The position numbers were made by a program, and so were the translations under genes. 64,000 nucleotides of DNA, from the sequence record MT446421.1; one strand, 5' to 3'. The DNA comes from Escherichia virus TH55. The notes under the pieces are model-generated. The model had not been told where the DNA came from. It saw nothing but the letters and a program-made list of their open reading frames with translations, and searched no databases. Shown here one piece after another: positions 1 through 64,000 of the stretch (positions are counted from its first letter, which is position 1; each line of letters starts with the position of its first letter).

Positions 1-240
1 AAATTCATCACCAAAAATAAGACCGGTTCCATTACGACTATGGAAAGAAAATCCAGTTCCATCGATAGTACTAAATTCCGTCACAACATTTGCTTCCATC
101 TTGGTGACTGAAAACTCTTTGGTAGTAATCAAATCAATGATAGAGGTTCCTTGCTGGTTCAAAATGCAACCGGGCATACCGACATGTTTAAGGAAGCCAT
201 CTAAATCTTTAATGCAATAACTCTTTCCAATTTTAAACAT
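1..240 (-). CDS. hypothetical protein, 3' end cut by window edge
   Basis: ATG at 238-240 preceded by GAGGA; minus frame open to position 1 (MFKIGKSYCIKDLDGF...). Confidence 0.45.
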   Translation of the reverse strand, partial: MFKIGKSYCIKDLDGFLKHVGMPGCILNQQGTSIIDLITTKEFSVTKMEANVVTEFSTIDGTGFSFHSRNGTGLIFGDEF

Positions 241-247
241 AATATCC

Positions 248-508
248 TCATTCAAATCGGATGGTTGAATTCTTGAACAACAAACCAGAACAAACAGTTC
301 CTTCAACTTTCTTACCAGTTGGACCCACGGCCGTAAAGCCTGTGTGTTGGAAATCATCTTTACCACAAGAGAACCAATTATATCCGGTGATTTGGATTTG
401 CTCATAGCCGTTTGCATCTAATACACGAATGGCGTTATCTGCATCAGTACAACCAGCTAATGAAACTGCCAGAACCAGCGCAGCAATAGAACGATTAATG
501 TATTTCAT
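248..508 (-). CDS. putative lipoprotein
   Basis: 86-aa ORF; N-terminal signal peptide with lipobox LAGC. Confidence 0.55.
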   Translation of the reverse strand: MKYINRSIAALVLAVSLAGCTDADNAIRVLDANGYEQIQITGYNWFSCGKDDFQHTGFTAVGPTGKKVEGTVCSGLLFKNSTIRFE

Positions 509-514
509 AATTTC

Positions 515-691
515 TCACTTAGTCAGCAGGTCGTAAAAACCGCCATTAACATGTTTGGGAGCCGAGACTAACCGAACAGCCAGCCGATGACAATCAGGAC
601 AAACATCATTATCTCTTTCAGAGATTTTCTTGATTTTTTCGTATTCTTTCGCGCAGTCATCAGATTGGCATTTGTAATCATAAAGTGGCAT
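515..691 (-). CDS. FmdB-like zinc-ribbon small protein (58 aa)
   Basis: Not in ORF track (<60 aa); MPLYDYKCQSDDC...CPDCH CxxC/CxxC pattern; fills gap between neighbours. Confidence 0.45.
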   Translation of the reverse strand: MPLYDYKCQSDDCAKEYEKIKKISERDNDVCPDCHRLAVRLVSAPKHVNGGFYDLLTK

Positions 692-692
692 G

Positions 693-1064
693 TTATTCCT
701 TAAAGTGTGCTTTCAACATCTGGTAAACGGTCCAGGCTTCAGAGTTATTAGAAATGGTGATTTTAGTCAAAGGGAATTCGCTTGGTTCAGATGTAGCTGC
801 GTCTTCGCATTCATCTTCAGTATCGTCATCTTTTTCTTCTTCAAAGAAACGGAATTCGTCTTCCTTTATGAATAGACTCACAAATTCACCAGTTGATAAT
901 TCCATTTTATACACATCACCATCTTCAATTCTGACTGGTCTAAATCCCTCGCCATTGATTATAGCATTGGCTATATTATCATTATCTGTGCATAACAAAC
1001 GGAATCTGCTTTCAGCAACATTATCTTTAAAATAATACCACTTATCAGTTTCAAATTTAGACAT
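693..1064 (-). CDS. hypothetical acidic protein
   Basis: ORF 693..1187 trimmed to internal ATG (1062-1064) with AGGAGA SD; resolves overlap with 1057..1281. Confidence 0.5.
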   Translation of the reverse strand: MSKFETDKWYYFKDNVAESRFRLLCTDNDNIANAIINGEGFRPVRIEDGDVYKMELSTGEFVSLFIKEDEFRFFEEEKDDDTEDECEDAATSEPSEFPLTKITISNNSEAWTVYQMLKAHFKE

Positions 1065-1281
1065 TATAAATCTCCTTCCAAAAATCTGTACCATCTTCTG
1101 ATTCTTCGCGGAACAGCGCATAGCTAGGTAATTCTGCGTCTTTGTCTGCATACACATAAATGATATCAGTGGTGCAAAGAAATTCATTGATGTTTTTCTT
1201 CACAATCACTTTATCACTTTCAGCAGTGTCCCAAAACTCTTCAGCGGTCAGGGAAGTGGTCACACAATCTTCATTAAACAT
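1057..1281 (-). CDS. hypothetical protein
   Basis: 74-aa ORF, ATG with GAGGAG SD. Confidence 0.5.
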   Translation of the reverse strand: MFNEDCVTTSLTAEEFWDTAESDKVIVKKNINEFLCTTDIIYVYADKDAELPSYALFREESEDGTDFWKEIYNV

Positions 1282-1329
1282 AATATTCTCCTCATTGATA
1301 GGGCAAAATTACCCTATCATTTTTATAAT

Positions 1330-1821
1330 TTAGGCACGATGAATATCAGCATACTCAACGATAAAGCTTTCAGGAACCACCTTAAAGGTTCCAAGGAACA
1401 CAATGTTATAGAGCTTAACGCCTTCTTCAACCCACTGGTCTGTGATGTAACCAGACATGCTAGTGGTTTCATAAGTACCAAAAGGTTCGTCAACATATTC
1501 AAACGGTTTAGGTGAAACAAAAAAGACACCTTTGCCCAATTTCCATTTAAAATCAACCCCAACATGAGACTGGTCAATGGTTTCAACTTCTTCGGTCACA
1601 GGAGCGATGTACCCAGTAAATTCGGTTGATTCCAGGAATTTAGGATGCACATAAGCCAATTGAGTTTCAGTCTGACCATTTTTAGGAATAATACGCACTT
1701 TAACTTCTTTAATTCCACCTACTAAATTAGTGCGAAGACCCACAACCTCAACAAAACGACCAGCAGCTTTAGAACGAGATTCTTTAGAAACACGTACAAT
1801 ATCACCAGCTTCAACTTTCAT
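1330..1821 (-). CDS. hypothetical protein, paralog of 1900..2652
   Basis: 163-aa ORF; C-terminal ITDQWVEEGVKLYNIV block shared with next gene; own promoter motif upstream. Confidence 0.6.
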   Translation of the reverse strand: MKVEAGDIVRVSKESRSKAAGRFVEVVGLRTNLVGGIKEVKVRIIPKNGQTETQLAYVHPKFLESTEFTGYIAPVTEEVETIDQSHVGVDFKWKLGKGVFFVSPKPFEYVDEPFGTYETTSMSGYITDQWVEEGVKLYNIVFLGTFKVVPESFIVEYADIHRA

Positions 1822-1863
1822 AATTTTCTCTCTTGGTTAATAAGTTTATTCTCCAGTGGGGTC

Positions 1864-1892
1864 ATTATACTCTGACCCCAAGAGTTTGTACA
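1864..1892 (-). promoter_or_regulatory. early-type promoter (sigma70-like)
   Basis: -35 TGTACA 1887-1892, 17-bp spacer, -10 TATAAT 1864-1869; upstream of 1330..1821. Confidence 0.55.
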
Positions 1893-1899
1893 CTTAAAT

Positions 1900-2652
1900 T
1901 TAATTAAAAATTTCAACAACCATGGAACGTGGAACAACAGTAAATTCACCAGCATGAACAACGTTCAGGAGTTCAACGCCATCTTCAATCCACTGGTCTG
2001 TTACCCAACCACAAATGGAACTGTTAAATGGGCGTTTGATTTGAACTGGTTTACATAACAAGTCAATAGGGTCACCCAGTTCGCTAACTTCTTCCAGCAG
2101 TACAGATTCACGCGGATAAAGGATAGCTTCAAGATTGTCACCTGATTCATTGACCGCAGTAAATTCAAAGATGCTTTGGTGATTGTGGTACTTAACTGTT
2201 TTAACGGTAAATGGAGCAAATCCAAAAATACCTTTCAGTACGCGCCAACCGGCATTCAATGCATTAGTATTATCAAAATCACCATATCCAACAAGTTGAT
2301 AGATTTTGCCAACTTTGATAGGAGTTTCTTCAACTTCCTTGAAGAGCTCAATCTCAGCTTCATAAACAATAATTTTTTCTACTTCATTAGTATCAAGGCG
2401 ACGTGCATGCAGAATATATGCGTTATAAAACCAGTTACTTTTTACAAAAGTTTCAACAATAAATTCACCTTCACCTAAAGCATCAGCCAGAGTATTATAC
2501 CCAGAAATCATAGCTGCGTTTTGAGTAATAGGTTTAACCAGATGATAAGTTTTGTTAATTTCAATAGTCATATTTTGTTTCTCAAGTTTTAATGGTTTAA
2601 TTGGGCGAACATACATACTTACAACATCAAAGTCAATAAATTCTGGTTTCAT
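1900..2652 (-). CDS. hypothetical protein
   Basis: 250-aa ORF; C-terminal VTDQWIEDGVELLNVV block shared with 1330..1821. Confidence 0.6.
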   Translation of the reverse strand: MKPEFIDFDVVSMYVRPIKPLKLEKQNMTIEINKTYHLVKPITQNAAMISGYNTLADALGEGEFIVETFVKSNWFYNAYILHARRLDTNEVEKIIVYEAEIELFKEVEETPIKVGKIYQLVGYGDFDNTNALNAGWRVLKGIFGFAPFTVKTVKYHNHQSIFEFTAVNESGDNLEAILYPRESVLLEEVSELGDPIDLLCKPVQIKRPFNSSICGWVTDQWIEDGVELLNVVHAGEFTVVPRSMVVEIFN

Positions 2653-2909
2653 TATGCAACCTTATTGAACATCGCCAGTTGATTAGGTTGTACAACCATA
2701 ATTTCACGACGACCTTTGGCGTTTGACACGTTCAGGTAGATGCCTTTGTTCATGTCTGTTTCTTTATCATATACCGCAATTTTATTGACAGTAAAGATTT
2801 TACCACGAATATTTGTAAATGCACATTCAAACGCTTCAGTCAGACCTGCTTCAGCAGCTTGAAGAGCAGACATTTCATATTGTTGGCCAATTTCAAAAGA
2901 AGTAATCAT
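2652..2909 (-). CDS. hypothetical protein
   Basis: ORF 2652..2957 trimmed: upstream 48 nt is the promoter/leader motif; ATG 2907-2909 has GAGGA SD. Confidence 0.55.
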   Translation of the reverse strand: MITSFEIGQQYEMSALQAAEAGLTEAFECAFTNIRGKIFTVNKIAVYDKETDMNKGIYLNVSNAKGRREIMVVQPNQLAMFNKVA

Positions 2910-2940
2910 TTTGTTATCCTCATCAGTAGTTGATGAGATG

Positions 2941-2969
2941 ATTATGTCTCTTTCCATTGGCCTTGTACA
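2941..2969 (-). promoter_or_regulatory. early-type promoter
   Basis: -35 TGTACA 2964-2969, 17 bp, -10 CATAAT 2941-2946; conserved leader CATCAACTACTGATGAGGA. Confidence 0.55.
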
Positions 2970-2976
2970 CTACTTT

Positions 2977-3660
2977 TTATCGTTTTTTCGGTAAAGATAA
3001 CGGGTCTGCATCTTCTTCGGAAGGAACTTCATCTAAACCAAGAGCATAGCGCTGGGCGTACTTAAGCATCAAAATATCTTTCGCGCAGTCATGCACCGAA
3101 TCATGCGCCACAAATCCATCTAAAGTCCCCTTTGGTAATGGAGTTTCACACATCTTACGGACGAGTGATAGGGCTTCGATTGCTGTCCTGATATCTCGCT
3201 GGTTCCAGAATACAACCGGCTCCAGGCCATAGGTATTCAATTCACGCTCGGGAATACCCTCATTGCGCTGTAGGTCACGGATAAGGTCAACAAACAACGG
3301 GAAGTCAAAAGACATTCCACGACACCACATAAGGCTTTCGTATTTGTTAATTCCATTACCATTCAGATAATCAATTGCCTGTTGGATACCGGTCAGAGTA
3401 TCAACATCTTGCGCAGAAGGAGCCAAGTTAACACGGGCTTCTGCTGATTGCTTTTTCCACCAACCCATGGTTGTTGTATCGAACAGACGCTTACCTTTTT
3501 GGTATTCAAGGCTAAACTTGATACGTTTGCCGCGATTAACCAGGGTTTCGAATGATTCCACAATAGCAGGGTCAGATTCGAATGTAATCAGAGCCAGGTC
3601 AATAACGGCTCCCTTCGAGCCGTTTCCCAGAGTTTCAAAGTCAATAATAGCATCAATCAT
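2977..3660 (-). CDS. dexA: exonuclease A (DexA)
   Basis: 227 aa; near-colinear with recalled T4 DexA (MxDxIIDFET...GFVAHDSxHDCAKD...). Confidence 0.85.
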   Translation of the reverse strand: MIDAIIDFETLGNGSKGAVIDLALITFESDPAIVESFETLVNRGKRIKFSLEYQKGKRLFDTTTMGWWKKQSAEARVNLAPSAQDVDTLTGIQQAIDYLNGNGINKYESLMWCRGMSFDFPLFVDLIRDLQRNEGIPERELNTYGLEPVVFWNQRDIRTAIEALSLVRKMCETPLPKGTLDGFVAHDSVHDCAKDILMLKYAQRYALGLDEVPSEEDADPLSLPKKR

Positions 3661-3737
3661 CGCACATCTCTTTTAATTTTTGAATTTCACCAGCAACCAT
3701 CGCACATCTCTTTTAATTTCTGAATTTCACCAGCAAC
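3658..3737. repeat. 40-bp tandem direct duplication (2 copies, 1 mismatch)
   Basis: catcgcacatctcttttaattt[t/c]tgaatttcaccagcaac at 3658-3697 and 3698-3737; spans dexA start. Confidence 0.85.
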
Positions 3738-3932
3738 ATAGTCGGAGATAAAAATCCCTGGCTCTTCATTGTTAAAATATTCAATCGCGGCCATACGTTT
3801 CCGAATAAGATTCAGTTCCAGCAAAACGTAATTACCCTGCACGACGATAGTCGGATTATCTTCGAAAAATTCAACCGCGTCCTGAATACCATAGATAAGA
3901 TTATCTAAATCTTCTTTATGTACTTTATACAT
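3687..3932 (-). CDS. hypothetical protein (dda.1 position)
   Basis: ORF trimmed to ATG at 3930-3932 with GAGGT SD; 3' end lies in the 40-bp tandem repeat. Confidence 0.5.
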   Translation of the reverse strand: MYKVHKEDLDNLIYGIQDAVEFFEDNPTIVVQGNYVLLELNLIRKRMAAIEYFNNEEPGIFISDYVAGEIQKLKEMCDGCW

Positions 3933-5253
3933 AATATGCGTCGTACCTCGCTCGTGTGATTCCAACATAAGCCAACTGGCTCGCTAATGAAGCTTCGGCC
4001 ATATGGATGCATGGAGTATAGATGAATGCTTTGTCCACTGAAACGCCTTGGGCCTTGTGGATTGTACTGACCGGAAGAGCACGGACTTTCAAGAAGGTCC
4101 TGCGCGCTTTCCAGAAGTCTTTCCACTCTGGACGTTTACCAGCGGCTTTCATCTGTTTGTATGTGTCAGCAACTTTCGCCAGATATGCCTGGAATTTTGG
4201 TTGCTGGTCTTCTGGTAAAACTTTGATGCGGTCAACCTGATATTCTTCATCTTCATCAATTGACTCAACTTCCAGGTCCCAGTAATTAATCACTAACTGG
4301 TGCGATTCGCCTTTACAGCGGAGAATAGTGGAAGTGTATTTGCAATCCTTGATGCGAACCAACTGACCATTATTAAAAATGGTTTCGCTGAATTTCTTAC
4401 CTTCAAATTCCAGCTCTTTCATGTGCGGCTCTTGCATAACCAGGACTTCATACGGTAAAAATGCTTTATCCGTTTCATAGAGCTTGCGACGAATAATATT
4501 GTTCAGTTTTTCAACTGATTTATTCGTGTATGCATACATCCTGTTTTCCATCAACATATCAGCATCTTTTACAATACTGAAATAGTTTACCATGAAATCC
4601 TTTAAAGCGGTTTGTGAGGTGAAACCTTGCACGCCATGACCTTCATACATACAGTCACGGAACCAGCCGCCATTGCGAATTTCTGTCGCCACTTCAATGA
4701 TAGGAGCATTGCTTCGCATGACCTCAGTCAGATGAATCTGTTTGAACTTAGGATGCGTAAAGAACGGGCTTATCTTTTGCTGTGTGCTTCCCGGGTCAAC
4801 TGGCTGCAGCTGGTGCATATCACCAATTCCAAGAATAGTGCACCATTCAGGAACAGAGTTAAGAATAATCTTAAACAGAGACCCGTCATACATACTTGCT
4901 TCATCACAAACCAGAACATTGCATTTTGACATGTCAGGCATTTCGCGCTGTTCAAAAACGTTTTGGTCTTCATATGTCGTTGGGTTAATCTTCAAGATAC
5001 TATGGATTGTATTCGCTGTTTGACCAGACAATTTAGATAAAACTTTTTTCGCCTGGTGAGTTGGTGCAGCAAGCACAATTCCCATAACTCCATTACGCAC
5101 TAAGTGGTCAATGACAAATTTTGTCAGAGTGGTCTTACCTGTGCCAGCTGGACCATTCAGAGTGATACATTCCCCTGAACGTCGCTGAATAGCTTCAGTA
5201 ATATAATCAAAAGCTTCTTTTTGTCCTGTGTTCAAGTCTTCAAATTTAATCAT
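3925..5253 (-). CDS. dda: Dda DNA helicase (SF1)
   Basis: 442 aa; Walker A GPAGTGKTT; colinear with recalled T4 Dda. Confidence 0.9.
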   Translation of the reverse strand: MIKFEDLNTGQKEAFDYITEAIQRRSGECITLNGPAGTGKTTLTKFVIDHLVRNGVMGIVLAAPTHQAKKVLSKLSGQTANTIHSILKINPTTYEDQNVFEQREMPDMSKCNVLVCDEASMYDGSLFKIILNSVPEWCTILGIGDMHQLQPVDPGSTQQKISPFFTHPKFKQIHLTEVMRSNAPIIEVATEIRNGGWFRDCMYEGHGVQGFTSQTALKDFMVNYFSIVKDADMLMENRMYAYTNKSVEKLNNIIRRKLYETDKAFLPYEVLVMQEPHMKELEFEGKKFSETIFNNGQLVRIKDCKYTSTILRCKGESHQLVINYWDLEVESIDEDEEYQVDRIKVLPEDQQPKFQAYLAKVADTYKQMKAAGKRPEWKDFWKARRTFLKVRALPVSTIHKAQGVSVDKAFIYTPCIHMAEASLASQLAYVGITRARYDAYYV

Positions 5254-5549
5254 GCCAATTTTACTCGCTTAACATATAAAGTATCTAAAATTAATTTCAA
5301 TTCTCGTGCGTGTTCTTCAGTAGGAAAAACAGTTTTTGTTCCCCACTTATCAAACCACCATTTTCTAGGTGTGCATACTGTTTCAATACGTCCCATGCGT
5401 AAATAGCGGCTTGTAGTATATGAATAGTTGGCAAGTTCATATTCTGCGCCCACTTTTGTGGTGTATAAGGTAACCTTTCCATCATACTCCAATGGGTGTT
5501 CAAAACCATCTTTATCTTTGTGGACCAGCACATATGCGTAGTACATCAC
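5250..5549 (-). CDS. hypothetical protein
   Basis: 99-aa ORF abutting dda. Confidence 0.5.
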   Translation of the reverse strand: MMYYAYVLVHKDKDGFEHPLEYDGKVTLYTTKVGAEYELANYSYTTSRYLRMGRIETVCTPRKWWFDKWGTKTVFPTEEHARELKLILDTLYVKRVKLA

Positions 5550-5550
5550 A

Positions 5551-6297
5551 TTAACCTCTAATCAGTTTAAAAATTGACGCGTTCAAAGGCAGACCACGTT
5601 TCAGTTTTAATTTACCAATAAAACCAATCTTCTCAAAACGCTCAAGACCTTGAATGATTTTATCATAGCAATCAAAAAGCGTTTCAGCATTAGTTAATTT
5701 CTTGGTAACTTTCCAGTCATTACCTTTGAGCAAGACGTTCAATTTAGTAAGCTCATGACCTTCCGCAATACGGGAACCATCAATGCGAGCCTTCAGAGCA
5801 ACCATTTTTAATTGGTTTTCTTTGGACTGCTCTGATTTACTCATTTGAGCATAATGCTTAACGCGATTCTCACGTTTGTGTTGGATGTTCTTGATATGGG
5901 TATATGACTTTTTAATCTGTTCCCATTTCTCTGCAGTCAGATTTAACTTTTCAATCTTCTTGACAGATGGACGAGCAATTTTTACAGCAACATCATCACG
6001 ACGTTGTTTAAGCTCATCCAGGGACCAATCAGAACGCATGGTGTTGTATTTCTTTTTAACAGGAATAACATTACCTTTGATATAACCAATGTCATTGTTA
6101 AAACGCTCTAATGATAACTTCTCACCTTCAATAGAGTTATTAAATGTTTCACCAGAATAAGCACAAACTTTTTGGTCAAGAATGTTAACCAGGTAATTGA
6201 AATCCAGGTTAAAGTCCTTGCCACGACGTTTAGCAGAAGCTTGAGTGTGTTCCAGGCGACGTTTAACTTTCAGCGTTTTGGTTTTTGATAAAGTCAT
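5551..6297 (-). CDS. hypothetical basic protein (T4 srd position); weak HNH-like segment
   Basis: 248 aa; LSLERFNNDIGYIKGNVIPV resembles degenerate HNH_3 motif; position between dda and the ARTs. Confidence 0.5.
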   Translation of the reverse strand: MTLSKTKTLKVKRRLEHTQASAKRRGKDFNLDFNYLVNILDQKVCAYSGETFNNSIEGEKLSLERFNNDIGYIKGNVIPVKKKYNTMRSDWSLDELKQRRDDVAVKIARPSVKKIEKLNLTAEKWEQIKKSYTHIKNIQHKRENRVKHYAQMSKSEQSKENQLKMVALKARIDGSRIAEGHELTKLNVLLKGNDWKVTKKLTNAETLFDCYDKIIQGLERFEKIGFIGKLKLKRGLPLNASIFKLIRG

Positions 6298-6344
6298 GAT
6301 ATTTTTCTCATCTTACGGACGATTTGGTAACTCAGTATGAAATT

Positions 6345-6372
6345 ATTATACACCGTTCATCTTTCATGTACA
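6345..6372 (-). promoter_or_regulatory. early-type promoter
   Basis: -35 TGTACA 6367-6372, 16 bp, -10 TATAAT 6345-6350; leader TACTGAGTTACCAAA. Confidence 0.5.
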
Positions 6373-6432
6373 CCACTTTTTCGCCTTTAACGCTTTTATT
6401 TTTACTGTGTATAATGGTTCTAAGGTCTTTGG

Positions 6433-7047
6433 TTAGTTCAAAACAGTCAAATGCCAAACAGTATACAGGTTATTCAATGGGTGTGTTTCAATCAAGTCTA
6501 CGCGGAGCGTAGTCCCAGCGGGAAACATAAACTCATCTTCATCATTAACCAGGTGCAAGTTTGACTTCCTGGTTGCTTCTGGATATGCACCATTGAACTC
6601 TTCAGGAGGAGCACCACAAATCATTTTGAAGATTGCTTCCTGATAGTTATACGCATATGGTGCATTGTTTATGCAGAAAATATTCCTTGTTCCATAGAAA
6701 CTGTATGATGCGAAATTTCTTGCAACCTGCCAGTCCCTGGAAAAACTCATTACACGATTGAATTCAATCGTTGCACCAACATATCTTAAATCTTCCAGGT
6801 ATTCCATAGTTTTCTTTGATATACCACGGAACAACGCCGGGGGTGGTGCAGTATTCAGATTGTTGCGGATAATCCTGGACAAGTCTTCTTGAATCAGGTC
6901 AGGTTTATTTTCCATACACTGCCAGAGTACTGATTGCTCATTATCTGTATAAAGAGCATCAATCTCCGCTTGGCATTGGTTACGAAAAGACTCACTAGAA
7001 GCGGCAGTGTCAATAATTCCATTCAAAACGTCATCAGTGTACAGCAT
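6433..7047 (-). CDS. ADP-ribosyltransferase, ModA/ModB-like
   Basis: R-S-E triad: LFRG, MSFSRD, DEDEFMF; start trimmed to ATG 7045-7047 (GAGGA SD). Confidence 0.65.
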   Translation of the reverse strand: MLYTDDVLNGIIDTAASSESFRNQCQAEIDALYTDNEQSVLWQCMENKPDLIQEDLSRIIRNNLNTAPPPALFRGISKKTMEYLEDLRYVGATIEFNRVMSFSRDWQVARNFASYSFYGTRNIFCINNAPYAYNYQEAIFKMICGAPPEEFNGAYPEATRKSNLHLVNDEDEFMFPAGTTLRVDLIETHPLNNLYTVWHLTVLN

Positions 7048-7078
7048 TTTATTATCCTCATCAGTAGTTGATAGGAAC

Positions 7079-7107
7079 ATCTTAACGTGTCTTATTGCTC
7101 TTGTACA
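7079..7107 (-). promoter_or_regulatory. early-type promoter
   Basis: -35 TGTACA 7102-7107, 17 bp, -10 TAAGAT 7079-7084; upstream of ART gene. Confidence 0.5.
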
Positions 7108-7652
7108 CAGTCAAGAACATAATAATCATCAATAAATCCAGCATCAACTACCACGAATTTCTGGTCAACTGGAACAAACCATTCAAGCTCGGAATCAATC
7201 ATGTCCATGTATTCTTCACGCCTTAATGTAGCTGCCCGTGCGGAACCAGAAGCTGTATTGAAGAATTCAAGTGGAACATCAAGTGCGATTTTGCGCATCG
7301 CATCATGGTAACAAAAAGCTTTGGTCTGATTCAATCTGACGATAGTCCTAGTCACATATTCCATTGCAGCAAAATCCCTGGCAATACCATAGTCTTCTGT
7401 AAAGGAGGTTATCCGTCCAAATTCAAAAGGTTGCATTGATTCTTTTGCTTCATCTAACAAATCAATCTCTTGCTGGGTTACCCCGCGCCACAAGACTGTA
7501 TCGGGTATAGACAACCTTGACTTGATGATTGAGTTGACATTTGAATGCAAGGTCTTATCAACCTTTGATGTACGGCATTCAAATAATGAAGCTATCTCCA
7601 TTTCACTAAATTTTAACTGGTTGGGTTCGGTATCAGATTTGATGATGTTCAT
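7092..7652 (-). CDS. ADP-ribosyltransferase, ModA/ModB-like
   Basis: R-S-E triad: LWRG, ITSFTED, DSELEWF; tandem with 6433..7047. Confidence 0.65.
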   Translation of the reverse strand: MNIIKSDTEPNQLKFSEMEIASLFECRTSKVDKTLHSNVNSIIKSRLSIPDTVLWRGVTQQEIDLLDEAKESMQPFEFGRITSFTEDYGIARDFAAMEYVTRTIVRLNQTKAFCYHDAMRKIALDVPLEFFNTASGSARAATLRREEYMDMIDSELEWFVPVDQKFVVVDAGFIDDYYVLDCVQEQ

Positions 7653-7708
7653 AATGGTCTCTCTGTTGTAAGAAAGACCATTATGTCATTAGGAGGGGAG
7701 TAAGTAAA

Positions 7709-7978
7709 CTACTTAAACACTCCAAGTGGAACGCCAAAGACTGCAATGTCTACGGCCATACCAATCGGAGATTGGTATGATGGAGATTGATATGATGAGT
7801 AAGAACTTTTCGATTTTATCGGGGTTTCGACTTTAATTGTCTCGGATTCAGTCTTAAGCCTTTGTAAACGATTAATTTTTTGTTGCTCGATTTCCTTATG
7901 AGCATGTTTACGGTCGATATCCAGCGCCGATGTGGGAATATTTGTTAACCAGTTCATTGTTTCACCCATGGTGCCCAT
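7709..7978 (-). CDS. hypothetical protein
   Basis: 89-aa ORF. Confidence 0.45.
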   Translation of the reverse strand: MGTMGETMNWLTNIPTSALDIDRKHAHKEIEQQKINRLQRLKTESETIKVETPIKSKSSYSSYQSPSYQSPIGMAVDIAVFGVPLGVFK

Positions 7979-8133
7979 GGAGGTGGGTCATCGTAATATG
8001 AGGCCAGGTCGCGTAGAACTTCCATTGGGAGGCTAAAACCGTGCTTCTGTATAATCGCATCAAGTTCGTCAACTAGGTCCACACGGGCTTCCGTAGGAGC
8101 TTTAGGCTCTTCAAAAAGTTCAAATAAATCCAT
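7954..8133 (-). CDS. small acidic protein (59 aa)
   Basis: Not in ORF track; ATG overlaps upstream stop (TAATG). Confidence 0.3.
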   Translation of the reverse strand: MDLFELFEEPKAPTEARVDLVDELDAIIQKHGFSLPMEVLRDLASYYDDPPPWAPWVKQ

Positions 8134-8615
8134 TAGTAACCACCGATAGGGCCGTAACCATACATACGAGCTCGGACTTTAGTATCGTGCAGAGCTTCTT
8201 CTGTTAAAGTAAAGCGCAGACCAATATCAAAGTGTTTCCAAATCTGACGTTCGACTTCAGCAAGGTCGTCGGTAGTGGAAATCAGATATGTGCGACCTTG
8301 AAGACGTTCAGTGGCCATTTTATCTCTATCTTTATAGAAAATGGTATCTTCGCCATAAAGGTCTGGGTGACGATAGCCTTTGATGTGCAGAGCTTCAGAA
8401 ACAGTAAACGGACACCCTTCGGCAACATCAACGTTTTTTCTATGAAATACCTTCAGCATAACGTTTTCTGGCATCGTCAAGTTCATTAATTTTGTTTCCA
8501 ATGCAGTGACCGAATCCATGCCATTGTAAACCATGATAAGGCATGCGGTAGCATCGTAAGGTCGTGTTTGACCTGCCGAATCACGGACATAGAATTCTAA
8601 TTCATATACTTTCAT
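8133..8615 (-). CDS. hypothetical protein (T4 mrh position)
   Basis: 160-aa ORF; AAGAGGA SD. Confidence 0.5.
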
Positions 8616-8761
8616 AATGTTTTCCTCTTACCGACTAATGGACCATCAGGAACTTTATTTTCCTTGATGTACTTTTCGTTTTCTTCCATCATTTTACTGC
8701 CAATTTTCAAAAGCAAATCCAGTGCTTCTTTTGCTCGGCGTTCAGCATCTTCTTGTGTCAT
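8612..8761 (-). CDS. small protein (49 aa)
   Basis: Not in ORF track; ATGA stop/start overlaps at both ends. Confidence 0.3.
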
Positions 8762-8952
8762 GATTTATCTCCGTAGATATCACGCATCAGTTTAAGCGCT
8801 GCTCGTTCGGTCTTCTTTTCCTGCATGGCTTTAAGCCCGTTAACGGCCCATTCTTCGGCTTCGCGCTGCATTTCTTCCTCGGCTCTGGCCACCCAGGAAT
8901 CATCAATCCCTGGAGTAACCAACCAATCTTTAAGCCAACTTGTAATTCTCAT
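8758..8952 (-). CDS. hypothetical protein
   Basis: 64 aa; N-terminal SWLKDW similar to next gene (SWLKNL). Confidence 0.45.
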
Positions 8953-9294
8953 TTAATCACACGAGCTGGAAGACGAATCACAGCTTCCCGAATCATAGGA
9001 GGAATAAGACGAATCACCGGTCCACGAACTAACTGCGGCAGCGGTGACCACAATCGAAGTAGTATCGATACTGCTTTGCGCTTGGGCTCTTTGTTCTTGC
9101 AGTCGAGTTAAACGTTTTTGTAAGTCTTCTTCTGACATTGTAGAATATAGGTCTTTTGATTTCGATTTGACCACTTCTTCCATCATACCATCACCCATGT
9201 AAGCATATTCTCTTAGCTTAACATCTGGCGGGCTAACTGGAACCACGCCCTCGTTTGGTTTAGTCTTGAATAAATTCTTGAGCCAACTAATCAT
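8953..9294 (-). CDS. hypothetical Ser-rich protein
   Basis: 113-aa ORF. Confidence 0.45.
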   Translation of the reverse strand: MISWLKNLFKTKPNEGVVPVSPPDVKLREYAYMGDGMMEEVVKSKSKDLYSTMSEEDLQKRLTRLQEQRAQAQSSIDTTSIVVTAAAVSSWTGDSSYSSYDSGSCDSSSSSCD

Positions 9295-9488
9295 AGGAAA
9301 CCTCGTTTAAATTCAACTTGACCATCATCATAACTGATTTCAATATTGAATTCTAAAGAGTCATCGTCATGCATCATGAATGAATGTACGATAACTTCAT
9401 CAAACACACCCAGACCATACTTAAAATGGACATCATGCGCAATAATTTCATCTAAAGCTTTGTTTGGTTTAATCCAACGGTTTAACAT
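9291..9488 (-). CDS. hypothetical protein
   Basis: 65-aa ORF. Confidence 0.45.
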   Translation of the reverse strand: MLNRWIKPNKALDEIIAHDVHFKYGLGVFDEVIVHSFMMHDDDSLEFNIEISYDDGQVEFKRGFL

Positions 9489-9513
9489 AGTATTCTCCTC
9501 TGTAATTGAAATA

Positions 9514-9538
9514 ATTATACCGCTTCTATTAAAAGCAA
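9514..9538 (-). promoter_or_regulatory. possible middle-type promoter (MotA-box-like TTGCTT plus -10)
   Basis: -10 TATAAT 9514-9519 with TTTTTGCTTTTA about 11 bp upstream; no -35. Confidence 0.3.
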
Positions 9539-9541
9539 AAA

Positions 9542-9559
9542 GGGACTCCGAAGAGTCCC
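9542..9559 (-). terminator. rho-independent terminator after soc
   Basis: GGGACTC-TTCG-GAGTCCC hairpin followed by TTTTTGCTTTT on minus strand. Confidence 0.7.
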
Positions 9560-9564
9560 TATAA

Positions 9565-9798
9565 TTAAACTACTGGGGTAGGCGTAAACATCGCCGCGTT
9601 CTTAGTTCGCCAATCAGCTGCACTAGACGCTACGGTGACATAAGCGGCCTTTTCGGAAGGAAAAGTCTGATAGTGTGCATTTGCAATACGATGCTCATTT
9701 GAATAGATTTCAAACGGAACAGATACTTCAACACCTTTAACTTCTTTACCTTCACCAGCTGGATGCGTAAAGGTTTTGATATTAACGAAACCACCCAT
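9565..9798 (-). CDS. soc: small outer capsid protein Soc
   Basis: 77 aa; VNIKTF...HYQTFPSEKAAY matches recalled T4 Soc; TATAAATA late motif upstream. Confidence 0.85.
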   Translation of the reverse strand: MGGFVNIKTFTHPAGEGKEVKGVEVSVPFEIYSNEHRIANAHYQTFPSEKAAYVTVASSAADWRTKNAAMFTPTPVV

Positions 9799-9829
9799 AA
9801 TTAACTCCTTTGTTGTTTAATTACGGGTG

Positions 9830-9837
9830 TATTTATA
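9830..9837 (-). promoter_or_regulatory. T4-type late promoter motif TATAAATA upstream of soc
   Basis: Exact TATAAATA on minus strand about 32 nt upstream of soc ATG. Confidence 0.55.
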
Positions 9838-9839
9838 AC

Positions 9840-10358
9840 TTAATAACCCCGGTCCTGACGAGCAAAGTTCTCAGCGTTTTTCAGGTAATACAATTTAAAG
9901 ATTTCTTCTGCAGTCAGTCCAAGGCCATGGAACATGTTCAGAACAAAGTGCAGGATATCAATCATCTCAAATTTAATTTCGAGCTGGTCTTCGGGAGACA
10001 ACTCATCAATACGACGATTACGGAATTCAGCATGTTGGACTTTCCATGGTTTCCATACACTAGATGCAGCTTTCTCGCCATTAGACATACCACCGAGAGA
10101 AGTCAGAAGTTCACGGAATTCGTCGTCGACATAATCTTTCTGGTTACGAAGCCATGCAACAACATCACCTGCAGTAGCCAATTCATCTGGATGTGAGTTA
10201 TATTCTGGTTTTTCAGTAGCCAGACGAACTTGCAATGATTTCTGCATATCAAGCATAATCTGCAGCGGGTCAGTACCTTTTGTAATTGCATTGTCATAAG
10301 CTTCTTCAGCTTTATCAACACCGGCAATCAGTTGTGAACATTCATTAAAATGAGCCAT
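9840..10358 (-). CDS. 56: dCTP/dUTP pyrophosphatase gp56 (MazG-like)
   Basis: Trimmed to ATG 10356-10358 (AAGGAAA SD), 172 aa; MazG-like helical motifs; T4 gene 56 position. Confidence 0.7.
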   Translation of the reverse strand: MAHFNECSQLIAGVDKAEEAYDNAITKGTDPLQIMLDMQKSLQVRLATEKPEYNSHPDELATAGDVVAWLRNQKDYVDDEFRELLTSLGGMSNGEKAASSVWKPWKVQHAEFRNRRIDELSPEDQLEIKFEMIDILHFVLNMFHGLGLTAEEIFKLYYLKNAENFARQDRGY

Positions 10359-10443
10359 TATATTTTTCCTTATCAATTCATGTTATTTTGTATGTTAATT
10401 ATATCATATTGGTTTGAAGCATAAATACACGGAAGGAGGATAT

Positions 10444-10641
10444 ATGCTCAAACTATCTAGTCTAATTCAAGCCATCAAAGGCAGTCGTAAGCGAACGATT
10501 CTGGTCCTTTCGATACTCTGTTTAGTTCTACTCTGGAACTTCGTTGTTGCCCCTGTTGCATTGACACATGGTGTTATATTACCAGTCATTGCACTCGAAT
10601 CAGTTGTAGATATTTTACTGGCATTAATCGGCCTTATATAG
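10444..10641 (+). CDS. small hydrophobic protein on plus strand
   Basis: ATG 10444 preceded by GGAAGGAGGA; two hydrophobic helices; only plus-strand candidate, in the 56-61 gap. Confidence 0.35.
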   Translation: MLKLSSLIQAIKGSRKRTILVLSILCLVLLWNFVVAPVALTHGVILPVIALESVVDILLALIGLI

Positions 10642-10759
10642 ATGGAATAATGTGAATATTATTCCATCGGATTTGGAAATTAACCAGTAAGAAAGACAAG
10701 AAACATCATGGGCTTTTTAGCTCTTGATGTTTTTCTGTGGAACTTACCGGAATCCCTTC

Positions 10760-11788
10760 CTAAACTTTTGCGTACTTCGAAAGTCGCATTCTCGCCATCA
10801 ACCCTTGAGCAATGTTATCGGCCATATATGATTCGATTTGTTCAGGGGTTGCGCCCTCCGATTTAACCATCTCATTTATGTCTTTCGTATGCCATGGTGC
10901 ATTGTCCCAGAACATAACGGCTTCACCCGCTTCAACGAGCTTCTTCATACGTTTAATCGTATCCGGATGTCTTGGCTCGTTGTCCATTACCCATACTCGG
11001 GTTTCAGCATAAGGAACGGCTTCCAATGCTAATGTTCCACCGGTTATCGCAATGCTGTTAGGGATAAACAAACTATCAATCGGACCTTCCATTACCCACA
11101 CGCGCTTGCGCTCATCAATCTTGTCTACGCCATAGACTTTGGAAGCTTCTGGGTGAGCTTTGATTGTGATATATTTTTGTGGTGCATCTTTGCGAAGAGC
11201 TCGTCCTTGGAAAGATTCGATTTCTTTTTTGCCGTTGAAGATAGGAATAACCAAGCGTGGTTCATTCGTTTCATTCTTATACGTCCCAGGATTAACGGAG
11301 TTAACTAATGCAGGCCATTTGTTTGTAAACCATAACCGGTTCCAAACATTGCTCGGAATACACCGACTTTTCACATACTTAACTATCGGATGCGCTTCTG
11401 GTAAAGTATCGATTCTTTCGCAAAAAGCAAGCTCTTCAATAACCGGAGTTTTTTCTTGTTCTTTCGGAGCTTCTGCAACTTCATTACGTTGTCGACCGAA
11501 GGCGTTTTCCTTGTACTTCTCAACCATATATTCCCGGTGCAAATCCGGCTCAAACTCTTTTATGTATTTGCTTATATGCGTGGAGTAGTCACAGTTAAAA
11601 CATTTCACGTAAACCGCACCATCAGACGGATTGGTATACGCCCAGAATCGAGCCTTGTGCGAATCTTTCTGGGAGTCACCACAAACCTTGCAACGACAGT
11701 TTGCCTTAAATGTGCTCCCGGTGACTTCTCTATAACGTGGTTGATACGATAAAGCTCTGACTGCAAATTCTCTATCAATATATGACAT
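10760..11788 (-). CDS. 61: DNA primase gp61
   Basis: 342 aa; N-terminal Cys4 zinc-binding CRCKVCGD...CFNCDY; T4 gene 61 position and length. Confidence 0.85.
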   Translation of the reverse strand: MSYIDREFAVRALSYQPRYREVTGSTFKANCRCKVCGDSQKDSHKARFWAYTNPSDGAVYVKCFNCDYSTHISKYIKEFEPDLHREYMVEKYKENAFGRQRNEVAEAPKEQEKTPVIEELAFCERIDTLPEAHPIVKYVKSRCIPSNVWNRLWFTNKWPALVNSVNPGTYKNETNEPRLVIPIFNGKKEIESFQGRALRKDAPQKYITIKAHPEASKVYGVDKIDERKRVWVMEGPIDSLFIPNSIAITGGTLALEAVPYAETRVWVMDNEPRHPDTIKRMKKLVEAGEAVMFWDNAPWHTKDINEMVKSEGATPEQIESYMADNIAQGLMARMRLSKYAKV

Positions 11789-12007
11789 AGTTTCCTCATT
11801 TCAATGGCCCCGAAGGACCATTATACTGTAGGTTTATCGTCTTTATTCTTACGCTTTTTTGATGGGATTTGTTCAGGGCCTTTATTGACAACTGCCCCGG
11901 AAGTGGTACCTGTTGCGATATTAGTTGGGTTTCCACCTGCATCACCGGCAGCCATATCTTCGTTGATAAAATCTTTGAATGTTTTCATAACACCCCCTTT
12001 CCGCTAT

Positions 12008-12199
12008 TTATACAACGAAGATAGCTTTATCACCATTTGCATCAGTCACTTCATAAGTGTCTTCATGATACAACGGAATAATCCAGGTAACACCATCATC
12101 AGCGATAACATGGATTGCTTCTTGGTCTTGCGACACGATTTCATATTCTTCAAAAATCTGGAAGACCGAAATCTTAGAGCCCGTACACATTGCACTCAT
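12008..12199 (-). CDS. hypothetical protein
   Basis: 63-aa acidic ORF. Confidence 0.4.
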   Translation of the reverse strand: MSAMCTGSKISVFQIFEEYEIVSQDQEAIHVIADDGVTWIIPLYHEDTYEVTDANGDKAIFVV

Positions 12200-12395
12200 A
12201 TTGTTCCCTTCTTTTAATCAATTGACGATGTGCCTTTTTAAGTTTACGAATCTGACGTTTGGTCGGTCGTGCAACATAAGCTTGAGTAGTTACTCGTCCA
12301 AAAACTCCATACTTGGGAGACGGAGTATCAATAAAGACTTCCCACTGACAAGAGTAACTATATATTGCTTTAGAGAATTGGGTCAAAACAAACAT
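12174..12395 (-). CDS. small basic protein, PTKRQIR family
   Basis: 73 aa; W-E-V-F-I ... RPTKRQIRKLKK shared with 13548..13787 and 35532..35708. Confidence 0.5.
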   Translation of the reverse strand: MFVLTQFSKAIYSYSCQWEVFIDTPSPKYGVFGRVTTQAYVARPTKRQIRKLKKAHRQLIKRREQYECNVYGL

Positions 12396-12396
12396 A

Positions 12397-12756
12397 TTAA
12401 CCTCGCTTCATGAAGGCATTAAAAATCTGGTCATCAATATCAGTAGGCGGTTCTTGAGCTTTAACCCAAGCCCCTTCCAGAATGTCATTTGCTTCAGTAG
12501 ATATCATGACCCCAATTTCAGGGTTTCCGGTTATCCATACTGCACAATCGCGTACGTTCTTTTTATCAAATGGATAACCACGATTATCTTCACAAGGCCC
12601 ATTCATTGTCATAAACGAACGAGCCTTTATGATAACACCATCTTTAACGATGATATAACCAATCGCCTGATTATAACGGGGCTCACGAAATTCATAGTGA
12701 GCATTACCATTATTATTGCTCACCAGTTCAAAATTCAGAAAATTATAATAACTCAT
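12397..12756 (-). CDS. hypothetical protein
   Basis: 119 aa; C-terminus DDQIFNAFMKRG identical to that of next gene. Confidence 0.5.
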   Translation of the reverse strand: MSYYNFLNFELVSNNNGNAHYEFREPRYNQAIGYIIVKDGVIIKARSFMTMNGPCEDNRGYPFDKKNVRDCAVWITGNPEIGVMISTEANDILEGAWVKAQEPPTDIDDQIFNAFMKRG

Positions 12757-12757
12757 A

Positions 12758-13195
12758 CTAATCTCGCTTCATGAAGGCATTAAAAATCTGGTCGTCAACT
12801 GAATAAACAGGATTTTCCAGAATTTTCAAAAGACTGTTTTTGATGTACTTGCCAGGGATACCCATATTAACAATACTGTCATTCAATTCATTGTCAGGGT
12901 TGATGTCTTTAAATTCAAACCCTTCAAACTCAACCTTGTCAGGAATACCATCAGCGAAAAAATAAACCAATTGGTGCATTGTATTGCGCGAAAATAATTT
13001 AGACTTGACTGCAATAAGTTCTTTCCAATGGTTTAATTCTTTGTTAAGAAGTTTATGAGCAAACGTAATTCTATCATCACTATCAACAAGAAAATAACCC
13101 AGATATTGAATTTCGTCGCTCCAAAACACCCTGTATGCCTGCGCATTTGGATTTTTACAACGAAGTTTTTTGATAACCAAATTTCTGTTAATCAT
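12758..13195 (-). CDS. hypothetical protein
   Basis: Trimmed to ATG 13193-13195 (AGGTGA SD); C-terminus DDQIFNAFMKRD. Confidence 0.45.
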   Translation of the reverse strand: MINRNLVIKKLRCKNPNAQAYRVFWSDEIQYLGYFLVDSDDRITFAHKLLNKELNHWKELIAVKSKLFSRNTMHQLVYFFADGIPDKVEFEGFEFKDINPDNELNDSIVNMGIPGKYIKNSLLKILENPVYSVDDQIFNAFMKRD

Positions 13196-13196
13196 T

Positions 13197-13490
13197 TTAT
13201 TCACCTGTAACCCATTGAACAATTTTGCTATTGTCAAATGAAGCATCGCAATACAGAACATAGTTATACTGCATAACGTCACCAGAAGTCAATTGGTCAG
13301 ATACTTCTTTAACCATATCAGGGCGGTCACGTTTAGTAATATTCATGATGTCAGCGCGAATTTGAGTTTCAACATCAGTTTGGTCCGCAGTCATAGACCA
13401 CTCACAAAGGTTTTTATCAAGTCCAGCAGTAACTGGAGCTGTACCACATGATGCTACGGTAAGAATTGCCGCGATTAATAACTTTTTCAT
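13197..13490 (-). CDS. putative lipoprotein
   Basis: 97 aa; signal peptide with lipobox VASC; GGAG SD. Confidence 0.55.
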   Translation of the reverse strand: MKKLLIAAILTVASCGTAPVTAGLDKNLCEWSMTADQTDVETQIRADIMNITKRDRPDMVKEVSDQLTSGDVMQYNYVLYCDASFDNSKIVQWVTGE

Positions 13491-13518
13491 TTCAATCTCC
13501 TCAGTAGTTGATATGGAT

Positions 13519-13547
13519 AATATACAGCATTATCCCTTTGTTGTACA
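13519..13547 (-). promoter_or_regulatory. early-type promoter
   Basis: -35 TGTACA 13542-13547, 17 bp, -10 TATATT 13519-13524. Confidence 0.5.
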
Positions 13548-13787
13548 CTATTTTAATGCATCTTCCAGATAAATTTTACGGAATTTGCGTTTTGTCTGAC
13601 GAATCTGACGCTTGGTAGGTTTCACAGGAAATTCGAAGAACTCTACGTATTCTTGTTCATAACCGCCATGGTCTTCCGAAAGAACTAGTTCCCAGCTGCT
13701 TACGGTGCGTTGGATAAACATATTATGCTTACCAAAAGATTTATTCCAAAAAGAACTAGGGGTAGGTTTCATTAATGTGATATTCAT
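13548..13787 (-). CDS. small basic protein, PTKRQIR family
   Basis: 79 aa; ...KPTKRQIRQTKRKF. Confidence 0.5.
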   Translation of the reverse strand: MNITLMKPTPSSFWNKSFGKHNMFIQRTVSSWELVLSEDHGGYEQEYVEFFEFPVKPTKRQIRQTKRKFRKIYLEDALK

Positions 13788-13991
13788 TTAAATTTCCTCA
13801 ATGCGGGCATCATATTCAAAAACTTTATTGTCATTAACAAAGGCTTTAACCAGCGCATTATTCACTTCTGCATACTGCACTGTAACCCATTCAATCATAT
13901 TTTGGTCACTAACATCCAGCGCGGTTTCTTTGGTAAACATATTACCATTTTCAAACCAACCAATAAACACTACGTTCTCTAATTTATACAT
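13788..13991 (-). CDS. dmd: Dmd antitoxin (inhibitor of RnlA/LsoA)
   Basis: 67 aa; VVFIGWFENGNMFTKE...QYAEVNNALVKAF matches recalled T4 Dmd; sits between 61 and 41. Confidence 0.8.
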   Translation of the reverse strand: MYKLENVVFIGWFENGNMFTKETALDVSDQNMIEWVTVQYAEVNNALVKAFVNDNKVFEYDARIEEI

Positions 13992-14309
13992 TTAGATTTC
14001 CTCACAGAAGGCCCAGGCGGCGTGATAAACGGTTGCGCCTTTAGTATCATTTAAACAAACCACGTCAACAGGTGCAATCACACGATAAAGACGGGGTTCT
14101 CCTCCATATGAGCGAGCTGCTCTTCCTGCATAGATACGCGCCAAACCAATATCTTCAGTAAAAAACACACGCCCTAAATTTTTCTTACGCCCAACTTCTG
14201 ACAGAACACCAGTTGCATCAGGAGGGCAAAGCATATTTTGGATTCCAGCATTAGAGCTTGAGCCATGATAATAAACTTTGTATTCCGCCTTGCAATCAAT
14301 AGTTTTCAT
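13992..14309 (-). CDS. hypothetical protein with H-G-S motif (possible Arr/Tpt1-like ART fold)
   Basis: 105 aa; YYHGSSSN ... GRVFFTEDIGLARIYAG; functional call speculative. Confidence 0.45.
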   Translation of the reverse strand: MKTIDCKAEYKVYYHGSSSNAGIQNMLCPPDATGVLSEVGRKKNLGRVFFTEDIGLARIYAGRAARSYGGEPRLYRVIAPVDVVCLNDTKGATVYHAAWAFCEEI

Positions 14310-14353
14310 TTTATTCTCCAGTAGTTGATAGGGTCATTATAACATAAGAAAAA

Positions 14354-14368
14354 GGGGCCGTAAGCCCC
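14354..14368 (-). terminator. rho-independent terminator after gene 41
   Basis: GGGGC-loop-GCCCC hairpin with T-run. Confidence 0.65.
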
Positions 14369-14380
14369 TTTTAAAATATT

Positions 14381-15820
14381 TTAAAATTTCATTTGAGCAG
14401 CAAGGTCATCCAGGTCGCTCCTGTTGACCCTGGTTTGTCGATTCATTTCGGCCTGGCGATTCATCTCACCGGTGGCTTCTTTAACCGTAGGGCCTTGTTT
14501 AGGAGCCGAATCATCATCAACCTCATACCAGCGCTGATTACCTTTCTTAACACCCATCTTGAATTTATTATAGTAGTTCTTATCACCATAACGAGACTTA
14601 AGCTGTTTGATTAACTGCAGCCCCATTTGAGCGAATTCTTCGGTCTCAACAACACCCAGCATAAAGTCAGCCGTGTGAGCAATACCAAAGGATTCTGCAA
14701 TGTCAGCCATATCAATCTCGGCTGCAACGTTCGCGCCCCTGGTTGTCTGCGCTGCAGTCCACAAGACCACATTTTTCTCAACTGCCAGACCACGAAGTTC
14801 TTCTGCAACCATCTTAATCAGGCCGTAACTGTTTTCGGTAAACGTTTTCAGTCTTGAGCTTGCACAGATTGCCAGGTAGTCAACAATAATCACATCCGGT
14901 ACAAACCCTTGCTTCAGTTTGTACTCGTTCAGTAATGCACGGAAGGTATCCGCATGAGCACCACCAGTTGGATATTGTTTTATCTTCAGAGTCCCGAGAG
15001 TCCCGGAAGCACGCCATTTTTCCATCTTAGCTTTATATTCCGCCCATGATATATGACCTTCATCAATATCATCCAGAGATACATCCAGCAAGTTGGCATC
15101 AATACGTTTGGCACATACTTCTTCGGCCATTTCCATGCTTATATAAAGAACGTTATGACCAGTCTGAAGATAGTCAGCCGCTAACGAACAAAGCCCCAGA
15201 GATTTACCGACATTCGTCCCGGCTAGTAAAACGTTCTCTGTACCGTACTCAACCCCGCCTTTCGTAATTTTATTCAGGATGTTAATGCGGAACGGAACTT
15301 TCTTCGATTTGTTCAGATAAGTCTGGAATCGAGCCTCGTAATCGTTTAACCAGTCATGACCAAGGGCAGAATCAAAACAGATGGACAATGCATCACGCAT
15401 GATGTCAGGGATAGCACCGATATCCGGGATTCGTTTATCACGTTTATCTTTAGGAAGTTCGGCATTACTCTGGATTTCGATAATCCTGGATGTGGCATTG
15501 AACATCGCAGACTTCTGTACATACTTTTCGGTTTCTCTAACCAACCATTCCTGGTCTTCTGGAGTATCGGCCAGGACTCCTAAAAGTTTCTTTGTGCCTT
15601 CATATTCGACTTCAGAAAGGTCAGAGTTGTCAAGTGCAATATCAAGTGCAGTCTTAGTTGGTACAGCTTGATATTCTTTTACGTGTTCGTTAATCGTATT
15701 AAAAAGGGTCTTCGCGGGACCCTTTTCAAAATATGTGCTATTCAGATATGGCCAGACTTTAACAAAATATTCCTTGTTAAAGAGTAGCTGGGATAAAATA
15801 GTTTCTACCACTTCCACCAC
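14381..15820 (-). CDS. 41: replicative DNA helicase gp41 (DnaB-like)
   Basis: 479 aa; Walker A GTNVGKS; colinear with recalled T4 gp41. Confidence 0.9.
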   Translation of the reverse strand: MVEVVETILSQLLFNKEYFVKVWPYLNSTYFEKGPAKTLFNTINEHVKEYQAVPTKTALDIALDNSDLSEVEYEGTKKLLGVLADTPEDQEWLVRETEKYVQKSAMFNATSRIIEIQSNAELPKDKRDKRIPDIGAIPDIMRDALSICFDSALGHDWLNDYEARFQTYLNKSKKVPFRINILNKITKGGVEYGTENVLLAGTNVGKSLGLCSLAADYLQTGHNVLYISMEMAEEVCAKRIDANLLDVSLDDIDEGHISWAEYKAKMEKWRASGTLGTLKIKQYPTGGAHADTFRALLNEYKLKQGFVPDVIIVDYLAICASSRLKTFTENSYGLIKMVAEELRGLAVEKNVVLWTAAQTTRGANVAAEIDMADIAESFGIAHTADFMLGVVETEEFAQMGLQLIKQLKSRYGDKNYYNKFKMGVKKGNQRWYEVDDDSAPKQGPTVKEATGEMNRQAEMNRQTRVNRSDLDDLAAQMKF

Positions 15821-16149
15821 CTCTTTTTCATTTTAATCTTATCAATTTCATCTTGTATTTGCATTGTAACACACTTTTCTACATGCACTGCAAGCTCCGC
15901 TTTGCGGTCTTCAGAAGGGGTGCCGAAATCAACTGAAACTTTTCCAGATGGTTCAATTTTAATTCCGGTTACGTACACAATGTGATTGGACCCATCAGGG
16001 AGTGATAACAGAATTTCCTGTCGTACGGTTCCCATGGATTGCCGGATAATCTCCAAACTTTTTTCGTAGTAAGGCACAGAAGGAGCCTTAGCTCCCTCCG
16101 CATCTTTCTCGAAATTATCTAAATCAGATAAATCGATATCATTCATCAA
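15805..16149 (-). CDS. hypothetical protein (T4 gene 40 position)
   Basis: 114-aa ORF between 41 and uvsX; assignment positional only. Confidence 0.45.
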   Translation of the reverse strand: MMNDIDLSDLDNFEKDAEGAKAPSVPYYEKSLEIIRQSMGTVRQEILLSLPDGSNHIVYVTGIKIEPSGKVSVDFGTPSEDRKAELAVHVEKCVTMQIQDEIDKIKMKKRWWKW

Positions 16150-17317
16150 GGTCTTCCATCATATCTAAATCGTTTTCGATATCTGCCGCAGATGGTTTTG
16201 CCTTACCTTCAGGGGCAGAGTATTTTTCAACCTTGGAGGCAATAAGCGCATCAACTTCGGCGTCAACAACAGCATTGCTATCGATTGCACCCAGCTGGTA
16301 ATGTCGTTTGATTGCATCACGGAAAGGTTCGTGCTTGAACAATGGACCCCAGAATTCGGTACAGTTAGTATCTTTTGCACGCCATGATTTTTCTTCGCGG
16401 ACCATTTCACCGGTCTCAACATCAAGATATTCACGGTTATACCAACCAACTTTCGGTTTCACCACAAATCCAATTTCCATTGCCATATCAAGCAGGCCAG
16501 AATACGGGTCAATACCCCCATCGAATTTTACATCAATGAAGAATTTACTTTTCTCTTTGACCATACGAGATTTTTCGGCGTTCAGAACAAATTGGAAACC
16601 TTCAAGTTCTTTACCAGTTTCTTTAATCTGACGTTTACCGATAATGAATACGGTGTCTGCAGAATACATAACACCTGTACCACCGGTCATAACGGTTTTG
16701 CTGTACATCTCAATCGTCTCAATTGTATGGTTAACCGCGACACAAGGGATATCCTTGATACTAAAATATGGGGTAACAATACGGAATAGAGATTTCAGGG
16801 ATTTAGCGCGAGTCATATCGCCAACGACTTTTTCGTTCATCGCATCTTCTGTTTCTTTTTTAGACGCCATGTTACCGATTGAGTCAATAAAGATAATGAC
16901 TTTTTCACCACGCTCAATTGCTTCAAGCTGGTTAACCATATCAACTTTCAATTGTTCAACCGACTGGATTGGTGTGTGAATAACACGTTCCGGGTCAACT
17001 TTCATTGCACGAAGATATGCTTCTGTGATACCAAATTCTGAATCATAGAACAAACAGATTGCATCGGGGTATTTGTTCATATATGCAGAGACCATCGTTA
17101 AACCCATATTGGATTTAAAGTGTTTTGACGGACCAGCAAAAATAGTCAAACCTGACTGCATACCACCATCTAGTGCACCGCTGATTGCAATGTTCAGCAT
17201 CGGGATTTTTGTACGAACTACATCTTTATCATTAAAAAACTTGGACTTAGTAAGAGTCGCAGTCATTTTGGATGTAGAAGCTTTAATCAAACGGGATTTC
17301 AAATCTGCAATAGACAT
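16139..17317 (-). CDS. uvsX: UvsX recombinase (RecA-like)
   Basis: 392 aa; colinear with recalled T4 UvsX (MSIADLKSRLIKASTSK...GPSKHFKSN). Confidence 0.9.
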   Translation of the reverse strand: MSIADLKSRLIKASTSKMTATLTKSKFFNDKDVVRTKIPMLNIAISGALDGGMQSGLTIFAGPSKHFKSNMGLTMVSAYMNKYPDAICLFYDSEFGITEAYLRAMKVDPERVIHTPIQSVEQLKVDMVNQLEAIERGEKVIIFIDSIGNMASKKETEDAMNEKVVGDMTRAKSLKSLFRIVTPYFSIKDIPCVAVNHTIETIEMYSKTVMTGGTGVMYSADTVFIIGKRQIKETGKELEGFQFVLNAEKSRMVKEKSKFFIDVKFDGGIDPYSGLLDMAMEIGFVVKPKVGWYNREYLDVETGEMVREEKSWRAKDTNCTEFWGPLFKHEPFRDAIKRHYQLGAIDSNAVVDAEVDALIASKVEKYSAPEGKAKPSAADIENDLDMMEDLDE

Positions 17318-17402
17318 TCATTTTTTCCATAGGCACCATTATATTTTTCTCACAGGTTTAAGATAGGATAATTATATCACTGTATTTTTAGAGCAATTAA
17401 TG

Positions 17403-17906
17403 TTAGTTAATACCTTGGCGTGCTTTCTCTTTAGCTACACATTTATTAATATAGCTCAGACGGTTTTGAGCAGAACGCTGATACATATCGCGATACTCAT
17501 TAGCTTTTGGAGAACCAGCCTCTGCTGCCTGATAAGCTTCCGCGCGCATGATGTTTATCTGCATATTGATGTATGACATACAGACCTGTGAAATCTGGTT
17601 AACAGTATCCAAGTCATTTTGTCGCTTAGTTTCTGCTTCTAATTTAGCGATTACTTCATCATGCTTCGCAGCTTGCTCGCGTTTGTACTCAATTTCTTGT
17701 TGAGCATATTTCGCGCAGTTATTTCCACATTGATTGTTGTCGCGTTTGTAGATAAGTCCAGTACCACCTTTGAAATCAAAGGAACCATTATGCACCTGAC
17801 GGTCTGCAGCAATTCGCGCTTTACCAATCTCACTGGCATTAACTACATCACCCTGGTAAGCACAACCAGATAACAGTATAACAGCTGCGATAGCTAACTT
17901 TTTCAT
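17403..17906 (-). CDS. putative lipoprotein with coiled-coil
   Basis: Trimmed to ATG 17904-17906 (GAGGA SD); MKKLAIAAVILLSGC lipobox; sits where T4 has beta-gt/42. Confidence 0.55.
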   Translation of the reverse strand: MKKLAIAAVILLSGCAYQGDVVNASEIGKARIAADRQVHNGSFDFKGGTGLIYKRDNNQCGNNCAKYAQQEIEYKREQAAKHDEVIAKLEAETKRQNDLDTVNQISQVCMSYINMQINIMRAEAYQAAEAGSPKANEYRDMYQRSAQNRLSYINKCVAKEKARQGIN

Positions 17907-17916
17907 TGTATTTTCC

Positions 17917-18060
17917 TCAATTAAAACATTCATAGCGGGCTTGGAGCCCCAAAAATACCCAACCCAAAATTAAAGTTGGAATCATATGTGGAGTCATTAT
18001 TGCCCAATAGATTGACATACCAAAAAATGCAATCAGTACAATAATTGTAATCATCTTCAT
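17917..18060 (-). CDS. small membrane protein (47 aa)
   Basis: Not in ORF track; ATGA overlap with stop of 18057..18299; hydrophobic. Confidence 0.35.
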   Translation of the reverse strand: MKMITIIVLIAFFGMSIYWAIMTPHMIPTLILGWVFLGLQARYECFN

Positions 18061-18299
18061 TTGGTTTCCTTGATGATAATTACTTGTGCGTTTGATTTAC
18101 GTTCAGCAACGAGTGCCCAGATAAATGCAATAAACCACCCGACCATTGTCCAACCTAACAGGAGGTTAACAAAGAAGATTCCGCAATTACTTTTGGTTCC
18201 TCGCAGTAGCGCGATAATCCACGGCAGAAAATATGCCAGTGCAGCCAGGAAGAAAGAACCAGCACCAAGAACAACAGTACCTGCAATTAATGTTTCCAT
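18057..18299 (-). CDS. small inner-membrane protein, Imm-like (by position and size)
   Basis: 80 aa, two predicted TM helices, directly downstream of gene 43 as T4 imm. Confidence 0.45.
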   Translation of the reverse strand: METLIAGTVVLGAGSFFLAALAYFLPWIIALLRGTKSNCGIFFVNLLLGWTMVGWFIAFIWALVAERKSNAQVIIIKETK

Positions 18300-18339
18300 T
18301 TTAATATCCTTAATTTAATCATCAGTAGTTGATGGAGTA

Positions 18340-18368
18340 ATCATACGGCAATCCTTTGCCGTTGTAAA
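18340..18368 (-). promoter_or_regulatory. early-type promoter
   Basis: -35 TTTACA 18363-18368, 17 bp, -10 TATGAT 18340-18345; upstream of imm-like gene. Confidence 0.55.
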
Positions 18369-18371
18369 CAC

Positions 18372-21086
18372 TTAAAAGTCAAACATATCAAAAAGAGTTG
18401 CTTTCTTTTCGTAATCAACCTTTGCTGCTTCAGAGAACCCCGTTAACGGTTTGACAAAAGTCTTCTGGAACAGTGTGTTGTAGTCCATCCACTGCAGAAC
18501 CTGGTCACGAATTTCAATCGGGAGTTCAATCCCTGATGGCCATGCAATCACAGTTTCGCCAAACGGGTTACCAACTTTAAGAGGAAGCACATACACCTTT
18601 TCCCCTTCCATGATTTGTGGAACAGTCTTCAACCCTTTGGTTGCACGCATGTAAGCGAGCACGCCTTTGATATGAGCCGGACACTTAAATCCAGGGAAAC
18701 CACCCTCATTATATTTCTGGATGTTGTTAACCGATGATACACCTGCGATTGTCATGTAGTTAAGCTCATTAAATTCCTTATTGAATTCCTTGAAGTATGT
18801 CTGCAGAGATTCTTCACCTTCTTGCAGCATGCGACGGATACATTCTTTCAGGGCTTTCTGACATGCTTTTGGCGTACTCGACTTTTGAGTTTCCAGACCC
18901 ATGATTTTCAGTTTCGGAACAGCATATCGGGTGCCTTCCATATCGTACACGTTCAGAGCATAACGCTTCTTCGCCGTCCAGAATCCACCAACACCTTTAG
19001 AACCCAACGGAGGACATGCAATCGCTTCACGGTCCATAAACATAAGGTGCTGTTTGTTGTTCATGTATTCAGCCAGCTCACGGAAAGCTTTATCGATTGC
19101 TGGTTCCAGACGGTCTTTCGCAAACTTGTCCATGAAGTCAACCAGGTGGTTTGTATCGCGGAATTTAGATTCGCCACCAACCTTTTTAATCAGGTTATCG
19201 CACTGGATATAAATGGAGTCAGTATCGCCATAGAATACATATGTTTCACCACTTGTACCACAAACACTATCAAAATATTCGTTAACTTTACGCTCAATCC
19301 ACTGCAATGTAAGTTGTCCGAAAGATGTAATCGCGGTTGCATTTCGCAGGTCAAAGTAACGGAACCAGATATTACCCAGAGCGCCATAACAACTGTTGAT
19401 AAGCAGTTTACGGTTAATCTGTGCGGTCATGCCTGCAACTTCTTCCATCTGCGCTTTGTACAACATACCATTCAGAACTGTTTGATTCAGACCATGCAAG
19501 GTTGTTTTCATATTATCATCAAAGTCATAACGATAATCAACTTCAGGCTCGGTTGTACCAGTTCCTGGATTACGCAGGGCTTCCTTAATCAGTTCACCAT
19601 TACGTTGAGCCGCAAGCATATAACCTTTGTGCTCTTTACGCTGATTAAACACCTTGGTGACTTCTGTTGGAATAATACCCGCAACATCTTTAAAATACAT
19701 CATACCGTTTGGAGCACAACTAAATGTATCAGATGGACGGTCAGCAGTTCCTGCGATGTATTCGTACATTGGCGCTGGTGTAAATGACCCGGCAATCGTT
19801 TCTGGACTAATGTTAATCTGTCGGATGATGCTCGGATACAGAGATGTTAAGTCACAGCTCATAACGTATTTGTATGCGTTCGGAATCGGTTCCTTAACAA
19901 ATGCACCTGGGAACGATTGACGAACATGTGATTTGGTTTCCGGAATGACTTTATTTTGAGTCTTCAGGCTGTTAAAGATAATCGCATCCCAAGTTTTGAT
20001 TGGGCTGAATACAGACTGAATCTGCATTTTTGCATAATAACCCATTGACTGGCTAAGGTTAATAAACTGACGCTTACGGTCAATCTGTACAACACGATAA
20101 ACATCGATGATGTTATAAGAAATATACCGTTGGTGATTTGATTCGCGCAGTTTAGAAATCGGGCCATCATACGGGAGTTTACCAACACCCAGCTCAGATT
20201 CCGCAACATAATCCAACGAATAAGACGGTTGGTTTGTGAAGCTGAACTTTTTATACAGGTCCAGATAATCCAGAACAGAGATACCCAGAATCTGAACGAT
20301 TTCTTGTTCTTCACCGAAACCGTTGTTAATGACCTTAACTTTTGTACGACGATGTGGACTCAAACGTTTTGCCGTAGCTTCACCAAATACATTTTTAAGG
20401 CGGTTGTAGATATATGGAATATCAAACTTCTCGATGTTCCAACCAGTTAACATAACCGGAGTTTTCTCGTTCCAGAATACCAAATACTGTTGGAGCATTT
20501 CTTCTTCTGAATCGAAAGCCATATAAACAATTTTTTCCAGGATTTCTTCAGGGACTTCATCACCGCCATCTTCTTGCAGCTTAGCAGCAATATCGATAGA
20601 CCATTGCTCCACAGTGGCGTATGGTGAGCCCAAAAGGTCAAAGACATAGAATTTATCGTCTATCGAATCATAGTGCGTCAGGGCATCAATAGGGTGACGT
20701 GCTTCAGACGGCTCAGGGAACCCATCAGGAGATGTCACCTCGATATCGAAGTTAGCCACACGGATTTTACTTGAATCGTATTTGATTTCGTGCGGGTAAC
20801 GGTCGGACAAGTATGCGAGTTTAAAGTCATCCATACCCATAGCTTCGAGACCCATGTCATTCATTCGCTTCATCCACTGGGATGCATCACGCATGGAATC
20901 GAATTCTTTTTTCACGCAACCTTTATTATAGATGTCTGTATATTTTGCAGCTTGGTCTTCGCGGGCATGCATAAACAGGCATGGGGCATAGGGGATTTCA
21001 CGAACACGTTCATGACCATTCTTGTCAATGTATCGTTCGAGTAGGTTGTCACCGATTTGTTCGATAGTTAAATAAAATTCTTGCAT
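18372..21086 (-). CDS. 43: DNA polymerase gp43 (family B)
   Basis: 904 aa; colinear with recalled T4 gp43 including exonuclease and YGDTDS polymerase motifs. Confidence 0.95.
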   Translation of the reverse strand: MQEFYLTIEQIGDNLLERYIDKNGHERVREIPYAPCLFMHAREDQAAKYTDIYNKGCVKKEFDSMRDASQWMKRMNDMGLEAMGMDDFKLAYLSDRYPHEIKYDSSKIRVANFDIEVTSPDGFPEPSEARHPIDALTHYDSIDDKFYVFDLLGSPYATVEQWSIDIAAKLQEDGGDEVPEEILEKIVYMAFDSEEEMLQQYLVFWNEKTPVMLTGWNIEKFDIPYIYNRLKNVFGEATAKRLSPHRRTKVKVINNGFGEEQEIVQILGISVLDYLDLYKKFSFTNQPSYSLDYVAESELGVGKLPYDGPISKLRESNHQRYISYNIIDVYRVVQIDRKRQFINLSQSMGYYAKMQIQSVFSPIKTWDAIIFNSLKTQNKVIPETKSHVRQSFPGAFVKEPIPNAYKYVMSCDLTSLYPSIIRQINISPETIAGSFTPAPMYEYIAGTADRPSDTFSCAPNGMMYFKDVAGIIPTEVTKVFNQRKEHKGYMLAAQRNGELIKEALRNPGTGTTEPEVDYRYDFDDNMKTTLHGLNQTVLNGMLYKAQMEEVAGMTAQINRKLLINSCYGALGNIWFRYFDLRNATAITSFGQLTLQWIERKVNEYFDSVCGTSGETYVFYGDTDSIYIQCDNLIKKVGGESKFRDTNHLVDFMDKFAKDRLEPAIDKAFRELAEYMNNKQHLMFMDREAIACPPLGSKGVGGFWTAKKRYALNVYDMEGTRYAVPKLKIMGLETQKSSTPKACQKALKECIRRMLQEGEESLQTYFKEFNKEFNELNYMTIAGVSSVNNIQKYNEGGFPGFKCPAHIKGVLAYMRATKGLKTVPQIMEGEKVYVLPLKVGNPFGETVIAWPSGIELPIEIRDQVLQWMDYNTLFQKTFVKPLTGFSEAAKVDYEKKATLFDMFDF

Positions 21087-21150
21087 TTGGTTTCCTTTAT
21101 AGTCGAGTGATTGACTTTTGTTTATGACTTGATGTTATTATACTACAAAA

Positions 21151-21164
21151 GGGACCGAAGTCCC
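21151..21164 (-). terminator. rho-independent terminator after regA
   Basis: GGGAC-TTCG-GTCCC hairpin then TTTTGT. Confidence 0.65.
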
Positions 21165-21175
21165 TTTGCTTTAAA

Positions 21176-21544
21176 TTAATTGCCAATTGTGTATTTGGCT
21201 ACGAGCTTCCAGTCGTCTTTTTGTTTAAAGGAGATAACACGGAAGTTGTTTGTTACTGCAAACAATTCATTATGCTCTTCTTCTTTGATAGTGATTAAGC
21301 CCCAGTCTTCGAGCAGTTGAGCGATGGAATCACGGCGCTGATAGTCTTCACCATCAATATCCACCTGGCGGCCATCCATGCGCAGCATTTCTTTGAAGTG
21401 AACAATATAGTAACGGCCTTGCTTTTGGAGGATGTGACAGCTCTGGTAAAGTACACGGTCTTTATTATTTGCGATGCCCATACGGGTCAGAGTTTCTTTA
21501 ACTTTCAGGAAGTCTTCAGGTTGCTTTAATGTAATTTCAATCAT
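21176..21544 (-). CDS. regA: translational repressor RegA
   Basis: 122 aa; near-identical to recalled T4 RegA. Confidence 0.9.
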   Translation of the reverse strand: MIEITLKQPEDFLKVKETLTRMGIANNKDRVLYQSCHILQKQGRYYIVHFKEMLRMDGRQVDIDGEDYQRRDSIAQLLEDWGLITIKEEEHNELFAVTNNFRVISFKQKDDWKLVAKYTIGN

Positions 21545-21545
21545 T

Positions 21546-22124
21546 TTACCATTCCAATATTTGTTTTTTAATTTCTTTTTGTTCTTTCACATTACTGGTA
21601 ACGGTCTTTAAGAATTCATCCGTCACCAGACCTTTTGTCTTTTTCAAAACATCTTTAAGACTACCTTTGACTTTCAATGTTTCCATATACATCAAAGCAT
21701 CATCTGCATTAATTGTATAATATTTCATTAAAAGCTTTAACACAAGCTGGACGCTGACTACATCCGGCTCAGCCTTAGCCCATTTGCCATAACGCTTGCC
21801 TTGTGGAACCGCATGCAGCAAATAATTATAATGCTGTTGGTCTGTTAACCCGGAACCGATTAAGTTCATCACGTTCACCTGCATGATGCAATCGACATGT
21901 TGGCTCAATGCGTTTTCTAACCAGAATTTATTGTAGTTTTCCGATTGAATCAGGTTTCGTGGTTTTTTACTAACGGTTATGTCATTAAGAATCGCGAACA
22001 ATTCATTTTCTGCTTTCTCTTTGTATGAATCGGACAATTCCTGAATTTTGTTAAAGTCGCGTGATTTCCACGCAACCTCATGTTCGTTTAATTGAACGTC
22101 ATCATCAAAGAGACTTACAGCCAT
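21546..22124 (-). CDS. 62: clamp loader small subunit gp62
   Basis: 192 aa; colinear with recalled T4 gp62. Confidence 0.85.
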   Translation of the reverse strand: MAVSLFDDDVQLNEHEVAWKSRDFNKIQELSDSYKEKAENELFAILNDITVSKKPRNLIQSENYNKFWLENALSQHVDCIMQVNVMNLIGSGLTDQQHYNYLLHAVPQGKRYGKWAKAEPDVVSVQLVLKLLMKYYTINADDALMYMETLKVKGSLKDVLKKTKGLVTDEFLKTVTSNVKEQKEIKKQILEW

Positions 22125-23074
22125 TTCATTTCCCCAGCCAGTTGAGCAAACAGATAAGTCAAGTGAACTTCGGTATTGGCTGCAATGCCATGGTACTGAT
22201 TATTCTCACCCACAATCTCATACATACGGATGATGCTTGCACCAGTCAGTTTGCCATACATTTCATCAGCCAGCTTTGCAATGAAGCTTGAATAATCATT
22301 TGCATGCTTAGGAGCCAGGCCACGGAGAACTTTAAAGTTACGGTCTTTAAGGGCATCAATCACATCATCAATTGGTGTGCGATTGTTTGTCACGATGCTT
22401 AGAATACCAGAATCGATAACACCCTTTGCGGAGTAACGGTCAAGCTCATTAATTGTCTTACGCAGGTCCGGGAAATTATGCTTAACCAGAGCAGCAACAA
22501 CTTTCAGGTCTTCGATTTCAACGCCTTCGTTTTTACATATCGCGACTGCACGATGAATCATCTCTTTCATCATAGTGGTCTGGTCAGCTGGAGTTGCTTC
22601 ACCAAACTTAATTACGCGACAACGAGACTGCAGCGGAGTGATGATGCCATCGATATTGTTCGCGGTCATAATGATTGAACAGTTGCTCGAATAAGCTTCC
22701 ATAAAGCTACGAAGGTGTCGTTGTGATTCAGCCAGACCCGCGCGGTCGAACTCATCGATAACGATTACCTTGCGGCGACCTTCGATTGATTTAGATGATG
22801 CAAAGCGAGTCAATTCATTACGCACAAAGTCAATTCGGCAATCGGAGCCGTTAACAAACAGCATATCGGAATTTGTATCCGCACACATAGCTTTCGCAAC
22901 TGTTGTCTTACCAGTACCAGGGGAACTACTGACCAGAATCAAGTTGGGAATCAAACCTTTTTTAACAATCGCCTCTAATGTTTCTTTATCATGAGCCGGA
23001 AGAATACACTCTGATAATGTACCTGGGCGGTATTTTTGTTCCCACATGAATTCTTTGTCATTAACCGTTAACAT
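22115..23074 (-). CDS. 44: clamp loader ATPase gp44 (AAA+)
   Basis: 319 aa; Walker A SPGTGKTT, Walker B VIVIDEFD. Confidence 0.9.
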   Translation of the reverse strand: MLTVNDKEFMWEQKYRPGTLSECILPAHDKETLEAIVKKGLIPNLILVSSSPGTGKTTVAKAMCADTNSDMLFVNGSDCRIDFVRNELTRFASSKSIEGRRKVIVIDEFDRAGLAESQRHLRSFMEAYSSNCSIIMTANNIDGIITPLQSRCRVIKFGEATPADQTTMMKEMIHRAVAICKNEGVEIEDLKVVAALVKHNFPDLRKTINELDRYSAKGVIDSGILSIVTNNRTPIDDVIDALKDRNFKVLRGLAPKHANDYSSFIAKLADEMYGKLTGASIIRMYEIVGENNQYHGIAANTEVHLTYLFAQLAGEMKWL

Positions 23075-23130
23075 ATATTTTCCTCATATTAGTTTCTACT
23101 TTGTACTCCATGGGGCCGAAGCCCCATTTA

Positions 23131-23826
23131 TTAATCTTGGAATTCGTGGCTAGAGCCTTGTTCCATTGCAATCACATAGCTTGCTTGTGTGCCTTCAAAC
23201 TTCGTAGCAAATTTATCATCTTTCGCCCAAAGCATAACACGGTAATCGGCCGGAATCATTTTCATGTTCAGTTTGTTAATGATAAATTTAAACGCTGCAT
23301 CACCTTCGTAGTCGCCGCACACCAGGGAATACAATGGACGCGCTAACTCTTTATCTTCGAGCTGATTATAACCATGGATAACAATCTTACCGTCTTTGTT
23401 GGTGATTGCAAAAGTATCCAGAGACAAACCACCAGCCACACGCAGAAGCTGCTGCAGGTCACTACCTTTCAGGTCGAAGATAACCTTAGCTACCGGGAAA
23501 GGAATCTTCTTAGCAGGGAACACGATAGTGCTCGGGTCTGCTGCAGGCCAGTGAATCGTTGAACGTTGGTCTTTGATAATGATGTTTGATGCGTCTTCAG
23601 CCAGAGATACTTCAGCTTGGTCAGTTACCAGGCTAAGAATACTTAAGAAGCCGTTCAAGTCATAAATTGCAGCTTCAAAGTCAATTGTATCATTGATTTC
23701 GGCTTCGCCGTATGACGCTCCAGTTACGGAACGAGTCAGGATGGTATTACCTGGCTTAAGCATAATGCCAGAGTAAATGGAAGTGAAGTTTTTCAGAACT
23801 GTGATAGTGTCTTTAGAGAATTTCAT
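23131..23826 (-). CDS. 45: sliding clamp gp45
   Basis: 231 aa; colinear with recalled T4 gp45. Confidence 0.9.
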   Translation of the reverse strand: MKFSKDTITVLKNFTSIYSGIMLKPGNTILTRSVTGASYGEAEINDTIDFEAAIYDLNGFLSILSLVTDQAEVSLAEDASNIIIKDQRSTIHWPAADPSTIVFPAKKIPFPVAKVIFDLKGSDLQQLLRVAGGLSLDTFAITNKDGKIVIHGYNQLEDKELARPLYSLVCGDYEGDAAFKFIINKLNMKMIPADYRVMLWAKDDKFATKFEGTQASYVIAMEQGSSHEFQD

Positions 23827-23856
23827 TTAATTACCTTTTATTCAAATCAAAATTAA

Positions 23857-24288
23857 TTAAGCAACAACTGCCATTTGTTTGCGGATAGCTTCCGGAAGAG
23901 ATTCAATATACTCTGGAAGTTGCGCAGCAATAATAGAACCAGCTTGCACCAGATGGTCGTCAGAATTAACACAATAATCATCTTCAAGACGTTCGGAACC
24001 GTCACGGTCGATAACCAGTTTAGCACCAGCAGCCAGTGAATCGTTGTAGTGATTACGCATCAGTTCAATCCACTTATCAGATACATCAGTATCAATCACA
24101 CCGTACAGCATGAATTTAATTTCTTGCGGCAGAGACTGCAGACGGGTAGCAGATGCTTCATCACAGGCCAGAACCCAGGATTTGCGCACACGGTTTTGGT
24201 TATGTGGGTTAGCGTCGGTGCGGATGGTTTTAACTTGGATATCTTTAGCAGTTACGTTGTTCATAATATTCTCTCTATTCATTATCAA
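23857..24288 (-). CDS. rpbA: RNA polymerase-binding protein RpbA-like (positional)
   Basis: ORF between 45 and 46 as T4 rpbA; TTG-initiated in track, true start probably ATG at 24282 or 24264. Confidence 0.5.
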   Translation of the reverse strand: MIMNRENIMNNVTAKDIQVKTIRTDANPHNQNRVRKSWVLACDEASATRLQSLPQEIKFMLYGVIDTDVSDKWIELMRNHYNDSLAAGAKLVIDRDGSERLEDDYCVNSDDHLVQAGSIIAAQLPEYIESLPEAIRKQMAVVA

Positions 24289-24540
24289 TTAATCAAAGTA
24301 TTCATATGCGAACCAGGCATTGTGTCTGTTCGCGATTATTTTAACATATTCTTCACCGAAAGCGTTTTGCAAGTCACGTTCAGTGACAAGGTGTTCATCT
24401 TTCGAAAAGGTATTAACTAACACATACCGTTTAATTTCAGGGACAGCCAGTAAATGCTGCCCGGTTAAGAAGTCAGCCATAATAGCCTCTATTATAACAT
24501 CCTTGTTTAAAGCATTATTCCATAACAGTGAATCGACCAA
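24289..24540 (-). CDS. hypothetical protein (45.2 position)
   Basis: 83-aa ORF; 5' end overlaps gene 46 by 26 nt, start uncertain. Confidence 0.45.
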   Translation of the reverse strand: MVDSLLWNNALNKDVIIEAIMADFLTGQHLLAVPEIKRYVLVNTFSKDEHLVTERDLQNAFGEEYVKIIANRHNAWFAYEYFD

Positions 24541-26197
24541 CTTTTTTCATCTGGAGATGTTGCCCGTATGCTTCCGGGTCATGGTCTCGGTGGCTGATGA
24601 TAAAGATGTTGGTGTCTTCCAATTTGTTCAGGATGGTAGCAATTGCTTTAACACCCTCTACGTCAGTGGCCGAGTCAAAAACTTCATCCAGAATCAATGT
24701 GTTAATATTAACACCAGATACTTTCGCAGCAATATCGCGCCATGTAAACAGCAATGCAATATCTATACGAGCTTTTTCACCCTGGCTAAATGATGCATAA
24801 CTAAAGTCTTCACGACCACGAGATTTAATCGTTTCGTTGAACTCTTCATCTAACGTAAAGCTATAATCAGCTTCCATAACTTTAAGATAAGCGTTTATCT
24901 GCTTATTAAAGATAGGAATATATTTCTTAATAATCGCGCCCTTAATACCAGAATCTTTCAGCATATCCGTTAGGATACCACGTTGATATTTTTCCATCAC
25001 AAGGTCGGATTTCTGTTTGACTATTTTATCAAGCTGGTCTTGAAGCATTTTAATGTCTGCTGCATGGTCAATAAATTCTGACTTAGCTTGCTCGATTAAT
25101 GCTTTAACCTTTTTAGCTTTTTCGACAGTCTGGACTAAGGTTTGTTTCTTAGTTTGAATGTCTTGAGCTATTGTACGCTGGTTTTGTCTTGCCTTGGTAT
25201 ACGCATCAAATTGCTCTTGAACAGCATTCTGGCGAGCTTTATGCTTATCAGCTGATGCATTACATTCTTCAATCTTTGACTCAATCCTGGCGACAATAGG
25301 GTCTCCTGGATGCAACTGACTGGCACAAGTCTGACAACAACCGCCCTTCTCGTACAGACCAACAACCTTTCGGTAATCGTCAATCTTCGATTTAATCAGG
25401 AATGATTCCTGCTTTAACTTTGTGAGTTCGTGCTCGGGGTCTTCTCCCAAAATTATCTCGGTCAGTCTTGTTGTTGCTTCTTCGATAGTTGCCTTGATTC
25501 CACGTGCTTCTGTAGCAAGTTCATCATACATCGTTTGCAGCCGCAACAGATTATCACCTGACAATTTTCTTTGACGGTCTTCGTTGTCCTGATAGATTTT
25601 AATCTGTTGAACGATACCATCATGCTGCACATCCATTACCTGGATTTGACTATTGACTTCGCGGATAAGAGATTTGTTCAGCTTATCCATATCGGCCAGT
25701 ACAGAAACCTCTAACAGGTCTTCGACGAGTTTTCTTCTTGCAGGAGTGGATAGGCCCATAAAAGGGGTATATCCAGCTGTGCCGAGTACGACAATTTGTT
25801 TGAAGCTTGCGTAGGACATTCCGATAAGCTGTTCAAATTCCGCTTGGAAGTCTTTACTGCTGGCAGATTCATCAAGACGTTTACCGCCACAAGAGATTTC
25901 AAAAACATTGGGTTTTTGCCCGCGTTTGATATAGTATTCTTTTCCATCATATTCCATCCACAATTCAACGAGCATATCTTTTTTGTTGCTCGAGTTAATC
26001 AGCTGACCTTTCTTTACATCACGGAAAGGCTTACCGAACATAGCAAAGGTAACCGCTTCAAGGAACGTAGATTTACCTGCGCCATTCTTGCCAGTTACAA
26101 GAGTTTTCTGGACTTTATCCAGTTCAACAGTAATCGGTTGAGCACCAACCGACATAATATTTTTATAGATAACTTTCTTAAGCTTAAAAGTCTTCAC
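24515..26197 (-). CDS. 46: recombination nuclease subunit gp46 (Rad50/SbcC-like)
   Basis: 560 aa; Walker A GKNGAGKST, coiled-coil, CxxC hook, C-terminal signature/D-loop. Confidence 0.9.
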   Translation of the reverse strand: MKTFKLKKVIYKNIMSVGAQPITVELDKVQKTLVTGKNGAGKSTFLEAVTFAMFGKPFRDVKKGQLINSSNKKDMLVELWMEYDGKEYYIKRGQKPNVFEISCGGKRLDESASSKDFQAEFEQLIGMSYASFKQIVVLGTAGYTPFMGLSTPARRKLVEDLLEVSVLADMDKLNKSLIREVNSQIQVMDVQHDGIVQQIKIYQDNEDRQRKLSGDNLLRLQTMYDELATEARGIKATIEEATTRLTEIILGEDPEHELTKLKQESFLIKSKIDDYRKVVGLYEKGGCCQTCASQLHPGDPIVARIESKIEECNASADKHKARQNAVQEQFDAYTKARQNQRTIAQDIQTKKQTLVQTVEKAKKVKALIEQAKSEFIDHAADIKMLQDQLDKIVKQKSDLVMEKYQRGILTDMLKDSGIKGAIIKKYIPIFNKQINAYLKVMEADYSFTLDEEFNETIKSRGREDFSYASFSQGEKARIDIALLFTWRDIAAKVSGVNINTLILDEVFDSATDVEGVKAIATILNKLEDTNIFIISHRDHDPEAYGQHLQMKKVGRFTVME

Positions 26198-26412
26198 AAA
26201 AGATTCCTTTTAATGTATCTTTTAGACCATTCTATCATATCATCATAATCTAAAAAGCATTCATCAAATTCAGCCATGCAAACCACTCCCTGCGCCGTTT
26301 TTGATGTGATATAAATTATTCCGACATATCTAGAATCTTCTTCGGTATAATCAATATTTGCTACAAATTCATCATCAAGATTAAATTCAAAAGTCTTCAT
26401 CGTAATAAGCAT
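26194..26412 (-). CDS. hypothetical protein
   Basis: 72-aa acidic ORF. Confidence 0.45.
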   Translation of the reverse strand: MLITMKTFEFNLDDEFVANIDYTEEDSRYVGIIYITSKTAQGVVCMAEFDECFLDYDDMIEWSKRYIKRNLL

Positions 26413-26650
26413 CCTTGATGCATGATTCAGCCATATGAATTAATGTCTCTGGAGTATCATCTTCCATTACATTAAAACTAAATTCTACGGCCCAATCGGT
26501 GACTACATAGACTTTGATAAGTTGACCGGTTTCCCGGTCAGTGATAGCTTCAAACCAATACTTAATAGTATTCGGTTGATTATCGTCGTCAACCACATCA
26601 CATTCGCGGATATGTTCAAGCCCCGCTTCATTAAAATCATAAAGTCTCAC
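26387..26650 (-). CDS. hypothetical protein
   Basis: 87-aa acidic ORF. Confidence 0.45.
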   Translation of the reverse strand: MRLYDFNEAGLEHIRECDVVDDDNQPNTIKYWFEAITDRETGQLIKVYVVTDWAVEFSFNVMEDDTPETLIHMAESCIKDAYYDEDF

Positions 26651-27666
26651 GGTTGCACCTCAAGATATAATTTGTTGGCCAATGCTTTAAGAGCTTTTGA
26701 TTCTTTCTCATTGGTGTCAGGTAATGCATCAATATATTCTGCCATCATATCAGTTAAGCGTTTTATGTCTAACTCTTCTTCGGAGTCAGTCGTATCAACA
26801 CTGTTATCAACCTTATTGACAACACGCAATTCATGTACACGCTTTTCTAATTCAGATTCGAACTTGGTCAGGTCTTTATCGACTTTTTCTACAATAACAC
26901 GGACTGATAAGTCTTTGAAGTCGTCGTAGTTAATAGTTTCGTTTGGATAGAAAATCTTCCGATGCCAAGTGGTTTCATTCGGAATAAATTTCATCTCTTC
27001 GGTTTCTGTATCAAATTCCCAGAATCCGCGCGGGTCATTCTCATCACCTGCTGTTAATGTCCATGGCGTTCCTATGTACTTAACGTTCGCAGCTTCCGAA
27101 ATGGTATGGAAGTGCCCAGACCAAACTTGCTTGTACTTCTTAAGGAAATCAGGCTCAAGCCCGTGGGATTTCAATCCTTTATAGAAATAAAACCCGGTTA
27201 ATTCCCAGTGACCGATGCAATATTCGGCACCAGAAGTTTTGATGTGTTGATGAATGTCAGTCGCGTTCTCGTCACACATCCATGGAATCATATCAATCTG
27301 ACAACCGTCAAAATCAACAGTCGTTGGCTTGTCGTAGATTTTAACATGGTCATACTTATTCAGGAGTTCGGTGATAGCATTAGGATGAATCTTATTCTTC
27401 AGATTCATGTCATGGTTCCCGACTATCGTGTGCATAGTAATTCCTGCTTCACGAAGGAGTTCCATAATCTCGCGGCTGAATTCCATTGTCTTATGCGTTA
27501 CAGCCTTACGGACGTCAAAAATATCACCATATTGAATCCAGACTTTAATTCCATTTGCTTTGGAATATGCAATCGCCTGTAAAATACCATCACGTTGAAT
27601 GTTTTGAGCCCATGGGTCGTCAGCTTTGACACCCAAGTGCCAATCACCTAAATTTAAAATTTTCAT
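26647..27666 (-). CDS. 47: recombination nuclease subunit gp47 (Mre11/SbcD-like)
   Basis: Trimmed to ATG 27664-27666 (MKILNLGDWHLG); phosphoesterase motifs GDxxD, GNHD. Confidence 0.9.
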   Translation of the reverse strand: MKILNLGDWHLGVKADDPWAQNIQRDGILQAIAYSKANGIKVWIQYGDIFDVRKAVTHKTMEFSREIMELLREAGITMHTIVGNHDMNLKNKIHPNAITELLNKYDHVKIYDKPTTVDFDGCQIDMIPWMCDENATDIHQHIKTSGAEYCIGHWELTGFYFYKGLKSHGLEPDFLKKYKQVWSGHFHTISEAANVKYIGTPWTLTAGDENDPRGFWEFDTETEEMKFIPNETTWHRKIFYPNETINYDDFKDLSVRVIVEKVDKDLTKFESELEKRVHELRVVNKVDNSVDTTDSEEELDIKRLTDMMAEYIDALPDTNEKESKALKALANKLYLEVQP

Positions 27667-27806
27667 AAGCCAAGCGCCGTTATCGCAGTGCAAAATAAAA
27701 TTATTGAAATGAACCCGTCAGGAGTAGAAAAGAATCCTATCCAACAAGCTCGTGTGAATGTGTAGAATGCCATGAATAACACAACATATCCTAAAAATAA
27801 TTCCAT
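27663..27806 (-). CDS. small membrane protein (47 aa)
   Basis: Not in ORF track; GAGGAG SD; stop overlaps gp47 ATG (ATGA). Confidence 0.4.
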   Translation of the reverse strand: MELFLGYVVLFMAFYTFTRACWIGFFSTPDGFISIILFCTAITALGL

Positions 27807-27855
27807 ATAATCTCCTCAGTTGGTTCATTTTATCATCCCGAATATAAAGCAAAAA

Positions 27856-27872
27856 GGAAGCACTAGGCTTCC
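27856..27872 (-). terminator. terminator-like hairpin
   Basis: GGAAGC-loop-GCTTCC followed by TTTTT on minus strand. Confidence 0.5.
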
Positions 27873-28036
27873 TTTCCAATTAATACACCATACAGAGGTT
27901 CGCGATTAGACTTGAACTTGATTTTCTTATGGGTAATAGTACCTTCATTTTCTGCTTTAATACGAGCGGCTTCAAATTGAAGTATCATCTCATTTTTATC
28001 AGATTTAATCTTATCAAAATCCGTCGAATTCGTCAT
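27863..28036 (-). CDS. small protein (57 aa)
   Basis: Not in ORF track; GAGGT SD; stop lies in loop of terminator hairpin. Confidence 0.3.
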   Translation of the reverse strand: MTNSTDFDKIKSDKNEMILQFEAARIKAENEGTITHKKIKFKSNREPLYGVLIGKEA

Positions 28037-28191
28037 TCATATGACCTCTTAAAAATCAGGATGTTCGTCTTGAAATATATTACCCAATCGTTTTAATTCG
28101 TCGGAAGTAAGAATATTTACATCATCAATAGTCATAATACACCTCTTAAACTTTTTCGTATTCGTCATTCATTAACCGGCAGTCCATGTTA

Positions 28192-28392
28192 TCATCGTTG
28201 CCACCACTTCTTAAGTTGATGTGAATCCACCCAAACCTTGGCTACAGGCTCAATCCGAAAAATTTCATCGGAATACTGCCCAACCATTTTATATTCGGTT
28301 TCAGTCTGCTTGATACAGATATTACCATATGAGCGAAGTCTGAAAGCGGCTCCAACAAGAAGCCGTTTAAAAGGTTTATTTACTAATGCCAT
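28192..28392 (-). CDS. hypothetical basic protein
   Basis: 66-aa ORF. Confidence 0.4.
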   Translation of the reverse strand: MALVNKPFKRLLVGAAFRLRSYGNICIKQTETEYKMVGQYSDEIFRIEPVAKVWVDSHQLKKWWQR

Positions 28393-28687
28393 TTACGATT
28401 TCCCAAATTTGTTTGCGAGTAGTTTCCCACATCAACTTAATCAGGTCTTCCGTAACTGGTTGGCGGTAAATTCCACGCAGTTTAACTAAAGCATATTTGT
28501 ATGCTTCAAAATTGTTTTCCAGCACTGCCCCTTGAGCATGCTTATTCAGTCGTGCAATTTCACGAGCATTCTTTTTCAGAATCTTTGCCGCTTGACTCTG
28601 TGCTTCGAGTGCGTTCGCTTCTTCGAGACGTTCCTGTGCTTCTTCAATCTGCTTATCGGTCAGTTGAGAAATATCTGGAGCTTGCAT
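28376..28687 (-). CDS. hypothetical coiled-coil protein
   Basis: 103-aa ORF. Confidence 0.5.
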   Translation of the reverse strand: MQAPDISQLTDKQIEEAQERLEEANALEAQSQAAKILKKNAREIARLNKHAQGAVLENNFEAYKYALVKLRGIYRQPVTEDLIKLMWETTRKQIWEIVNGISK

Positions 28688-28688
28688 A

Positions 28689-28940
28689 TTAATCCTTGGG
28701 AGTTAACTCAATTGTAAAATATAGATTAGCATTATCTACATGATAACGGTAATCAACGTTATTATCCGGTGAAGTAAATTCCAGATTCCGGACGTTTAAA
28801 GGGTCGATATCAATTGGAAGACCTTTTATGTCTCGCAGATAAAGTTTAATGAAATATGGGAGCGCAGTAAAGTCTTCCTCGATTTTATCTAAAAAATCGG
28901 TAATATCAAATTGATGTTCCATATAAAAAATCCAAATCAC
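28689..28940 (-). CDS. hypothetical protein
   Basis: 83-aa ORF; 5' end overlaps gene 55, start uncertain. Confidence 0.45.
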
Positions 28941-29463
28941 CTTCTTTATCTTTGGCGCTCTTATCAGACCCTGGCGCTTTAACTAAAGAGGATTCGTACT
29001 GTGTCATTTTGTCATAGATGTCCTGGATAAATGTTTCATCAGCCAGAGCCACCATATCGTCATCACGTGAATCATACACGTTATGGACGAAGTAGCTATA
29101 TTTCTTTGCCATTTCTTTACGTTCTTTTTTGATACGCTGAACGAAAGCATTGAAGCAAGCCATTGTTATGTAAGCATGTGGATTATCGTATTTTGTTTCG
29201 TCGAAGTTGTGAAGACCTTTTATTGCGGCCTCAATTCCGTCTGCAATCATTTCTTGCTTCCAGGATTGGGTATATCCGGAGAAGTTGAAACGTTTGCTAA
29301 GACCTTCGGCTATAAGCATAATTGCCAGACCAATAACGTCGTTCTGGCGAATAATTTTATTCGGGTCGGTGTTCGCATTCAGCTTCTGTTTCCACTCCGA
29401 AATAGCTTTCAGAAGCTCTTTATTATTTACATAGTTATTCTTGGTTAATTTAATTTCGTTCAT
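28906..29463 (-). CDS. 55: late-transcription sigma factor gp55
   Basis: 185 aa; NYVNNKELL...[36 protein letters not shown] matches recalled T4 gp55. Confidence 0.9.
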
Positions 29464-29511
29464 ATCGCCTCGCTTAGTATATGAATATTATATCATCCTT
29501 AATACAAAGCA

Positions 29512-29778
29512 TTAGCGAAGTAAACAGTAAGCCTGAAAGACCTTCTCCATAATTGCCTTAAATTCATGAATGTCAATATAAGGGATAACCTCGGCATCGC
29601 TAATGAATTCCATCAGGCGGTCATGTTCGTTGCGGTATTGCCCTTCATTCAGCATACTAATATGGGACTCCCAAGAGCCGTACCCTTCTGCGTGCGGGAA
29701 GAATGTTATTTTCATAAATTCATCCACCCAAAACGTTCCCAGGTCCTGGACGGATATCATTGTATGATTGATGTGCAT
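29512..29778 (-). CDS. hypothetical protein
   Basis: 88-aa ORF. Confidence 0.45.
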   Translation of the reverse strand: MHINHTMISVQDLGTFWVDEFMKITFFPHAEGYGSWESHISMLNEGQYRNEHDRLMEFISDAEVIPYIDIHEFKAIMEKVFQAYCLLR

Positions 29779-30044
29779 CAGTACACCATCTGAGCAGCTT
29801 CTAAAACATCGTCAAGCTTATCAAACTGGTCAACATAATCAATCCCACCTACTTCATCTTTAGCATACAACCAATACTGATGAAATTCATATTCAATAAT
29901 AAAGTGGTCACCTTCAATCTGGAGGACACCAACATCATTGACACAAACAGCATAACCTGCCAGACGTACATCATTCAGGAGTTCTTCTTTCATAGCAATC
30001 ATTTCCAGGTTTTTCTCATAATGAGAGAGTTTAATTTTAATCAT
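29778..30044 (-). CDS. hypothetical protein
   Basis: 88-aa ORF. Confidence 0.45.
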   Translation of the reverse strand: MIKIKLSHYEKNLEMIAMKEELLNDVRLAGYAVCVNDVGVLQIEGDHFIIEYEFHQYWLYAKDEVGGIDYVDQFDKLDDVLEAAQMVY

Positions 30045-30294
30045 TTAAGTAGTCCAGGAATTCGTCTAATGTCATACCTTCCCCCCAAGCTTCCCAAGCA
30101 TCGATTTTAGTGTACTTGGTTTTAGTACACATAGGATAGATTCTGAATTCATATCCCATTGAAATGAAATAATTTAAAATCCTTTGTAAATAGTAACCGT
30201 GACTAATTTTATGAGCTCGGCGAATTCCATTAGCATACTTGTAAGATACTATTACCGCAACACCTTCAGGTAATTCAATAGCAGGACACATCAT
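30037..30294 (-). CDS. hypothetical protein
   Basis: 85-aa ORF. Confidence 0.45.
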   Translation of the reverse strand: MMCPAIELPEGVAVIVSYKYANGIRRAHKISHGYYLQRILNYFISMGYEFRIYPMCTKTKYTKIDAWEAWGEGMTLDEFLDYLND

Positions 30295-30617
30295 TTCGCA
30301 CCCTTAACAATTTTCAGGTCAACAAACCCCTTCTTGCGCTGGGCCTTCATACGCTTGATAGCTTTATCAGAAACTTCTTTGTTTTCACGCAGAAGCGGTA
30401 AACCAAACGCTACTACATCAAATTCATTCAGGATATACTGGACAAGGCTTTCACGAATACGCGCTTTGCCCATTGTCTGACCTTCTGCAATAATCAGTTT
30501 CTGTACATCGCCTTCCCACTGGTCCAGAATCTCAGGAGTAACAAAACCAGATTTCATCAGAGTGTTAACTTTAGCAAATGCGAAATTAGCGATGATGTTA
30601 GTGATAGATGCAGTCAT
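30291..30617 (-). CDS. hypothetical protein
   Basis: 108-aa ORF. Confidence 0.5.
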   Translation of the reverse strand: MTASITNIIANFAFAKVNTLMKSGFVTPEILDQWEGDVQKLIIAEGQTMGKARIRESLVQYILNEFDVVAFGLPLLRENKEVSDKAIKRMKAQRKKGFVDLKIVKGAK

Positions 30618-30689
30618 GATATATTCCTCAGTCTCATTAAATTAAAATTTTATTATCCTAGGGTCATTATACCATGACCCCGTTGGTTT

Positions 30690-30887
30690 TTACTGCGCTT
30701 TAGCGCCTTTCCAGCCTTCGTACATCAATGCGGCCGATAATAATATTGTTCCTGCACATTTTGAATAATAGAGATTCCAAAACCAGTTCAGAAAAACTTC
30801 ATCATCAATACCTTGAGCTATCATATTTTCAAAGAACTGACGACGAGATTCAGCAATTCGCTGTGATAATTTAGATTCAGGATTCAT
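30690..30887 (-). CDS. hypothetical protein
   Basis: 65-aa ORF. Confidence 0.45.
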   Translation of the reverse strand: MNPESKLSQRIAESRRQFFENMIAQGIDDEVFLNWFWNLYYSKCAGTILLSAALMYEGWKGAKAQ

Positions 30888-31019
30888 TTAAATTTTCCAG
30901 TTACCGTTTTCATCAATAAATTTAATCCAGTCATTTACTGACCACTTAGTTGTATCGCCTTTTGGAGCAGAATTTAAAGCGTATAATCCTTGTTTAAAAA
31001 GCATTCGTTTGATATTCAT
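30888..31019 (-). CDS. small protein (43 aa)
   Basis: ORF 30888..31112 trimmed to ATG 31017-31019 with GAGGA SD. Confidence 0.35.
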   Translation of the reverse strand: MNIKRMLFKQGLYALNSAPKGDTTKWSVNDWIKFIDENGNWKI

Positions 31020-31026
31020 GTTTTCC

Positions 31027-31320
31027 TCAGCTGTAACGATAGCACTCGTTTGATTTACGTTTTGCAACAAGATGAGAAGTATTATAATCCAAATCATCCT
31101 CAACGTATACATCTTTTTTCAACTGACGAACTTCTTTACGCAGTTGACGATTCATCTCATTCTTGACTTCTGAATCAACGCCACGCATACGCTTCCATTT
31201 GTCTGAACGGAAGATATTTTCGTTTAAAGTTTCTTCTGATACACCATCAGGCGCTTTACGTCTAGCTATGCAATTAAAATCTTTAGAAGACAAATCTTTA
31301 CGACGAATAGTTTTACCCAT
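31027..31320 (-). CDS. hypothetical basic protein
   Basis: 97-aa ORF. Confidence 0.45.
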   Translation of the reverse strand: MGKTIRRKDLSSKDFNCIARRKAPDGVSEETLNENIFRSDKWKRMRGVDSEVKNEMNRQLRKEVRQLKKDVYVEDDLDYNTSHLVAKRKSNECYRYS

Positions 31321-31322
31321 AG

Positions 31323-31577
31323 TTACCTCAACAGTTTGTATCCAATAAGATTTTTAATGTACTGAATATCTTTGACATCCAAATCCAACTTAAGGTCTTT
31401 CAGACGGTCGCACAGGGTCAAAAAGGTTACATGCTTCCAATTCTTCACTGGGCAACAATAAGTCTTAGGACCATTTGCAATTTCAATATTCTTATCAGTG
31501 ACGGTGAGAAAAATTAGGCGCTCATCATCCAGATTAAGGGTAATGATATTTTTCATTGAGTGTAATTTCAGGCTCAT
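31323..31577 (-). CDS. hypothetical protein
   Basis: 84-aa ORF. Confidence 0.45.
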   Translation of the reverse strand: MSLKLHSMKNIITLNLDDERLIFLTVTDKNIEIANGPKTYCCPVKNWKHVTFLTLCDRLKDLKLDLDVKDIQYIKNLIGYKLLR

Positions 31578-31750
31578 AATTTAATTTCCTTAGCTATCGA
31601 ACAAAACACTCCACGGTCACAAATCATTTTAATACCAAGGTCAATTATGGTATACCACACATCCAGGCTAGATATTTCAGTTACTAAAACAGCTTTGCCG
31701 TTGATTGAATAATACTGGTTGACTTTAATTTCTTTATCTTCAATAACCAT
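31574..31750 (-). CDS. small protein (58 aa)
   Basis: ORF 31574..31828 trimmed: upstream part is the promoter/leader motif; ATG 31748-31750 with GAGGA SD. Confidence 0.45.
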   Translation of the reverse strand: MVIEDKEIKVNQYYSINGKAVLVTEISSLDVWYTIIDLGIKMICDRGVFCSIAKEIKL

Positions 31751-31781
31751 TTTGTTTTCCTCATCAGTAGTTGATGGGATA

Positions 31782-31810
31782 ATGATACACCGTTCAAAGG
31801 GGCTTGTACA
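31782..31810 (-). promoter_or_regulatory. early-type promoter
   Basis: -35 TGTACA 31805-31810, 17 bp, -10 TATCAT 31782-31787. Confidence 0.55.
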
Positions 31811-31817
31811 CCCCTTT

Positions 31818-32135
31818 TTAATCTTCAATTAAGTCCTGGTCGTACCCCAGGGATATCAGTTTTGTTTTAAAGGCAGGAATATTGGTCATTTTTTCATCAT
31901 TGACAAAAATCACCGGGTAACGAATGTTAAGAGTAGGATATCCACCACGCTTAGCCAAAGACACGATTAAAGGCCTGTCATAAGCGATTTCAGAGCCTTG
32001 TTTGTTAAGGACTGAATAGAATGTATAAGGAAGGTTTAAGGAGCCCAGAAGGCTCCTGACGTGCATACAACCAGGGCATCGACCGACTTCTTCGGGGATA
32101 CCATAGATTTCAATCTTAGTCGAGTTTTGGCCCAC
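31818..32135 (-). CDS. nrdH: glutaredoxin/NrdH-like redoxin
   Basis: 105 aa; CPGC active-site motif; adjacent to nrdG/nrdD. Confidence 0.6.
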   Translation of the reverse strand: MGQNSTKIEIYGIPEEVGRCPGCMHVRSLLGSLNLPYTFYSVLNKQGSEIAYDRPLIVSLAKRGGYPTLNIRYPVIFVNDEKMTNIPAFKTKLISLGYDQDLIED

Positions 32136-32415
32136 AGGAAATCACTCCTTGGTAGTTCCAGGTTTTAATAACTTCTTCATCGCTGGCGGTTGCATACGGG
32201 ACATAAACCTGAATAAGGAAACCTGTGTCATCGAAAGAGAAATAAACCGTCGGTTTGATTCCATGAATCTCAGATAGAGCATAGATATCTTTAAGGTCTT
32301 CTTCTTTATCAGCAAAGAATTTCGGGTCCAAGTCACAGTCATGGAAGTACCATTCATCACCGAACTTGTCCCATGCGGTCCAATTAGTAGCTACATATTC
32401 TTCGAAACGTTTCAT
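32116..32415 (-). CDS. hypothetical protein
   Basis: 99-aa ORF. Confidence 0.45.
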   Translation of the reverse strand: MKRFEEYVATNWTAWDKFGDEWYFHDCDLDPKFFADKEEDLKDIYALSEIHGIKPTVYFSFDDTGFLIQVYVPYATASDEEVIKTWNYQGVISCGPKLD

Positions 32416-32651
32416 TCTTTCACCTTCATCATTTTAGCAATAACACTATGGACAGCCTGGATTCGTTTGTCGAACTCAGACCCTTCAAGGCCCTTTTCAG
32501 TACTCAGGGCACCAATCATCACAAACAGCAATCCAAATGGGATAACCAGGATTAAAAGGCACACAATAAACAGGACAAATGTAATATTGGCCAGGATATC
32601 AGAAACAGCATTACGAAATTTATTCATATTTACCCTTAATTGATTAACCAA
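32412..32651 (-). CDS. small membrane protein
   Basis: 79 aa; central hydrophobic helix. Confidence 0.45.
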   Translation of the reverse strand: MVNQLRVNMNKFRNAVSDILANITFVLFIVCLLILVIPFGLLFVMIGALSTEKGLEGSEFDKRIQAVHSVIAKMMKVKE

Positions 32652-32741
32652 GCATTGATAAGCACTAAACTATACTGCGAATAAAATTCTGGACCAAAAT
32701 GAAAAATCATATCATTTATAGTATCCATAATATAATTAAAT

Positions 32742-33212
32742 TTAATCATGTTTCCACACCCCATCGGTATTTGACCAAAGTCGCTGATTATCTGACCCTC
32801 GCCACAGTTTTTTGGTCGGAAGATTTTTCTCATACTTCCCATCAATAATAACATCAACATATTTAAGCATTTCTAGTTGTTTAATATCTTCAAACTTATA
32901 TCCTGTCCACATCCAAATGCTTTTATTTGGATAAAGATTTTTAACAGTTTGAACCACAGAGTGAATAACATCTCGGTTATCAGGATAGAGAGGGTCTCCT
33001 CCAGTTATAGTTAATCCTTCTATATAATCATTATTCAAACATTCAATTAATTGTTCTAGTGTTTCACCAGTGAATGGAACCCCATTTCTAGCATTCCATG
33101 TTGATTTATTATAACACCCTTCACATTTATGCAAACAACCTGTAACGAAAAGAACGACCCTGCATCCAGGGCCATTCACAAAATCACAAGGATAAAATCT
33201 ATCATAATTCAT
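32742..33212 (-). CDS. nrdG: anaerobic ribonucleotide reductase activase NrdG (radical SAM)
   Basis: 156 aa; CxxxCxxC cluster CLHKCEGC. Confidence 0.85.
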   Translation of the reverse strand: MNYDRFYPCDFVNGPGCRVVLFVTGCLHKCEGCYNKSTWNARNGVPFTGETLEQLIECLNNDYIEGLTITGGDPLYPDNRDVIHSVVQTVKNLYPNKSIWMWTGYKFEDIKQLEMLKYVDVIIDGKYEKNLPTKKLWRGSDNQRLWSNTDGVWKHD

Positions 33213-35026
33213 TGGTGTTTAACCCTATGCATGATTTCTTTATTTTTGCCGAGATTAAATCCACGTTCGTTCGGATTTCCCAAATAACCGCAAGTTCTTC
33301 TTATTGTGTTCATCTTTTTAGGGTCAGTTTCTCCACAAATAGAACAAACAAATCCGTTTTCAGTAGGAGTCATTTCATGGGTACTTCCACACGTAAAACA
33401 TTTATCTACTGGCATATTAACACCAAAATAATCTAAATGTTGCGCGGCATAATCCCATACAGCCTCAAGACCTTTTAAGTTATTTTTCATATCAGGAAGT
33501 TCAACATAAGAAATGTGACCACCTGTCGCAATGAAATGATATGGGGCTTCGCGAGAAATCTTTTCAAACGGAGTAATATTTTCTTCTACTGAAACGTGGA
33601 AACTGTTAGTGTACCATCCTTTATCGGTAACATCTTTTACACTTCCATATTTTTCAGTATCAAGTTTACAGAAGCGATAACAAAGGTTTTCAGCAGGTGT
33701 AGAATACAAACTAAAAGCAAAACCGGTTCTTTCAGTCCACTGCTTAAGACGAGCATTCATTTTAGTTAAAATTTCTTGCCCAATATCACGACCGGCAAGA
33801 ATATTCAATTCGTGAATACCAATGTATCCCAAAGACACTGAACTTCTACCGTTTTTAAATAACTCAATTATATCATCATCAGGTTTAAGACGAACCCCGA
33901 ATGCACCTTCTTGGTAAAGAATAGGAGCAACAGTCGCTTTAACTCCTTTTAAAGAACTAATTCTACACATCAAAGCTTCAAAACACAAATCCATTCGCTC
34001 ATTGAACAATTCGATAAATTTCTGTTCATTGAACTGTGTTCCAATATAAGAATCTAACGCAATGCGAGGAAGATTCAGTGTTACAACACCAAGATTATTA
34101 CGTCCATCAAGAATTTCATTACCAGTCGAATCTTTCCATACGCCCAAGAAACTACGGCAACCCATTGGAGAAACAGGAATAGATGAACCAGTGATAGCTT
34201 TATTGTTCTTAGCTGAAATAATATCAGGATACATTCTTTTGCTTGCACACTCTAGAGCAAGCTGCTTAATATCATAGTTCGGGTCGTCTTTATAAAGATT
34301 AACACCTTCTTCAACGAACATAACAAGTTTAGGGAAAATAGGAGTTATCCCATCGCGACCAAGACCTTTGATACGATTTTTCAGAATTGCTTTCTGAATC
34401 ATTCGTTCAGTCCAGTCAGTTCCCGTGCCAAACGTAATTGTCACAAAAGGCGTTTGCCCATTTGAACTAAAGAGCGTATTTACTTCATATTCATAAGCTT
34501 GGAATGCATCGTATACGTCTTTTTCTGTTTTAGATTGGGCATAATTCAATGCATCAGTGATTTGCCATTTTTCTGCATCTTCAATATGTTTTGCGTATGT
34601 ACGTTTAACATAAGGAGAAAATACTTTGTCTACATTAGCAAAAGTCGTTCCGCCATATTGGTGAGAAGCAACCTGTGCAGTAATTTGTGCCATAATTGCA
34701 GTAGCAACACCGATTGATTTAGGAGTTTCAATCTGTGCATTACCAAGCTTAAATCCGTTCTCAAGCATTCCTTTTAAATCTACTAAACAGCAATTAGTAA
34801 ATGGAAGAGCAGGGGAATAATCAATATCATGGAAATGAATAATTCCACTTTCATGTGCTTTCATAATAAAAGACGCGACCATATTTTTGGCAATGTGTTT
34901 AGATACAATACCAGCCATAAGGTCCCGTTGAGTTGGAAAAACACGAGAATCTTTATTAGCATTCTCGTTTAAAAGGTCTTTATTAGTTTTATGAATCAAT
35001 CCTTCAATTTCGTTTTCAATTGTCAT
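33209..35026 (-). CDS. nrdD: anaerobic ribonucleoside-triphosphate reductase NrdD
   Basis: 605 aa; C-terminal glycyl-radical motif RTCGYLG; Cys4 zinc ribbon; uninterrupted (no intron). Confidence 0.9.
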   Translation of the reverse strand: MTIENEIEGLIHKTNKDLLNENANKDSRVFPTQRDLMAGIVSKHIAKNMVASFIMKAHESGIIHFHDIDYSPALPFTNCCLVDLKGMLENGFKLGNAQIETPKSIGVATAIMAQITAQVASHQYGGTTFANVDKVFSPYVKRTYAKHIEDAEKWQITDALNYAQSKTEKDVYDAFQAYEYEVNTLFSSNGQTPFVTITFGTGTDWTERMIQKAILKNRIKGLGRDGITPIFPKLVMFVEEGVNLYKDDPNYDIKQLALECASKRMYPDIISAKNNKAITGSSIPVSPMGCRSFLGVWKDSTGNEILDGRNNLGVVTLNLPRIALDSYIGTQFNEQKFIELFNERMDLCFEALMCRISSLKGVKATVAPILYQEGAFGVRLKPDDDIIELFKNGRSSVSLGYIGIHELNILAGRDIGQEILTKMNARLKQWTERTGFAFSLYSTPAENLCYRFCKLDTEKYGSVKDVTDKGWYTNSFHVSVEENITPFEKISREAPYHFIATGGHISYVELPDMKNNLKGLEAVWDYAAQHLDYFGVNMPVDKCFTCGSTHEMTPTENGFVCSICGETDPKKMNTIRRTCGYLGNPNERGFNLGKNKEIMHRVKHQ

Positions 35027-35496
35027 TTTAAACTCTTTCTAAGCTGCTTCTTAAATGAAGCCATTAATTGTGTTTTGGTGTCAGATTCATTATAAGTCAT
35101 ACCATTCAAAAGCATTTCCCGAATCATTTCTTCTTTCCCCAGACGACCGAACTCTTTGGCTTTGTCTGTTACAAAATTGGGGTGAATATTGTTTTCGGTA
35201 TAATCAGATTTCAGATAGACAAGCAAACTCTCTAACCATTCCAGGTAGTCAACATCGCGACTTTTCAGACCCGAACGGCTGAACTTATGCTTCATTTGTC
35301 CTTCTGTCCCATTGCACAGATTGCATAGTAACCCGCGAACCTTACCAGCTTTTGGCCCGTTCAATTCGTGGTCATGGTCAAGATGGTTGGCCTGAACATC
35401 GGAGTCCAAATCACGGTGGCAAATTGGACACTTACCAGCTTGTGCATCATAAAGTTTTTGTTTTTCTTCTTTGTATAATTTGCCAGTCAACAACAT
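35023..35496 (-). CDS. 49: recombination endonuclease VII gp49
   Basis: 157 aa; zinc-binding CPICHRDL...HLDHDH...CNLCN. Confidence 0.85.
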   Translation of the reverse strand: MLLTGKLYKEEKQKLYDAQAGKCPICHRDLDSDVQANHLDHDHELNGPKAGKVRGLLCNLCNGTEGQMKHKFSRSGLKSRDVDYLEWLESLLVYLKSDYTENNIHPNFVTDKAKEFGRLGKEEMIREMLLNGMTYNESDTKTQLMASFKKQLRKSLK

Positions 35497-35531
35497 AATA
35501 AACCCTTACCATTATTAGATAAGGGTATTTA

Positions 35532-35708
35532 TTAAATCTTATAAAACGCGCGGTGTAACCGTTTAAATTGACGAATCATCTTTTTAGTAGGACGAGTATA
35601 CAATCCTACACAGGTGGCCATAAACTGGTCGGTAGGACTTCCTTTAATAAGAAGTTTCCAGACCTTGACACCATTTAACTTTTCGGTATAGACTAATGCA
35701 GTTTTCAT
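35532..35708 (-). CDS. small basic protein, PTKRQIR family (58 aa)
   Basis: Not in ORF track; ...RPTKKMIRQFKRLHR; ATGA overlap with upstream stop. Confidence 0.4.
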   Translation of the reverse strand: MKTALVYTEKLNGVKVWKLLIKGSPTDQFMATCVGLYTRPTKKMIRQFKRLHRAFYKI

Positions 35709-36007
35709 GCGACCTCAAATTCATTATCATCGTTAGTCCAAAAACACCAGAATGAAGCTTTAGTATCTTCAAACATTTCTTTAGTGTATTCGTATACCTT
35801 ACCATTGAATTCGATAGCAGTTACGCCAATGATTTCAGGATTGCCCCATGGAGAAATCTCCACCTTCAAGATTTTAACTTCAGCACCTTCACAGAGCTCG
35901 CCTGACTCAAAACCGCGATTGCCGTTTAATTCAGGCCAGTCAACATAATGGTCAACATCTTCTTCAGTAATACGAACAGTTTTACCTTCAAATTCAAATA
36001 AATTCAT
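35705..36007 (-). CDS. hypothetical acidic protein
   Basis: 100-aa ORF. Confidence 0.5.
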   Translation of the reverse strand: MNLFEFEGKTVRITEEDVDHYVDWPELNGNRGFESGELCEGAEVKILKVEISPWGNPEIIGVTAIEFNGKVYEYTKEMFEDTKASFWCFWTNDDNEFEVA

Positions 36008-36180
36008 CAGAAGGCCTCATCAGCAAAGCGAAGTTGAGCTTCAAGCCAATGGATATAATCCGCCGCGGCAAAAATTAAAGCAGATTCTTCATCAGGTAAC
36101 TTACGGGAATCCGACAGTTCATAAAGTGATTTTTCAATCAGGCGGCCTTTATGACGGCCAATTTCAATTTTGGTACTCAT
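36007..36180 (-). CDS. small protein (57 aa)
   Basis: Not in ORF track; stop overlaps downstream ATG. Confidence 0.3.
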   Translation of the reverse strand: MSTKIEIGRHKGRLIEKSLYELSDSRKLPDEESALIFAAADYIHWLEAQLRFADEAF

Positions 36181-36297
36181 ATCCAAACTCCATATCGATT
36201 AAATCATTGTTTGAAGGTTCATTATAATCTATTTCGGAATCGTTGTAAACAGGTTCCTCTGGCTCGACGGTTTCCCATCGAGCGGTATACCATGGTT

Positions 36298-36618
36298 TTA
36301 TAGCGTAATCCATTCTCTGATAGTTTGGGTTACGACACGTTCTTGGAGCTTAACCAGTTCAACAGTCGGGACCATATGGTCCCAGTCGGTATGATAAGAA
36401 CCGGTACGAGTTTCGTTTACAGCCACATGCACATTATGTTTTTTGCTGAAATAAATTGCCTGGCGATATTGGTATTTGCCGGTTTGTGTCCATTCGCCTA
36501 ATTCAACCGGAACCAGGTAGTCCGAAAATTCAAACTCGTATGATTCAGTAAACGCATCATGGTCTTCAATGATTTCGCTTAAAACAGCATCAACATCTAA
36601 TTCATTTTCAATAGTCAT
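36298..36618 (-). CDS. hypothetical acidic protein
   Basis: 106-aa ORF. Confidence 0.5.
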   Translation of the reverse strand: MTIENELDVDAVLSEIIEDHDAFTESYEFEFSDYLVPVELGEWTQTGKYQYRQAIYFSKKHNVHVAVNETRTGSYHTDWDHMVPTVELVKLQERVVTQTIREWITL

Positions 36619-36923
36619 TGGTCACTCCAATAGCTTGATACTTCAAAATCAGGCTCGCCGTCGTCCCAGTACCAGGGACCCACCGGATGCCAATCGCCAT
36701 GCTTATCTTCTTCATATTCTATAGATTCAAGCCCAACGTATTGCCATTGGACTTCATAAGCAGTGCCACCAATTACAACAGTGTTCTCACCATACGGGTT
36801 AGCCACAGCAAAGTCAATACCTTCTTCCTTTGCCAGGGCGACCATGTATTCGTATAGTTTATATTCCAGGTCGTCTTCGTTGCCATCGCCCAGATAAATT
36901 GTTTGTCCGTCTAATTCACTCAT
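36615..36923 (-). CDS. hypothetical acidic protein
   Basis: 102-aa ORF. Confidence 0.5.
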   Translation of the reverse strand: MSELDGQTIYLGDGNEDDLEYKLYEYMVALAKEEGIDFAVANPYGENTVVIGGTAYEVQWQYVGLESIEYEEDKHGDWHPVGPWYWDDGEPDFEVSSYWSDQ

Positions 36924-37096
36924 AATTCCACCATAAATTCAAATAACTGGTCGCGTACACAAGTATCAGTCCAACCCCATTCGTTGGCTTCTTCTTTTAA
37001 CCAATCCGGGAGATTTGCCAATACGGTTTCTTTACTAGGCGCAGGAGTATCAAACTCTCTTGCGCAGGTTTTATAAGCCATATCAAATTCGGTCAT
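36920..37096 (-). CDS. small acidic protein (58 aa)
   Basis: Not in ORF track; ATGA overlap with downstream start. Confidence 0.3.
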   Translation of the reverse strand: MTEFDMAYKTCAREFDTPAPSKETVLANLPDWLKEEANEWGWTDTCVRDQLFEFMVEL

Positions 37097-37260
37097 TTAA
37101 AGTTCCAGAATGAAGCACCAACCAGAAATAAAGGCCAACAAATCATAGACGTCAGCCACCAGCAAAAGTCACCTGCACCGAAATCATCTAATTTAGCTAG
37201 GGTCTTAGCATAACCAATACCGATGATAAGATACAAAACACCCAACGATAATTCAATCAT
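37093..37260 (-). CDS. small membrane protein (55 aa)
   Basis: Not in ORF track; ATG overlaps nrdC stop; two hydrophobic segments. Confidence 0.3.
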   Translation of the reverse strand: MIELSLGVLYLIIGIGYAKTLAKLDDFGAGDFCWWLTSMICWPLFLVGASFWNFK

Positions 37261-37520
37261 TTAAAATATTCTCGCAGTTGGTCAAAGCCGCCAATATGAC
37301 TTCCGTCAGGAGCAAATACTTGCGGCATGGTCAAACCAATTTGAGATTCGCGACCAAGTGCAGCCAGGAGTTGGGCAATCTTCTCATCATCAAACACACC
37401 TTTTTCTGGCATAACGTTGATGAACTCGTAAGGTTGTTTTTTAACATCCAAAAAACGTTTTGCATTATCGCAGAATACACAGCGATGAATAGATGAATCA
37501 TAACCATATACTTTAAACAT
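37257..37520 (-). CDS. nrdC: thioredoxin/glutaredoxin NrdC
   Basis: 87 aa; near-colinear with recalled T4 NrdC (MFKVYGYDS..C.(F/Y)CDNAKR). Confidence 0.85.
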   Translation of the reverse strand: MFKVYGYDSSIHRCVFCDNAKRFLDVKKQPYEFINVMPEKGVFDDEKIAQLLAALGRESQIGLTMPQVFAPDGSHIGGFDQLREYFK

Positions 37521-37521
37521 A

Positions 37522-37779
37522 TTATTCCTTAATTCCTAATACTTGTTTGAAGGTCTCAGTATAATCGGGGTATTGACCGGTTTGTTCTTTATGTTTGACC
37601 ATAATACCATAAACTTCTGAACGCATATTATTATATGAACGAGTTAAAGCAGATTTCAATACTGAATAACTATCCGGAAGTTTACCGTGTTCTTTATAAT
37701 AGGCCAGAGTTAATTCACGGACCGCCTTATCAGCAGTCTCAAGATATTCTTTACGCTTTGCCATTTTCGTCTCGCTCAA
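37522..37779 (-). CDS. hypothetical protein
   Basis: 85-aa ORF. Confidence 0.45.
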
Positions 37780-38044
37780 ATTTGTGTTTACAATGTCTGC
37801 ATTTGTAACGAAGAGTACTAGTCTGCCAATGGACTAACTGGACCTGTTCAGTTCCACATTCTGGACAGTTAGGAACGCTCTTAGAAGCACGTTCACGGCG
37901 GCGAACCATAGCCATTACCATATCCCAATCGGGAACCTGACTATAATCATCAGTCCAGTTTATAAGACCTTTATTAAACCCCGCTGCGGGGGTCCATTCT
38001 GGAAATGCAGTTTCTGCAATATCTTCAGCTAAACGTTGTTTCAT
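37751..38044 (-). CDS. zinc-ribbon protein
   Basis: 97 aa; CPECG...CRHCKH Cys4 pattern. Confidence 0.5.
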
Positions 38045-39030
38045 TTCAGTAGCTCCAGAGCCTGTTCCAGTTTATCCAGACGATTAGTTGATTCTTCCCA
38101 AAGTCGCTTGGCTTTGGTATAGTCTTCAGTTGCCTTTTTATTAACAGCAAGAGCTTTATTATACGCCATTTCCAGAGCAACAATTTCAGGCGCTTTTTGT
38201 TCCACTGGCTCATTATTCAGATTATCAATCAGGTCTTCAAGGGTGGTTTCTTGCGGAGCATTCATAATTTCCTCACTTTTCTTTTTATAAATTTCTGCAT
38301 CAGTTGGTTGTTTTGCGCATTTAACTTCGCGTAATGTCACCACAATTTTCCAACCTTTCCAACCATGAGTACTGGTGATAGGGTCTACTTTAATTTTTTC
38401 AACAGTGCGCATATAGTTAAGGGCGCACTGCATCTGTGAAGTAAGCGTGCTCGCGGCATCAAGATACTTTTTGACATTTTCTGGAGTAGCTACCGGCGTA
38501 AAGAATTCATACTTAACTGTAATAATTACCTGGTTTTCACCAGACTCTTTAACATTTATCATGTGCTCAGCCAAATGGGAGATAGTGCGATAATCGCTAC
38601 CCATCAATTTTGTCGCTGATTTGATGATAGACATTTTGTTATCTCTGAATTCACGAGCCCAGCAATTTGCGAATTCAGAAACAGTATAGCCTTGTTTATC
38701 AAGGTAGTATTTTTCAACATCACCAAACCAATGATATCCAATTGTACCTTTACCATGTCTGGATTCAACGCCAAACTTATTAAGAAGGTCTTTATTAACC
38801 AGGTATGCCAGGACTCGGGAACCTTTAAAAGTTTTCTTGATATCATCTTTACCGGCACGGCTCGCAATAGTCGCAATGTCTTTCTTGAAGCGCCCGGATG
38901 CAACAATCGTCGAGTCAATCTGATTTAACCAGTAATTGATAATTAAAAGGATAGCCGATTCACCTATTAATGGTTTTACTTTTGCATCGATAGTGGTGTT
39001 AAAGGCCTGGATATATTCGTTACGTGTCAT
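38041..39030 (-). CDS. hypothetical protein
   Basis: 329-aa ORF; C-terminal coiled-coil. Confidence 0.55.
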   Translation of the reverse strand: MTRNEYIQAFNTTIDAKVKPLIGESAILLIINYWLNQIDSTIVASGRFKKDIATIASRAGKDDIKKTFKGSRVLAYLVNKDLLNKFGVESRHGKGTIGYHWFGDVEKYYLDKQGYTVSEFANCWAREFRDNKMSIIKSATKLMGSDYRTISHLAEHMINVKESGENQVIITVKYEFFTPVATPENVKKYLDAASTLTSQMQCALNYMRTVEKIKVDPITSTHGWKGWKIVVTLREVKCAKQPTDAEIYKKKSEEIMNAPQETTLEDLIDNLNNEPVEQKAPEIVALEMAYNKALAVNKKATEDYTKAKRLWEESTNRLDKLEQALELLK

Positions 39031-39088
39031 AGTGTTCTCCTCATAAAGTAGGAATTCATTATACTCCCTCCATCCTTGGAAGTAAACA

Positions 39089-39970
39089 TTATTTTAATGC
39101 TAAAATCGCCGCCTGCAATTTATTGCGTTGTGTTTCCATATTCTTGATGCGATTCAGAACATCCTGAATACCCTTTTTCTCATCTTCAATCAGACCGTTT
39201 AAGCGGTTGACTGATTCCTGGATAGCATCAGCATGATAGCTCTCAATAGGCTTCATTGGTGGGTTAAAGATTTCAAGAGAGCTGTTTGGCTGGATTTTCC
39301 ATTGATACATATTTTTAACTTCCAGTGGTGAAATTTTAGCCTGGTCGTAAGATTTAAACTGACCTGTAACTGCTGGGTTATATGTCGCAGTAGGGATATG
39401 TTCTGCCATTTCTGGTTCCTTTTTCTCTTGATAAGGTGCATAAGACAAAAGATATTCTTTAGTTAATTTAATATCAATGACTATAGTTTTAAGGAATTTT
39501 TCCGTTTGGTGGATATAATTTGTATCTTCTTCAAACGTGTATGCTTCAACAGCATGGCGCATATAAAACAGCGCGATACCCATAACCTCTTTAAAGGTAT
39601 CACAAAGAGCAACGTCGCCCTTGGTGGTTGGTTTGAACTTAATCTGTATACCATCATTCTTGATATTGATAATCAAGTTGTCAGAGTTAAAATTATAGTT
39701 CTTGATGTTAACCGGAGCCTTGCGAATACGAAGCCCGCCAGCCAGGATTTCCTTAATGCTCTTACGAACTGTGGCACCAAACAAAAACGCAGGGCGGCGG
39801 CAGTAATCATTCAGAGAGTTAATTCTTACAATACGTTGCCCATACCCCTGGGTGGCAGAACCTGATTTGATTTTACCAAAGTTAACCAGAGAATTCATCG
39901 CGATAAGACGGGTTGCACGACCTTCACGCTGTTCAAATCGAGAATATTCTTTACGTGTTTTAATGTTCAT
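39089..39970 (-). CDS. hypothetical protein
   Basis: ORF trimmed to ATG 39968-39970; C-terminal coiled-coil. Confidence 0.5.
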   Translation of the reverse strand: MNIKTRKEYSRFEQREGRATRLIAMNSLVNFGKIKSGSATQGYGQRIVRINSLNDYCRRPAFLFGATVRKSIKEILAGGLRIRKAPVNIKNYNFNSDNLIINIKNDGIQIKFKPTTKGDVALCDTFKEVMGIALFYMRHAVEAYTFEEDTNYIHQTEKFLKTIVIDIKLTKEYLLSYAPYQEKKEPEMAEHIPTATYNPAVTGQFKSYDQAKISPLEVKNMYQWKIQPNSSLEIFNPPMKPIESYHADAIQESVNRLNGLIEDEKKGIQDVLNRIKNMETQRNKLQAAILALK

Positions 39971-39971
39971 A

Positions 39972-40208
39972 TCATAATCCAAATAATTTTTTATAGAGTT
40001 TAGCAAAAGGCCAGGCCACACACATTATAACAGCGACTACCCAGAATATAGGCCAGCAAAATGTTGTGAACACCGCATCATACTCGTCCCCACTTTCGTA
40101 GGGACTATCAAACTTGTGAAGTAACAGGGTAGTAATAAAACCTATCACAAGATAACCAAAAATAATGCTGATAATCAAAATAGTCATATTAATCCTTAAG
40201 CAATTCAA
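39972..40208 (-). CDS. small membrane protein
   Basis: 78 aa; two hydrophobic helices. Confidence 0.45.
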   Translation of the reverse strand: MNCLRINMTILIISIIFGYLVIGFITTLLLHKFDSPYESGDEYDAVFTTFCWPIFWVVAVIMCVAWPFAKLYKKLFGL

Positions 40209-41034
40209 TAACGTTCATCAGTTTCTGACGTTCGGCTTTCGCCGCGTTATTCAGTCCCGACAGACGGAAAATTTCATCATCTTGCTGCTGGATGGTGATG
40301 TTAAGCTCTTCAATCTGTTTAGTGAAAAGCTCAATTTGCTCTGAATATTTTTCATTGCTTCGCACTGGAACAGGTTCCATTTTAGGAGCTTGTTCTGAAG
40401 GGCTGACTTCAAATTGGTCTTTAATTTGACATAGTTTAATACGCTGGACGCCTCCAGTTTTAACATCATAAAAGGTAAGAACACCATGGCATTCCAGTAC
40501 AGACAATGCCAAACGAAGATGGAATTTCCAATTATCATATTGACATCCACTAAAAGAAGAAATACTGTATTCACCTTCTTTTTGACCTTTAATAACATTA
40601 AATAGTTTATAATCTAAAGAATTATTGGTTTTAAAGGTCATTTGTTTATCTTGACCGCTTGCTAAACGAGCGCCTAATGCCAATAAACGGCGCTGGTTTT
40701 TCCAAAGGTCTTTAACCACTTCATCAAACGTCATGGTGCTAATCGCACGACCATAAAGGTCATAGCCTTTGTTATAATTTTTAAGTAGAATTTTGGCATT
40801 AGCACGAGACAACATACCTGAACGATGAAGAGATTTCATGACTCGGTCTTCTAATGTAAGAAGACCAGTGGTCTTTTCAAAGATTTTAGTGAATTCAGCG
40901 GAATTAGTACAAACATTGAACTTATTCCACATCATATATAGAACATTTAAAACCACATCTTTAGTGCTTGGAATACTGTTAAATTTAACAACTTTTTTAA
41001 CTTCAGAACGAATTTCATTAATTGCTTGTGACAT
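40189..41034 (-). CDS. hypothetical protein
   Basis: 281-aa ORF; AGGAAA SD; C-terminal coiled-coil. Confidence 0.55.
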   Translation of the reverse strand: MSQAINEIRSEVKKVVKFNSIPSTKDVVLNVLYMMWNKFNVCTNSAEFTKIFEKTTGLLTLEDRVMKSLHRSGMLSRANAKILLKNYNKGYDLYGRAISTMTFDEVVKDLWKNQRRLLALGARLASGQDKQMTFKTNNSLDYKLFNVIKGQKEGEYSISSFSGCQYDNWKFHLRLALSVLECHGVLTFYDVKTGGVQRIKLCQIKDQFEVSPSEQAPKMEPVPVRSNEKYSEQIELFTKQIEELNITIQQQDDEIFRLSGLNNAAKAERQKLMNVIELLKD

Positions 41035-41097
41035 AATAATTTCCTCAATAGATTAATCAAAGGTCAGAACCATTATACCATCCTTGGTATAAAGCGT

Positions 41098-41622
41098 TTA
41101 TGCGAGAACCGTCTTTAAACGCTCTTCAAACTTCTGAAGGAGTACCTGGCGCTCTGCTCTTTGTTTGGTATAGGTTTCAATACGCTCTGAAGTGAGATTG
41201 TATTGTTCATTAACTGATTCCCTCATGAATTCAGGAATCTCTTTACATGCTTTGATTTCATTGAACTTATCAAGCACCGCTTGTTGTTCAGCAATCAGAC
41301 CATCATAATATTGGATATCTGATTTGATGTTTTGTACATCAGATTCAGTAGGCATATTTTTCTTCGCTCTTGTCGCCTGATACTCAGCATTAGTCTCTCT
41401 TGACCAGAACAGGGAGCGGTTTTTATTGGTGTTTTTATACACATCAACAATACCAACTGAATCAACAGTCACAATCCAGTTCCAGGCGTTTTTATAAGTT
41501 TGACCACCTGATACTGTAATCTCACCCGCACAAGCAACATCATTAAAGAACTTGCTTTGTGCTTCTGATTTAAAATTACCATTATTGTAATTAATCAGAT
41601 TAAAGATTGATTTAGCTTCCAT
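41098..41622 (-). CDS. hypothetical protein
   Basis: 174-aa ORF with own promoter motif. Confidence 0.55.
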   Translation of the reverse strand: MEAKSIFNLINYNNGNFKSEAQSKFFNDVACAGEITVSGGQTYKNAWNWIVTVDSVGIVDVYKNTNKNRSLFWSRETNAEYQATRAKKNMPTESDVQNIKSDIQYYDGLIAEQQAVLDKFNEIKACKEIPEFMRESVNEQYNLTSERIETYTKQRAERQVLLQKFEERLKTVLA

Positions 41623-41658
41623 TTTATTCTCCAGTATTTGGTAACTCAGTATGGGAAC

Positions 41659-41687
41659 ATTATACGTCTATCCCCATACCATGTACA
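41659..41687 (-). promoter_or_regulatory. early-type promoter
   Basis: -35 TGTACA 41682-41687, 17 bp, -10 TATAAT 41659-41664. Confidence 0.55.
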
Positions 41688-41690
41688 CAT

Positions 41691-41993
41691 TTAATTAAAA
41701 GTTCTTTCAGTATTTTCACCACTGAACCAGACGCTCTTAACGGCTTGCTGGGCGCGATGGAGCTGCTCTGCCATATAAACACCAAGGGCCTCAGCTTTAC
41801 GTGCCCTGTGAGCTTCTGCGGCGACTATTTGCAACTTATCCATCATGATAAGAGCTTTACATTTCTCCTTCAGAGCATATCGCTTCTTCTCTTCTGGAGT
41901 TTTGACCATTCCTCTTAACTTGTGCATTTTCAACTTAAAATGGTCAGCAGATTTCAGACATGCGTCAGTCATGTCAAGTTCATACTTTTTCAT
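41691..41993 (-). CDS. hypothetical basic helical protein
   Basis: 100-aa ORF. Confidence 0.5.
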   Translation of the reverse strand: MKKYELDMTDACLKSADHFKLKMHKLRGMVKTPEEKKRYALKEKCKALIMMDKLQIVAAEAHRARKAEALGVYMAEQLHRAQQAVKSVWFSGENTERTFN

Positions 41994-41999
41994 AATTCC

Positions 42000-42206
42000 T
42001 CACTTGCGACGACGTTTTGGTAATGGTTTAGGGAAGAACATTGCTTTACCTGCAGGGGTCAAAGTCACACGCAAAGCATTACCAATACCAAGGGATGCTT
42101 TAACCAGACCTTTGGCTTTTAACTCACCAAATGCTTGACGTTGTTCGGGGTCACGAGTGTTAACCATCAGACCTTTTTCACCAGCAGCTTTGATTAATTC
42201 TAACAT
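42000..42206 (-). CDS. hypothetical protein
   Basis: 68-aa ORF; GGAGA SD; own promoter motif. Confidence 0.5.
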   Translation of the reverse strand: MLELIKAAGEKGLMVNTRDPEQRQAFGELKAKGLVKASLGIGNALRVTLTPAGKAMFFPKPLPKRRRK

Positions 42207-42255
42207 TTTATTCTCCGTTTGTTCGTTTGTTTATTTGGTAACTCAGTATGGAATC

Positions 42256-42284
42256 ATTATGCATCATGACCATCTGGTTGTACA
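42256..42284 (-). promoter_or_regulatory. early-type promoter
   Basis: -35 TGTACA 42279-42284, 17 bp, -10 CATAAT 42256-42261; just downstream of terminator. Confidence 0.55.
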
Positions 42285-42304
42285 CTACTTTTTAAAATAA
42301 AAAA

Positions 42305-42320
42305 GGACCCCGAAGGGTCC
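42305..42320 (-). terminator. rho-independent terminator
   Basis: GGACCC-TTCG-GGGTCC hairpin followed by TTTTTTATTTT. Confidence 0.75.
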
Positions 42321-42563
42321 TTAGATTACACTCCAAAAATTATGGAAGCGGATATCATCGATAGCCCAGTTAACAAACATGCGAGTTTGTTTGGGTGTTG
42401 GTTTACATGAGTACTTGTTATTGACCCGACGACCAGTTTCTCGACAGACTGCTTCGAGATACCATCGGCGGCCTTTATGAGGTCTTCCGTATGATAAGAA
42501 GACCTTGATTTCTTTGTTAACGATAATAGGAATTGTGGTTGTCAAGGTATACCTCTTCAACAA
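42321..42563 (-). CDS. hypothetical basic protein
   Basis: 80-aa ORF followed by strong terminator; 5' end overlaps upstream gene. Confidence 0.45.
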   Translation of the reverse strand: MLKRYTLTTTIPIIVNKEIKVFLSYGRPHKGRRWYLEAVCRETGRRVNNKYSCKPTPKQTRMFVNWAIDDIRFHNFWSVI

Positions 42564-43527
42564 ACTTGTCCCAGAACTTCATGTCCACCTTCACAGGCAT
42601 ACCATTCTTAGCAGCCTGGATGGCCAGAACTTCAACTAAATCGACAGTATCTTCAAGAAGTTCTTGAACTTCTTTAAATGGTAATTCACCAGCTTTAATC
42701 AGCTTAATGATAGAGGCTTCACGCAATGGGAATACCAAGTCACCTGTTTGGTAGATTTCCATCAATTGATACCCTGCACGATATGCATGGCTCAGTGCTT
42801 TCCAGTCAATACCTTCATTAGCTTCAGCCTTACGAGCACGTTCACCATATTCGGCGTCGAGTTTATTCAGAGATTGCTTGAGCTCGATTAATGATAGAGT
42901 AGTTTGGTATTTACGACCGAGGACAGTATAGAACGTTTGAGGACCTGTTTTCTCATGGTTATGAAATACCCATTCGCAGAACTCGTTTTCAGGGAGCCTG
43001 TGTTTGATATCTTCTACCTTAGTACGTCGTTGCTTAGTGGAACCATCTTCTTGATAATCAACCCATTGTTCAGGAATCTGGTTAACAATTTCCAATACAC
43101 CACGCAGTGCAGCCAATCGAGAACCTTTAACACCATATTTGGAAGCTTGCTTACGGACGTACCCCAAATAGGCTTTCATGTTAGTTGTATAGAACCGCGA
43201 ACGGTTGTCTTGAATAAACTTCCATACATCTGGTAAATCGGATTTGACTACCAGGTCAGCCGGTGTGTGAATCATATCCAGAGCAACGGTTTCGCCTTCG
43301 GCTGCCAGTTTAAAGAAATATTTCAGGCTATAAAGTTCATGGTCAACATCATCTTTTGTATTTTTGGTAGCCGTGTTATTCGTGTTCAGGTTGGTATGGT
43401 TCATCGCGGTTCCGAGCAGGATATCTCGCGGATGAGGAACAAAGATTTCTTTAAAATCAACATCAGATTCCGGAGTGCTTGTTCCATAAAGATGGCTACC
43501 GAAGTAGCCTTTCATAACTGTTCTCAT
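42517..43527 (-). CDS. predicted nucleotidyltransferase (pol-beta superfamily fold)
   Basis: 336 aa; N-terminal GSHLYGTSTPESDVD fits hG[GS]x9-13Dh[DE] motif. Confidence 0.5.
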   Translation of the reverse strand: MRTVMKGYFGSHLYGTSTPESDVDFKEIFVPHPRDILLGTAMNHTNLNTNNTATKNTKDDVDHELYSLKYFFKLAAEGETVALDMIHTPADLVVKSDLPDVWKFIQDNRSRFYTTNMKAYLGYVRKQASKYGVKGSRLAALRGVLEIVNQIPEQWVDYQEDGSTKQRRTKVEDIKHRLPENEFCEWVFHNHEKTGPQTFYTVLGRKYQTTLSLIELKQSLNKLDAEYGERARKAEANEGIDWKALSHAYRAGYQLMEIYQTGDLVFPLREASIIKLIKAGELPFKEVQELLEDTVDLVEVLAIQAAKNGMPVKVDMKFWDKFVEEVYLDNHNSYYR

Positions 43528-43976
43528 TTCTTCGCCTCAAAATGGATTACCGGGCACATCTTAGATTTACGAGCTTTGATATATTGAATGAAAACGTTTT
43601 CTTTAATTTCCTTTCCTTCGCGTTTGGCTAGAATGCGTTGCCATTCCTTTTCTTCTTTACGTAAATCATACCAGGACCATAAATTCATTAGACCGTACAT
43701 AATGCCAAAGGATACCACTAGAATAAGGGCCAGTGTAGCCAGTCCTAAAATAAATCCTAAGCTTAAACCAACCGGCATGCTTAATACAAAGAAATGCTCT
43801 AATACACCAGCCCCCGCGACAGTTAATCCAAAAACCATACTACCGATAAAAACGGCACAAACAAAACAAGCCCAAACCATTTTCCAGAAGTAAGCACACA
43901 AAGAGTGTGGTCGAGAATGACGGTCATAAAAACGGTCGTGTAATTTAACGTGCCAAGAGTTTGCATTGATAATCAT
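43524..43976 (-). CDS. membrane protein
   Basis: 150 aa; multiple hydrophobic helices. Confidence 0.5.
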   Translation of the reverse strand: MIINANSWHVKLHDRFYDRHSRPHSLCAYFWKMVWACFVCAVFIGSMVFGLTVAGAGVLEHFFVLSMPVGLSLGFILGLATLALILVVSFGIMYGLMNLWSWYDLRKEEKEWQRILAKREGKEIKENVFIQYIKARKSKMCPVIHFEAKK

Positions 43977-43986
43977 AATATTTTCC

Positions 43987-44547
43987 TTAAGAGTTCATAG
44001 TTGGGATAACAGAGTTCAGATAAGAGACTAAAACTTTTAGCTCGTCCTTAGTAAATACCACTTCATTAAAACCATCGTGTACTTGGGTAATACATAGTTG
44101 GTCACGACCGTCATGTTGAACAACAGTCAGTTCAGTATTATAATTTAATTCTTCTTCGTCGCCGTCAAAGGTTTCGCTGGAGCGAATCAGTGCATCTTGG
44201 CCTGGTACTTTCCATTCGACTTCTGGCTTACATTCTTCCTGGAACAGTTTGAAAATACAATCAAAGAATTTATCAGAATCGCTAATGCTCAGACATTTTT
44301 CATCTGTTTCAATATTAAACCCACCATCGTGCTTATAAATGCGAGCGCATACATCATCGTTAATATCAAATACACCACTAAAACTACCGCTAAGATAATC
44401 CTGTTTATCTAAAACCTTTAAAGCATAAAGTGGTTTAATATCTTGGATAGTCAGTACGATTTTATCGTCTTCTTGACAAAGCTCAATTGCATTATTAACT
44501 ACTTCAGCGGTCAGTTCGCCAAACAATTCAGTTGTTTCAATAATCAT
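43987..44547 (-). CDS. hypothetical acidic protein
   Basis: 186-aa ORF. Confidence 0.5.
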   Translation of the reverse strand: MIIETTELFGELTAEVVNNAIELCQEDDKIVLTIQDIKPLYALKVLDKQDYLSGSFSGVFDINDDVCARIYKHDGGFNIETDEKCLSISDSDKFFDCIFKLFQEECKPEVEWKVPGQDALIRSSETFDGDEEELNYNTELTVVQHDGRDQLCITQVHDGFNEVVFTKDELKVLVSYLNSVIPTMNS

Positions 44548-44557
44548 TTTCTGTTCC

Positions 44558-44842
44558 TCAACGGTTATGTTTTAAAATACTATAAAGTGCTTCTACTTGG
44601 CTTGCATCCAGGTAAATAACATCATCATCTTGCTCAATGGAAATCCCACCGGTATTACCTTTAACAAAATTACATTCGCATACTTCAACTGGGCGGTATA
44701 CGTCACCAACTGGATGCTCAGGCTCCAGAACAATCACACCATTTTCAGAATTGCCGCTTGGGTCATATAACATTACATTTTCCTCACTAACCACGAAAAG
44801 AATAAACCGATTAAAATAGGACCTATAATCATTGTTGACCAA
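44558..44842 (-). CDS. hypothetical protein
   Basis: 94-aa ORF. Confidence 0.45.
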   Translation of the reverse strand: MVNNDYRSYFNRFILFVVSEENVMLYDPSGNSENGVIVLEPEHPVGDVYRPVEVCECNFVKGNTGGISIEQDDDVIYLDASQVEALYSILKHNR

Positions 44843-44864
44843 GCCCAGGGTTCTAAGTAATAAA

Positions 44865-45122
44865 TCATCTCATGCTCCTGTGCCAACAATTTCTTGGTTC
44901 ACGTTTAAAAATTTCATCATGCATTGATTGACAACCAACACAATATATCACACCTTTAATCGCTTGTCTCCGCGCTTCAGGAATTTTTTCGTCGCAGTCA
45001 AAACAGAATTCAGCAGACTCCCTTTCAACTGCAACTTGTGCTCGTGCGTGAACGATAGCGGCTTGGACAACCGCTTCCATCTCTAACTGTTCAGCACCAT
45101 CTTTTGCAAATCCAACAGCCAT
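44865..45122 (-). CDS. TraR/DksA-family C4 zinc-finger protein
   Basis: 85 aa; CFDC-x17-CVGC with IPEARRQA core typical of TraR/DksA. Confidence 0.65.
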   Translation of the reverse strand: MAVGFAKDGAEQLEMEAVVQAAIVHARAQVAVERESAEFCFDCDEKIPEARRQAIKGVIYCVGCQSMHDEIFKREPRNCWHRSMR

Positions 45123-45304
45123 TATTCTTTCAACTCATTCAGATAAGCAATTAATTCTTCTTTAGAACTATTCAAATCACGCTTGCACTGTTCTATTCCA
45201 GAATATGAATAACCTTCACAATATTCAACAGCCAGGTCATTGGATGCATTTTCAATGTGCCAGGCGAGTTTGATAATTTTTTCAATCTGTTCAGTAGTTA
45301 ACAT
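45122..45304 (-). CDS. hypothetical protein
   Basis: 60-aa ORF. Confidence 0.4.
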   Translation of the reverse strand: MLTTEQIEKIIKLAWHIENASNDLAVEYCEGYSYSGIEQCKRDLNSSKEELIAYLNELKE

Positions 45305-45308
45305 AATA

Positions 45309-45545
45309 TCACCAGTATTTTTTGATAGTAGAAATTAATTCTTGGACTTGAGTGGTCTTCAGCTTACACCCACAACCTTTTAAGGTGTCTTTAAGGAGCC
45401 ATGGCTCTTTGAGCTCATCCTTTTCCAGGCGAATTCTATATCCGCGGTAATCAGCAAATATGCTTCCGTCATCAAATATCTTAATTTCAAGAATATGATT
45501 ATTGGTTTCATATTCCAATGAAACCATGGTATTTGTAAGTTTCAT
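45309..45545 (-). CDS. hypothetical protein
   Basis: 78-aa ORF. Confidence 0.45.
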   Translation of the reverse strand: MKLTNTMVSLEYETNNHILEIKIFDDGSIFADYRGYRIRLEKDELKEPWLLKDTLKGCGCKLKTTQVQELISTIKKYW

Positions 45546-45748
45546 TATTCCACCACATATGATAATGAGAAAATTGCTGATGAAAGATGAGTAGCATCTT
45601 CTTCACACAGTTCAAATGGAGCTTTCTGCAAGAGTTCAACAACTTCTTCATCAGTGGCACTGTCCATAAAGATTGCATAATCATTAAGATAGATAACAAC
45701 CTCATCACCAGTATTAACTGCATCAATCTTGATATTTTTAATTCTCAT
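45545..45748 (-). CDS. hypothetical acidic protein
   Basis: 67-aa ORF with own promoter motif. Confidence 0.45.
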   Translation of the reverse strand: MRIKNIKIDAVNTGDEVVIYLNDYAIFMDSATDEEVVELLQKAPFELCEEDATHLSSAIFSLSYVVE

Positions 45749-45776
45749 TGTATTCTCCTCAGTAGTTGATGGGATA

Positions 45777-45805
45777 ATAGTACACCCTTTTTATGAGGAT
45801 GTAAA
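45777..45805 (-). promoter_or_regulatory. early-type promoter
   Basis: -35 TTTACA 45800-45805, 17 bp, -10 TACTAT 45777-45782. Confidence 0.5.
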
Positions 45806-45848
45806 CCCCTAAATGAAAAAAGGCCCACCCGAAGGCAGACCTTTTGAA

Positions 45849-46232
45849 TTACTCTAGTGTTAACAGATACTTAGTCTGAAAGAAAACTCCAACGATATCG
45901 TCCAGAGTCGATTGAATAGCCTTAGGTACAACTTTATAGACTCTTTCCGAGCTTTTAATCATTTCATCTAAAAACAAAATTGTATCTTTCGGCAAGTCCG
46001 AGGCGGACGGTAATGCAGCTTTGTATTGTTTCCCGCTGTAACCTAACCATTGCTCACTGAACTGGTCGAGTGGACCTTGGATTTCTGTGAAGTAGAAATC
46101 ATAAGCTTTATGGCGGGCGTAACTTTTGGTTTCAAGATGGGCGGATTTAAAATAAGCCAAAGAGACTAACAACCACCCAATATATGAATCCACCTCAGAC
46201 CCACGACCCGTTACGAAATCATCAAATTTCAT
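45849..46232 (-). CDS. hypothetical protein (rI.-1 position)
   Basis: 127-aa ORF downstream of rI. Confidence 0.5.
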   Translation of the reverse strand: MKFDDFVTGRGSEVDSYIGWLLVSLAYFKSAHLETKSYARHKAYDFYFTEIQGPLDQFSEQWLGYSGKQYKAALPSASDLPKDTILFLDEMIKSSERVYKVVPKAIQSTLDDIVGVFFQTKYLLTLE

Positions 46233-46515
46233 CTTCCAATTTTACCTTCATTAATTTAGCGTATTCGACTGCAGCAGCACGGCCATCAATTTGACATGTG
46301 ATTTCATTTACACATTGACTCTTATTGTTCCATTCAGTTTTAATAAAAGCCCAAAATTGTTCGGACTGCTCGACGCTGGGTTCTTTGAATTGCGAATAGA
46401 TTTGCATCGCACTATCTGCATACTGGGTAAATTTACCATCTGTCGCAGAGGACATATTTGGGCCTAAACAGCCCATTAGTAATAGACTTAGAGAAAGTCC
46501 TCGAATAAGGTCCAT
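46222..46515 (-). CDS. rI: lysis-inhibition regulator RI (antiholin)
   Basis: Trimmed to ATG 46513-46515 (AAGGAG SD), 97 aa; signal-anchor plus C-terminal region resembling recalled T4 RI. Confidence 0.7.
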   Translation of the reverse strand: MDLIRGLSLSLLLMGCLGPNMSSATDGKFTQYADSAMQIYSQFKEPSVEQSEQFWAFIKTEWNNKSQCVNEITCQIDGRAAAVEYAKLMKVKLEDEI

Positions 46516-46589
46516 AAAGGACTCCTTATTGTTGGTCATGATTACGCTTTGCAGCCTTAACATAGCGGAATACTAGTTAGTAACTGTAT

Positions 46590-46865
46590 TTATAATCTTT
46601 TAAATTTGAAACAATACATTGCAAATAAATCAGAAAAATGTCTATCAACCCATATTCTTTGCACTGGACTAGTCACAGTCAGCATATAATGTGATTTTTG
46701 TAAATTTATTCCATTTTTATTCGGGCATTCTTTATTAACAGAATGGTACGTGCTTGCTACTATTTCAATTTCCCTTTCATATCTCTCGCTATCTGTTTGT
46801 GTGGGAATAAATGCAATTCCAGCAATAACAAAAATAGAGATATACGTCCAAACCTTGTATACCAT
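46590..46865 (-). CDS. membrane-anchored protein
   Basis: 91 aa; N-terminal TM helix. Confidence 0.45.
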   Translation of the reverse strand: MVYKVWTYISIFVIAGIAFIPTQTDSERYEREIEIVASTYHSVNKECPNKNGINLQKSHYMLTVTSPVQRIWVDRHFSDLFAMYCFKFKRL

Positions 46866-46872
46866 GCGAACC

Positions 46873-47445
46873 TCAGCTTGTTAATTCGAGCCAGTGTTTT
46901 CTGCATAAAGATACGTACGATTCATTCCCACCGACTAACACTTGCTCGCCGTCCTTTACAGCAGCACCGTCGATTACTCTCGCGGTCATGGTTGCTTTCC
47001 GGCCGCAATGACAGACGCCCTTTAATTCAACCAGTTTATCCGAAATAGCCAGAAGTCTGGCTGAACCGGGAAATAATTGACCCCGAAAATCTGTTCTTAA
47101 CCCGTAACACATAACGGGGATATTGTAATTATCAACCACTTGAGCTAACTGGTCAATTTGCTCTGGTAACAAAAATTGAGCTTCATCGACCAGGACACAA
47201 TGGATATCCTTTTGAGACTCGGCCCATTTATAGAATTCAAACAGGTTCATGTCGGCCGTTACCAGGTTTGCTTCCTGGCTAATACCAATACGTGATTTAA
47301 TTTCAGATTCCGAGTCCCGATTATCAATAACAGGTTTTAGCAAAAGCACACTCATTCCACGCTCTTTATAGGAATAAGCTGCAGTCAGCAATGAAGCTGT
47401 TTTGCCTGCATTCATTGCTGCGTAATGATAAATTAAACTCGCCAT
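46873..47445 (-). CDS. tk: thymidine kinase
   Basis: 190 aa; P-loop AAMNAGKT, C-terminal Cys/His zinc site CHCGRKA. Confidence 0.9.
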   Translation of the reverse strand: MASLIYHYAAMNAGKTASLLTAAYSYKERGMSVLLLKPVIDNRDSESEIKSRIGISQEANLVTADMNLFEFYKWAESQKDIHCVLVDEAQFLLPEQIDQLAQVVDNYNIPVMCYGLRTDFRGQLFPGSARLLAISDKLVELKGVCHCGRKATMTARVIDGAAVKDGEQVLVGGNESYVSLCRKHWLELTS

Positions 47446-47454
47446 ATCACCTTC

Positions 47455-47640
47455 TTAAAGCGTATTCACATAAGCTATTAATTCGTTTTCTTTCGCATCA
47501 AATCGATTAGCAAATTCTTCTTGCTGTTCGGGAGATAGCGGGCCATATTCATCGTAAAAAGCGTTTGCTTCTGTATGCTCATCCAAAAGCTCATGGATAA
47601 GCTCAAACAATCTACTTTTCTGACTAATACTTAAACTCAT
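47455..47640 (-). CDS. hypothetical acidic protein
   Basis: 61-aa ORF. Confidence 0.4.
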   Translation of the reverse strand: MSLSISQKSRLFELIHELLDEHTEANAFYDEYGPLSPEQQEEFANRFDAKENELIAYVNTL

Positions 47641-47843
47641 TTCGGTTCACCATATCGCACAAATTTAGGATGTTCGCAATAACCAGAATGAAAACCTTCA
47701 CCCTTATGATTAGAACATCCTTTATTAGAACAGTACCACCAGTAATCAAATTCACATTCCATTTCGTCGTTGCATAAAGCTGCGATTACTGGCCATTCGC
47801 ATTTTTCACATTTGGCCGTTTTAAGAATTCGGGCTTGACTCAT
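47637..47843 (-). CDS. Cys-rich small protein
   Basis: 68 aa with 8 Cys (CEKCEW...CSNKGC...). Confidence 0.45.
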   Translation of the reverse strand: MSQARILKTAKCEKCEWPVIAALCNDEMECEFDYWWYCSNKGCSNHKGEGFHSGYCEHPKFVRYGEPK

Positions 47844-48016
47844 AATTCAATTCCATCCATAACCAAAATTCTTTTTCGTTGGGTCTTGAGAGCTTCGTTA
47901 GCCCGGTCATAATCTTCTTGACTACCGCTAGGCTGTAAAGCCGCTACCTTTTTGGCCAAGTGAATAAGCTTATCCAAGTTTTCAACAATACGTTCTTGTT
48001 CTTCATTCAGGCTCAT
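47840..48016 (-). CDS. small protein (58 aa)
   Basis: Not in ORF track; ATGA overlap with downstream start. Confidence 0.3.
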   Translation of the reverse strand: MSLNEEQERIVENLDKLIHLAKKVAALQPSGSQEDYDRANEALKTQRKRILVMDGIEL

Positions 48017-48467
48017 AATCCACCACTATTAAATCAATATCAGGAGTAAACATGTCGATTAATTTAGAAACCTTTTCCCAATCTCCACCTGCAATACCAC
48101 AACCAATGCGAGGAATGTAAATTACCGGTTTAAACAAAAGGGTTTCTGCTTGTAGATTTAATTCTATCATACAATTTACTAAAGCACCATAATCAAGATT
48201 AGGGCCCGGTTCATATTGAGTGTACAAATTATAACACATACCAAACCCAGTAGGTTTATGTTTAAAAACAATAGACATATCGCCTAATTTATCACGAGAA
48301 CCATATTCAGTGGTGGTTTTATCTATTTCTAAAACTTTTGGATAGGCCTTCGCCAACTGTCCAGCTACACCAGAACCCATTGTGTGGAAGCAGTTACAAC
48401 CATGAGCAATAATATTGCCTTGAAGAAAGAGGGCGACGATATCGCCCTTAATATACTGGGTAATCAT
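48003..48467 (-). CDS. macro-domain-like protein (possible ADP-ribose binding/processing)
   Basis: 154 aa; IAHGCNC...MGSGVAG and IGCGIAGG glycine-rich segments resemble macro-domain motifs; tentative. Confidence 0.5.
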   Translation of the reverse strand: MITQYIKGDIVALFLQGNIIAHGCNCFHTMGSGVAGQLAKAYPKVLEIDKTTTEYGSRDKLGDMSIVFKHKPTGFGMCYNLYTQYEPGPNLDYGALVNCMIELNLQAETLLFKPVIYIPRIGCGIAGGDWEKVSKLIDMFTPDIDLIVVDYEPE

Positions 48468-48823
48468 TTAGAGTTCAATCCTCTATTATATGAATCCACT
48501 AACCTGTCAACCATACTGGTGCAGGCCGCCTTATATTTTGCACTTGAAAGAATGCAATCCATTTCAAATAATTTCTTTTCATATTTGTTGGATAATACAT
48601 TCTTTTTCAAAAGTGTATGTTCAACATCATTTTGGCCATCTTTATATGCCGCGGTGAGCTTGGCGCTGAACTGGATTACACAATCCACATTGCTTGGTGC
48701 GCAATAATCTTTAGCCGTCCTCGTTGCATATTCTATGATGCTGTTGTTGTCATCGCTCTGTACTGAAGCTATTCCTCCCATGCTGAATACTAACCCTATG
48801 GCTAAAGTGATAACTCTTACCAT
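48464..48823 (-). CDS. secreted/periplasmic protein
   Basis: 119 aa; N-terminal signal peptide. Confidence 0.5.
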   Translation of the reverse strand: MVRVITLAIGLVFSMGGIASVQSDDNNSIIEYATRTAKDYCAPSNVDCVIQFSAKLTAAYKDGQNDVEHTLLKKNVLSNKYEKKLFEMDCILSSAKYKAACTSMVDRLVDSYNRGLNSK

Positions 48824-48825
48824 TT

Positions 48826-49368
48826 TTAATCCACCGTTTTTAATAGGCCTCGTGATTTTAAGTAGTTAGCTTTTTCTAGGACCTGTGAAGCATACGTATT
48901 ACCAGCTTTCACATTCCATCCTGCGTTATATGATGATAGTGTTTTCCTTATATCCCCCTTATGAATATTCAACCAGTATGAAAGCTCAATGTAAGCCCAG
49001 CGTGCACTGTTCTCTCTCTTGCTTATCATTTTGATTATTTCTTTATCTGTCATTGTCCACCCAACCTGTTTCACGCGTTCGCGCACGGTTGGAAGATAAT
49101 TTTGGAATATACCATATGCATGATGCTTATCTTTATTTAATCCAGTATTAATCCCAGCAGAACTCTCCTGCCAGGTTAAACCAGCCATGATATATCCCAA
49201 ACCATTATGTTGGTGCGGATTTTCTTTGTACTTACCATTTTTCTGGAACTGTTCTCCAAACGCATAAGCATATTGGAGGTTTTCCATTTGTTCATTACTG
49301 AAAGTAGGCTCTACGCTATGGGCAGACATACTAACTGTCAATAGTAAGGTGGCGATTACTTTTTTCAT
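48826..49368 (-). CDS. lytic transglycosylase-like periplasmic protein (SLT domain)
   Basis: 180 aa; signal peptide; TWQESSAG ... GIFQ catalytic-motif pattern. Confidence 0.6.
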   Translation of the reverse strand: MKKVIATLLLTVSMSAHSVEPTFSNEQMENLQYAYAFGEQFQKNGKYKENPHQHNGLGYIMAGLTWQESSAGINTGLNKDKHHAYGIFQNYLPTVRERVKQVGWTMTDKEIIKMISKRENSARWAYIELSYWLNIHKGDIRKTLSSYNAGWNVKAGNTYASQVLEKANYLKSRGLLKTVD

Positions 49369-49378
49369 GAATTCCCCA

Positions 49379-49837
49379 TTAGATATAAATCACTTTTGTG
49401 CTAATTTTTCCTTCCAGACGATTAGAGTTAACAAACGCCATACGACAACACATGGTCGGAGACTTCCCAGGAATAGCGGGGTTAACTGTCATTCCTAACC
49501 ATAGGTTCTTGTCCGTGATTTCCAGACGAAGTGGACGGTAGTTCACATTCGGGTCAATTTGTGCTTCAACTTCCGGGAGTGGTTTCATCTCCAAGAATTC
49601 AACGATTTCTTTTACATGTGGTGTGATTTTTCCAAACAAGTCAAAAACATATTGTTCATCAATTTCACGCTGGATTGCACGGTCCAACAGGTGTGGACTG
49701 TACTTAATGAAGAATGCCTCAAGGCCTGCTTCTTTACAAGCCTTGTTGATAGCATTATTAATTTTGAGGAACTCCGTTTCAAAAATGCGACGAAGTTTAT
49801 TGCGGCGAATGTAAACACTTGAATCGATAGTAGTCAT
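49379..49837 (-). CDS. regB: endoribonuclease RegB
   Basis: Trimmed to ATG 49835-49837 (AAGGAGA SD), 153 aa; VYIRRNKLRR...HLLDRAIQREIDE matches recalled T4 RegB. Confidence 0.85.
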   Translation of the reverse strand: MTTIDSSVYIRRNKLRRIFETEFLKINNAINKACKEAGLEAFFIKYSPHLLDRAIQREIDEQYVFDLFGKITPHVKEIVEFLEMKPLPEVEAQIDPNVNYRPLRLEITDKNLWLGMTVNPAIPGKSPTMCCRMAFVNSNRLEGKISTKVIYI

Positions 49838-49864
49838 GATTATCTCCTTTTGTTTGATGGGATA

Positions 49865-49893
49865 ATCATAACTCATTTCAATCTGCTTGTACA
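49865..49893 (-). promoter_or_regulatory. early-type promoter upstream of regB
   Basis: -35 TGTACA 49888-49893, 17 bp, -10 TATGAT 49865-49870. Confidence 0.55.
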
Positions 49894-50473
<580 letters not shown>

Positions 50474-50477
<4 letters not shown>

Positions 50478-50692
50478 TTCACTTCCTCATCAGATGCAAT
50501 ATCATATTCTACAAAACGAAGGCCATCATATCCACCCCGAACAGAGATATACGTAGTCGGGTAAACAATTTCTTTACCATTCCATTGGCCACCGTCCCAA
50601 CATTCCATAAAGCCTTGTTCGCCCTGTTCGTGGAACCAGTCAACAAACATCTTCAGAGCTTCTTCAGAACCTTCAATAGTCAATTTAGACAT
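50474..50692 (-). CDS. hypothetical protein
   Basis: 72-aa ORF. Confidence 0.45.
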
Positions 50693-50981
50693 ATTTTTTC
50701 CAGTCAGAAATCATGTGAATCTCCTGGTCATATGCCAGGAGACTGCGAGTAATAATACCCTTACAAGGTCCAGAAATAAATTCCAGAGTAAAGTAAGGAA
50801 CCTGTTTCATTAATCGGATACTTGGAGCATGACATCTAAAACGAGAGCCCTTAAAGGGCCCTGACATGAATACATATTCTAATGGATAGAAATAAGCATA
50901 TTCAAAATTAACGGTAAGGTCCTCTCTTCGGACCTTACGTGAGAAATAGCAAAACTCAAAAAGTTCTTCATCAGTCATCAT
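50685..50981 (-). CDS. hypothetical protein
   Basis: 98-aa ORF. Confidence 0.45.
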   Translation of the reverse strand: MMTDEELFEFCYFSRKVRREDLTVNFEYAYFYPLEYVFMSGPFKGSRFRCHAPSIRLMKQVPYFTLEFISGPCKGIITRSLLAYDQEIHMISDWKKYV

Positions 50982-51505
50982 TGCATTCCTATCACAAAGA
51001 ACAACGGCAAAGGCTTATCACCTTGACACATAAATTTATTCATCATTACCTGATAAGCTTCATAGAACTTATCCATTGCAGGGAGGCGAATAGGTTCTTC
51101 AATAATGATTAAAAGACGCGTAAAACGCAATCCACGGTACTTATGGAAATTATCTTCATCAAGGAAACTGCGTACAGTATCATAGACAACGAATCCAGGT
51201 CGTTCAACTTGAAGATGTGGTTGTGCCTTAGAAACCCGCTTTATTATATTACAGATTTCTCGTGAGCGATGCGAAGAACTCGACATAACAATCACATCAT
51301 TACCTTTAGAAACCCAATCCGCAGCAAACTGCGCAATAGCACTTGTTTTACCTGTTTGTCTTCCACCATCAAGTCTAAGAGTACCAAACTCTTGCATTCT
51401 TGAAGCGGGTTCATACCAGGTGTATTGGTCTGAATCTAAACGTTCAATGGCGCGTTCAGCGAAGGCGTGCATTAAGGTTAGATAAATGGGAGTTAAAAAT
51501 TTCAT
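50978..51505 (-). CDS. P-loop NTPase
   Basis: 175 aa; Walker A GGRQTGKT, Walker B-like LLIIIEE. Confidence 0.55.
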   Translation of the reverse strand: MKFLTPIYLTLMHAFAERAIERLDSDQYTWYEPASRMQEFGTLRLDGGRQTGKTSAIAQFAADWVSKGNDVIVMSSSSHRSREICNIIKRVSKAQPHLQVERPGFVVYDTVRSFLDEDNFHKYRGLRFTRLLIIIEEPIRLPAMDKFYEAYQVMMNKFMCQGDKPLPLFFVIGMQ

Positions 51506-51666
51506 AGTTGTCTCTTAATTGTGGGGCCATTCCTTGGCACATTAATTCGTCCATGTATCCGTATGTAAACCCTTTACCGCACTTGGGCTCGACCTTATTA
51601 CAGGTAGGGAAAGGTCCATCACTCAGAGGACGCGACGTTCATGAGGAGAGGGCCGGCTTGCCTTTA

Positions 51667-51966
51667 TTAGAAAGAACCAGAACCTTTAATTGTGTTCTGG
51701 CGACCTTTATTTTCTAATTCAGAATGGTCGATTTCGTATGCTTGTGCTACACCAAAGGCCTTTTTAACTTTAGCTAAAGAGCCTTTAGATGTGACAATAT
51801 TAAAAGTATTGCCTTTAGTAAAATCAACCAAATCCACTTGTACACCCTGTTTACCGAGGCTTGCTACAATAGCATCAACATATTGTTGGTCTAAATTGCC
51901 CTGGACTCCGATTTGAAATGCTTTGGGAGCTTTGGCTTCAGTAATAAATTCTTGATAAGTTTTCAT
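51667..51966 (-). CDS. internal protein (IP) with capsid-targeting sequence
   Basis: Trimmed to Met of MKTYQEFITEAK, the T4 IP capsid-targeting N-terminus. Confidence 0.6.
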   Translation of the reverse strand: MKTYQEFITEAKAPKAFQIGVQGNLDQQYVDAIVASLGKQGVQVDLVDFTKGNTFNIVTSKGSLAKVKKAFGVAQAYEIDHSELENKGRQNTIKGSGSF

Positions 51967-52014
51967 TTTATATTCCATTGTTTGGTTAATAAAATCATTA
52001 TACAACCTTTTTAG

Positions 52015-52431
52015 TTAAGCGTACACAGCTTTCCCATAGTATTTGTACCAAGCAGGCTTTTGAGAAATTTTCTCATTCAGTCTAGCTTGACTGATTTCAA
52101 TTGACCAGATTGATGGTTGATAATCATTCTTCCATTCATCAGGAATATCAGTTAAATCTTGGGTAGAAATATCTTTTATGTTAAACCCTCGCTTTAAACA
52201 TTCCGCAATAAGTTCTTGATGCCGGTTTTTAAGGAACAAAAGCTTATCATAAAAGAAGGTGACATGACCAGTCCCTAAAAGGAAAGATGATGGGATTTTA
52301 AAGTCAGAAACCTTTTTACCATTTTGTACATGCTTACGAACAGCACCAAACACGCGAGGAAGCTCACGATATTCAGCCATAAGATGTTGGTCAGCGAGTT
52401 CAGATACCAGGGTTAAGTTAATGCGAGTCAT
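52015..52431 (-). CDS. denV: endonuclease V (pyrimidine-dimer glycosylase) DenV
   Basis: 138 aa; N-terminal [35 protein letters not shown] near-identical to recalled T4 endo V. Confidence 0.9.
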
Positions 52432-52457
52432 GTTTGTTCTCCGTAGTTGATAGGGTC

Positions 52458-52486
52458 ATTATAACCCTATCATTTGGAGATGTACA
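52458..52486 (-). promoter_or_regulatory. early-type promoter upstream of denV
   Basis: -35 TGTACA 52481-52486, 17 bp, -10 TATAAT 52458-52463 in loop of GATAGGGT/ACCCTATC inverted repeat. Confidence 0.55.
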
Positions 52487-52756
52487 TCATTTCTTAGAGT
52501 ATTGACCCATAAGTTTAGCGATATCACCCAATTTCTGATTAAACAAATAATCCACTTCTTTGCCAGATTTATCTACAATTTGCCACTGACCATTTCCTTT
52601 GTTGCCAAAGGTCCAATCACCGACTTTAAATGAAGTTCCATTAACTTTTTTAATAGAAGTAAACTCAAAGCCTTCTTTCTTAGCTAAAAATGCCATGCGG
52701 CTTTCATCTGATTCATTTAATACAGATTCAGCCAAAAATTCTTGATACGTTTTCAT
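52487..52756 (-). CDS. internal protein (IP) with capsid-targeting sequence
   Basis: 89 aa; N-terminal MKTYQEFLAE capsid-targeting motif. Confidence 0.65.
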   Translation of the reverse strand: MKTYQEFLAESVLNESDESRMAFLAKKEGFEFTSIKKVNGTSFKVGDWTFGNKGNGQWQIVDKSGKEVDYLFNQKLGDIAKLMGQYSKK

Positions 52757-52764
52757 ATTTTACC

Positions 52765-53256
52765 TTATTTGTATGCGTCAAAAGTTCCGGTGCGGAAAGT
52801 TTCAATAACTCGTTTAGCCCGGTTCGGAGTCTGGACTTTATACCATCTTGAGTCTGCCAGTTCCTTGGCAGCCGCTTCCCATGATTTAGCCTTCAGCAAT
52901 CGCATACCCTTAGGAAAACCCGCAACACCAGCAACACCCATCTGGAATACCATATTAATGAGTGCACAACGACGAACTTCATCAAGTACATCATAAACAG
53001 GTTTTAAGACAGGATGTCTCAAGATTCCGGCTTTAGCCTTTTCGACCGAACGGTTAAACAGTGTTTCGGCTTCGTGTTGGGTTATACGACCATTACAGAC
53101 GCGACCCATGAGCTTATCGAGCTCGGCGCGAGCAACATCTTTAGATGGGTTCTTAGTTATCAGTTGCCCGATGCCAATGGTCCAATAGCCTTCAGTATCT
53201 TTATACAAATCCAACTTACAACCTTCATCTATGCGTAACATTTCGAATATATTCAT
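52765..53256 (-). CDS. e: lysozyme (endolysin), T4 e-type
   Basis: 163 aa; near-colinear with recalled T4 lysozyme ([12 protein letters not shown]...catalytic E11/D20/T26). Confidence 0.95.
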
Positions 53257-53258
53257 AA

Positions 53259-53278
53259 TACCCCCTTATATAGGGGTA
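53259..53278 (-). promoter_or_regulatory. RBS-sequestering hairpin at lysozyme start
   Basis: Inverted repeat UACCCC/GGGGUA with 8-nt loop; SD AAGGGGG in 3' arm; AATAAATA overlaps 5' arm. Confidence 0.5.
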
Positions 53279-53282
53279 TTTA

Positions 53283-53741
53283 TTATCCGAAAATTTGAGT
53301 CATTACCTTGTACATCGATTTGCCCATCACATACTGCCATTGACTCGGTTTAATCAGAGCAAATGCATCGAACTCTGGAACCGAACTACCATCCGGGAAG
53401 GTATGATAGGCAGAGCATTTACTATGTCTAAACTGCTCATGCTCAACCGGAACCGTGTACAAAAACAGGTGAAGATTTTTGTTATCTGAATAACGGAACT
53501 CACCCAGGTCCTTTAAGAATGCCGGGTCGTATTGGGTAAACCCGGTTTCTTCTTCGGTTTCACGGATAGCCGCTTCAATCGGGGATTCACCAGCTTCAAC
53601 ATGGCCCTTAGGGATGTCCCATTTATGTGCAGGCATACCTGGTTTACGAGAACAAGTCACACGACCCATGAATAACTCTTTATCTTCAGTCATGAAAATA
53701 ATGCCAGCAGATAATTCTTTCACCTTGTTTTTCTTACTCAT
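53283..53741 (-). CDS. nudE: Nudix hydrolase NudE
   Basis: Trimmed to internal ATG; Nudix box GHVEAGESPIEAAIRETEEETG. Confidence 0.8.
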   Translation of the reverse strand: MSKKNKVKELSAGIIFMTEDKELFMGRVTCSRKPGMPAHKWDIPKGHVEAGESPIEAAIRETEEETGFTQYDPAFLKDLGEFRYSDNKNLHLFLYTVPVEHEQFRHSKCSAYHTFPDGSSVPEFDAFALIKPSQWQYVMGKSMYKVMTQIFG

Positions 53742-53970
53742 CGTCACGTTTCCATGATTGGTTAAAAATATCACTCATTAAAAATTCAAGTCTATTTTCC
53801 AATGAAGGGCTTTCACTACTAGAAACTTGAACCATGTAGTCGGAAATAGGTCGGAACATATCCAAGTCAGTTTCTAAATCATCTTTGATTTTCTCTTCTG
53901 ATGTACCTGTATCATAGGAATACAGATAAGAATCACATGACTCTGATTTAATATAAATTGCAATACTCAT
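53734..53970 (-). CDS. hypothetical acidic protein
   Basis: 78-aa ORF. Confidence 0.45.
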   Translation of the reverse strand: MSIAIYIKSESCDSYLYSYDTGTSEEKIKDDLETDLDMFRPISDYMVQVSSSESPSLENRLEFLMSDIFNQSWKRDDE

Positions 53971-54554
53971 TTACGGCATTCCTCAATAAAGGAGTTCAAT
54001 GTATTTTTCTTAGTGATATCGTCATATACCTTTTTAACTTTAGAAATACGAAAAGGTACTTCAATAACCATAGTCCATAAAAATGATGCAATAAGTCCAG
54101 CAAGAGCAGTAGAAAAGCACGCACCCATTACAGCTACGGGTGCTTCATTTTTGCCTGTCAAGAAAAACCACAGGAATGGTAAAAATAAGATTCCAGCCCA
54201 GGCATAAAACCTGGAACAAATTAACTTATCAAATTCATCACTCCAGGTACGAAATCCATATTTCTTGCTATAAGAAATTAATGGGTCGGGTGTCTGTTCT
54301 TTGAGTGGTTCTGGTTGATACCCATTAATGATATATCCCATTTTATATTCCTTAATTAAAAGCTCTTTCACATGACGATTGCATCGCGACCAATCAACAT
54401 TTTCCACCTTGATTCCTTCATCACCATCATCAAGGTTCGCCCAATATTTTTTGGTAATCATAAATTCATCTCTTGATACAATTATACCTGCATTTTCCGA
54501 CCGACGGATGAAGTTTACATCAACACCCATACAACCCGGCTCATAAAGGGCCAT
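53967..54554 (-). CDS. membrane protein, FI-x-EC-K/R tail family
   Basis: 195 aa; TM helices; C-terminus ...NSFIEECRK. Confidence 0.5.
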   Translation of the reverse strand: MALYEPGCMGVDVNFIRRSENAGIIVSRDEFMITKKYWANLDDGDEGIKVENVDWSRCNRHVKELLIKEYKMGYIINGYQPEPLKEQTPDPLISYSKKYGFRTWSDEFDKLICSRFYAWAGILFLPFLWFFLTGKNEAPVAVMGACFSTALAGLIASFLWTMVIEVPFRISKVKKVYDDITKKNTLNSFIEECRK

Positions 54555-55240
54555 TACCAGCCCTCCATAGGGAATTCCAGATATACTTGAGCATTAACGC
54601 GGATTTCATTTGTAATCTTTTTAACACGGTCGGTATTACGAGACACACGACCAAACCAGCGCCAACCGTTACTTACTGCGCGAGAACCTGTATGCCATGT
54701 CTGCCAATCAAACTGGAGCAACGTGCGGTCAGGAGCATCCCACTTGGCTAATTCATTGGACTCAATTTTTTCCAGAACTTCTTTATGCCACTGACGATAG
54801 ATAAGTTCGCCTTCAGGAATCTGACTAAATTGTGCAGTTCCGGTTGCAAAATAAGTAGGACACACATCAGCGTTAACAAGACCAAGAATATGTTCAGAAT
54901 GGTAACGAGGATTATCATAATCAGGTTGCCCTGCAGTAATAAAGTGTTGACCAACCGGAATATCCGGGCGTGGTACATCGTCATGGTGATAACCTGGGAT
55001 AGCAGGATACCAACCAGGCATCAGCATATGAACCCGAGAATCAAATACAACCTGGTCGGTGTTCCAATCATCCGGCAGACTCATAATAAAGCTACGAGTA
55101 ATAGGACCGCCATTGTCAAAAGCGAAAGCCAATGAGCTGTTGAAGAACATAGTTTCGTTTTTGATTTTATCATTAGAAATTTTACCAGCGAAACTGCCTA
55201 CTGCATGAGCTTGAGAATTAAAAGTTTTTGGACCGTTCAT
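54554..55240 (-). CDS. hypothetical protein
   Basis: 228-aa ORF; GAGGA SD; His/Asp-rich, no confident family call. Confidence 0.5.
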   Translation of the reverse strand: MNGPKTFNSQAHAVGSFAGKISNDKIKNETMFFNSSLAFAFDNGGPITRSFIMSLPDDWNTDQVVFDSRVHMLMPGWYPAIPGYHHDDVPRPDIPVGQHFITAGQPDYDNPRYHSEHILGLVNADVCPTYFATGTAQFSQIPEGELIYRQWHKEVLEKIESNELAKWDAPDRTLLQFDWQTWHTGSRAVSNGWRWFGRVSRNTDRVKKITNEIRVNAQVYLEFPMEGW

Positions 55241-55267
55241 AATATTTTCCTCATTGATTGTGGGACC

Positions 55268-55296
55268 ATTGTGTCATAGTCCCACTTGGATGTACA
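55268..55296 (-). promoter_or_regulatory. early-type promoter (weak -10)
   Basis: -35 TGTACA 55291-55296, 17 bp, -10 CACAAT 55268-55273. Confidence 0.35.
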
Positions 55297-55299
55297 CAC

Positions 55300-56280
55300 T
55301 TATTTTTCGAAAGGACGAATTAAATGTTGGTTAGCCTTGAAACGTTTAACATAGTCTTCGTGACCCAGGGTGTTGTACATATTAACCACTTCCTGGTAAT
55401 GTTCCCAGGCATACTCGCGGAACCATCCAGAAGTAATGGAGGTGCAGACTTTTTCCAGCGCAATATGGAAGCTCACGGATGGAGAGATATTGAACTCATT
55501 GGGAACCTGCGAACGCTCCAGAGCGAGTACACATGCTTCTTCATAAACCCCTGCCAGTTTAATAATCTCAGGGAGTGCTTCAAATTTTTCACGCGAGGTC
55601 ATAACTTCTGAATCATCTTTCATATAGAACTTATATGCAGGCTTATCAGCAAGCGCCACGGCCTCGTGGATGGAGTCATGGTCAAGGGTATAGATTGTAT
55701 CATTAAAGAAAGTTTTCTTGCCCACGTCTAGTTTAGGGTGACTATATGACAATGTTTCTGCCTGGCGCTGCAGCATGATTTTATGCAGTTCGTCATTAAG
55801 AACAACCCCCTTATTGCGAAGGTAATTAATATGACTCATGGTCTTCAGGAAGAATGGATTGTTCTTCAGGTAACGATGAGACAATTTAATTGCCAGACAA
55901 ATATCAGGAGTCGCCCAGTAAAAACCAGATAGACGGTCTTTCTGAATATTTGCCTTCGCATATTTGAGTAAACGATAACTGGAGGTAAAATCTTCCTCTT
56001 GTAGCTCATCAGTCAGCTCACGAACACTTGTCAATGCGCGGACGATGTACGCTTCAAAATAGGTTTCTTTACCATTGTGCATACATTTAAAAGCTTGAAC
56101 ATCTGGGTTATCCACATGCACATGTTGTCCCATCATCTGGGTTTTAAAGCTATTCCAGGAGCCCTGGTCAGCGATAAAGTCCCAATCAGAGTTTTCAATT
56201 TTCTGACTTTCAATCAGACCAGCGTTATGTAATGCACGAGAACCAATAACTAACATCATAATATTTTCCTCAAATAACAC
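55300..56280 (-). CDS. hypothetical protein
   Basis: 326-aa ORF. Confidence 0.55.
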   Translation of the reverse strand: MLFEENIMMLVIGSRALHNAGLIESQKIENSDWDFIADQGSWNSFKTQMMGQHVHVDNPDVQAFKCMHNGKETYFEAYIVRALTSVRELTDELQEEDFTSSYRLLKYAKANIQKDRLSGFYWATPDICLAIKLSHRYLKNNPFFLKTMSHINYLRNKGVVLNDELHKIMLQRQAETLSYSHPKLDVGKKTFFNDTIYTLDHDSIHEAVALADKPAYKFYMKDDSEVMTSREKFEALPEIIKLAGVYEEACVLALERSQVPNEFNISPSVSFHIALEKVCTSITSGWFREYAWEHYQEVVNMYNTLGHEDYVKRFKANQHLIRPFEK

Positions 56281-56511
56281 TTAAATTTCAGCAGCAGAGA
56301 TATTAGATTCATCTATCATCTCAGAGGCGGACCCCTTAACGATAGGAACCAATTTGCCATAGAGGTCTTCATTATAAGGGTCGTTGATACAGTGTGCATC
56401 TTCAAAACGAACACCGTAATCAGACTTCTTATAAACGAGACCGTAAATCTTTGTAAACTTAGCACGACTAATTTTTACAGGCTCATCAGTCATTGGGGCG
56501 TAATACCACAT
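56281..56511 (-). CDS. hypothetical protein
   Basis: 76-aa ORF with own promoter motif. Confidence 0.45.
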   Translation of the reverse strand: MWYYAPMTDEPVKISRAKFTKIYGLVYKKSDYGVRFEDAHCINDPYNEDLYGKLVPIVKGSASEMIDESNISAAEI

Positions 56512-56539
56512 AATGTTTTCCTCATTAGTTGACGAAATA

Positions 56540-56568
56540 ATGATACTACATTTCTTTAGGCTTGTACA
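56540..56568 (-). promoter_or_regulatory. early-type promoter
   Basis: -35 TGTACA 56563-56568, 17 bp, -10 TATCAT 56540-56545. Confidence 0.55.
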
Positions 56569-56614
56569 CTAAATTTCTGCACATAAGTCCTCCTATCACA
56601 TCCTTGTGATTAAA

Positions 56615-56842
56615 TTATTTTCCTAACGAAATACGAGTAGGTTTTTTACCGAAATATTCTTCATAGGAACCATCTAAACGACCTGCTTTAGACCGACAGT
56701 ATGAATCATACTTTTTGTAATAAGTCAACTCTGTATTGTAACGTGGATGTCTATCAGCCATAATAATACTTAACGGCCAGCCTTTAGCATAATCGATAAG
56801 ACCATTTATTTTACGAATATATCTTTTCTTTAATTTTAGCAT
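56615..56842 (-). CDS. hypothetical basic protein
   Basis: 75-aa ORF. Confidence 0.45.
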   Translation of the reverse strand: MLKLKKRYIRKINGLIDYAKGWPLSIIMADRHPRYNTELTYYKKYDSYCRSKAGRLDGSYEEYFGKKPTRISLGK

Positions 56843-57069
56843 GAGCTTGGGTACCAGATTTTACCATCGGCACGAGCAACGAAGGTGCGACCAGCTTCTT
56901 CACCATAACAAGAGCTGTTCAACCAGTCTTCAAGACGGACTTCGCCGTCATAATCATCAAGCTCGACACCGAAATCTTGAGCAGAAGCCATATCTTTTAC
57001 TTTCTTATACAGCGCGGCCAGTTCAAGGGCAGCTTTTTCTAATTCAGCATGTTCAACAGCAGTAGTCAT
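56836..57069 (-). CDS. small acidic protein, WxSSxC-tail paralog 1
   Basis: 77 aa; AAGGTGA SD; C-terminus ...GKIWYPSSC. Confidence 0.55.
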   Translation of the reverse strand: MTTAVEHAELEKAALELAALYKKVKDMASAQDFGVELDDYDGEVRLEDWLNSSCYGEEAGRTFVARADGKIWYPSSC

Positions 57070-57078
57070 TTTATCACC

Positions 57079-57309
57079 TTAGCAAGTCATAGAGGAGTTA
57101 AACCAGAAACCCTGGCCATCATTGATGCCGTAATCACTGCGAATCCAGTCATATTCTTCATATTCTTCGCTAGAAGCCGGAATATAACGTTGGAAACGGT
57201 CTGCGGCGTGTAAATTAAAAATTTCACCGGTTTTATCGGCTAACTGCTCACCTTCACAGATTAGTGCACGGATTTGGTCTTCAATTTCTTTAACAGTTTT
57301 AGTAGTCAT
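57079..57309 (-). CDS. small acidic protein, WxSSxC-tail paralog 2
   Basis: 76 aa; AAGGT SD; C-terminus ...GFWFNSSMTC. Confidence 0.55.
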   Translation of the reverse strand: MTTKTVKEIEDQIRALICEGEQLADKTGEIFNLHAADRFQRYIPASSEEYEEYDWIRSDYGINDGQGFWFNSSMTC

Positions 57310-57318
57310 TTTATAACC

Positions 57319-57516
57319 TTAGCATTCATAAGAGGAGGACACCCAAGAGGTACCGCTAATAGTAATACAACCATTATAAAGCGTAATATGTTGTTCCAGA
57401 TTACGCTGACCGTCAATATAGATATCAGCTTCTTCGCGTTCTTCTTTGCAAATCTGGATAACGTTTTCAATAGCTGCCGCGGCAGTACGGATTGCACAAT
57501 CTAATTCACGAGACAT
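57319..57516 (-). CDS. small acidic protein, WxSSxC-tail paralog 3
   Basis: Trimmed to ATG 57514-57516 (AAGGAA SD); C-terminus ...GTSWVSSSYEC. Confidence 0.55.
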   Translation of the reverse strand: MSRELDCAIRTAAAAIENVIQICKEEREEADIYIDGQRNLEQHITLYNGCITISGTSWVSSSYEC

Positions 57517-57524
57517 ATAATTCC

Positions 57525-57806
57525 TTAACATTCAGAAGAGGAGGACACCCAACCGCCATTTTCTAGGTCGGTTGTGTAGTCATGAGTATTAACAATAGCC
57601 CATTCAGGATGACCATCTTCTTCCCAATGAGCAAGGTCAGCTTTCAAGGCGCCAGGAGAATAATAGTCACCGCCCATACCGCGAGCAGGGTATATATTAA
57701 AATGAGTCTCATATTTGTCTGCAATTTCCTCAGCACGGCGAATGGCTTCATGGATTTCTTTTACTGCGGCCAGAAGCTCTGGTTGGTTATGGTTATCATT
57801 CATCAT
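57525..57806 (-). CDS. small acidic protein, WxSSxC-tail paralog 4
   Basis: Trimmed to MMNDNHN start abutting upstream stop; C-terminus ...GGWVSSSSEC. Confidence 0.55.
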   Translation of the reverse strand: MMNDNHNQPELLAAVKEIHEAIRRAEEIADKYETHFNIYPARGMGGDYYSPGALKADLAHWEEDGHPEWAIVNTHDYTTDLENGGWVSSSSEC

Positions 57807-57807
57807 A

Positions 57808-58098
57808 TTAGCACATCTCAGAAGAGGAAACCCAGGCACCAACAGTAACAACGCCGTTTTCAACTCGCCCGCCGTTGTTTTCAATATGGTGAGCGAACCA
57901 TTCGGAACATTCATAACCAACTGGATGATATGTACGGCCGGTGCCGTAATCACCAGTGCTGAATTCGATACCATATTCATCTGCGATTTCTTCACAGTGT
58001 TTTTCAATTTCAGAGGTCTTATTTAGAAGAGAATAGATGGCTTTTTCTGCAGATTTCTCATCATAATACTTGGGGATAGCAATTTCAATTTTATTCAT
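57808..58098 (-). CDS. small acidic protein, WxSSxC-tail paralog 5
   Basis: 96 aa; AAGGAA SD; C-terminus ...GAWVSSSEMC. Confidence 0.55.
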   Translation of the reverse strand: MNKIEIAIPKYYDEKSAEKAIYSLLNKTSEIEKHCEEIADEYGIEFSTGDYGTGRTYHPVGYECSEWFAHHIENNGGRVENGVVTVGAWVSSSEMC

Positions 58099-58448
58099 GA
58101 TTTACATTCCTTAATAAAGGTTTCAAGGTCATTACGTTTTGTTTTGTCTAGGAACTTATTATACTCAGCCATTGCCAAAGCGTATCTCTTTCGGCTGGGA
58201 GCATTCACGGCATTTGTGTGACAGATATCATACACAACCGGGATAAAATAAGCCACAACAGCCGGAGCAATTATCATAAAGAAGCCCATCTCAATAGGCA
58301 TGACTCCCTCGATTGCAGCCATAACCGTGGTCATTACCAGACCAACCAAACCACCAAGCATGGCAGTGACAATCCCCAATAATAAATTGCCGCCAATATC
58401 ATATTCAGCCAATTGATAAACATGTGATGCAAGACTAGGCCGTTCCAT
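58095..58448 (-). CDS. membrane protein, FI-x-EC-K/R tail family
   Basis: Trimmed to ATG 58446-58448 (AAGGAGG SD); TM helices; C-terminus ...LETFIKECKS. Confidence 0.5.
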   Translation of the reverse strand: MERPSLASHVYQLAEYDIGGNLLLGIVTAMLGGLVGLVMTTVMAAIEGVMPIEMGFFMIIAPAVVAYFIPVVYDICHTNAVNAPSRKRYALAMAEYNKFLDKTKRNDLETFIKECKS

Positions 58449-58794
58449 TACGAACCTCCTTAATAAATTCTTCGGCACATTTAATTTTGTGCTCTTCTTG
58501 TAGGGAAACACATTTTTGTTCCCACTCTTTAACTCGTCCACGGTATCCTTTATTCATATGATTTTGATGCCACACATTTATCAAAATCATACTCAGGACT
58601 GTAATAAAAGGAGCTGCGATTATTAGCGCCCAGGCAACTCCAACACTAATGATACTCATATCCCCACAAAGCACCATCATTATAACCCCAACGATGCATA
58701 TGGACAGGGCCCCAAATGCTGGCATAAGGTCTTTATCAATTTTGTCTGCGTATACAAATTTTTCTGGTTTACTTGGCAGATATAACGTTCGCAT
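58435..58794 (-). CDS. membrane protein, FI-x-E tail family
   Basis: Trimmed to ATG 58792-58794 (AAGGGG SD); TM helices; C-terminus ...AEEFIKEVRNGTA. Confidence 0.5.
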   Translation of the reverse strand: MRTLYLPSKPEKFVYADKIDKDLMPAFGALSICIVGVIMMVLCGDMSIISVGVAWALIIAAPFITVLSMILINVWHQNHMNKGYRGRVKEWEQKCVSLQEEHKIKCAEEFIKEVRNGTA

Positions 58795-59341
58795 TTTGAA
58801 CCCCTTTAGCATATTCACGACATTCAGCAATAAAACGATTAAGCTTACGTTTCCGTTTACGACCCTCTAATGTATACTCAGCCGCCAAATCAAGAAGCTC
58901 ATCTTTATCATAATTTTTAATATCAGTATAAGTTGGGCGGCGGTCAACCATTCCAAAGTGGTCACCATTTTCCAACATCAAATAACACACCAAATGGTCA
59001 TCATCGTCCGCATTAATAAGCTGCTTATAATCACTTGGTTCATTTAACGCATACACAGAATAACTCAGCCCAGCGAATTCCACTCGTTGAATACCCAGAT
59101 TTACGTCAATAATTTCCAAGGCATCTGCAAAAGAAAGGTCTTCAGCTAAAGCAAAAATAAAAGGCAATTTGGTAGTATCGCCGCGACTTGTTGTTCTTCT
59201 TAAGAAATCATTGGAATAGCCCAAGTCGCGGCGGATTCTATAAAGAACTGTGTTAGTTTCAGTGGCAAGACCACTACCGCCAAACCATTCCACATTTGAT
59301 AAAAGATTATCATATAAAGTCATAATTTTCTCCTCTCCCAA
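58769..59341 (-). CDS. hypothetical protein with FI-x-EC-R motif
   Basis: 190 aa; C-terminal KRKRKLNRFIAECREYAKG. Confidence 0.5.
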   Translation of the reverse strand: MGEEKIMTLYDNLLSNVEWFGGSGLATETNTVLYRIRRDLGYSNDFLRRTTSRGDTTKLPFIFALAEDLSFADALEIIDVNLGIQRVEFAGLSYSVYALNEPSDYKQLINADDDDHLVCYLMLENGDHFGMVDRRPTYTDIKNYDKDELLDLAAEYTLEGRKRKRKLNRFIAECREYAKGVQNANVISAK

Positions 59342-59365
59342 TTAGGGGGCTTTGCCCCCTTTATC

Positions 59366-59959
59366 TTACTTAAGTGAATTGATGTATTCTTCAATGTCAG
59401 CGGACGTGGTATCCACACCAACCTGTGGACCTTTGAAGGTTTCAACACGCATCAAGGTGTCTTCAATATCAATCTTAGTCAATGCAGCGATTTCAACAAC
59501 ATCATCTGCAGTCGCAATACCCAGGGCAGATACCTTACGGGTTTCGCGGATGTATTCCAGTTTAACAGCTAGTTCCTGACGAGAATCATCCAGCTCTTTA
59601 ACTTTCAATTTAATTTCATTACGCATTTCAACATAATCGTCTGCCTTCTTACGAAGTTGTTTAGCAGTGCGACGATACAGGAGACCCAGTTTAGCATGGA
59701 CCTGGACATCAGCACCATCAGCAATCAGTTTGCGGATTTCACGCTCTTTTGAGGCGGCGAGTTGGTCTTTTTCATTCGCTAACTCGCGGATGCGTTTTTC
59801 TTCATTAACAGACTTAACGTGGGCGGTCTGGAGCTCAGTAATCTTGTCAATCAGGGTAGACGCCGCTTGAGTATATTGGTCTTCAATAGACAGGTTTTTT
59901 GCCATTGCAGTACCCAGTTTGGAGCGGATGAATTCAACAAGTTTCTTTAAAGTATTCAT
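59366..59959 (-). CDS. coiled-coil protein
   Basis: 197 aa; extended heptad-like helical sequence. Confidence 0.5.
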
Positions 59960-60031
59960 GGTATTTCCTTCAGTTGGTTAATGTTTTATTATCCAGGGAA
60001 CATACTATCATGTTCCCATTAAAGCACTAAT

Positions 60032-60337
60032 TTAGATTTTGTTTTCCTGCACACCATAGTAAAGTTCATCAGACACAATATCCAGGATGCGGCGAACATA
60101 TTCATCATGGTATTGGCAGTCAAAATCAAATGCAACAGTAGTTTCCGCTTCACGAGTGAATTTAACTTGCACATTCAGGTGATTAACAACGTTAGTTAAT
60201 TTATCAGTAAAGAACTCTTTTGCTACCGCCTGTTGGACTTGTACTTTGAACTTGGTGTTGCGAATCATATTTTCAGCAGATGCGAAATTACCAGTTTTAT
60301 CAAAGTCAACAAGCGCCAGGTTGATGATGAATTTCAT
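60032..60337 (-). CDS. hypothetical protein
   Basis: 101-aa ORF; own promoter motif. Confidence 0.5.
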   Translation of the reverse strand: MKFIINLALVDFDKTGNFASAENMIRNTKFKVQVQQAVAKEFFTDKLTNVVNHLNVQVKFTREAETTVAFDFDCQYHDEYVRRILDIVSDELYYGVQENKI

Positions 60338-60378
60338 TTTATTCTCCAGTGTTTTATTTGGTAACTCAGTATGGAATC

Positions 60379-60407
60379 ATTATGCCTTAAAGCAGGGGGC
60401 TTGTATA
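60379..60407 (-). promoter_or_regulatory. early-type promoter
   Basis: -35 TATACA 60402-60407, 17 bp, -10 CATAAT 60379-60384; leader TACTGAGTTACCAAA. Confidence 0.5.
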
Positions 60408-60423
60408 CCCCCCCCTTTTTGAA

Positions 60424-60867
60424 TTAAATTTCAAATTCTTTGCGGAAGTTGGAAGCATAAGACTGAACTGATGCTTTGTTGAACCCAAACTCACGCACAA
60501 TCATATCAATAACAGCTCTGCGAGCAGCACCATTAGACATATTAACAGTTTTGAACATATCATAGCATAAATCTTTGTTGCTCATACCGGAGCGTTTAGG
60601 TGCCTTACGTTCAGCTTTTGGTTCAGCTTTAGGAGTAGGTTTAACTTCTGGTTTAACCTGTCCATCATTCAGACCTTTAAAAATTTTACCTGCCAGAGTT
60701 GCCAGTTTAGCAGCTTCGCCACGAGTGATACCAAATACTGCCGGGTTAAATGAAATACCTTCAGCTGTCAGACGTTTGAAGAACATACGGGCTGCGGATT
60801 GTGCTTCAGCTTCAGAAGAGTTGTTTAATGCCAGTTTAACGTACTTAACCAGTTTTGAAGTTTTCAT
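60424..60867 (-). CDS. hypothetical protein, paralog of 60951..61376
   Basis: Trimmed to MKTSKLVKYV start; shared C-terminal GAARRAxIDxxV...VQSYASNFRK. Confidence 0.5.
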   Translation of the reverse strand: MKTSKLVKYVKLALNNSSEAEAQSAARMFFKRLTAEGISFNPAVFGITRGEAAKLATLAGKIFKGLNDGQVKPEVKPTPKAEPKAERKAPKRSGMSNKDLCYDMFKTVNMSNGAARRAVIDMIVREFGFNKASVQSYASNFRKEFEI

Positions 60868-60909
60868 TTTATTATCCCGTTTGTTTATTTGGTAACTCAG
60901 TATGGGATA

Positions 60910-60938
60910 ATTATACATTATCCCACCTGGAAGTAAAA
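60910..60938 (-). promoter_or_regulatory. early-type promoter
   Basis: -35 TTTTAC 60933-60938, 17 bp, -10 TATAAT 60910-60915. Confidence 0.5.
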
Positions 60939-60950
60939 CACTTTTCTCAA

Positions 60951-61376
60951 TTATTTTTGAGCTTTGCGGAAGTTGGAAGCATATGACTGAACAACAGTCT
61001 TTTTGATATCATGGGTGTTAACCAGAACATCAATCAGAGCGCGACGAGCTGCACCATCTGCCATATCAATTTCTGCAAATGCCTGGAAGCAAATGTCACG
61101 AGCATTACCAGATTTTGACTGGATTTTTTCTTCTTTAACTTCTTCAATTGGGAATTCAATCATTTCAGCTTGGATTAATTCAATGATAGATTCTTTTGAC
61201 TGTTTGGTGTTTACCTTCAGTTCAGAATTAAGGGACTTGGCGATGGCAACAATCTGGGTTGAAGTCAGATGAATAAGTGCATCTTCACGAATGCAGATTT
61301 CACATACTTCATCGGCAACCATTTTGTTGGTGATGCGGGTAACAGAGAATGCAGAGGTCAGGGTCAGGAAGTTCAT
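60951..61376 (-). CDS. hypothetical protein, paralog of 60424..60867
   Basis: Trimmed to ATG 61374-61376 (GGAGA SD); shared C-terminal domain. Confidence 0.5.
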   Translation of the reverse strand: MNFLTLTSAFSVTRITNKMVADEVCEICIREDALIHLTSTQIVAIAKSLNSELKVNTKQSKESIIELIQAEMIEFPIEEVKEEKIQSKSGNARDICFQAFAEIDMADGAARRALIDVLVNTHDIKKTVVQSYASNFRKAQK

Positions 61377-61427
61377 TTTATTTCTCCAAAGTTTTGTTTG
61401 ATTCAGTGTGTAACTCAGTATGGAATC

Positions 61428-61456
61428 ATTATGCATCCAGTCAATTCGGATGTACA
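61428..61456 (-). promoter_or_regulatory. early-type promoter
   Basis: -35 TGTACA 61451-61456, 17 bp, -10 CATAAT 61428-61433. Confidence 0.55.
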
Positions 61457-61500
61457 CTACTTTTTGAAGAAAATTTCAAATTTATTCGGGGTATAAAAAA

Positions 61501-61515
61501 GCCCGCAATGCGGGC
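61501..61515 (-). terminator. rho-independent terminator
   Basis: GCCCG-loop-CGGGC hairpin followed by TTTTTT. Confidence 0.65.
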
Positions 61516-61517
61516 TG

Positions 61518-62072
61518 TTAGTTCTTATAAAAGCGGAACGGATTTATATGAAAGGCGAGCATAGCCTTAGGGATTGGTCGGGACAGAAGGCTCTTGAGCT
61601 TCCAACCACAATAAACGCGCAGATAAAAGGTGATTCCACCGACCTTGAGATAAGGAACAGAAGCAAAAACACCCCAGGCATTATCCGTCCACATCCAGAG
61701 CCATCCGTGATGAGCTTTATCCGGGGAACCGGATTCAACATCAGGATTGCCTTTATAATGGAATTCTGAATTGCAATCACGACCGAGCTTGTGGTAAGCA
61801 AAATTGTATGCTTTGTTTCGCCAGAGCCAAGCTACTCGTTGGAAGTAAACACCTAACGGCCATTTTCGGATTTTTGACCAACGTTTGACATGACCCCGGT
61901 CACCATCAATCGGATTATCATAAGTCATCATCCAATCAAACCCGAACGGAAGTTTACCAGTCTTTTTATTATAGAATGGAACTACAAATGGAGCCAGGAT
62001 AACGGCCAGAATCATGGAGATAAAATCCAGTGGAACTAACAGAATCCAACTCAAATATTTTAACAGTTTCAT
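61518..62072 (-). CDS. membrane-anchored protein
   Basis: Trimmed to ATG 62070-62072; N-terminal TM helix; Trp/His-rich. Confidence 0.5.
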   Translation of the reverse strand: MKLLKYLSWILLVPLDFISMILAVILAPFVVPFYNKKTGKLPFGFDWMMTYDNPIDGDRGHVKRWSKIRKWPLGVYFQRVAWLWRNKAYNFAYHKLGRDCNSEFHYKGNPDVESGSPDKAHHGWLWMWTDNAWGVFASVPYLKVGGITFYLRVYCGWKLKSLLSRPIPKAMLAFHINPFRFYKN

Positions 62073-62101
62073 ACGTTTCTCTTTAGTTGATTTATAAAAA
62101 A

Positions 62102-62123
62102 GCCCCAACCTTTCGGAAGGGGC
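62102..62123 (-). terminator. rho-independent terminator
   Basis: GCCCC...GGGGC interrupted hairpin followed by TTTTTT. Confidence 0.6.
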
Positions 62124-62161
62124 TATACCTTGTCGGGGTTCCACCTGCAAGGCAAGTGTTC

Positions 62162-62557
62162 TTATCCGCGAGCGAATGCCATTGCAGCGCGTTCGTTAGC
62201 ACGGTCGGTGATGTTCAAGAATTTATCACGAGCGATTTCGATTGGAGCACCAACCCAGTCAGCAGCACCATTACCTGGAGACTGTTTAGGGCGAACCATA
62301 TAAGTTGAAACTTTGGAACCGGCTAGTTTGGCACCAGGTGCCGCGGCATTTTTAACGTCTTTAGCTTTGATGCCAAACCCAGTTACGATACCCCAAGAAA
62401 CGCCATTAACTGGTTTCTTGAACATAACACGGTCACCAATTGAAACACCGGCTTTTTCTGGAGCCACTAAAGAAAATTTACCAGCTTCAGTCAGTACGGA
62501 TTCGGTGATGGTATTGCGATTTAAAAATTCTGCATATGTAAGCATTTTGTTTTCCAT
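62162..62557 (-). CDS. hypothetical protein, possible internal/virion protein
   Basis: 131 aa; N-terminus MLTYAEFLN loosely resembles IP targeting sequence; TATAAATA late motif upstream. Confidence 0.45.
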   Translation of the reverse strand: MENKMLTYAEFLNRNTITESVLTEAGKFSLVAPEKAGVSIGDRVMFKKPVNGVSWGIVTGFGIKAKDVKNAAAPGAKLAGSKVSTYMVRPKQSPGNGAADWVGAPIEIARDKFLNITDRANERAAMAFARG

Positions 62558-62575
62558 TATTAGGGTTGTTGTTAA

Positions 62576-62583
62576 TATTTATA
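62576..62583 (-). promoter_or_regulatory. T4-type late promoter motif TATAAATA
   Basis: Exact TATAAATA on minus strand 19 nt upstream of ATG 62557. Confidence 0.4.
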
Positions 62584-62594
62584 TTCCATAGTAC

Positions 62595-62643
62595 CGGATG
62601 CACCATCCGCTCGGATTTCTCATACTACCGGACGCACCGTCCG
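62595..62643. repeat. two tandem related stem-loops in ORF-free region
   Basis: CGGATG-CAC-CATCCG (62595-62609) and CGGACG-CAC-CGTCCG (62629-62643), each within a ~30-bp repeated unit. Confidence 0.6.
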
Positions 62644-62781
62644 CTCTGGAAAAACTCCGTAAAAGGGTGCGCCGTTTCAGCTGTGATATAAGGGGGCATC
62701 AACAAATCGTAAAGATTTATTAATGCCAGTCCTTAAACAGGGAACTTCAGTCCGACGACTTACCGGTAGCGACCCGGTTTC

Positions 62782-63021
62782 TCATTCAATTGTAATAGCT
62801 AATTTGACTTTAACAACCTTATAATTGGAATCAAGGTCATTGAATTCCATAAAATTTGTTGCTAATCTGCGAGTCGGGAAACTTAGATATTTATTATGCT
62901 CAGGTGGAGCGGTTAATGCAAACCATGGGACTTGTTTATCATTTTCATCAAACTCATCAAAGCTATAAACCAACTCGTTGTTGGTTATATCCATAACTGC
63001 ATATGATTCACTAATAACCAT
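62782..63021 (-). CDS. hypothetical acidic protein
   Basis: Trimmed to ATG 63019-63021 (GAGGA SD); track N-terminal extension runs through tRNA-Arg. Confidence 0.45.
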   Translation of the reverse strand: MVISESYAVMDITNNELVYSFDEFDENDKQVPWFALTAPPEHNKYLSFPTRRLATNFMEFNDLDSNYKVVKVKLAITIE

Positions 63022-63036
63022 AATATCCTCGGTAAT

Positions 63037-63113
63037 TGGTCGGGGTGGTGGGATTCTAACCCACAACCTACGGTTTAGAAGACCGTTGCTCTATACAATT
63101 GAGCTACACCCCG
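63037..63113 (-). tRNA. tRNA-Arg (anticodon UCU)
   Basis: Hand-folded cloverleaf: acceptor CGGGGTG/CACCCCG, anticodon stem ACGGT/ACCGT, loop CTTCTAA, T-arm GTGGG/CCCAC, encoded CCA. Confidence 0.75.
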
Positions 63114-63189
63114 GGTGGCCCCATCCGGACTTGAACCGGAAACCTGCCAGTTATGAGCCGGATGCTCTAACCAATTGAGCTACAGGGCC
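63114..63189 (-). tRNA. tRNA with CAU anticodon (Met or lysidine-type Ile)
   Basis: Hand-folded: acceptor GGCCCTG/TGGGGCC, D-arm GCTC/GAGC, loop CTCATAA, T-arm TCCGG/CCGGA; abuts tRNA-Arg. Confidence 0.7.
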
Positions 63190-63194
63190 TAAAA

Positions 63195-63464
63195 TTAAAT
63201 TACAAATCCAGCGGGAGCATTATCATCTTTAACCATATGCTGAATTGTATGATAAGTCATTTCTTCTGGTGCAACCAGATAAGCCGCAGTGTTAACCAAC
63301 GGGATTAATTTGACTTTATTGAATGTTGAACAACCAATTGACATAAAGGTTTCGCCTGTTGGATGCTGAATTTCGCCAAATTGGCACTCATACGAAATAG
63401 AGCAACGTTTGGTAGTGGTTGTCTTTGTTTTAGGGTCGTAAAAAGCTAATTTTAATACTAACAT
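63195..63464 (-). CDS. hypothetical protein
   Basis: 89-aa ORF upstream of tRNA pair. Confidence 0.45.
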   Translation of the reverse strand: MLVLKLAFYDPKTKTTTTKRCSISYECQFGEIQHPTGETFMSIGCSTFNKVKLIPLVNTAAYLVAPEEMTYHTIQHMVKDDNAPAGFVI

Positions 63465-63584
63465 AACACCTCAAATAAAATTAAGTAAAGTAAGTTTGAT
63501 TAATAGCACATGCTATTATGAAAGGTTCTTTGAGGGAAGAACCTTTGGTAATAGAGGGTACTTATTAATAATAACGCGTTTTTA

Positions 63585-64000
63585 TTAAAGCATATCAAGC
63601 GCTTTAACAGATGGGATTTGGATTTCTTCTTCGATTATATATAGCTTAACATAAGAAATTACACGCATGAAATCACCATCATTTTCACAAGCCATGCCTA
63701 AAAGTTCGGTCAGGGCTTCATTCAGGTAGTATTCTTCATCATCGCCATTTAGCAATGCATCTAAATCTTCTACACCCAGAACCTTACTTAAAAATTCATG
63801 GGTTAACTGACCAGATTTTACACCAGATGCAATGTAGTCGATAACCAAGTGTTTAACCACATCCCATTCTGAATTACCACATTTGTTGCGGTTATTGCAA
63901 TGCGAACCATAGAAAAGTTCCAGGATATATTTGTACTGTTGTATTTCTTGTTCTTCTACACCAAATACAGTCTGGGTTTTATAATTATCACCATCATTTT
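63585..64000 (-). CDS. hypothetical protein, 5' end cut by window edge
   Basis: Frame stays open upstream of the GTG at 63860 to position 64000. Confidence 0.45.
   Translation of the reverse strand, partial: NDGDNYKTQTVFGVEEQEIQQYKYILELFYGSHCNNRNKCGNSEWDVVKHLVIDYIASGVKSGQLTHEFLSKVLGVEDLDALLNGDDEEYYLNEALTELLGMACENDGDFMRVISYVKLYIIEEEIQIPSVKALDML

Follow-up and report, generated by a model that had tools for sequence, protein, structure and literature searches.

Two small genes on either side of denV in Escherichia virus TH55, called IPa and IPb here, seem to belong to the internal protein (IP) system of the T-even phages. We hold with good confidence that their products are packaged in the head, cleaved, injected and most likely inhibitors of host defences, and that a third open reading frame, c3, is probably another of the same kind. 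Packaging, cleavage and injection we infer from T4 biology. The initial annotation had called the two flanking genes internal protein genes of the T4 type, and this agrees with the residues of the capsid-targeting sequence (CTS), the matches to PHROG 2667 and PHROG 8765, the identity to VR7 Ip7, the location in the ipII/ipIII interval, and the presence of cognate gp21, gp22 and gp23. The system itself is well known, and both of these genes are already catalogued, as Ip7 and as PHROG 8765.

Coordinates are those of the window, the whole stretch of 64,000 nucleotides that was analysed, and all of the genes under discussion are on the minus strand, as are the other features given here. The stretch from 51400 to 53300 has 100% identity with Escherichia phage UPEC07 (MW250787.1; Straboviridae, Tevenvirinae, Gaprivervirus), and 94-98% identity with other gapriverviruses such as VR7 and SP18. 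In order of transcription the genes are nudE (53283-53774), the lysozyme gene e (52765-53256; Pfam Phage_lysozyme, E 7e-13), IPb (52487-52756), denV (52015-52431), IPa (51667-51966) and vs.8 (50978-51505). That two MKTYQEF genes flank denV, as first reported, is thus what the coordinates give. IPb is an internal protein gene of 89 amino acids (MKTYQEFLAESVLNE...), while IPa is an internal head protein gene of the Ip7 family with 99 amino acids (MKTYQEFITEAKAP...). Between them, denV encodes the pyrimidine-dimer glycosylase (Pfam PF03013 Pyr_excise, E 9e-16; PHROG 1183, E 8e-62), has a sigma-70-like promoter (TGTACA-17-TATAAT) at 52458-52486, and is the conserved gene which separates the two IP slots. 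Both IP genes lie within the e-denV-vs.8 interval, and ipII and ipIII of T4 occupy the same interval.

The vs.8 reading frame (175 amino acids) carries the label "IpIII internal head protein" in UPEC07. This label was rejected: the frame has no CTS, corresponds to Vs.8 in VR7 and T4, and falls in PHROG 1488, whose function is not named.

Both proteins had been described as beginning MKTYQEF(I/L)(A/T)E, and reading the two open reading frames bears this out. The CTS is MKTYQEFITE in IPa, encoded at 51937-51966, and MKTYQEFLAE in IPb, encoded at 52727-52756. This N-terminus had further been equated with the CTS of IPI, IPII and IPIII together. The equation stands for IPII and IPIII of T4 (NC_000866), which both start MKTYQEFIAE; for T4 IPI, which starts MKTFKEFTSTTTPVSTITE, it is loose, the two being similar rather than identical. 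In a six-frame translation of the window, MKTYQEF would be expected 1.9e-5 times and was observed twice. According to a review (PMC9026906) of the mutational work of Mullaney and Black, ten N-terminal residues of IPIII are enough for incorporation into the head, with residues 4 and 7 serving targeting and residues 8 and 10 serving processing. The functional residues (Tyr4, Phe7, Ile/Leu8 and Glu10) are all present in IPa and IPb. Across the IPb family positions 4, 7 and 10 are invariant and position 8 is I, L or M; the Ip7 family shows no variation at F7, I8 and E10, and all of its members have Tyr at position 4 but one, which has Phe.

Beyond the tag the two proteins have nothing in common that could be detected. 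The initial annotation had called their bodies unrelated, and past residue 11 BLASTP matches neither body to the other or to any T4 IP. Structure prediction of the bodies, which had been proposed as a check, gave different folds for IPa and IPb. Neither sequence similarity nor detectable structural similarity was found between these bodies and Ip1, Ip2 or Ip3.

IPa is 97% identical to Ip7 of VR7, whose record likens its protein to the T2 internal head protein Ip7, and it matches PHROG 2667, "internal head protein", with an E of 8e-43. Homologs were found in 283 phage records. The start is placed further upstream both in the mechanical list of open reading frames (TTG at 52005) and in the UPEC07 annotation (ATG at 51978). 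We consider 51966 the likely start, because the VR7 homolog and the aligned family begin at the MKTY/MLTY methionine. The predicted mature protein after E10 has 89 amino acids, 9.5 kDa and a pI of 9.3. Its AlphaFold model (pLDDT 75) has a ferredoxin-like beta-alpha-beta-beta-alpha-beta arrangement followed by a C-terminal helix. Compared with Ip7 of T2 and its relatives (PHROG 2667), IPa is a full-length homolog with about 49% identity to the T2 protein and shares its CTS. The location differs: the Ip7 gene of T2, CC31 and others is at the ipI locus beside 57B, whereas the IPa gene is downstream of denV. Its leader and CTS DNA come from an ip10-type cassette.

IPb matches PHROG 8765, "internal virion protein", with an E of 5e-37. 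It has the same name in RefSeq records and is "hypothetical" in UPEC07. Homologs are found in 42 phage records, and where annotated, most of them follow e immediately. Among gapriverviruses only six records carry IPb, five as full-length identical copies and one cut at the end of the record; the next best match is 78%. A search at the scale of metagenomes added only 11 further clusters. An alignment of 12 family members has 41 invariant columns, which include M1, K2, T3, Y4, F7, E10, L13 and E15, and the second L-x-E site of IPb (LNE, residues 13-15) is invariant in the family. The predicted mature protein would be 8.9 kDa with a pI of 9.2 after Glu10, or 8.4 kDa if LNE is also used (74-79 amino acids, pI 9.2-9.4). 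The AlphaFold (AF2) model has a pLDDT of 81 and consists of a helix, five strands and a helix; a structure search with it returned no informative match. The confident predicted folds of IPb and IPa argue for real proteins. In Pfam, IPa, IPb and c3 were all below threshold, and sequence profiles of the PDB gave no match.

IPb starts 8 nt past the stop codon of e, and its ribosome binding site (TAAGGT) overlaps that stop. Because of this short gap and overlap, co-transcription with e is likely, and transcripts of e probably carry IPb as well. An exact copy of TATAAATA, the T4 late-promoter motif, is missing from the 90 nt upstream of both IPa and IPb. The ipII and ipIII genes of T4 are likewise without an exact copy, and the two perfect sites of that T4 region are upstream of e. 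The missing perfect late promoter is therefore not diagnostic.

How the two genes came to their places can be read from the related phages. For six gapriverviruses and T4, the interval from e to vs.8 was scanned for CTS-bearing reading frames. In UPEC07 the order is e, IPb, denV, Ip7. VR7 has nothing between e and denV, and has Ip10, ORF127c and Ip7 after denV. MN01 has an Ip2 homolog between e and denV and Ip7 after denV, and phage 212 has IPb in the first slot, followed after denV by 127c and Ip7. CJ20 combines an Ip2 homolog before denV with Ip10, 127c and Ip7 after it, and in vB_YenM_P8 the first slot is empty and Ip7 alone follows denV. In T4, Ip3 and Ip2 stand between e and denV. The six gapriverviruses thus have six combinations, and the e-denV slot holds IPb, an Ip2 homolog or nothing.

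The junctions of both cassettes fall inside the DNA that encodes the tag. With blastn, positions 51300-51970 of the window correspond to vs.8 and ip7 of VR7, and positions 51937-52484 correspond to the start of ip10 and denV of VR7. The 34-bp overlap of these two matches, at 51937-51970, is the CTS-coding DNA of IPa. IPa begins with 30 nt that are those of VR7 ip10 and not those of VR7 ip7, which starts ATGTTA (MLTY), and 588 bp of VR7 between the junction points are missing from the window. Judged by these alignments, IPa of UPEC07 is an ip10 leader and CTS joined to an ip7 body by a crossover within the CTS-coding DNA. The IPb cassette is a 287-bp insertion relative to VR7 (52485-52771), which has 6 bp there, between the e stop and the denV promoter. 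UPEC07 and MN01 are identical over the 3' end of e and for about 24 nt into the CTS, and then diverge up to the ribosome binding site of denV. IPb thus occupies the same cassette position as the homolog of a proven inhibitor, Ip2, in sibling phages, with its 5' junction inside the CTS. By this comparison of siblings, IPb is an allelic alternative to Ip2, a published inhibitor of GmrSD.

The conserved 30 bp which encode the CTS would serve as the 5' crossover site for the cassettes of both genes, and this would explain why different combinations are found in the same two slots within one genus. Modular exchange was proposed for T-even IP genes by Repoila et al. in 1994, as cited in PMC3012670, and the pattern of slots and junctions here is the exchange described in that citation. 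The UPEC07 genome carries more such genes at its ipI locus, just past the end of the window: four tandem CTS reading frames of 110, 90, 80 and 84 amino acids, three of which fall in PHROGs whose name is internal head protein or internal virion protein. With IPa and IPb counted in, UPEC07 has six canonical IP genes or more, and c3 in addition. One further candidate, gp61.1 (c4), was considered as a fourth IP and rejected: its body is homologous to the N-terminal arm of gp23 and is not an independent payload.

The head machinery which such proteins would need is encoded in UPEC07. Its T4-type head-core module is complete and is outside the window, at 67.9-76.3 kb of the record, and comprises portal, gp67, gp68, gp21, gp22 and gp23. 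Two genes are annotated as gp24-type vertex protein, and the maturation site of gp23 (FLTE/AEIGGDHGY) is that of T4. On the model of T4, the 10-residue N-terminal CTS would bind the gp22 scaffolding core of the prohead, and the gp21 prohead protease would cut after Glu10, at ITE/A in Ip7; in IPb the cut would fall at LAE/S and perhaps also at LNE/S. The mature products, small and basic (8-9.5 kDa), would remain inside the head next to the DNA and enter the next host by injection. A literature search for proteomic results on UPEC07, VR7 or these protein families returned none. Their predicted sizes and charges (8.4-9.5 kDa, pI 9.2-9.4) are near those of T4 IPI* (8.0 kDa, pI 9.0) and IPII* (9.8 kDa, pI 9.6). 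Depletion of L/I-x-E sites in the mature bodies was considered as an adaptation to gp21 and rejected. None is present, yet composition-preserving shuffles make the absence uninformative: the probability of finding none is 0.67-0.96 per protein and about 0.35-0.47 jointly (0.35 for all four).

Once in the host, the injected proteins would most likely serve as a first response, inhibiting defence enzymes that target DNA, just as T4 Ip1, Ip2 and Ip3 inhibit three different GmrSD type IV enzymes. The initial annotation had taken divergent IP bodies as candidate inhibitors of host defences. This is the published view (PMC3012670), in which IPs are diverse and only the CTS is conserved, and by analogy it would extend to the bodies here. 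The view has since been reinforced, and is now stronger, because each of the three T4 proteins was found to block one distinct GmrSD type IV enzyme, with no cross-protection (PMC12373910). IPIII is needed for infection of ECOR17, and it is effective when the host expresses a form without the CTS. Their position and architecture make it most likely that IPb, Ip7 and c3 are additional inhibitors of this injected kind.

The targets may be other than the GmrSD type IV enzymes. It is possible, though we hold it only tentatively, that IPa, IPb and c3 inhibit other nucleases, abortive-infection sensors, or enzymes that read the DNA modification of gapriverviruses. The DNA chemistry of the genus points this way. 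According to two papers, Gaprivervirus is without known dCMP hydroxymethylase or glucosyltransferase genes, retains dCTPase, denA, denB and alc, and possibly uses an unknown base. In the window, the region from gene 43 to uvsX contains imm and two hypothetical genes, with neither gene 42 nor beta-gt annotated, and the hypothetical gene of 176 amino acids matched no Pfam family. Because the genus is without these genes, the glucosylated hydroxymethylcytosine (hmC) which is the substrate of classical GmrSD may be absent. The bodies are also unlike Ip1-3, and Ip7 has been negative against GmrSD variants: in a published panel of such variants against ip4-10, ip7 among them, an apparent interaction between ip7 and CLS_011 was not reproducible. 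Against this, the published tests cover few GmrSD subtypes, and siblings carry a close homolog of Ip2 in the same slot, so enzymes of the GmrSD/BrxU type evidently matter to the genus. With similar reserve one may suppose that IPb, Ip7 and c3 are injected inhibitors of defences so far unlinked to IPs, either enzymes that recognise the DNA chemistry of the genus or non-GmrSD nucleases, and that c3 would found a new IP family whose propeptide is long, as in IPI.

It seems rather unlikely that the proteins are packaged for a structural or physical role, such as charge neutralisation, binding of DNA or RNA in the head, or core assembly, and have no specific host target. Such a role leaves unexplained why unrelated folds share one slot, why genes are present or absent among near-identical phages, and why one allele is replaced by Ip2, which has been shown to inhibit an enzyme. 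Specific targets are now known for each of the three T4 IPs, and the ferredoxin-like fold of IPa is too common to be diagnostic. The preferred reading of IPa and IPb is still that of injected inhibitors of defence.

The third candidate, c3, is away from the denV locus and adjoins tRNA genes. It had been put forward as a frame with the start MLTYAEFLN and a late motif upstream, and frame and motif were both found: the open reading frame is real (62162-62557), and an exact TATAAATA is at 62576-62583, upstream of the start codon of c3 by 30 nt. Only four exact copies of this motif exist in the 64-kb window, and this is one of them. From the sequence the most likely start is at 62545 (MLTYAEFLNRNTITESVLTEAGK..., MLTYAEFLN), which has a GGA-type ribosome binding site and gives a protein of 127 amino acids at 62162-62545, beginning MLTYAEFLNRNTITE/SVLTE/AGK.... 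Its leader, MLTYAEFLNR, keeps Tyr4, Phe7 and Leu8 and has Arg, not Glu, at position 10. Cleavage at residue 10 is not expected for this reason. L/I-x-E sites are present further on, ITE at residues 13-15 and LTE at 18-20, and the predicted mature protein would have 107-112 amino acids and a pI of 10.1-10.3. The cassette, promoter included, spans 62161-62666 and is either present or absent; CJ20 has 148 bp instead.

Searches for relatives of c3 gave few. Pfam and PHROG gave no match, only 15 phage records contain it, all at least 99% identical, and a word-indexed homolog search returned a single protein, 98% identical. With phmmer against 1.8 billion representatives, two distant homologs of the body were found, P0035 and P0036 (38-47% identity). 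Both have CTS-like N-termini, MYTFKEFLVE...LITE/A in P0035 and MKSFKEFMLSE in P0036, so the start M-x-(T/S)-(Y/F)-x-E-F is kept while the linkers are wholly different. The metagenome contig of P0035 carries genes of T4 families (Phage_30_3, Phage_T4_Y06R and Phage_T4_Y16K); the contig of P0036 is short and had no diagnostic family match. Late motifs with one mismatch are found upstream of both genes.

These homologs bear on the least probable of the alternatives, that at least one of the reading frames, most likely c3, is an ordinary cytoplasmic late protein which is not packaged, its CTS-like start being a relic of recombination or a coincidence. Arg10, the variant leader with Leu2 and Ala5, the lack of a PHROG or Pfam family, the very narrow distribution and the possible alternative start at 62557, which would bury the CTS-like start, all fit this; yet the two homologs keep the start despite their different linkers, VR7 Ip7 also starts MLTY, the 19-residue propeptide of T4 IPI ends in ITE as c3 has at 13-15, the late promoter upstream is perfect, and for IPa and IPb the CTS is nearly invariant across both families. 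Because the CTS is kept despite divergence, and because VR7 Ip7 likewise starts MLTY, c3 is a plausible new IP. It is probably a further internal protein, one whose propeptide is longer, as in IPI, and which has a late promoter to itself.

Of the systems already described, T4 IPII and IPIII are among the closest to IPa and IPb. They share the 10-residue CTS, the E10 site, the e-to-vs.8 interval and a small basic mature protein (predicted here). They differ in their bodies; the demonstrated GmrSD targets belong to Ip2 and Ip3, and the genus here has no known pathway for hmC glucosylation. T4 IPI, with its 8-kDa mature form IPI*, is a GmrSD inhibitor which is processed by gp21, is injected and has an NMR structure. 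It resembles c3 in its longer propeptide with ITE, and it resembles the IPb model in having beta strands between N- and C-terminal helices, a likeness matched by verbal description only. The Dar head proteins of phage P1 (DarA, DarB, Hdf and others) are also inside the head, are injected with the DNA and protect it from restriction. They are large and unrelated, are incorporated by another pathway, are not known to carry the MKTYQEF tag, and counter type I and not type IV restriction.

What is new here is modest: the explicit junctions inside the CTS, the standing of IPb and Ip2 as allelic alternatives, c3 as a probable member of the system that had gone unrecognised, and the matter of IP targets in a genus with no known hmC pathway. 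Of all phage proteins, the internal proteins are the first to reach the host cytoplasm. The three IPs of T4 are now known as highly specific restriction inhibitors, and at least seven further named IPs are still orphans. The gapriverviruses amount to a natural experiment, in which near-identical phages differ only in their cassettes: IPb, Ip2 or nothing before denV, one to three genes after denV, and c3 present or absent. Because they differ only in this way, differences in host range among them could reveal which target belongs to which orphan IP. The junctions within CTS-coding DNA are a direct illustration of the conserved tag doubling as a recombination site for swaps of the payload.

A homolog of gp61.1 (55 aa, 11821-11988, minus strand) lies 3' of primase gene 61 and begins MKTFKDFINE. 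Just 5' of the ORF is an exact TATAAATA T4 late-promoter motif (12005-12012, minus strand), and a strong RBS is also found directly upstream. Over 37 aa, the body of the protein shares 51% identity with residues 57-93 of the capsid protein gp23, and the gp23 maturation site (FLTE/AEIGG...) aligns exactly with Glu10 of the homolog. Because of this similarity and the Glu10 alignment, the gp61.1 homolog looks, on sequence comparison, like a free-standing copy of the N-terminal arm of gp23 together with its cleavage site. Its possible roles include that of a packaged peptide and that of a decoy for the protease or for assembly. Homologs are held by 1478 phage records; T4 61.1 has the same similarity to gp23, and no TATAAATA motif was found in the 60 nt that were read upstream of it.

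Four ORFs bearing the 10-residue N-terminal capsid-targeting sequence (the tag) stand in tandem just past the end of the window, in the record of the identical Escherichia phage UPEC07 (104672-105847; 1173-2348 of stretch L019), flanked by 57B and trna.4 at the ipI locus. Their products are 110, 90, 80 and 84 aa long, and begin MNIKTYNEFLAE, MKTFNEFFNE, MKTYQTFITE and MKTYQEFINE, respectively. The 110-aa product has two extra residues ahead of the tag and has the extended leader EFLAESxxNE in common with IPb, the internal-protein gene at 52487-52756 (minus strand), which also matches the PHROG of that ORF, PHROG 3966 (E 1.5e-10). This common leader suggests a 15-residue propeptide variant in the two proteins.

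The 175-aa ORF adjoining the Ip7-family gene IPa (50978-51505, minus strand) is labelled 'IpIII internal head protein' in the UPEC07 record, a label that was rejected: the ORF has no capsid-targeting sequence, is the counterpart of vs.8 in VR7 and T4, and matches PHROG 1488, of unknown function. The label is a probable mis-annotation. The ORF carries a P-loop-like motif, GRQTGKTS, and terminase-ATPase profiles matched it weakly.

A sigma-70-like denV promoter (52458-52486, minus strand) has its -10 hexamer within the inverted repeat ATAGGGTTATAATGACCCTAT. Upstream of the lysozyme gene e, a GC-rich hairpin, CCCCTATATAAGGGG (53262-53276), overlaps the RBS region; it resembles the hairpin that has been described as acting on translation of e in T4. 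At 63037-63189 (minus strand) there are only two tRNA genes, Arg-TCT and Met-CAT, whereas T4 has eight at the matching locus and the sibling phage SP18 carries three (Arg, Asn, Met).

In T4, gene 42 (dCMP hydroxymethylase) and beta-gt lie between gene 43 and uvsX. At that position the window contains only imm and two hypothetical ORFs (about 17400-18300, minus strand); the 176-aa ORF at 17403-17933 (minus strand) matched no Pfam family. Two published reports describe Gaprivervirus as having no known hmC enzymes and retaining dCTPase, denA, denB and alc, and note that the genus may have an undiscovered DNA base.

In several database entries for metagenome homologs of Ip7 (P0020, P0025, P0028-P0030), an N-terminal extension, MAPFNLNLTILGYK..., precedes MKTYKEF. 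The TTG and ATG extensions called for IPa (51667-51966, minus strand) parallel these extended entries. The extension of the metagenome homologs is probably an artefact, the gene caller having placed the start at a codon further upstream in the same frame; if it were real, the targeting tag of these Ip7 homologs would be buried.

Follow-up and report, generated by a model that had tools for sequence, protein, structure and literature searches.

The 26-nt spacer between nudE and the lysozyme gene e of Escherichia virus TH55 (MT446421.1) specifies, on the minus strand, a hairpin in which the SD of e is buried and whose 5' arm is overlapped by a late-promoter box. This leader is very probably the Gaprivervirus orthologue of the translational-control leader of T4 gene e, and would act as a T4-type switch. 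The mechanism is already known: it was demonstrated in T4 in 1986, and a 2010 review reported that relatives conserve it. For the TH55 locus, a first-pass annotation had proposed that the T4 mechanism is preserved. In silico support for this proposal was obtained from the orthology of e, the burial and release of the SD, the position of the box, the leaders of related phages and the presence of gp55 and gp45 homologues. All positions refer to the window, i.e. the whole stretch of 64,000 nucleotides (64 kb) that was analysed.

Gene context of the leader

The 1.1 kb around the spacer were 100% identical to Escherichia phage UPEC07 (MW250787.1; Straboviridae, Tevenvirinae, Gaprivervirus) and 88–97% identical to about 35 other Gaprivervirus members, including VR7, SP18, VR20, VR25 and VR26. 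Positions 53257–53282 are exactly the nudE-e intergenic spacer. The minus strand is the coding strand of both genes, and likewise of all neighbouring genes. Gene e (52765..53256, start codon 53256–53254), the regulated gene, encodes a T4-type endolysin of 163 aa with 69% identity to T4 e (lysozyme) and a match to the phrog_7 endolysin family (8e-27). Upstream on the same strand lies nudE (53283..53741), which encodes a Nudix hydrolase (phrog_1185, 5e-74). The order nudE-e is the same as in T4. Read on the minus strand, the junction is GGA-TAA (nudE stop)-TAAATACCCCTATATAAGGGGGTATT-ATG (53256), and 2 nt separate the nudE stop codon (TAA, 53285–53283) from the hairpin stem.

Upstream of e, a single intergenic sigma-70-like candidate was found (56568–56540, 9/12 matches), and no strong early promoter was identified. 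Two weak terminator-like sites are located upstream on the same strand as e (54143–54121 and 55823–55805), and the minus-strand genes are contiguous. The hairpin itself could be read mainly as a Rho-independent terminator, or as a 3'-end stabiliser of nudE or the early unit, with burial of the SD being incidental. The stem, with a core of four G-C pairs, begins right behind the nudE stop, the U-containing UAUUAUGAAUAUAUU comes next, and many of the 67 compact hairpins of the window (see below) are terminator-like. However, no sense-strand terminator was called in the nudE-e spacer by the terminator scan; U accounts for only four of the eight bases downstream of the stem. Other genera have GGUCCUAUGGAC at this point, without a U run, yet retain the hairpin, always with the SD as its 3' arm. 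Moreover, T4 early transcripts are documented as reaching into e (PMC3014915). Termination or stabilisation as the main role is thus very unlikely, and the leader is treated below as a translational control element.

Hairpin structure and burial of the SD

Folding of the minus-strand RNA with RNAfold gave a 9-bp stem that includes one U.G pair (U53272.G53265). The 5' arm AAUACCCCU (53272..53280), the anti-SD strand, is paired with 53265–53257. It is followed by the 6-nt loop AUAUAA (53266..53271), of which A53271 is the first base, and by the 3' arm GGGGGUAUU (53257..53265), which contains the SD and adjoins the AUG of e. The hairpin alone has a free energy of -12.1 kcal/mol. In a 61-nt context, -18.4 kcal/mol was obtained (z = -3.3), and 0/200 dinucleotide shuffles were equally stable. 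An RBS hairpin upstream of e, as stated in the first-pass annotation, was thereby confirmed for the minus strand; the pairing UACCCC-8-GGGGUA given there is the inner part of the 9-bp stem. Its placement of AAGGGGG (53267–53261) in the 3' arm holds for GGGGG, while the two A residues are the last two bases of the loop.

The SD core GGGGG (53265–53261) is followed by a 4-nt spacer, UAUU, up to the AUG, and its duplex with the 16S 3' end was calculated at -11.9 kcal/mol. In an RNA spanning -100 to +40, folding gave a mean probability of being unpaired of 0.014 for the SD core, with each of the five guanines at or below 0.06. When the RNA was started at 53270–53272, so that the anti-SD strand was absent, the core was 0.72–0.75 unpaired. 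The AUG lies outside the main stem and is unpaired with a probability of 0.70, vs 0.05 in T4.

In the MFE fold, an optional outer helix is predicted (53241..53292, minus strand) between UUUCGGAUA at the end of nudE (53292–53284) and UAUUCGAAA in codons 3–5 of e (53249–53241). If formed, it would also enclose the e AUG. The outer helix was not adopted here: it is invariant across Gaprivervirus and absent in other genera, and so is without comparative support, and ribosomes translating nudE would melt it. With the AUG outside the main stem, repression could be weaker than in T4 unless the outer helix forms. A search with Rfam covariance models over 52000–55000 on both strands gave zero matches at E ≤ 1.

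The geometry of the junction also bears on whether the hairpin is leaky, its main role being to couple e to translation of nudE at a low early level and not to act as an on/off temporal switch. The nudE stop (53285–53283) is close to the start of the stem at 53280, the AUG is largely unpaired, and without the first 3–5 nt of the 5' arm the hairpin retained between -9.5 and -5.1 kcal/mol of the original -12.1 kcal/mol. A terminating ribosome was estimated to open about three outer A.U pairs, which would leave about -9.5 kcal/mol, so that some leak is possible. The C4/G4 core, however, lies beyond the estimated unwinding by the ribosome and should survive. In T4 the geometry is alike, the extended stem following immediately on the nudE stop, yet lysozyme output from long transcripts is about 100-fold lower (PMC3014915), and coupling alone would need no conserved late box. 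Coupling as the main role is accordingly rated very improbable, and the temporal switch is retained as the preferred reading.

Late-promoter box and predicted transcription start

A late-promoter-like sequence overlapping the 5' arm had been noted in the first-pass annotation and was located precisely. The box AATAAATA (53277..53284, minus strand, read 53284–53277) is the A(-13) variant of T4 TATAAATA and matches the consensus at 7/8 positions. It begins with the last two bases of the nudE stop codon and ends with the first four bases of the 5' arm, which gives the 4-nt overlap. T4 relatives commonly have A or T at -13 (PMC1524935), and among 50 T4 late promoters listed, 32 are perfect and 9 carry A(-13), the commonest variant (PMC2988020).

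In T4 late promoters the box occupies positions -13 to -6, counted from the start site (PMC1524935), and the predicted +1 was therefore placed at A53271, which is position -15 relative to e. With this start, all 9/9 pairs are lost and a late leader of 15 nt is predicted. Between box and start, A/T is preferred in T4 late promoters (PMC2988020); the corresponding segment of TH55, CCCCT (53276–53272), is not A/T-rich. The segments of T4 e (CCTTC) and of gene 49 in the same window (CCCTT) are likewise not A/T-rich. The CCCCT segment suggests a weaker promoter and is compatible with function.

A further late promoter within the loop, such as T4 has, was considered and rejected; the candidate TATATAAG has 3 mismatches to TATAAATA. 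The late transcription machinery is represented within the 64-kb window by both a gp55 homologue (28906..29463, minus strand; phrog_234, 4e-68), the late sigma factor expected to read the box, and a gp45 homologue (23131..23826, minus strand; phrog_223, 1e-78), the sliding clamp and T4-type activator of late transcription.

Chance expectation and related leaders in the window

For estimation of the chance background, the minus-strand RNA of the window was scanned in 28-nt frames. Compact hairpins with dG ≤ -11 were found 67 times in 64 kb (about 1 per 950 nt), and the frame of the e hairpin is within the top 0.27% of frames. For comparison among genes, 134 window genes were predicted by a simple ORF and SD heuristic. 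Gene e ranked 6th of these 134 for SD burial, with about 5% of the genes buried as deeply. The e hairpin by itself is only moderately unusual.

The late box was assessed separately. ATAAATA occurs in 8 copies on both strands of the 64 kb, vs 22.1 ± 4.5 in shuffles (2.8-fold depletion). Seven of the 8 copies are in gene-sense orientation, and 7/8 are placed 16–31 nt upstream of an ORF start; the full box AATAAATA is present in 3 copies within the 64 kb. Five of the genes preceded by ATAAATA fell in the heuristic gene set and could be used for an enrichment test. SD or AUG was buried (probability of being unpaired < 0.02) in 4/5 of these late-box genes vs 9/129 of the others (Fisher p = 2.6e-4). 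Given the depletion of the motif and the excess of buried SDs or AUGs among genes with a late box, the combination of the hairpin with a correctly placed late box is a non-chance arrangement.

Two further genes of the window bear on this point. In the gene 49 orthologue (endonuclease VII, phrog_423), a AATAAATA box at 35533–35526 leads into ACCCUUAUC...GUAAGGGU, by which the SD is buried; the gene ranked 1/134 for SD burial, and its leader was the sole match besides e when the window was scanned with the e-leader covariance model described below. In a soc-like gene (phrog_1715), a TATAAATA box at 9837–9830 is followed by a hairpin burying the AUG, which is unpaired with a probability of 0.001. 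These predicted folds show that the gene 49 and soc orthologues of the same window share the e-leader design.

A chance palindrome without regulatory function, arising in an A+T-rich spacer and taking in the SD by coincidence, would fit the frequency of compact hairpins (about 1 per 950 nt) and the roughly 5% of window genes with an equally buried SD. Against this, at least nine genera keep the structure while their stems differ and a compensatory change has occurred, and the leader is invariant within the genus while its flanks diverge. In addition, the late box is correctly placed despite the 2.8-fold depletion of the motif, and an experimental precedent exists at the orthologous T4 site (PMC3014915). 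Chance is hence an extremely unlikely explanation, and the comparative evidence for a conserved switch is set out in the following section.

Conservation within Gaprivervirus and across Tevenvirinae

Thirty Gaprivervirus records shared a 51-nt leader segment at 100% identity, yet just one of these 30 was ≥ 99% identical over the surrounding 1.1 kb. The sole leader variant in the genus, with one extra loop A, was found in phages TH54 and TH57. A literature search for VR7 and related Gapriverviruses found nothing bearing on the e leader.

A lysozyme match was found in 1,834 records, a number that includes gp5 paralogues. For wider comparison, e loci were gathered from GenBank phages and IMG/VR, which yielded 28 distinct leaders from at least nine Tevenvirinae genera. 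The sources were T4 and other Tequatroviruses, Dhaka-, Mosig-, Karam-, Jiaoda-, Kanagawa-, Kagamiyama-, Moon- and Gapriverviruses, and Cronobacter phage S13; the leader of a Gelderlandvirus (Salmonella phage S16) was examined separately and had the same layout. An SD-containing hairpin was found in all 28 distinct leaders, with dG of -7 to -18 kcal/mol. Every leader carried a (T/A/G)ATAAATA box (CTAAATA in S13) directly 5' of or within the 5' arm, and in every e leader examined the predicted +1 abolishes most or all pairs. ATAAATAC is near-invariant in 27/28 distinct e leaders, and the stems vary. The stem core is CCUUCU/AGGAGG in T4, CCUCCU/AGGAGG in Dhakaviruses and CCCCU/GGGGG in the TH55-type leader; in the Karam and Jiaoda types the stem is CUCCUAUC/GAUAGGAG, with the register shifted by one base. 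In the outgroups PspYZU05 and PX29 the e-leader structure was absent. Four leaders of more distant lysozymes (L065, L066, L068 and L084; 46–56% identical) also have a buried SD, and several of them carry CATAAATA or TATAAATA in the 5' arm.

RNAalifold returned zero structure on a MAFFT alignment of the 28 leaders. This was an artefact: MAFFT had forced ATACCTCC and ATA-CTCC, which belong to two different stem registers, into shared columns. A covariance model was therefore seeded from a register-consistent subgroup, and the leaders were re-aligned to the model. In the resulting structure-aware alignment, 86.5% of pair cells were canonical, vs 40–58% with partners slid by 1–3 columns, a comparison biased towards structure since the re-alignment had been fitted to the model. 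Double compensatory changes were confined to one pair, which is U.A in 19 sequences and C.G in 2, and 10 one-sided changes preserved G.U pairing. A shuffle control for covariation gave 2/500, a figure that is not a probability. Formal covariation among these leaders is thin, as the function of the SD constrains both arms. The double change from U.A to C.G sits in the Gaprivervirus lineage, where the SD has changed from GGAGG to GGGGG. Half-compensated intermediates (CCYC...GGRGG) were sought in IMG/VR and not found; the three contigs recovered were all CCCC/GGGGG, too few for a claim of avoidance.

Wobble pairs and strand asymmetry were used to distinguish between an RNA structure on the sense strand and an element acting on the opposite strand. 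The inverted repeat could be a plus-strand terminator of antisense transcription: the terminator scan flagged CCCCTTATATAGGGG then TATTTATTAT on the plus strand at 53262–53276, and T4 transcribes both strands at some sites (PMC2988020). The T-rich tail, however, is merely the complement of the conserved late box, and all neighbouring genes are on the minus strand. Terminator-like matches in the region numbered 7, vs 4.2 ± 2.1 in shuffled sequence, and are not above expectation. The 28 leaders contain 17 G.U pairs in total on the sense strand, including U53272.G53265, and each becomes an A.C mismatch on the antisense strand. Of the 28 leaders, 17 folded more stably on the sense strand than on the antisense strand, 5 were equally stable on both, and 6 were less stable on the sense strand. 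Wobble pairs and asymmetry together point to a sense-strand RNA structure over a DNA palindrome or antisense element, and an antisense terminator is barely credible as the explanation of the conserved repeat.

Proposed mechanism and significance

Under the preferred reading of a T4-type switch, early read-through transcripts arriving from upstream via nudE would carry both arms of the hairpin. The SD GGGGG would be paired with the anti-SD CCCCU, so that binding of 30S subunits would be blocked and premature lysozyme avoided. After the onset of replication, gp55/gp45-dependent RNA polymerase would use the AATAAATA box. Late transcription would then begin at about A53271 in the loop and produce short mRNAs without the anti-SD strand, in which the SD would be exposed and translated from. 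For a TH55-type phage, we infer the early read-through from nudE into e, the start at about 53271, and the silence of the long RNA with the size of its repression.

The element would time endolysin synthesis to the late phase and prevent premature production from early read-through RNA. This is classic translational control by choice of the transcript 5' end, to which the TH55-type case adds no new principle. The case indicates that the design would tolerate a non-GGAG SD together with a single A(-13) promoter, and the natural compensatory pair would lend clean support to the T4 structure. The results also support annotating the nudE-e junction of Gapriverviruses, phages that are being isolated for therapy, with a late promoter and a regulatory hairpin.

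GGAG is the motif cut by the phage's own RegB endoribonuclease. The TH55-type SD AAGGGGGU is without GGAG, which T4 and other genera have. It might be speculated that the Gaprivervirus change from U.A to C.G was selected to remove a RegB site, and that the box-in-hairpin design reaches as far as the lysozymes of 46–56% identity, but this combined proposal is considered doubtful. If true, late lysozyme mRNA would be RegB-immune with the early block kept, and one compensatory event would have traded two post-transcriptional controls. The leaders of the 46–56% identical lysozymes would then suggest that the switch is much more widespread, or was more often reinvented, than the 2010 survey showed.

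Relation to T4 and other phage leaders

In T4 gene e, early transcripts are repressed by a hairpin that sequesters SD and AUG (McPheeters et al. 1986, NAR 14:5813, as reviewed in PMC3014915), and repression is relieved in late transcripts, which start inside the structure (PMC3014915). The T4 and TH55-type leaders are alike in lying at the orthologous nudE-e junction, in a ATAAATAC box that runs into the 5' arm, in a 3' arm formed by the SD and then UAUU-AUG, and in a predicted late start inside the structure. The core hairpins are also of similar stability (-12.3 kcal/mol in T4 vs -12.1 kcal/mol in the TH55-type leader).

They differ in the length of the spacer (37 nt in T4 vs 26 nt) and of the loop (8 nt vs 6 nt). 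T4 has two consensus TATAAATA boxes, the TH55-type leader one A(-13) box. The CCUUCU/AGGAGG core of T4 is replaced by CCCC(U)/GGGGG, with an SD without GGAG, and the stem extends over the AUG in T4, whereas the TH55-type AUG is outside the main stem. In the alignments, GG(T)ATT-ATG was common to T4 and TH55-type e leaders. The first-pass annotation had described the mechanism as preserved with different sequence. The description is right for the stem core and loop and for the missing second late promoter, and does not extend to ATAAATAC and GGUAUU-AUG, which are common to both phages.

For close T4-type phages, Uzan & Miller (2010, Virol J 7:360, PMC3014915, Fig. 5A) describe similar e leaders as predicted, a late promoter lying in each case where the 5' strand is encoded, and the structure is given there as absent in Aeh1, 44RR, 25, 31 and FelixO1. 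The available part of the PMC3014915 text makes no mention of a GGGGG/CCCC variant.

T4 e, soc, 49 and I-TevI are the classic examples of control by a late box and a hairpin, and segB, I-TevII/III and Aeh1 mobE are late genes in early units under the same control (PMC3014915 and PMC2988022). Common to the soc/49/I-TevI group and the TH55-type leader is an RBS-burying hairpin with a late box beside or within its 5' strand. The group differs in that the leaders belong to other genes and are non-homologous, and soc buries the AUG and not the SD. Rho-independent terminators and PeSL promoter-terminator cassettes (PMC2839356, PMC4122927) are likewise compact, G+C-cored stem-loops in short spacers. 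In contrast to these, the e hairpin has neither a U tract on the sense strand nor a sigma-70 -10 element in its loop, and its 3' arm doubles as the SD of the following gene.

Late boxes and buried translation starts in the window

The leader of the gene 49 (endonuclease VII) orthologue (35494-35538, minus strand) has the same design as that of the lysozyme gene e. Its late box, AATAAATA (35533-35526, minus strand), extends into the hairpin ACCCUUAUC/GUAAGGGU, by which the Shine-Dalgarno sequence (SD) is buried. The gene ranked first by SD burial among the 134 genes of the window, and its leader was the sole other match in the window to a covariance model of the e leader (21.5 bits).

Late boxes were also located ahead of other genes. 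In the soc-like gene leader (9798-9837, minus strand; 77-aa product, phrog_1715), the box TATAAATA at 9837-9830 (minus strand) is followed by CACCCGUAAUUAA...UUAAUUAUGGGUG, by which the AUG (P unpaired 0.001), not the SD, is buried. TATAAATA boxes are likewise present upstream of an rI-like lysis-inhibition gene (region 46222-46594, minus strand; phrog_1246) and of a 55-aa ORF (region 11821-12012, minus strand; phrog_1823), which has the same SD as e, AAGGGGG.

Over the whole window, the late-box core ATAAATA was approximately 2.8-fold depleted (8 copies versus 22.1 ± 4.5 in shuffled sequences), and 7 of the 8 copies precede an ORF start by 16-31 nt. This pattern suggests that stray late promoters are selected against. 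The single plus-strand copy lies 16 nt upstream of a 65-aa hydrophobic ORF (region 10421-10641, plus strand; phrog_2024, unknown function), whose GGAGG SD likewise comes out as buried in the folding prediction (P unpaired 0.019). This ORF is a possible opposite-strand late gene within an early region.

Lysozyme leaders of distant relatives

On the IMG/VR contigs L065, L066, L068, L084, L047 and L056, about 60 nt upstream of the lysozyme ATG were examined. The SD was fully paired in all of these leaders, and several contained CATAAATA or TATAAATA within the 5' arm. Since these lysozyme genes are just 46-56% identical to that of the window, the box-in-hairpin design seems to reach beyond the phages covered in the 2010 survey (PMC3014915).

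Alignment to the UPEC07 record and other stem-loops

For conversion to UPEC07 record coordinates (MW250787.1; 170,004 bp), window position x was taken as 170539 - x. The first ~535 window bases (1-535) map past the record end, so the window would be either circularly permuted relative to the record or derived from a near-identical genome. The record names a 195-aa ORF (window 53967-54554) 'portal vertex protein' and a 76-aa ORF (56281-56511) 'major capsid protein'. Neither name seems plausible for a small ORF of the early region, and both are probably annotation-transfer errors. The SD of the 195-aa ORF (start 54554; P unpaired 0.002) is buried by the hairpin UAUGGAGGGCUGGUAAUGGCCCUUUAUG (54542-54569, minus strand; -13.7 kcal/mol), near which no late box was found.

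Several recurrent minus-strand stem-loops, such as GAUAGGGUUAUAAUGACCCUAUC, carry a TATAAT-like -10 element in their loops. They were located at 52447-52474, 1295-1322, 30659-30686, 1856-1883 and 60901-60928; one overlaps a sigma-70-like match (52486-52458). They are similar to the PeSL promoter-stem-loop cassettes known from T4-like phages (PMC2839356, PMC4122927).

Follow-up and report, generated by a model that had tools for sequence, protein, structure and literature searches.

A conserved C-terminal tail on small proteins of T4-like phages looks like a docking tag shared by otherwise unrelated sequences

The e.2 to e.5 genes of the window

The window analysed here, a stretch of 64,000 nucleotides from the T4-like phage UPEC07, contains four open reading frames (ORFs) that are counterparts of T4 e.2, e.3, e.4 and e.5. 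These T4 genes correspond to PHROGs 2203, 2330, 2604 and 8788/2607, respectively, and the T4 entries in UniProt read [quoted passage not shown]; no function or common motif of e.2-e.5 is recorded in Pfam, PHROGs, the source names or the literature searched. An earlier note on this DNA had described the four proteins as a family ending in a shared FI-x-E stretch, and the ORF list and translations bear out its reading of the four C-termini, with all four ORFs on the minus strand. The features of the locus are the following.

53967..54554, minus strand: e.2-like gene, 195 aa, ending LNSFIEECRK before the stop; PHROG 2203, E = 5e-66; named e.2 in phage SP18
53970..53999, minus strand: e.2 tail, LNSFIEECRK; core FIEECR at 53973-53990
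58095..58448, minus strand: e.3-like gene, 117 aa, ending LETFIKECKS before the stop; PHROG 2330, E = 7e-46
58098..58127, minus strand: e.3 tail, LETFIKECKS; core FIKECK at 58101-58118
58435..58794, minus strand: e.4-like gene, 119 aa, tail AEEFIKEVRNGTA before the stop; PHROG 2604, E = 4e-43; named e.4 in SP18
58438..58476, minus strand: e.4 tail; core FIKEVR at 58450-58467
58769..59323, minus strand: e.5-like gene from its ATG (58769..59341 from TTG in the earlier note), 184 aa; PHROG 8788, E = 9e-111
58817..58843, minus strand: e.5 tail core, LNRFIAECR; FIAECR at 58817-58834
59344..59360, minus strand: G+C-rich hairpin AGGGGGCAAAGCCCCCT between e.6 and e.5
59366..59959, minus strand: e.6, a conserved coiled-coil gene of 197 aa, analysed with an AlphaFold2 model and fold searches

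For the e.5-like gene, the ATG at 59323 is a more likely start than the TTG at 59341, since it is preceded by the Shine-Dalgarno sequence GGAGAGGAG and agrees with the GenBank annotation. In a hydropathy scan, e.2, e.3 and e.4 each show two transmembrane segments, whereas e.5 shows none, so that three of the four are membrane proteins, as had been claimed. In the e.2-like protein, a soluble N-terminal domain is followed by two predicted transmembrane helices and then by a presumably cytoplasmic tail. The e.3-like protein, which falls into one BLAST cluster with T4 e.3, is a membrane hairpin of two helices with a C-terminal region that is basic and presumably cytoplasmic, and the e.4-like protein is a two-helix membrane hairpin with a tail variant that has no Cys. 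The e.5-like protein is soluble, its C-terminus reads ...KRKRKLNRFIAECREYAKGVQNANVISAK / ...RKRKRKLNRFIAECREYAKGVQNANVISAK up to the stop, and its N-terminal domain is homologous to that of T4 e.5 (hhalign 94%; 79% without the tail).

In agreement with the earlier description, e.5, e.4 and e.3 come, in the direction of transcription, immediately before five WxSS..C genes (56836-58098); the e.2 gene is located on the other side of this array. T4 and the window are alike in gene order, e.6-e.5-e.4-e.3-(insert)-e.2-nudE, in two-helix membrane topology and in their tails, but in UPEC07 about 3.5 kb of additional genes separate e.3 from e.2, and T4 e.2 is split into two ORFs. The overlapping e.5-e.4-e.3 unit starts past the hairpin at 59344..59360. 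In T4, an equivalent hairpin, GGGGCTTCGGCCCC, is found after e.6.

The tail and its spread across T4-like phages

The tail follows the consensus [D/E]-h-[E/N]-x-F-[I/V]-x-x-C-R-[K/G] and lies 0-15 residues from the stop, with distances of up to 29 residues in some instances. It is an amphipathic segment, acid-capped and base-terminated, with hydrophobic residues at positions -3, 0, +1 and +4 (Phe = 0); position -3 is hydrophobic in 89% of instances, though it was not used in picking them. With cluster weighting, Cys occurs in 83% of clusters, a count that, like the 100% at F and I/V, is partly circular because the instances were chosen by regular expression. In e.4 lineages that otherwise keep the tail, Cys is swapped for V, S, M or I, and a residue replaceable in this way fits a buried helix face better than thiol chemistry.

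The pattern F[IV].EC[RK] has three matches among the 699 six-frame ORFs of the window, all of them in these proteins and all C-terminal. Within the last 25 residues of the 144 minus-strand ORFs the motif stands well clear of the shuffled background, with three observed matches against a mean of 0.006 in residue shuffles (four against 0.01 in the same ORFs if the e.4 variant is allowed). A position-specific scoring matrix derived from related phages assigns 19-25 bits to the four proteins and 7.7 to the next real-frame match in the window. In a set of 13 diverse loci, F[IV]..CR was found 29 times no more than 22 residues from a C-terminus and a single time at another position (0.05 in shuffles). 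Real-gene C-terminal matches in the six frames of T4 are restricted to e.5, e.3 and the e.2 remnant; no tail was found elsewhere in T4 or in the window outside these genes, and in IMG/VR an in-frame FIKECRK followed by a stop appears only in T4-like contigs.

The motif recurs in orthologues and constitutes the conservation peak of otherwise very divergent proteins, with a tail identity of 0.62 versus a mean of 0.29 for e.5 proteins and of 0.43 versus 0.20 for membrane proteins. It is kept in T4 e.3 (ending EFVIDCRKIK), e.4 (ending KFVKESRCKSQS) and e.5 (KFVKECREYVK...), in T2-type e.2 (ending NFITECRKLK), in e.5 homologues at only ~20% identity (ending EEFIKHCREAVNG) and in many further proteins across 35 e.6-anchored loci. 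At least 29 clusters that BLAST keeps apart carry the tail; 17 of these have a transmembrane segment and 12 are soluble. All of them map between nudE and e.6 in T4-like phages of enterobacteria and Aeromonas, and the most distant genomes with an e.6 are among those represented. Phages have from one to six tail genes: Aeromonas-type phages have one each, and Morganella phage Rgz1, with an e.6 that is 32% identical, has six consecutive ones (ending, for instance, NYIKHCRGE and DFVDECRRRL). The tail reads EKFIHSCKK in Klebsiella phage phi1_146002, and in Aeh1/CC2-type tails C-I replaces C-R.

The proteins do not, on the other hand, form a family of homologues in the sense of the earlier note, because similarity between the four is confined to their last 14-20 residues. 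The hhalign values of 84% over 18 columns for e.3-e.2 and 76% over 14 columns for e.5-e.2 each fall to ≤1% without the tail, and profile-profile similarity among e.2, e.3 and e.5 is gone after removal of the last ~15 residues. The N-terminal parts that bear the tail are many and unrelated, and comprise two-helix membrane hairpins as well as soluble domains.

The Glu that had been regarded as part of the motif fares less well, since E occupies that position in 36% of clusters and Y, Q, G, D, M and others occupy it in the rest. It was on a Glu-Cys pair that the earlier note had joined FI-x-EC tails and WxSS..C ends into one recognition or processing signal. A Cys near the C-terminus does occur in both groups, and genes of both kinds are interleaved within one gene block in several genera; Glu-Cys itself is found in three of the four tail proteins and two of the five WxSS..C proteins of the window, and is missing from the remainder. 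Against a single signal, Glu is unconserved in the array family too (its ends include ...ALC, ...HTC, ...YSC, ...SSC and ...MTC), the contexts are unlike (W-x-S-S with a terminal Cys versus amphipathic F-I-x-x-C-R), there are e.4 lineages without Cys, and the two groups do not co-occur consistently, with T4, T2-like, L020-type and Aeromonas-type phages having tails and no WxSS..C gene at all. One Glu-Cys signal is contradicted by these distribution data, and we give it almost no credence; as T4 has tails without the array, a link between tail and array is unsupported. What survives of the shared-signal claim is a real tail, under selection at the protein level, with the behaviour of a shared signal or of a module that binds a partner.

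Overlap with downstream genes and alternative explanations

Synonymous codons vary freely in the tail (Cys TGT 34 and TGC 33; Phe TTT 44 and TTC 20; Arg AGA 17, CGT 16, AGG 15, CGA 6, CGC 4 and CGG 1), which places selection at the protein level. The variable positions and the Arg codon also provide the overlapping downstream gene with its Shine-Dalgarno sequence. The [K/E]-E codons of the window serve in this manner: GAG GAA in e.2 (53979-53984) for the following gene, the ATG of which (53970-53968) shares nucleotides with the TGA stop; AAG GAA in e.3 (58107-58112) for the first WxSS..C gene (ATG 58098-58096); and AAGGAGG in e.4 (58455-58461) for e.3 (ATG 58448-58446). The e.5 motif is not a ribosome-binding site, and the e.4 Shine-Dalgarno sequence AAAGGGG (58801-58807) lies ~10 nt downstream of it. 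A simple next-ATG heuristic counts 82 of 105 unique tails as overlapping the start of the following gene, so a nucleotide-level constraint adds to conservation near the stop codon.

This overlap favours a reading of the tail as a functionless relic of overlapping-gene tandem duplication, kept because its nucleotides also provide the ribosome-binding site (RBS) and start of the gene that follows. Either the x-x codons (AAGGAA, GAGGAA, AAAGGG) or the C-R-x codons (TGCAGGAAA, TGTAGAGGT) supply the Shine-Dalgarno sequence; AGG makes up 15 of 59 Arg codons, 10 of which lie 6-16 nt before the next ATG; and e.3 and e.4 have the look of a tandem duplication (hhalign 85% over 42 columns), with directly repeated RBS-start junctions, a repeat that bounds the presence or absence of e.4. 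We nevertheless consider a relic unlikely, because the conserved F, I/V, C, R and hydrophobic -3 are left unexplained by a Shine-Dalgarno sequence, synonymous variation is free at conserved tail positions, and the tail persists where the remaining sequence has fallen to ~20% identity. The motif is moreover kept in 23 unique tails without start overlap, 14 of them >20 nt away (Aeromonas-type LFVDYCRR, LFLEYCRS and FIRMCRKN are examples), and in the window e.5 it lies upstream of the actual Shine-Dalgarno sequence. It is very improbable, too, that the tail-coding DNA is a junction cassette, a short boundary repeat driving recombinational gene shuffling, gain and loss in a hyperplastic region. 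The region is indeed highly plastic, with one to six tail genes and arrays inserted between e.3 and e.2, and in JS98-like phages, which lack e.4, the e.5/e.3 junction cleanly combines the e.5-end junction of UPEC07 with its e.4-end junction, the crossover lying inside the repeat AA(A/G)G(G/A)GGTTC(AA/GT)AATG. That repeat, however, is the RBS-start segment and not the F-I-x-x-C-R codons; exact shared runs of tail codons within one genome are merely 6-7 nt, synonymous differences across clusters make these codons poor recombination substrates, and conservation at the amino-acid level is left unexplained. T4-type phages reportedly harbour mobile regulatory cassettes termed promoter-early-stem-loop (PeSL), said to have been described by Arbiol and colleagues in 2010. 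PeSL and tail are alike as short repeated gene-boundary elements tied to gene shuffling in plastic T4-type regions, but PeSL are non-coding promoter-plus-hairpin DNA repeats, whereas the tail lies in coding sequence and is conserved at the peptide level while its synonymous sites vary freely. Nor do we find it credible, except at a stretch, that the tail acts as a nascent peptide slowing the ribosome near the stop and tuning re-initiation at the overlapping downstream start. Tails end 0-3 residues from the stop in about half of clusters, and the next ATG is exactly 20 or 26 nt past the Phe codon in most instances, but the distance to the stop ranges from 0 to 29 residues, some tails have no overlapping downstream gene, and the tail is not known to resemble any established arrest peptide.

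The Cys-Arg pair could in principle be chemically active, as a reactive thiolate, an inter-subunit metal ligand or a covalent modification site, given the frequency of Cys, the Arg or Lys always next to it and the capacity of co-expressed tail proteins to supply one ligand each. Such chemistry is, in our judgement, very unlikely: whole lineages with V, I, M or S in place of Cys keep the rest of the tail, Aeh1/CC2-type tails read C-I and not C-R, the gene block has no conserved enzyme partner, and some phages have one tail protein only. A further reading casts the tail as the equivalent, at the C-terminus, of the capsid targeting sequence of T4 (MKTYQEFIAE|A), binding the prohead scaffolding core, with the gp21 prohead protease cutting after I-x-E where Glu is present and with membrane tethering of proheads or loading of e.5 as cargo as possible roles. 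Both are short portable peptides borne by highly diverse proteins from one region of the genome, internal-protein genes lying ~2 kb from e.2 in the window, and they share an h-x-x-F-I-x-E-(A/C)-(R/K) pattern that includes the gp21 cleavage motif I/L-x-E; FIAECR of e.5 resembles FIAEAR of IPII/IPIII, and FITECR resembles FITEAK. The capsid targeting residues needed for targeting (4 and 7) and for processing (8 and 10) (PMC9026906) correspond to tail positions -3, 0, +1 and +3, and the assembly of proheads on the inner membrane, with release following gp21 cleavage (PMC9026906), also speaks for this reading. We still regard it as scarcely plausible. The capsid targeting sequence is N-terminal and has no hallmark Cys, Glu is dispensable in the tail (at +3 in only ~36% of clusters), most tail proteins are membrane proteins, which if polytopic cannot be capsid cargo, and the e.x proteins are absent from the T4 prohead/head composition in PMC9026906. 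With the tail matrix, the targeting sequence scores 6.7 bits and ranks 13 of 58,000 T4 positions; as nine unrelated T4 positions outscore it, the resemblance is statistically weak and near chance level.

e.6 as a candidate docking partner

In nearly every related phage examined, e.6 immediately precedes a tail-bearing gene, an association that reads one way only (tails given e.6) because the loci were gathered via e.6, and it is this position that makes e.6 a candidate partner. Its model predicts an N-terminal helix followed by a helical hairpin of 55-60 residues (pLDDT 73), and the top nine Foldseek PDB matches are all Vipp1; we treat a relation to PspA/Vipp1 as a fold-level lead only. The C-terminus of e.6 itself (11 residues) loosely matches the tail pattern. 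As the AlphaFold2 model of e.5 is weak and unusable (pLDDT 37), the putative helicity of the tail draws only on that model and on sequence periodicity.

We propose, with belief and doubt evenly matched, that e.2-e.5 use the tail as a docking helix to reach a shared cytoplasmic partner, perhaps e.6. The tail would be cytoplasmic in every case, since in the membrane proteins it comes after the K/R-rich flank of the second helix, and e.5 is soluble. Through it, the membrane anchors e.2, e.3 and e.4 and the soluble e.5 would bind one cytoplasmic partner or each other, and the resulting membrane-associated complex would be the product of one translationally coupled operon. Aeromonas-type phages, with their single tail gene, indicate that the partner need not be another tail protein; the most likely partner would be e.6, a long helical-hairpin protein whose gene stands directly upstream in almost all lineages examined, and which the small membrane proteins may recruit or regulate at the inner membrane, by analogy with PspB/PspC-PspA and LiaI-LiaH.

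In those systems, from E. coli and Bacillus respectively, small inner-membrane proteins likewise stand beside a helical-hairpin protein (see also PMC7619361). Shared traits are a hairpin protein with an N-terminal amphipathic helix and a proposed contact through the cytoplasmic part of the membrane protein. In Pfam, the tail proteins have no sequence similarity to PspB, PspC or LiaI, and, unlike the Psp and Lia systems, the soluble e.5 has a tail too and a phage may have up to six tail proteins. Portable C-terminal docking peptides include the MIM helices of ESCRT-III, which bind MIT domains, and the cargo-loading peptides of encapsulins. The tail offers a conceptual analogy to them, as a short conserved C-terminal helix or peptide with which unrelated proteins meet one partner, although it has no sequence relationship to them and its partner is only a candidate. 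In T4-like phages, the tail looks like a previously undescribed docking tag carried by dozens of otherwise unrelated small proteins.

Gene order and the shared C-terminal peptide

At 100% identity, the window corresponds to Escherichia phage UPEC07 (MW250787; Gaprivervirus, Tevenvirinae), and we use that name throughout. The annotated records of SP18 and T4 served to identify the four ORFs under study as the UPEC07 counterparts of T4 genes e.2, e.3, e.4 and e.5; all four match the corresponding T4 orthologous groups over their full length, and T4 e.2, e.3 and e.4 share BLAST clusters with their counterparts in the window. Every gene of the region is carried by the minus strand. The annotation tables of SP18, UPEC07 and T4, together with 35 related loci, place the four genes, on one and the same strand, in the e.6-nudE interval, with nudE and then e lying downstream of e.2.

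Genes of the UPEC07 region (positions in the window)
53967-54554, minus strand: e.2 (PHROG 2203, 5e-66)
54554-55240 and 55300-56280, minus strand: two larger conserved genes between the WxSS..C array and e.2, encoding a 228-aa PHROG 1843 protein and a 326-aa DUF7277+DUF7275 protein (Pfam E = 1e-75)
56836-58098, minus strand: WxSS..C array, five neighbouring paralogs (PHROG 899) ending in W-x-S-S-(0-4 residues)-C
58095-58448, minus strand: e.3 counterpart (PHROG 2330, 7e-46)
58435-58794, minus strand: e.4 (PHROG 2604, 4e-43)
58769-59341, minus strand: e.5 counterpart (PHROG 8788, 9e-111), its start more probably the ATG at 59323 than 59341
59366-59959, minus strand: e.6, conserved coiled-coil gene directly upstream of e.5

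The T4 e.2-e.8 block was sequenced decades ago, can be dispensed with in the laboratory and, to our knowledge, has no assigned function. T4 carries e.5-e.4-e.3-e.2 as contiguous, overlapping genes; in UPEC07 an insert of about 3.5 kb separates e.3 from e.2 and holds the five array genes, three small ORFs, the DUF7277/DUF7275 protein and the PHROG 1843 protein. Genes for the latter two also adjoin WxSS..C arrays in other genera, and the DUF7277+DUF7275 protein is labelled a nucleotidyltransferase in another phage's record. Several product names in MW250787 are clearly wrong here: e.2 appears as 'portal vertex protein', e.6 as 'host specificity protein', and three small ORFs of the array region, one of which is not an array gene, as 'major capsid protein' (two) or 'tail completion protein'. 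Some records likewise name T4 e.3 and e.4 'sulfurtransferase', for which Pfam gives no support.

Two further features of the block deserve mention. A perfect G+C-rich hairpin at 59344-59360 (coding strand, AGGGGGCAAAGCCCCCT) sits after the stop of e.6 and before the ribosome-binding site of e.5, with GGGGCTTCGGCCCC at the equivalent place in T4; it may be a partial terminator or RNA-stability element separating e.6 from the overlapping e.5-e.4-e.3, and it alone was notable in a promoter and terminator scan that found promoter-like sites no commoner than in shuffles. Relative to the intact 162-aa e.2 of T2-like phages, T4 e.2 has lost one nucleotide from an A-run and gained one 78 nt further on, and is thereby split, leaving an annotated product of 102 aa with an early stop (NC_000866 67472-67961; OL964735 was also compared) and a second piece, with the second membrane helix and a C-terminus reading ...NFITECRKLK before the stop, that is an ORF unannotated in the RefSeq record. 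Because an independently sequenced T4 clone has the same split, annotated as two ORFs, it is probably not a sequencing error.

The C-termini of e.2-e.5 read as the earlier note had given them and share a short peptide, hereafter the tail, of consensus [D/E]-h-[E/N]-x-F-[I/V]-x-x-C-R-[K/G]. Among 699 six-frame ORFs of the window, F[IV].EC[RK] finds three matches, all in e.2, e.3 and e.5 and each within 21 residues of the stop, and a looser pattern brings in e.4; residue shuffles are expected to yield 0.006-0.01 matches against the 3-4 observed, well above background frequency. A hydropathy scan bears out the statement that three of the proteins are membrane proteins, with two membrane helices each in e.2, e.3 and e.4 and none in e.5. 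The short inter-helix loop of these three is acidic or neutral and many Lys and Arg residues follow the second helix, so that under the positive-inside rule their tails should lie on the cytoplasmic side.

Distribution and identity of the tail

Loci were gathered from IMG/VR with e.6 as anchor (18, later 35), and the two most distant e.6-bearing GenBank phages were added. The tail is kept in every orthologue, in line with the recurrence among orthologs expected of a genuine motif. Running to the stop, the T4 tails are EFVIDCRKIK (e.3), KFVKESRCKSQS (e.4) and KFVKECREYVKAITIPSK (e.5), and the tail persists even in e.5 homologues about 20% identical (EEFIKHCREAVNG). Many other proteins of the block carry it, among them those ending KDFISECRGR, NEFVTYCRGNK, ESFIDDCRRARK, ENFISRCRVKR, LFVDYCRRTASKK and NSFIKYCRGKHVS, and one with EGFIRMCRKN.... 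In Morganella phage Rgz1 (32% identity in e.6), six successive tail genes directly follow e.6, and Tyr replaces Phe in several of them; some phages have one tail protein only. Across the 29 tail-bearing BLAST clusters, 17 have transmembrane segments and 12 are soluble. Word-based homologue searches returned close relatives only, and an exhaustive phmmer search with e.3 against 1.8 billion representatives gave just eight proteins at E <= 0.001. Both of those whose sequences were read (P0037, P0039) bear the tail; four others are proteins of 600-1900 residues matched over several short stretches.

Cluster-weighted consensus of the tail (position relative to Phe)
-4: acidic or Asn
-3: hydrophobic in 89% of clusters
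-2: Glu or Asn
-1: Asp, Asn, Glu or Ser
0: Phe (or Trp or Tyr)
+1: Ile or Val
+2 and +3: variable
+4: Cys in 83%, otherwise M, I, V or S
+5: Arg in 90%
+6: Lys or Gly

The tail, an amphipathic segment, lies 0-15 residues from the stop (29 in one protein), and its hydrophobic positions -3, 0, +1 and +4 follow the i, i+3, i+4, i+7 spacing of one helix face. In 13 diverse loci F[IV]..CR is C-terminal (no more than 22 residues from the end) 29 times and lies elsewhere once (0.05 in shuffles), and in six frames of the complete T4 genome the only C-terminal matches in real genes are e.5, e.3 and the e.2 remnant. A degenerate DNA pattern for FIKECRK-stop gave in-frame matches in IMG/VR confined to T4-like contigs, plus three chance matches out of frame. 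An AlphaFold2 model of e.5 from a 16-sequence alignment was unusable (pLDDT 37).

The earlier note had treated the four ORFs as a second family alongside the array. Alignments of the family profiles with hhalign, with and without the tail, speak against this, since similarity across families is essentially the tail itself.

Probability of hhalign matches with and without the tail
e.3 and e.2: 84% over 18 columns with; 1.1% without
e.5 and e.2: 76% over 14 columns with; 0.2% without
e.3 and e.4: 85% over 42 columns (juxtamembrane segment included) with; 17% without
e.2 and another two-helix cluster: 92% over 58 columns with; 13% without
UPEC07 e.5 and T4 e.5, N-terminal domains: 94% with; 79% without

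Tail-less probabilities for e.4-e.2 and e.5-e.3 are 0.4% and 0.1%, and a weak juxtamembrane signal survives in the e.3-e.4 pair only. Paralogy of the whole proteins is thereby ruled out, and the PHROG cross-matches among the ORFs (E = 0.002-0.005) stem from the tail and juxtamembrane region; the values of 94% and 79% for UPEC07 e.5 and T4 e.5 identify this pair as genuine, if distant, orthologues. Conservation in the merged alignments peaks at the tail, with a pair identity of 0.62 against a mean of 0.29 in the e.5 proteins and of 0.43 against 0.20 in the membrane proteins. These comparisons indicate that the tail is a portable C-terminal module on diverse bodies and not a protein family. No tail protein of the window or of ten diverse relatives matches Pfam, and source names go no further than 'hypothetical' or 'membrane protein', apart from labels that are evidently wrong. 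Neither the tail nor a function of e.2-e.5 is described in Pfam, PHROG annotation, the source names or the literature searched, a limited set of papers that held nothing relevant on T4 e.2-e.6. The genes are known and the shared tail appears to be new; as a kind, portable terminal docking peptides have well-known analogues.

The signal or partner that the note envisaged as common to tail and array does not stand up. No tail protein of the window has the WxSS..C ending, the Glu before Cys is not conserved among the array genes, T4 encodes no WxSS..C protein in any frame, and T2-like, Aeromonas-type and one further type of locus have tails and no array. The WxSS..C end and the tail are different, separable motifs in a common plastic neighbourhood. 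WxSS..C arrays also occur in several other genera, downstream of e.3/e.4-like genes, and one array member of UPEC07 has an additional internal copy, DWLNSSCYGE.

Coding constraints and alternative explanations

The tail coincides with the start of the next gene in 82 of 105 unique instances by a simple next-ATG heuristic, which places that ATG mostly 20 or 26 nt past the Phe codon, as part of an ATGA overlap. With the first spacing the two variable codons form the Shine-Dalgarno sequence (AAGGAA encoding K-E, GAGGAA E-E, AAAGGG K-G, AGGAGC R-S); with the second it falls on the C-R-x codons, as TGCAGGAAA or TGTAGAGGT. A purine-rich run 5-12 nt before an overlapping or abutting start, as expected for translational coupling, is present in three of the four window genes, and e.5, the exception, has a separate Shine-Dalgarno, AAAGGGG, downstream of the motif.

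Junctions with the next gene in UPEC07 (Shine-Dalgarno, spacing, start)
e.2: GAGGAA, 9 nt, ATGA
e.3: AAGGAA, 9 nt, ATGA
e.4: AAGGAGG, 6 nt, ATG

This arrangement also accounts for the Glu that had been taken as part of the motif. All four window proteins have Glu at +3; among clusters it occupies this position in 36%, the alternatives being Y, Q, G, D or M. In the window, the [K/E]-E of e.2, e.3 and e.4 is the exact Shine-Dalgarno of the next gene, and the 'x-E-C' reading arose because these codons serve both purposes.

Two observations contradict a reading of the tail as a pure relic held in place by the ribosome-binding site. Synonymous sites at F, I/V, C and R are free (Cys: TGT 34, TGC 33; Arg: AGA 17, CGT 16, AGG 15, CGA 6, CGC 4, CGG 1; Phe: TTT 44, TTC 20), from which selection on the peptide follows, and the tail is kept in 23 instances without an overlapping start. 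Conservation by nucleotide constraint alone was accordingly rejected. Given these 23 tails and the downstream Shine-Dalgarno of e.5, the ribosome-binding site does not create the motif; it shapes the variable residues and codon choice, and protein and nucleotide signals both play a part, at different tail positions. That the tail DNA might instead be a recombination junction is suggested by the presence/absence polymorphism of e.4, which has a direct repeat at its borders; what is repeated, however, is the segment from ribosome-binding site to start and not the tail codons.

A likeness to the T4 capsid targeting sequence (MKTYQEFIAEA) is statistically weak. Its pattern h-x-x-F-I-x-E-A-(K/R) resembles the tail (FIAEAR against FIAECR), and its residues 4, 7, 8 and 10 match tail positions -3, 0, +1 and +3, an intriguing correspondence (PMC9026906). 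Scored with a position-specific matrix built from the tails of related phages, however, it reaches 6.7 bits and rank 13 in T4, which is not distinctive; it is N-terminal, whereas the tail lies 0-29 residues from the C-terminus; the Glu that is invariant in the I/L-x-E cleavage motif of gp21 is found in 36% of tail clusters; and such a signal is topologically awkward on carriers of which three in four are two-helix membrane proteins. Thiol or metal chemistry at the Cys is unlikely, whole lineages having V, I, M or S in its place, a replacement that argues for a buried hydrophobic contact at this position; nascent-peptide pausing is also unlikely.

Capsid targeting sequences proper begin the products of two internal-head-protein genes of the window (51667-52005 and 52487-52756, minus strand; MKTYQEFITEAK... 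and MKTYQEFLAES...). In JS98-like phages, which lack e.4, e.5 joins e.3 through a hybrid of the e.5-end/e.4-start and e.4-end/e.3-start junctions of UPEC07 (window 58425-58830; 10125-10215 in the JS98-like locus), with the crossover within the directly repeated sequence AA(A/G)G(G/A)GGTTC(AA/GT)AATG and a chimeric e.5 end, ...ECREYAKEVQNGTA. The case illustrates cleanly how recombination between repeated gene junctions adds or removes a gene.

A proposed membrane module around e.6

In our sample, whose loci were collected via e.6, e.6 is the only gene that accompanies tails throughout, and in 17 of 18 distinct locus types, as well as in both of the most distant genomes, the gene that immediately follows it bears a tail. 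A NudE-based search for T4-like phages without e.6 gave the same host range. AlphaFold2, run on 43 sequences, models e.6 (pLDDT 73) as an N-terminal helix, two helices of some 55-60 residues that form a hairpin, and short helices towards the C-terminus (2-15, 25-80, 86-145, 151-161, 165-173 and 186-196). The top nine Foldseek matches of this model in the PDB are all Vipp1 (E = 5e-3 to 7e-2; TM-score 0.70 for 6zvs). Assignment to PspA by sequence was rejected: the 43 e.6 homologues match neither PspA_IM30 nor Snf7 in Pfam or NCBIfam, the e.6 profile finds Vipp1 among PDB sequences at a colinear, non-significant E = 1.5, and hhalign against E. coli PspA gives a probability of 0.8%, again colinear and non-significant. 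A limited set of papers searched for phage-encoded PspA or ESCRT-III held nothing relevant. That e.6 might be a membrane-binding helical scaffold is a lead from its predicted fold, not a result. The tail matrix, trained with F/W at position 0, misses the C-terminus of e.6 itself, whose possible likeness to a tail amounts to a loose fit to the pattern, aided by the Rgz1 tails that contain Tyr.

The tail bearers, membrane anchors and soluble proteins alike, come from one tightly overlapping gene string, and the phages with a single tail protein speak for a partner that is not itself another tail protein. We propose that through the tail the anchors and e.5 would dock to one shared partner at the inner membrane, most plausibly e.6; gene adjacency is observed, direct binding is a proposal. 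Such docking would be functionally analogous to that of PspB/PspC with PspA or of LiaI with LiaH, although e.2, e.3 and e.4, having no Pfam match, are not members of the PspB, PspC or LiaI families. In its fullest form, which we put forward as a speculation with the odds well against it, the nudE-e.6 block would encode a hitherto unrecognised membrane module, in which a PspA/Vipp1 (ESCRT-III-like) or BAR-like scaffold formed by e.6 is coupled through an h-x-x-F-[I/V]-x-x-C-R docking helix to swappable anchors and adaptors whose N-terminal parts are exchanged while the tail is kept.

The tail is a clean example of dual coding, in which the ribosome-binding site of the next gene shapes variable residues and codons. 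Its presence on some 30 otherwise unrelated small membrane and soluble proteins, linked throughout our sample to one conserved coiled-coil gene, turns a set of 'hypothetical proteins' into one testable module, and the 12-residue peptide can be used as a bait, a mutational handle and a search key. If the partner is indeed e.6, and e.6 is PspA- or ESCRT-III-like, these phages would encode a membrane-maintenance or membrane-remodelling system of their own.
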